From a virus: a DNA stretch of 6,576 nt. The translations under genes were made by a program, and so were the position numbers. The notes beneath the pieces are model-generated. The model was not told the DNA's origin and did not search any database. It worked only from the letters and a program-made list of their open reading frames with translations. The DNA is taken from positions 1 through 6,576 of the IMG/VR virus record IMGVR_UViG_3300027532_000102; one strand, written 5' to 3'. The stretch's first letter is position 1. Every line of letters begins with the position of its first letter. Positions 1-6,576 of this stretch are shown here, one piece after another.

Positions 1-5440: not shown

Positions 5441-5701
5441 TCATTCCGCGGCTGGCGGCACCAGACTGTCATCCAGTATCTTCTTCACTTCCATCCCGCG
5501 AATGTGCCGGTTCAGTCTGGCGATTTCCTCGGCCATGTTCTCCGCCTGGAGCTCGAGTTCCTGCACTCTCTTACGTAAGCGACTTGTCTCTTGGTTGTCC
5601 AGGTCGGCTTGGTTCTTCATCGTTCCCCACTTCTGCCGATATCGCCTTTGCGCCTCGCGGTTCTGCTGCCTTCGCTTCTCTACCATGGATGCAGTTCTCA
5701 T
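5441..5701 (-). CDS. bZIP-like basic-region plus leucine-zipper DNA-binding protein candidate, 86 aa
   Basis: GAGGG (5715-5711) is followed by 9 nt and then ATG 5701. Residues 9-24, KRRQQNREAQRRYRQK, fit the bZIP basic-region signature (N, x2, AQ, x2, Y, R, x, K, with N-x7-R spacing). Heptad d positions are L42, L49, M56, L63 and M70, with V46, A53, I60 and I67 at a positions. Confidence 0.7.
   Translation of the reverse strand: MRTASMVEKRRQQNREAQRRYRQKWGTMKNQADLDNQETSRLRKRVQELELQAENMAEEIARLNRHIRGMEVKKILDDSLVPPAAE
5569..5580. promoter_or_regulatory. ACGT-core palindromic motif copy 5: TCTTACGTAAGC
   Basis: The 10-mer TTACGTAAGC (5571-5580) is identical to 5431-5440, exactly 140 nt away. It lies inside the bZIP-like gene (codons S-R-L-R-K) and supplies the TAA stop of the overlapping ORF 5571-5852. 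Confidence 0.45.
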
Positions 5702-5852
5702 CGGTGCATTCCCTCACTGTCCACATGACCCACCGACCGGCGGCGTACTGGTGAGCCGCCTGCCTCGTCCCGAAGGGCCTATCCAGCCGCCGCAGTGTCC
5801 TCACCGGCCTGCGCGGCTCGTTGTTCCCTCCCCATATGTGCCAGTGCTTCAA
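5571..5852 (-). CDS. Hypothetical protein, 93 aa from TTG 5852; its 3' part overlaps the bZIP-like gene by 131 nt
   Basis: GGAG (5864-5861) is followed by 8 nt and then TTG 5852-5850, which overlaps the upstream stop TGA 5851-5849 (TTGA). It is the only open frame across 5702-5848 on this strand. The Trp/Arg-rich sequence KHWHIWGGNNEPRRPVRTLRRLDRPFGTRQAAHQYAAGRWVMWTVRECTDENCIHGR has no recognisable family. The true end is uncertain. Confidence 0.4.
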   Translation of the reverse strand: MKHWHIWGGNNEPRRPVRTLRRLDRPFGTRQAAHQYAAGRWVMWTVRECTDENCIHGREAKAAEPRGAKAISAEVGNDEEPSRPGQPRDKSLT

Positions 5853-5989
5853 TGTAGGTTCTCCGTTGTCGGCCACCTTCTGGCTACGTAGCGCAATGCG
5901 CTTTCGAATTCCGGCGAGTCGATGCCGTGGTGTTTGAGCATCGTCTTTAGGAAACCCCACAGGGACAGTCTTGTCTCTACGTCGTTCAC
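5849..5989 (-). CDS. Hypothetical small protein, 46 aa (possible helix-turn-helix, weak)
   Basis: GAGGAG (6003-5998) is followed by 8 nt and then GTG 5989-5987, which overlaps the upstream stop TGA 5988-5986 (GTGA). The product is MNDVETRLSLWGFLKTMLKHHGIDSPEFESALRYVARRWPTTENLH. The longer ORF-track version (to 6148) overlaps the upstream gene and lacks an SD. Confidence 0.5.
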   Translation of the reverse strand: MNDVETRLSLWGFLKTMLKHHGIDSPEFESALRYVARRWPTTENLH

Positions 5990-6168
5990 TCGTTGCACTC
6001 CTCTATGGTATGCATGAACTCCTTGAGCATGTACGACGTGTTGTATGCCTCGCGCGTTGCTTGGTCCTTCTCGTTGGTCGAGAACGACTGAAACGCCACC
6101 ATGTTCCAAGCGTGCGTGCTCAACGCTAGCTGCCTCAACTGCTGCCACTGCTCATTGGTCATGTTCAC
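5986..6168 (-). CDS. Hypothetical small helical protein, 60 aa; first gene of the leftward cassette
   Basis: GGGAGA (6181-6176) is followed by 7 nt and then GTG 6168-6166. ATG 6162 is an alternative start. The product is MNMTNEQWQQLRQLALSTHAWNMVAFQSFSTNEKDQATREAYNTSYMLKEFMHTIEECNE, with no family recognised. Confidence 0.6.
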   Translation of the reverse strand: MNMTNEQWQQLRQLALSTHAWNMVAFQSFSTNEKDQATREAYNTSYMLKEFMHTIEECNE

Positions 6169-6204
6169 TTGCCAATCTCCCTACGGGCGAATCCCGTATT
6201 GACA

Positions 6205-6233
6205 ATAGTAAAGGATTACATAAGCATAGTAAA
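6205..6233 (-). promoter_or_regulatory. Candidate sigma70-type promoter for the leftward cassette
   Basis: On the minus strand, TTTACT (6233-6228) is followed by a 17-nt spacer and TACTAT (6210-6205). It lies in the only AT-rich island of the genome. The predicted leader contains the hairpin TACGGG-cgaat-CCCGTA (6182-6198) just before the SD. Confidence 0.4.
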
Positions 6234-6427
6234 CCTAGTTCCACGAGAAACTGTGGCACAAAAACCACAACCCCCCTTGCCAAACCGCCTTTGAGCGTGT
6301 CCACATCCTCTCCCCGTCTCAAGCGAAGCGTCATTGACTGTGCATCCATCGAAACCAAGCGGCAGCGCGCGCGCGCCCTCCGGGCGCTAAACTCGTGCGA
6401 AGCACACCATCTGGTGCTTTCCCTTCC

Positions 6428-6457
6428 TTGACACCACAAAATCTAGTGTGCTACACC
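6428..6457 (+). promoter_or_regulatory. Candidate rightward promoter for the lipoprotein-rep operon
   Basis: A perfect -35 TTGACA (6428-6433) is followed by an 18-nt spacer containing an extended -10 TG (6449-6450), then the weak -10 TACACC (6452-6457, equal to 3-8). It spans the arbitrary linearisation point. Confidence 0.35.
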
Positions 6458-6576
6458 CGATACTCACCCGAAGGGCGGAGACCGCTTGCGGGCTCCGTTC
6501 ATGAGTAGCGGGACCAAACCTTTCTTCTCCACCGGAGACCTATGTCTATGCTCACCAAGGCAACACTTCTCAAATA
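6450..6576. repeat. Terminal direct repeat, copy 2 (assembly overlap; includes a duplicated 5' fragment of the lipoprotein CDS from 6542)
   Basis: Identical to 1-127. ATG 6542 corresponds to ATG 93, so this is not a separate gene. Confidence 0.95.

Follow-up and report, generated by a model that had tools for sequence, protein, structure and literature searches.

bZIP transcription factors are regarded as having been invented by eukaryotes, and the spacing between their basic region and their zipper is strictly conserved; Pu and Struhl, in 1991, and Agre and colleagues, in 1989, reportedly found that non-heptad insertions abolish the function of GCN4. Bacteria-infecting microviruses, for their part, are seen as minimal lytic machines, coded on a single strand and lacking any dedicated transcription factor, all of their genes normally being encoded by one strand, and we know of no small regulator of such a kind in the Microviridae. 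Viruses of eukaryotes that encode bZIP-type regulators include EBV (Zta), KSHV (K-bZIP), MDV (Meq) and HTLV-1, whose HBZ is encoded antisense.

Among cellular proteins, fungal bZIPs of the Yap/Pap1 type (Pap1, structure 1GD2; Yap4 and Yap6; HapX, 7AW7) prefer the half-site TTAC, arranged either as YRE-A, TTACGTAA, or as YRE-O, TTACTAA, and YRE-A is bound by Pap1 (1GD2), Yap4 and Yap6 (PMC3111461, PMC6545440). For the bacterial proteins RptR and TodS and for ORF8 of the Stenotrophomonas phage Ps15, splayed helices on short palindromes have been proposed or a bZIP domain has been annotated (PMC12255303, PMC9025141); RptR is without a long zipper according to its authors (PMC12255303), and the annotation of Ps15 ORF8 is unvalidated (PMC9025141). 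The statement in a first-pass annotation of the present locus that no phage bZIPs are known was therefore too strong, the literature containing unvalidated annotations of bZIP domains as well as bacterial regulators described as 'bZIP-like' (PMC9025141, PMC12255303, PMC7017128). None of these proteins has been reported to combine a Yap-type signature with enrichment of the corresponding site in the genome that encodes it.

Here we describe an 86-residue protein from a phiX-like microvirus in which both halves of such a system are found together, a single 6.4-kb genome holding the DNA-reading residues of the Yap/Pap1 type and seven matching sites, some of them kept against codon bias.

Results

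Carrier genome and antisense gene

The window, meaning the whole stretch of 6,576 nt that was analysed (IMGVR_UViG_3300027532_000102), has a 127-nt terminal repeat and closes into a 6449-nt circle. Profile searches matched its genes to the Pfam families Phage_F, gpD and REP_ORF2-G2P, and with an F-type capsid, an HUH Rep containing a conserved nested ORF, a gpD external scaffold and a small circular genome, the carrier is a circular phiX-like (gpD- and F-encoding) microvirus from the sponge Aplysina aerophoba, its capsid being 22–24% identical to those of phiX-like phages. All copies that we found come from the Aplysina aerophoba holobiont: 14 contigs with the gene represent a single genome at 100% identity, with one contig showing four mismatches, outside the ORF. 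Because these contigs are one identical clone, they provide no evolutionary conservation or covariation to back the gene or the sites.

The 86-residue translation quoted, with no strand given, in the first-pass annotation matches the window exactly on the minus strand, read from 5701 to 5441 (Table 1), and the plus-strand reading of the same interval is interrupted by a stop. When codon usage was trained on the genes of the phage itself, the frame of the ORF ranked first of the six; its GC content by codon position is 0.61/0.38/0.69, and the gene was called by three independent pipelines, in the ENA, JGI and Logan assemblies. In the flanking gap at 5702–5851 no frame is coding-like by codon usage, the plus strand over the ORF region holds no credible gene, and the GC and AT skews are inverted across 5400–6200. 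The ORF is a real gene, the last of a small antisense module. The first gene of this module has no known domain and no Pfam or PHROG match, no domain was found in the possible second gene, and none of the other ORFs of the genome carries a DNA-binding domain recognisable by Pfam or PHROG searches. The 86-residue protein contains neither cysteine nor a signal peptide or other secretion signal.

Table 1 Features of the antisense locus and candidate sites across the genome, in window coordinates
Feature	Position	Strand	Basis
ORF of the bZIP-like protein, 86 aa, stop codon 5441-5443	5441..5701	-	translation confirmed; gene calls
Shine-Dalgarno-like GAGGG, 9 nt before the ATG	5711..5715	-	read from sequence; putative function
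Basic region, residues 9-24 KRRQQNREAQRRYRQK, with Yap/Pap1-type N-x2-AQ-x2-Y-R signature	5630..5677	-	profile score and mutation controls
Non-canonical spacer, residues 25-41 WGTMKNQADLDNQETSR, 10 residues beyond canonical bZIP	5579..5629	-	deletion scan
Leucine-zipper-like heptads, residues 42-70	5492..5578	-	read from sequence; bZIP_1 score
First gene of antisense module, 58-60 aa, Shine-Dalgarno AGGGAG at 6182-6177	5986..6168	-	gene calls; GC3 0.84; frame with best codon score
Possible second gene of module, 46 aa, GTG start, 4-nt overlap with preceding stop	5849..5989	-	called in two assemblies; weak codon signal
Putative overlapping promoter core	6199..6233		weak matches read by eye
9-bp GC hairpin in convergent intergenic region, adjoining the 5431 site, with T6 upstream on plus strand	5407..5428		folding
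Perfect TTACGTAA site (gcTTACGTAAca on minus strand), 2 nt past the ORF stop, 140 bp from the 5571 site	5431..5438		site scan
Perfect TTACGTAA site (gcTTACGTAAga on minus strand), codons L42-R43-K44, L42 being a rare TTA	5571..5578		site scan
TTACATAA site (gcTTATGTAAtc on minus strand), divergent control region, between promoter-like hexamers	6216..6223		site scan
gcTTACGTCAgc site inside Rep gene, TTA being an in-frame rare Leu codon	824..831		site scan
gcTTACGTCAgc site, capsid codons 22-24, conserved LRQ encoded using rare TTA	2293..2300		site scan
gcTTACGCAAgt site inside ORF 3555-4565	3688..3695		site scan
gcTGACGTAAtc site inside ORF 3555-4565	3971..3978		site scan

Relatives of the protein were sought at several levels. 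A word-indexed search of 5.8 billion clusters and a phmmer search of 1.84 billion protein representatives each matched the protein to itself only, peptide-pattern scans of IMG/VR with the protein and with an alignment of the protein and HapX gave nothing, and tblastn against 50,697 phage records at E<=10 detected no similar sequence. A cluster look-up returned no name and no useful accession. As far as sequence similarity reaches in these collections, the protein is a true orphan. Related microviruses have small antisense ORFs at the same position, in which no Pfam domain was detected, and 20 loci of capsid relatives (40–45% identity) were without a homologue of the ORF and without TTACGTAA; scanning genome contigs with an alignment of the capsid brought up no related prophages.

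A bZIP-like basic region

Residues 9–24 follow the classical basic-region pattern that had been proposed for them, with K9, R10, R11, N14, A17, Q18, Y21, R22 and K24 in place and the N-x7-R spacing intact. The proposed likeness to the Yap/Pap1 subtype is also real, A17-Q18 and Y21 fitting N-x2-A-Q-x2-[FY]-R and the longer pattern R-x2-Q-N-R-x-A-Q-R-x-[F/Y]-R being shared with proteins of this type (KRKAQNRAAQRAFRER in HapX, KRRQQNREAQRRYRQK here). Against the Pfam family bZIP_1 (PF00170), the native protein scored 23.9 bits (E=4.5e-5), below the gathering cut-off of 27.6 bits, with the next family at E=0.018, and residues 1–30 by themselves gave 24.5 bits (E=2.9e-5) with bZIP_1 and 17.9 bits with bZIP_2. 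No bZIP match was obtained from the reversed protein, from a protein with a shuffled basic region, from a five-point signature mutant or from fully shuffled sequences. The bZIP_1 match is specific and beyond chance; measured against the profiles, the original proposal stands in that the signal depends on the signature residues, and falls short in that the native score lies under the gathering threshold.

We scanned DNA for back-translations of QNRxAQRx[FY]R, allowing CGN codons only for arginine. In IMG/VR, the matches listed comprised only a family of tailed-phage HNH endonucleases with the identical decamer and a few junk frames, and in bacterial genomes all of the matches listed, at least 120, were out-of-frame or unrelated. 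Since the decamer QNREAQRRYR thus stands at the N-terminus of a non-bZIP protein, whose N-terminal extension scores only 10 bits against bZIP_1, the signature alone is no proof; a word search with this endonuclease N-terminus found one near-identical protein. PHROG families of coiled coils match the 86-residue protein at scores similar to that of bZIP_1. The match to phrog_18076 ('hol-like chemotaxis', E=1.1e-4) was rejected because it survives shuffling or mutation of the basic region, showing that its signal comes from the coiled coil.

The best sequence matches in the PDB were bZIPs, namely HapX and ATF4, the latter sharing an identical RYRQK. Pap1 (1GD2) reached only E=3.5, even with the spacer removed, and we take all of the Pap1 contact positions in 1GD2 to be matched by the phage protein. 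AlphaFold2 predicted the monomer as one continuous helix over residues 3–79 (pLDDT 90.6), including residues 21–40 and the stretch that forms the spacer (pLDDT 97), single-sequence predictions of this type being prone to long helices, and Foldseek found no match to the single-helix model in the PDB. The predicted structure, one long helix with the heptad zipper towards its C-terminus, would be a further likeness to Yap/Pap1 proteins. Unlike them, the phage protein has a longer spacer, Y in place of F, no Asn at the zipper a positions and no regulatory domains within its 86 residues; it is encoded by a bacteriophage and has no detectable homology to them beyond the motif. Neither homology that would place it among Yap proteins nor a cysteine-rich redox domain was found, phmmer returning only the protein itself and its 86 residues containing no Cys. 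The label 'eukaryote-type' in the first-pass annotation holds for the resemblance of the signature and is not supported as a claim of descent, there being no homologues in the collections searched and the codon usage being matched to the phage.

A zipper displaced by ten residues

The heptad zipper that had been noted is present, with L42, L49, M56, L63 and M70 at d, every seven residues, and V46, A53, I60 and I67 at a, giving five heptads with Leu-type d and hydrophobic a positions where at least four would be looked for. On its own, the zipper scores 15.6 bits against bZIP_1. Repulsive g-e' pairs appear to be absent (R45-E50, H66-E71), which, together with beta-branched a positions and d positions occupied by Leu/Met, would favour a parallel dimer.

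The first zipper Leu stands at N+28 instead of the canonical N+18, and N14+18 falls on A32, in the a series, so that the native protein departs from the N+18 Leu rule of GCN4, CREB and ATF4. We removed residues from the connector in silico and rescored the protein against bZIP_1, obtaining 23.9 bits with none removed, 33.6 with 7, 35.1 with 9, 41.0 with 10, 36.9 with 11, 26.0 with 14 and 30.4 with 17. Removal of exactly ten residues is a sharp optimum (41.0 bits, E=2e-10), with a secondary peak at 17, and the family threshold is exceeded only with 6–12 or 17 residues removed. With the spacer removed, the protein aligns without gaps to the PDB sequences of GCN4 and CREB across both basic region and zipper. 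The sharpness of this optimum bears out the earlier caveat about register, the zipper being offset from the canonical position by exactly ten residues, and describes a bZIP with a 10-residue (7+3) spacer. As 10 equals 3 modulo 7, the DNA-contact face and the dimer seam would be out of phase by ~50 degrees. The core positions of the spacer (M28, A32, D35, T39) are only weakly hydrophobic, and one of its residues is a glycine (G26); the spacer may form a discontinuous, stammer-like connector or one kinked at G26, or it may give the protein arms longer and more flexible than those of eukaryotic bZIPs.

YRE-A-type palindromes in the phage genome

In the 6449-nt circle, TTACGTAA is the most enriched of all 256 palindromes of 8 bp, with two exact and five one-mismatch sites where about 0.7–1 are expected (0.72 in the shuffle test). 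A count of seven was reached in 0 of 200 shuffles, and in 1 of 3000 shuffles of synonymous codons. The sites share their flanks, as GC-TKAC-GTMA-GC, and GCTTACGT occurs four times against an expectation of 0.09. All three GCTGAC and five of the six GCTTAC hexamers of the genome lie within the sites, whose 14 half-sites comprise nine TTAC, three TGAC, one TTGC and one TTAT. TTA accounts for only 3 of 140 Leu codons in plus-strand genes, and rare TTA codons occur at the sites. The sites are enriched, with selection acting at the DNA level. The flanks differ from those of Yap and Pap1 sites, being GC in the phage and A/G as reported for the latter, while the core is the same, YRE-A being both the target predicted from the basic region and the top palindrome here.

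The two perfect sites flank the zipper-coding part, or 3' half, of the ORF, and correspond to the TTACGTAAGC that had been noted earlier, which is present twice, at 5431–5440 and 5571–5580. The hairpin next to the first of them folds with -29.1 kcal/mol (z = -3.3), and no canonical intrinsic terminator was recognised in it on either strand.

No 40-nt stretch of the genome is richer in AT than the one that contains the 6216 site (6198–6237, 72% AT). On the minus strand, the promoter-like hexamers TTTACT (6233–6228) and TACTAT (6210–6205) are separated by a 17-nt spacer, and on the plus strand a perfect TTGACA stands at 6199–6204, with direct repeats of ATAGTAAA at 6205 and 6226. A scan for consensus sigma-70 promoters found none above threshold anywhere in the window, and the assignment of overlapping promoters to this core is putative. 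The position of the 6216 dyad inside this promoter-like spacer of a divergent region suggests autoregulation and control of a switch.

Discussion

We consider it probable that the 86-residue protein is a genuine regulator that binds DNA, and one of a type undescribed in such phages. With moderate confidence, we read it as a homodimeric, bZIP-like regulator of sites in its own genome, its dimerisation, its binding of the sites and the direction of regulation being what we infer from the combination of motif, zipper and palindromes. Weighing against this reading are the native score under the Pfam threshold, the ten surplus residues in a spacing where non-heptad insertions reportedly cost GCN4 its function, the glycine and weak core of the spacer, the failure to find any homologue in the collections searched together with the clonality of the contigs, the negative consensus scan for promoters and the occurrence of the decamer in an HNH endonuclease. 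The C-terminal heptads (L42 to M70) would zip two helices together, and the N-terminal basic helices, through R10, Q13, N14, A17, Q18, Y21 and R22, would read the TTAC half-sites of dyads resembling GC-TTAC-GTAA-GC, so that recognition would be of a short palindrome with abutting half-sites and an ACGT core. The target of the dimer would be the double-stranded replicative form, over which the seven dyads are spread. Binding at 6216 could provide autoregulation and switch expression between the antisense module and the plus-strand genes; at the perfect sites 5431 and 5571, where convergent transcription would meet, the dimer might serve as a roadblock or insulator, and at the four sites in Rep, the capsid gene and ORF 3555–4565 it might act as a roadblock to plus-strand expression.

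By functional analogy, such a protein would resemble the Cro/CI (HTH) and Arc/Mnt (RHH) repressors of phages, as a small dimeric regulator whose gene neighbours a divergent control region and whose dyad operator would sit within the core of the promoter; it would differ from them in being a predicted single helix with a coiled coil, and in having putative operators genome-wide, also inside genes. It would likewise resemble Zta, K-bZIP, Meq and HBZ as a virus-encoded protein predicted to bind sites in the viral genome, and HBZ also in being antisense-encoded, although these proteins use the nuclear machinery of their hosts and the present one belongs to an ssDNA phage of bacteria. If binding is true, bZIP-type DNA reading works, and is selected, in a bacterial setting; the locus would offer a natural test of the basic region-zipper spacing, which is supposed to be inviolable and is lengthened here by ten residues, and some phiX-like phages would be seen to operate a regulatory module from the antisense strand, perhaps to maintain a carrier or persistent state within sponge symbionts.

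Where such a protein came from is a separate matter. The same dimeric mechanism on TTACGTAA-type dyads could have arisen convergently in phages or bacteria, for instance through fusion of a basic helix from a phage with a coiled coil, and we regard this origin as a serious, if tentative, possibility. It fits the lack of any homologue among 1.84 billion representatives, the fully phage-like codon usage and the non-canonical spacer. Against it, the domain with its spacer removed reaches 41 bits (E=2e-10) and is gapless to GCN4 and CREB, and a protein that presumably matches all Pap1 contact positions of 1GD2 and has the same cognate site would have had much to reach independently. Phages do possess QNREAQRRYR in an unrelated setting, in the N-terminal extension of the HNH endonuclease, where it earns 10 bits against bZIP_1, yet the bacterial scan for the signature held, among the matches listed, only out-of-frame junk. 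bZIP-like regulators of bacterial origin have already been proposed in RptR and TodS (PMC12255303).

The converse origin, which we consider rather unlikely, is that a eukaryotic bZIP was captured by an ssDNA phage in the sponge holobiont, gained the 10-residue spacer and was domesticated together with YRE-A-like operators, some of them accommodated in coding sequence via rare codons. If this were true, no functional bZIP regulon would have been known before in a virus of bacteria, and the locus would also give the phiX-like microviruses their first dedicated transcription factor and their first module for antisense control.

Less probable again is that we are dealing with a generic coiled-coil protein, basic at its N-terminus, of structural, lysis-related or host-takeover function and without specific DNA binding; its likeness to bZIPs would then be accidental, and the dyads would have some other role or be bound by a factor of the host or by a different protein of the phage. 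The sub-threshold Pfam score, the zipper out of register, the comparable scores of PHROG coiled-coil families, with phrog_18076 surviving basic-region shuffling, and the occurrence of the signature decamer in a non-bZIP protein would all fit such a protein. The bZIP match, however, rests on the signature residues and not on the coiled coil, the subtype of the basic region predicts the very palindrome that is most enriched, two perfect sites are physically tied to the ORF, and no other ORF has a recognisable DNA-binding domain.

It is very improbable that the ORF is an unexpressed, chance antisense frame. At 61% GC, the window does contain many long spurious ORFs, microviruses normally code on one strand, and the identity of all copies removes comparative support; but codon usage favours this frame over the other five, beside a flank (5702–5851) with no coding-like frame, the GC and AT skews invert across 5400–6200, a Shine-Dalgarno sequence precedes the ORF, no credible plus-strand gene competes with it, related microviruses have small antisense ORFs at the same position, and a chance frame would not be expected to reach a profile score of 41 bits once a single indel is made.

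A eukaryote-like protein aimed at the sponge or at other eukaryotic cells, in the manner of the ankyrin proteins of sponge-symbiont phages, is the least credible reading of all, for although the genome comes from the Aplysina aerophoba holobiont and sponge symbionts and their phages are, as Jahn and colleagues reportedly described in 2019, known for eukaryote-like proteins, the protein has no signal peptide or secretion signal, and the enrichment of cognate sites in the phage's own genome, with selection at the DNA level, points to an internal target. For the regulator proposed here, the candidate target is represented by the probe sequence GCTTACGTAAGC and, for two chains of the protein, by the duplex 5'-CGAGCTTACGTAAGCTCG-3'.

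The antisense ORF encodes a bZIP-like basic region and zipper

The first-pass annotation had described at 5441–5701 an 86-aa protein with a eukaryote-type, Yap/Pap1-like bZIP basic region and a heptad zipper. The ORF lies on the minus strand (5701→5441), and its translation is exactly the sequence reported there. Read directly, the protein carries the signature K9 R10 R11 ... N14 R E A17 Q18 R R Y21 R22 Q K24 and heptads with L42, L49, M56, L63 and M70 at d and V46, A53, I60 and I67 at a. Its match to Pfam bZIP_1 is specific, about 400 times better than that to the next family, and at 23.9 bits (E=4.5e-5) falls under the 27.6-bit gathering score. Residues 1–30 alone score 24.5 bits against bZIP_1 and 17.9 bits against bZIP_2, and the zipper alone scores 15.6 bits against bZIP_1, equalled by other coiled-coil families. 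Pfam searches with the reversed protein, fully shuffled sequences, a shuffled basic region or a 5-point signature mutant gave no bZIP match. A PHROG match of similar strength to bZIP_1, phrog_18076, was dropped, its signal coming from the coiled coil. The best two PDB sequence matches are HapX and ATF4. AF2 run without an alignment predicts a single helix over residues 3–79 (pLDDT 90.6; 97 over the connector), a lone-helix model that Foldseek could not place.

Ten additional residues separate the basic region from the zipper

In canonical bZIPs, the first zipper leucine lies at N+18. A caution on register raised with the original reading was right: N+18 is A32, in the a-series, and the first zipper leucine lies at N+28. 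Deleting connector residues raised the bZIP_1 score from 23.9 bits to 25.4 (three deleted), 25.1 (4), 28.1 (6), 33.6 (7), 34.8 (8), 35.1 (9) and a maximum of 41.0 (10; E=2e-10), with lower scores beyond (36.9 for 11, 34.1 for 12, 26.0 for 14 and 30.4 for 17), so that by sequence the protein is a bZIP domain with exactly ten residues inserted. Without these residues, the best nine PDB matches are all bZIPs (HapX, ATF4, GCN4, CREB), each weak on its own (E 0.014–0.3), and the alignment to GCN4 is ungapped.

The excess of ten residues is 3 modulo 7; in a straight helix with an unbroken seam, this would turn the face that contacts DNA by ~50 degrees relative to the dimer interface. In classic spacing experiments with GCN4 and C/EBP, insertions were reportedly tolerated only as multiples of a heptad. 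In the connector, W25-G26-T-M28-K-N-Q-A32-D-L-D35-N-Q-E-T39-S-R, the core is weak and, as had been cautioned, one glycine is present; this segment could form a stammer-like discontinuity, a kink, or longer and more adaptable arms. Fixed spacing between basic region and zipper is a defining bZIP feature from which this protein departs, and we therefore do not class it as a canonical member. The original observation is confirmed and its interpretation stands in part: we conclude with moderate confidence that the protein works like a bZIP, and its spacing and gathering score set it apart from canonical members.

The ORF belongs to a minus-strand module of a circular microvirus genome

Codon-usage log-odds trained on five plus-strand genes place the ORF's own frame top of six, at 0.17 bits per codon versus 0.09 for Rep, and rate no frame of the 150-nt gap upstream as coding-like. 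GC by codon position is 0.61/0.38/0.69, AT and GC skews flip sign over 5400–6200, and GAGGG lies 9 nt 5' of the ATG. Independent gene-calling pipelines report the ORF together with a 58–60-aa gene as a minus-strand module, to which some add a 46-aa gene. All 14 gene-bearing contigs are one identical clone, and the ORF is therefore without comparative evidence. In related microviruses the equivalent position, from the last structural gene to Rep, is occupied by small antisense ORFs unrelated to these, so that antisense accessory modules appear typical of the clade. These small ORFs gave no Pfam domain. Several group into small families (e.g. MKLLxEDIRKAR...), and those of L023 and L021 contain basic helices (KKQAAYRARNKARQ; WKKRKQTAHRE). 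One relative has an antisense ORF of 185 aa that the window lacks.

Since nucleotides 1–127 recur exactly at 6450–6576, the genome is complete and circular, with 6449 nt and 61% GC. It occurs at 100% identity in ENA, JGI and Logan assemblies, and the SRA source runs are metagenomes of the marine sponge Aplysina aerophoba. Capsid identity is only 22–24% to phiX-like phages and 'pequenoviruses', and 40–45% to ~20 uncultivated microvirus contigs of ~5 kb each. A gpD gene and a divergent capsid in a high-GC microvirus suggest that it represents a deep lineage of phiX-like phages distinct from the enterobacterial Bullavirinae. The out-of-frame ORF within Rep is laid out like phiX174 gene B, the internal scaffolding gene nested in gene A; related microviruses keep a counterpart of ~122 aa with the same C-terminal motif, DAxERxxW..D.F..G..P.R..R.L. 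The first plus-strand ORF has a hydrophobic lipoprotein-like leader (LLAAGIMLPMTSC) and a coiled-coil-like tail, gave nothing above threshold against Pfam, and could encode a lysis/spanin-like protein or an exclusion lipoprotein.

Features of the genome, of related uncultivated microvirus loci (L011–L029; small antisense ORFs of 55–75 aa, one or two per relative) and of tailed-phage contigs (L032, L033, L036–L038)
Feature	Position	Strand	Remarks
92-aa ORF, first on strand	93–371	+	good codon usage
HUH Rep	368–1678	+	Pfam REP_ORF2-G2P
Conserved ORF nested in Rep	1189–1581	+	130 aa, out of frame
gpD-type external scaffolding protein	1698–2165	+	Pfam gpD, E=1.8e-7
F-type capsid	2230–3555	+	
ORF 3555–4565	3555–4565	+	
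271-aa protein	4562–5377	+	
9-bp GC hairpin	5407–5428		GGGGGCTCC-AATC-GGAGCCCCC; -29 kcal/mol, z = -3.3
bZIP-like regulator	5701→5441	−	86 aa
Possible antisense gene	5989→5849	−	46 aa
First antisense gene	6168→5986	−	58–60 aa
Small antisense ORFs	L011 3379–3794	−	
Small antisense ORFs	L017 3564–3746	−	
Small antisense ORFs	L018 3807–3974	−	
Small antisense ORFs	L019 3065–3232	−	
Small antisense ORFs	L021 3874–4237	−	
Small antisense ORFs	L022 4460–4645	−	
Small antisense ORFs	L023 1015–1197	−	
Small antisense ORFs	L028 1660–1854	−	
Small antisense ORFs	L029 279–473	−	
Longer antisense ORF	L012 657–1214	−	185 aa
HNH_3 endonuclease	L032 2303–2935		N-terminal extension opening MTTAEQNREAQRRYRERNAEAVKAKARAQAAKYR; also L033, L036, L037, L038

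Convergence and eukaryotic descent

Homologue searches with the 86-aa protein found none and the ORF's codon usage is the phage's own, so these two results speak neither for nor against descent from a eukaryotic bZIP. Pointing towards convergence, the identical decamer QNREAQRRYR stands at the N-terminus of a tailed-phage HNH endonuclease (10 bits against bZIP_1), encoded on contigs of ~0.6 GC, and may represent a basic, DNA-binding helix motif native to phages. Also on this side, regulators described as 'bZIP-like' exist in bacteria, and phage proteins carry unvalidated bZIP annotations (PMC9025141, PMC12255303, PMC7017128). Towards descent point the 41 bits of the whole domain once the ten residues are removed, the absence of gaps when it is aligned to GCN4 and CREB, and its source in a sponge holobiont, a setting in which eukaryote-like proteins are known in symbionts and their phages. 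Across 185,579 genomes of bacteria and archaea, a signature scan with arginine codons limited to CGN gave junk frames only among the first 120 matches listed.

A Yap/Pap1-type palindrome is enriched and under selection

Proteins of the Yap/Pap1 subtype (N-x2-A-Q-x2-F/Y-R) recognise TTAC half-sites, and TTACGTAA is the YRE-A element and the DNA of the Pap1 structure 1GD2 (PMC3111461, PMC6545440). The genome holds two exact copies of TTACGTAA (5431, 5571) and five with one mismatch (824, 2293, 3688, 3971, 6216), seven in all against ~0.72 expected, a count reached in none of 200 dinucleotide shuffles; the element ranks first among all 256 8-bp palindromes in this genome. All seven sites are flanked by GC on one or both sides, and their consensus is GC-T[T/G]AC-GT[A/C]A-GC; GCTTACGT occurs four times against 0.09 expected, and five of the genome's six GCTTAC and all three GCTGAC fall within sites. 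Synonymous-codon shuffling in the genes, preserving proteins and codon usage, attained the observed site count in one of 3000 genomes. The rare leucine codon TTA makes up 3 of 140 leucine codons in plus-strand genes, two of the three being the Rep and capsid sites, and the regulator's own L42 is TTA. Enrichment, synonymous shuffling and rare-codon use together place these dyads under DNA-level selection. In relatives without the gene, TTACGTAA was not found. The strongest new point is that the protein's subtype agrees with the genome's most enriched palindrome. All of the evidence is computational and comes from a single clone. The protein would be a bZIP variant in an unexpected host, a hypothesis that is exceptionally well defined and could be tested at little cost.

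Site positions suggest operator and roadblock roles

Site 6216 lies within the genome's most AT-rich 40 nt (6198–6237, 72% AT), in the divergent intergenic region. It occupies the 17-nt spacer between minus-strand TTTACT (6233–6228) and TACTAT (6210–6205), ~30 nt 5' of the AGGGAG Shine-Dalgarno and GTG start of the first antisense gene, and a perfect plus-strand TTGACA (6199–6204) overlaps this hexamer core. Such a position would be a classic operator placement on a putative promoter-like core. The hexamers are weak and a consensus scan found no promoter in the whole window, so a promoter here is one that we infer.

The perfect sites 5431 and 5571, 140 bp apart, flank the stretch of the regulator gene that codes for the zipper. 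Site 5431 is 2 nt beyond that gene's stop codon, in the intergenic region where plus- and minus-strand transcription converge, and adjoins the strong GC hairpin. This hairpin has T6 on its 5' side on the plus strand, hence A6 on its 3' side on the minus strand, and is therefore no canonical intrinsic terminator on either; it could instead stabilise an RNA end or act as a single-stranded DNA element, e.g. a complementary-strand origin. The remaining four sites are intragenic, in Rep, the capsid gene and ORF 3555–4565.

We propose that the protein would act as a homodimeric bZIP-like regulator and the putative binder of these dyads on the replicative form. Through 6216 it would most likely regulate its own expression and the divergent promoter core; at the 5431/5571 pair and at the intragenic sites it would most likely form a roadblock or insulator. 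Binding would modulate plus-strand (replication and structural) expression, from presumptive promoters and in a presumptive direction, and might form part of a carrier or persistent state in symbionts of the sponge.

Successive sites are separated by 1469 nt (824–2293), 1395 nt (2293–3688) and 1460 nt (3971–5431), a roughly regular quarter-genome spacing that may be coincidental or may help to organise the replicative form. Within the 46-aa ORF, GCTACGTAGC at 5883–5892 is a perfect 10-bp palindrome equal to the site consensus minus one base pair per half, and the only three TACGTA hexamers in the genome (5432, 5572, 5885) are inside the antisense module. The 10-mer CCCGAAGGGC recurs exactly at 5769–5778 and 6467–6476, both non-coding stretches of the antisense/control region; its minus-strand reading, GCCCTTCGGG, is a small TTCG-loop hairpin.

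Follow-up and report, generated by a model that had tools for sequence, protein, structure and literature searches.

Why would a microvirus carry a block of small genes on the strand opposite to its replication, structural and lysis genes? Microviruses are the textbook minimal phages and are thought to code everything on one strand. The stretch of DNA analysed here (6,576 nucleotides, hereafter the window) represents a 6,449-nt circle, as a 127-nt terminal repeat indicates, and the phage genome was recovered from the marine sponge Aplysina aerophoba. By its gene content, the window is a microvirus of the external-scaffold (phiX174/pequenovirus-like) lineage of ssDNA phages. Pfam searches of the window ORFs identified an F-type capsid (PF02305; 53.6 bits versus a 25-bit cut-off), a D-type external scaffold (PF02925; 31.6 versus 25 bits) and Rep (PF23343; 30.3 versus 27.8 bits), and PHROG matches agree with Pfam on all three. 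The F capsid, D scaffold, rolling-circle Rep and small circle that characterize the external-scaffold Microviridae are thus all found in the window. The nearest GenBank capsids are those of pequenoviruses and phiX-like phages at ~22-24% identity, and the window matched none of 50,697 phage records at the nucleotide level. The replication, structural and lysis genes all lie on the plus strand and the cassette lies on the minus strand, in the following setting:

5986 to 6168, minus strand: m1, 60 aa, the first cassette gene, with the Shine-Dalgarno motif (SD) GGGAGA 7 nt before its GTG start
5849 to 5989, minus strand: m2, 46 aa, with the SD GAGGAG 8 nt before GTG and a GTGA overlap with the m1 stop
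5571 to 5852, minus strand: m3, 93 aa, with the SD GGAG 8 nt before TTG and a TTGA overlap with the m2 stop
5441 to 5701, minus strand: m4, 86 aa, the last cassette gene, with the SD GAGGG 9 nt before ATG
stop at 5377, plus strand: a pilot-like gene that converges on m4
1189 to 1581: an ORF overprinted within Rep, in the position of gene B in phiX174
6169 to 6449 and 1 to 92 on the circle: a 373-nt non-coding region between the cassette and the lipoprotein-like and Rep genes

A preliminary description had reported the four ORFs, their SD motifs and spacings and the 4-nt overlaps at the first two junctions, and each of these is present in the sequence; the third junction (m3/m4) is a 131-nt overlap, not a 4-nt one. 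Among the closest known systems are the phiX174-like Bullavirinae and the Eel River Basin pequenoviruses (suborder I; Kirchberger et al. 2022, PMC9239249), which share F, the D-type scaffold and Rep with the window but have all genes annotated on one strand, whereas the window has ~0.73 kb of minus-strand genes. These phages have no transcription factor, and the accessory genes recognised in them code for methyltransferases and lysis enzymes (PMC9239249). Microviruses are held to use promoter and terminator strength rather than regulators of their own and to have hardly any accessory genes (PMC9239249). Opposite-strand genes are stripped from microvirus predictions by at least one prophage-curation pipeline (PMC9753089).

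Are the four ORFs genes at all? The preliminary description took them for real, coupled genes. They could instead be chance shadow ORFs in a GC-rich non-coding spacer, with the bZIP match of m4 (see below) as coiled-coil noise, given that GC-rich genomes yield many long antisense ORFs. A shuffle test is decisive against this: none of 2,000 dinucleotide-preserving shuffles produced four SD-preceded ORFs spanning all 728 nt, at least four such ORFs of any coverage arose in 0.9% of 2,000 dinucleotide shuffles, and antisense windows facing plus-strand genes hold 0-2 SD-preceded ORFs each. Shadow ORFs would, moreover, leave ~1.07 kb of the 6.4-kb genome non-coding. Base composition also follows the claimed frames, GC3 being 0.84 both in m1 and in the part of m3 outside the overlap, 0.69 in m4 and 0.68 in m2; the GC pattern of the plus-strand ORFs that overlap the cassette is flat or inverted. 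The minus strand is purine-rich over the cassette, with a plus-strand AT skew of ~ -0.35.

When a codon log-odds model was built from the window's plus-strand genes, the claimed frame scored best of six in every cassette segment. Relative to 2,000 antisense controls, the per-codon score of m1 (0.41) exceeds every control and that of m4 (0.26) is also above the 99th percentile. Scores are weaker for m2 (0.10, ~95th percentile) and m3 (0.00), and the shadow-ORF reading can draw on these low values. Within the m3/m4 overlap (5571-5701), only the m4 frame looks coding (0.09 versus -0.31 for the m3 frame). Ten public contigs that carry m4 are 100% identical to the window across the cassette, and one of them has 4 mismatches elsewhere; they include several libraries from a single sponge specimen. 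Public gene calls on the identical contigs include m1 and m4 wherever covered, m2 in 2 of 10 and m3 never.

Conservation gives an independent view of the same question. The preliminary description made its case depend on conservation in related genomes, and orthologues of m3 and m4 do occur at this position, with the same orientation, in distant relatives, the capsids of which are only 56-61% identical to that of the window. Synonymous sites are saturated among the compared genomes, and protein conservation is nevertheless seen only in the claimed frames, contrary to what shadow ORFs predict. The L020 cassette consists of m1-like, m3-like and bZIP genes joined by 4-nt overlaps, and L018 carries a bZIP gene followed by an m3-like gene. 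We conclude that the four-ORF region is, on this comparative evidence, a genuine accessory operon whose strand is opposite to that of the genes for replication, structure and lysis. Its wider setting qualifies the view that Microviridae code on one strand, which holds for the classical members and the annotated GenBank pequenoviruses but not for the clade of the window: minus-strand genes lie between the pilot gene and Rep in 10 of the 14 complete or near-complete relatives examined. Capsid scans of IMG/VR and JGI metagenomes returned only distant or fragmentary relatives. In the literature on Microviridae, we came across no description of a transcription factor, a bZIP protein or an antisense operon.

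What does the cassette encode? The preliminary description noted a DNA-binding candidate among its products, and the sequence of m4 identifies it as a bZIP-type DNA-binding protein. The Arg/Lys-rich basic region of m4, EKRRQQNREAQRRYRQK, conforms to the bZIP signature N-x2-A-(A/Q)-x2-(C/S/F/Y)-R through RRQQ-N14-RE-A17-Q18-RR-Y21-R22, in agreement with alignments to Pap1 and 7aw7, and is followed by heptad positions L42/L49/M56/L63/M70. m4 scores 23.9 bits (E=4.5e-5) against Pfam bZIP_1 (PF00170), for which the gathering threshold is 27.6 bits; its orthologues in L018 (E=1e-7 in a search with m4) and L020 (E=6e-4) score 21.7 and 31.3 bits, respectively. The sub-threshold score of m4 and its weak coiled-coil matches would suit coiled-coil noise, but the L020 orthologue exceeds the bZIP_1 cut-off. 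The three phage proteins are identical at E8, R10, R11, Q12, Q13, N14, R15, A17, Q18, R20 and R22, and a profile built from the three has Pap1 (1gd2) as its best PDB match (E=2.4e-4). This similarity rests largely on the ~17-residue basic region, and three bZIP-bearing genomes are known.

In m4, the signature takes the Pap1/Yap-like form (QN..AQ..YR); a Leu/Met heptad repeat comes next, on a long predicted helix that the AF2 model shows as a single one over residues 3-79 (pLDDT 90.6). In the canonical bZIP register, the first Leu lies 9 residues after the signature Arg on an uninterrupted helix. The L020 protein has a canonical register (N12 and R20, then L30, L37, L44 and L51). In m4, a 10-residue insertion that includes Gly26 separates the basic region from the zipper and places the zipper outside the canonical register, and the L018 protein has an 11-residue insertion at this position. 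A fold search with m4 returned nothing, a single helix being uninformative, and a word-index search returned only m4 itself. m4 also draws weak matches to coiled coils. As a separate possibility, we considered m4 as a DNA-packaging protein like J of phiX174, which is unlikely given its strand, its zipper and its specific predicted sites.

The bZIP fold is regarded as essentially eukaryotic. Pap1 and the Yap proteins resemble the phage proteins in the basic region (KRKAQNRAAQRAFRKRK in Pap1, EKRRQQNREAQRRYRQK in m4 and ERRRQQNRDAQARFRRRQ in L020) and in the heptad leucine repeat that follows on one continuous helix. m4 differs from Pap1 as an 86-aa stand-alone protein of a bacterial virus that is devoid of activation or redox domains, that would have to act on bacterial RNA polymerase and that, like its L018 orthologue, carries the insertion before the zipper. 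A viral bZIP protein coded opposite the structural genes has a precedent in HBZ of HTLV-1, which is antisense-encoded and spliced, acts via host bZIP partners and modulates viral transcription; HTLV-1 is a eukaryotic retrovirus, and no evolutionary link to m4 is implied.

Could m4 then be a eukaryote-derived effector that acts on the transcription of the sponge or another eukaryote, comparable to the ankyrin proteins known from phages of sponge symbionts? The DNA comes from a sponge holobiont, relatives bear sample labels (JAHN19, PASC20) that resemble those of sponge-virome studies, and the basic region of m4 is closest to the fungal Pap1/Yap type. In addition, no bZIP relative was found among the 50,697 phage records, by tblastn against GenBank phages or in IMG/VR scans with m4 and with the bZIP alignment. 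However, the m4 sequence contains no signal peptide or secretion signal, the gene is embedded in an SD-coupled operon of bacterial type, and the predicted m4 sites are concentrated in the phage genome. We consider a eukaryotic target extremely unlikely.

Where would m4 bind? The DNA bound in the Pap1 structure 1gd2 contains TTACGTAA (PMC3111461), and this octamer is the one enriched in the phage genomes. The window contains two exact copies against 0.02 expected (at least two in 0 of 200 shuffles) and seven copies with at most one mismatch against 0.44-0.72 expected (seven reached in 0 of 200 shuffles). These predicted sites and the neighbouring signals are as follows:

5431 to 5438: exact TTACGTAA palindrome, 2 nt past the m4 stop and 2 nt from the hairpin, a predicted operator
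5571 to 5578: second exact TTACGTAA palindrome, within m4, its TAA being the m3 stop codon
6216 to 6223: near-consensus site TTATGTAA (plus strand TTACATAA), in the spacer of the cassette promoter candidate
2293 to 2300: predicted site TTACGTCA, within capsid gene F (codons 22-24, Leu-Arg-Gln), where the late genes begin
824 to 831: near-consensus site TTACGTCA, within Rep
3688 to 3695: near-consensus site TTACGCAA, in the 336-aa ORF
3971 to 3978: near-consensus site TGACGTAA, in the 336-aa ORF
5407 to 5428: 9-bp GC-rich hairpin GGGGGCUCC/GGAGCCCCC, between the convergent pilot-like gene and m4
6205 to 6233, minus strand: hand-picked cassette promoter candidate (TTTACT, 17 nt, TACTAT)

L018 and L020 likewise contain seven sites each at the one-mismatch limit, where 0.4-0.7 are expected and none of 200 shuffles per genome reached seven, so that TTACGTAA-like octamers are 10- to 16-fold enriched in the three genomes that encode a bZIP protein. 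The 13 bZIP-less relatives have 0-4 sites each, with none in 10 of the 13; L002 (4 sites versus 1.4 expected, P=0.04) is the sole bZIP-less relative above expectation. The bZIP carriers are not grouped as an exclusive clade in a rough tree of F. This enrichment, limited to bZIP-encoding genomes, is indirect evidence from which we predict that an m4 dimer binds palindromes of two half-sites. Cognate-site enrichment that tracks the presence of the gene is also unexpected for shadow ORFs, and that reading, already largely refuted, retains hardly any credibility.

Several of the predicted sites fall inside coding sequence. The site in F is formed by the codons TGC TTA CGT CAG CAA, which are common to the window and L020 only; TTA is rare in the window (3 of 154 Leu codons in plus-strand genes), and in the other 10 relatives the motif [L/V]RQQ is written in different codons, in combinations that form no site. 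L018 has TGACGTAA 58 nt upstream of F. The sites in the 336-aa ORF occupy non-homologous codons in the window and L020.

Upstream of the cassette, predicted sites overlap hand-picked promoter-like elements in the window, L018 and L020. In L018 (TTGCTT-17-TATGCT) and L020 (TTGCTT-17-CATAAT), TTACGTAA or TTACGTCA lies over the -35-like element, and the 15-mer CTTGCTTACGTCATC is common to both upstream regions. These promoter candidates are tentative in all three genomes, in which a sigma-70 scan found no promoter that reached threshold upstream of the cassette. The 373-nt non-coding region, in which the ORFs within 6169-6449 have non-coding composition and a block at ~6252-6283 is conserved with L018, should hold divergent promoters. 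At the other end of the cassette, the hairpin folds with -25.5 kcal/mol on the plus strand (z -3.9) and -22.3 kcal/mol on the minus strand (z -4.2). L020 presents a like order of bZIP stop codon, TTACGTAA and GC hairpin, and its hairpin was flagged as terminator-like on the plus strand, with a T-rich tail that enters TTACGTAA. The window hairpin, which the terminator scan did not flag, is probably a terminator, mainly for plus-strand transcripts. An Rfam search gave no meaningful RNA family match.

We propose that the cassette is a self-targeting transcriptional control operon, a reading to which we assign a probability of roughly 0.65. m4 would dimerise and bind TTACGTAA-like palindromes on the double-stranded replicative form. 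From the site upstream of the cassette it would exert autoregulation, and via the hairpin-adjacent site and the sites in or near F and other plus-strand genes it would damp or time plus-strand (late) expression. Because bZIP proteins are not known to activate bacterial RNA polymerase, the most likely mode of action of m4 would be that of a steric repressor or roadblock. The products of m1, m2 and m3 may be co-translated partners, with m3 as the widely conserved member. A gene-control module of this type has not been described before in Microviridae. If the proposal is true, some microviruses control their own gene expression and possibly their lifestyle, and current annotation practice hides it. 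The compact phage bZIP protein, together with the operator prediction TTACGTAA, would also be a simple system for questions about bZIP action on bacterial RNA polymerase and about bZIP origin.

In the life cycle, such control might amount to an early/late switch, a carrier state or immunity. Does it extend to lysogeny? The preliminary description had suggested a regulatory or immunity module for lysogeny, a carrier state or anti-defence; the regulatory part is supported by the predicted bZIP sites enriched in the phage's own genome, but lysogeny, immunity and anti-defence are speculative. In a more specific version of the self-targeting control operon, rather than its opposite, m4 would be a CI- or RstR-like repressor that keeps lytic genes silent, and the phage would persist as a prophage or episome and exclude superinfecting relatives. 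A divergent opposite-strand cassette, a DNA-binding protein and operator-like sites at the cassette's own upstream region and at late genes all fit such a role. A repressor of this kind should have operators at its own promoter and at lytic promoters; predicted sites are placed upstream of the cassette and at the F start or close to it, the promoters being candidates only.

There is also a parallel in CTXphi, a filamentous ssDNA phage in which the repressor gene rstR runs opposite to the other genes and which integrates via XerCD/dif. CTXphi and the window are both small ssDNA phages with a divergent DNA-binding gene beside an intergenic control region and the remaining genes in one direction, and L017, a relative from the window's clade, uses dif-type integration. 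This relative is integrated in a 159-kb contig between a perfect dif-like site and a degenerate copy, which are separated by 6,100 nt, and has retained a minus-strand m3 homologue. However, CTXphi belongs to Inoviridae, a family unrelated to Microviridae, RstR is a helix-turn-helix protein in contrast to the bZIP-type m4, and the window has a four-gene cassette and no dif-like site.

Other observations weigh against lysogeny. No integrase domain was found in any window ORF by Pfam or PHROGs and no dif-like site in the window, L018, L019 or L020, which agrees for the window with what the preliminary description had noted. The sole integrated relative, L017, lacks the bZIP gene and its sites. 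Prophage copies in bacterial assemblies, which the preliminary description had proposed to look for, did not appear: two scans of 185,579 species-representative genomes (GTDB) contained no capsid-clade relative. The long contigs of L021, L022 and L027, which we considered as prophages, proved to be tandem concatemers. On balance, we regard lysogeny or carrier-state immunity as unlikely. A bolder proposal, which we hold to be improbable, is that a Pap1/Yap-like bZIP protein crossed domains into phages of sponge-associated bacteria, or arose there independently, and serves as the master regulator of a microvirus, which it keeps in a non-integrated carrier state. If true, no earlier bZIP regulator would be known to act on transcription in bacteria, and Microviridae would have their first regulatory switch.

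What do the remaining cassette genes contribute to the proposed control operon? m1 is predicted to be helical and has an alternative ATG start at 6162 that would give 58 aa. Its homologue was found in one relative only, as the first gene of the L020 cassette, which is of similar length and weakly similar in the N-terminal 24 aa (pairwise E=0.001). m2 is an orphan and the least certain of the four ORFs, with no homologue in any relative or library searched, Pfam and PHROGs among them. The profile and structure searches proposed in the preliminary description were productive for m4 as a bZIP-type protein but gave no homologue for m2 and no significant fold match for m3.

m3 is the widely conserved partner. 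Its core of ~62 aa (5667-5852, with the core end near 5667-5680) carries the motif HxH(I/V)W ... RP(F/Y)xTRQAAH ... Cx4C, and the C-terminal tail (5571-5666) is not conserved. The N-terminus (M)KHWHIW aligns with MTKHFHIW of L020, m3 matches L018 by tblastn (E=4e-15), and its profile matches L017, L018, L019 and L020 and, weakly, L026. With these three motifs, m3 belongs to an unnamed family of ~60-75 aa proteins encoded on the minus strand after the pilot gene. A profile search against 1.84 billion representative proteins matched only 11 clusters, of small or unannotated proteins, none with a Pfam domain. m3 has no match in Pfam, PHROGs, NCBIfam or PADLOC, and tblastn against GenBank phages found none. 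Nothing supported a WGR- or DUF2188-like fold, which the motif had suggested.

Might m1-m3 instead serve host takeover or anti-defence by acting on, for example, the RNA polymerase, the defence systems or the cell cycle of the host, with m4 regulating host promoters or the cassette alone? The locus is hypervariable, with unrelated small minus-strand ORFs in L001, L002, L022, L025 and L027, and such gene turnover is typical of accessory or counter-defence loci. The AF2 model of m3 (pLDDT 79; beta-beta-alpha-beta-alpha layout) shows weak similarity to numerous uncharacterised small phage proteins, as well as to the small epsilon subunit of RNA polymerase. However, these fold matches are not significant (best E-value 0.1), no cassette protein matches anti-defence, defence or known takeover families, and the site enrichment lies in the phage genome itself. 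We consider a takeover function quite unlikely and favour the self-targeting control operon. The HxH and Cx4C motifs of m3 form a possible metal site, and the L017-type members of the family are without the Cys pair.

We classify the minus-strand genes of this virus as a probable phage regulatory cassette with an unusual regulator at its centre; no such cassette was known in the family. Computation shows the genes and how they are conserved, the bZIP features of the regulator and the enrichment and placement of its predicted target sites. The relevant features are the following.

93-371, plus strand: lipoprotein-like ORF
368-1678, plus strand: Rep protein (PF23343, phrog_713)
1189-1581, plus strand: overprinted ORF of 130 aa in another frame within Rep, matching a called 127-aa gene of the relative L022 (E=9e-15)
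end at 2165, plus strand: D-type external scaffolding protein (PF02925)
2230-3555, plus strand: F-type capsid protein (PF02305)
3555-4565, plus strand: 336-aa ORF
4589-5377, plus strand: pilot-like protein
6168-5986, minus strand: m1
5989-5849, minus strand: m2
5852-5571, minus strand: m3
5701-5441, minus strand: m4

Because positions 1-127 are repeated exactly at 6450-6576, the window covers a genome that is complete and circular, 6,449 nt in length. The plus-strand gene set therefore identifies an external-scaffold microvirus, the group of the phiX174-like phages and pequenoviruses that constitutes suborder I (PMC9239249). The nearest GenBank capsids, from Eel River Basin pequenoviruses and phiX-like phages, are only 22-24% identical.

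The preliminary description read m1-m4 as real, coupled genes; its account of the four ORFs, the SD motif and spacing of each and the GTGA and TTGA overlaps is exact. Full regularity is broken in two details: the overlap of m3 with m4 is 131 nt long, where the m4 frame alone looks coding, and the conserved part of m3 ends roughly where m4 starts. SD-preceded ORFs spanned all 728 nt in none of 2,000 dinucleotide-preserving shuffles, and only 0.9% of these shuffles contained four such ORFs. Opposite the plus-strand genes, no more than two SD-preceded ORFs occur per 800 nt of minus strand. GC3 is 0.84 in m1, 0.68 in m2, 0.84 in the non-overlapping part of m3 and 0.69 in m4, the plus-strand ORFs across this DNA appear non-coding, and the strand skews flip locally at the cassette, where the minus strand is purine-rich. 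With the plus-strand genes as its training set, a codon model prefers the claimed frame to the other five in every cassette segment, strongly for m1 and m4 and weakly for m2 and m3.

Is the cassette conserved in related viruses? A capsid search yielded a clade at 50-61% identity, and the contigs of twelve members were retrieved. L020 (56% capsid identity) carries three minus-strand genes in the same place with 4-nt overlaps between them, which encode an m1-like product of 61 aa, an m3-like one of 58 aa and a bZIP protein of 108 aa. In L018 (61% capsid identity), an m3-like gene comes after a bZIP gene. Genes resembling m3 are also present in L019, L026 and the integrated element L017. In tblastn searches, m3 matched L018 (E=4e-15) and m4 matched L018 (E=1e-7) and L020 (E=6e-4); m1 matched the first L020 cassette gene pairwise (E=0.001), and no m2 homologue was found among the relatives examined. 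The m3 and m4 counterparts at the same locus in L018 and L020, together with the shuffle and codon results, uphold the reading of real genes. Unrelated small minus-strand ORFs occupy the locus in L001, L002, L022, L025 and L027, and a few relatives, including L021 and L028, have none there. Therefore, the stretch from the pilot gene to Rep is a variable accessory locus in this clade, usually read on the opposite strand, and the window has its longest version among the genomes examined. GenBank pequenoviruses are annotated on a single strand only. The ORF at this locus in L002, a more distant relative at 39-41% capsid identity, encodes 185 aa (657-1214, minus strand), has no Pfam match and contains an HPPCRGYS motif, which may resemble the PPC motif of cytosine methyltransferases.

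The cassette does include a DNA-binding candidate, as previously suspected: profile matches indicate that m4 is a probable bZIP-type protein. m4 scores 23.9 bits against Pfam bZIP_1 (E=4.5e-5), slightly below the cut-off of 27.6 bits, which its L020 orthologue exceeds with 31.3 bits. The basic region is almost invariant across the three phage bZIP proteins (window, L018 and L020) and in m4 has the Pap1/Yap form of the bZIP signature: Gln precedes the Asn, Ala-Gln follows it, and the residue ahead of the Arg is aromatic. When the three sequences were combined into a profile, its best match among all PDB sequences was fungal Pap1 (1gd2; E=2.4e-4). The AlphaFold model of m4 is a single helix over residues 3-79 (pLDDT 90.6), and the L020 protein displays leucine heptads in canonical register after the basic region. 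The main reservation about bZIP membership is an insertion ahead of the zipper, of 10 residues in m4 and 11 in the L018 protein. In the latter (L018 1169-1504, minus strand), the start of the basic region is tandemly duplicated (EKRERRRLQNRE … EKRERRRQQNREAQRRYR).

The DNA in the Pap1 structure includes TTACGTAA, which consists of two adjacent TTAC half-sites (PMC3111461). The window contains two exact copies of this predicted m4 target (0.02 expected; two copies in 0/200 shuffles), one located 2 nt beyond the m4 stop and adjoining the hairpin between the convergent genes, and the other at the m3 stop codon. With up to one mismatch allowed, seven sites are found in the window (about 0.5 expected) and seven each in L018 and L020 (about 0.7 expected; 0/200 shuffles in either). 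The thirteen relatives that lack a bZIP gene contain 0-4 sites each, with zero in ten, and L002 alone among them exceeds expectation (4 versus 1.4, P=0.04). Because the three carriers are interspersed among non-carriers in a rough capsid tree, site enrichment tracks the gene and not shared ancestry.

Where these sites lie is suggestive. Upstream of the cassette, all three carriers have a -35/-10-like pair that is overlapped by a predicted site, and L018 and L020 have the 15-mer CTTGCTTACGTCATC in common there. A predicted site adjoins a strong hairpin 3' of the pilot gene in the window and L020. These two genomes also share TGC TTA CGT CAG CAA at F codons 21-25, and of the window's 154 Leu codons only 3 are TTA. 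In the ten other relatives, the same [L/V]RQQ motif is spelled with different sets of codons, none of which creates the site. The corresponding site of L018 lies outside F, 58 nt upstream of the gene. Scans of the cassette upstream regions of the window, L018 and L020 found no sigma-70 promoters. A non-coding intergenic block, TTGGCAAGGGGGGTTGTGGTTTTTGTGCCACA (window ~6252-6283, minus-strand reading), is conserved with TTGGCAAGGAGGGGGTGTTGTTTTTATACCACA in L018 and might be an origin or promoter element.

We propose that the replicative form would serve as template for transcription of the cassette, which would diverge from the lipoprotein/Rep unit, and that its translation would be coupled. 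Dimers of m4 would bind TTACGTAA-like sites, and this binding would autoregulate the cassette and restrain or time plus-strand late expression, most plausibly through steric hindrance. The binding of m4, the direction of regulation and the promoters themselves are what we infer.

The family that m3 defines is small and unnamed. Its motif is HxH(I/V)W ... RP(F/Y)xTRQAAH ... Cx4C, and only 11 clusters match it in 1.84 billion representative proteins. Profile searches assigned m3 no Pfam domain, and none of its fold matches was significant; its conserved His and Cys residues permit the guess of a metal-binding site. Profile and domain library searches returned no informative matches for m1 and m2.

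In the literature searched, microvirus accessory genes are described as very limited, comprising methyltransferases and lysis enzymes (PMC9239249), one prophage pipeline removed opposite-strand genes (PMC9753089), and no report linked Microviridae with a phage-encoded bZIP protein. Neither bZIP nor m3 homologues were found in 50,697 phage records, and no bZIP relatives were found in IMG/VR. A survey lists, without characterisation, Pfam bZIP_1 matches in prokaryotic proteomes (PMC7017128). Contigs identical to the window occur in several read sets from the marine sponge Aplysina aerophoba, which represent tissue layers from one specimen according to a preprint. On these public contigs (L003-L012), automated gene calling picked up m2 only twice and never m3, the most widely conserved cassette gene; the window's m3 is therefore missing from protein databases. 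The relatives L020, L025, L028 and L029 carry the sample labels PASC20, JAHN19 and SATO17, which look like sponge or coral virome studies.

Domain and dif searches bore out the earlier remark that the window lacks an integrase and a dif-like site. The accompanying suggestion of a regulatory or immunity module is backed in its regulatory part by a predicted bZIP regulator with sites, and extends to lysogeny of the window only as a possibility; no relative was found in species-representative genomes. True integration is seen in L017, a microvirus of this clade that lies in a 159-kb metagenomic contig between a perfect dif-like GGCGCATAATGCGTTTTATGTTAAAT and a second copy whose XerD arm is degenerate (3569-3600 and 9669-9699, 6,100 nt apart), the pattern expected for XerCD/dif capture. 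It retains an m3 homologue and lacks the bZIP gene. Because L017 is integrated, a temperate or carrier lifestyle is possible within the clade. The host flanks of L017 encode cadherin-like, haemolysin-type calcium-binding and ankyrin-repeat proteins. L021, L022 and L027 (15-29 kb) were considered as prophages and rejected as head-to-tail concatemers of a ~6 kb genome; their contig names suggest long-read assemblies.

The 93-371 ORF, immediately 5' of Rep, encodes 92 aa that include a signal peptide and lipobox-like Cys (…LPMTSC), and its product may be a lysis or exclusion lipoprotein. Lipoprotein-like ORFs occupy the same position in L018, L019, L020 and L022 (E=5e-6 to L022, tblastn), and an Amidase_2 gene takes this place in L017. 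The overprinted 1189-1581 ORF was left uncalled by gene callers on the window's contigs, and both its product and the 127-aa L022 protein end C-terminally in IPPRGERIL. In phiX174, the internal scaffolding gene B is located within gene A, and the position of the 1189-1581 ORF inside Rep is like that of gene B.
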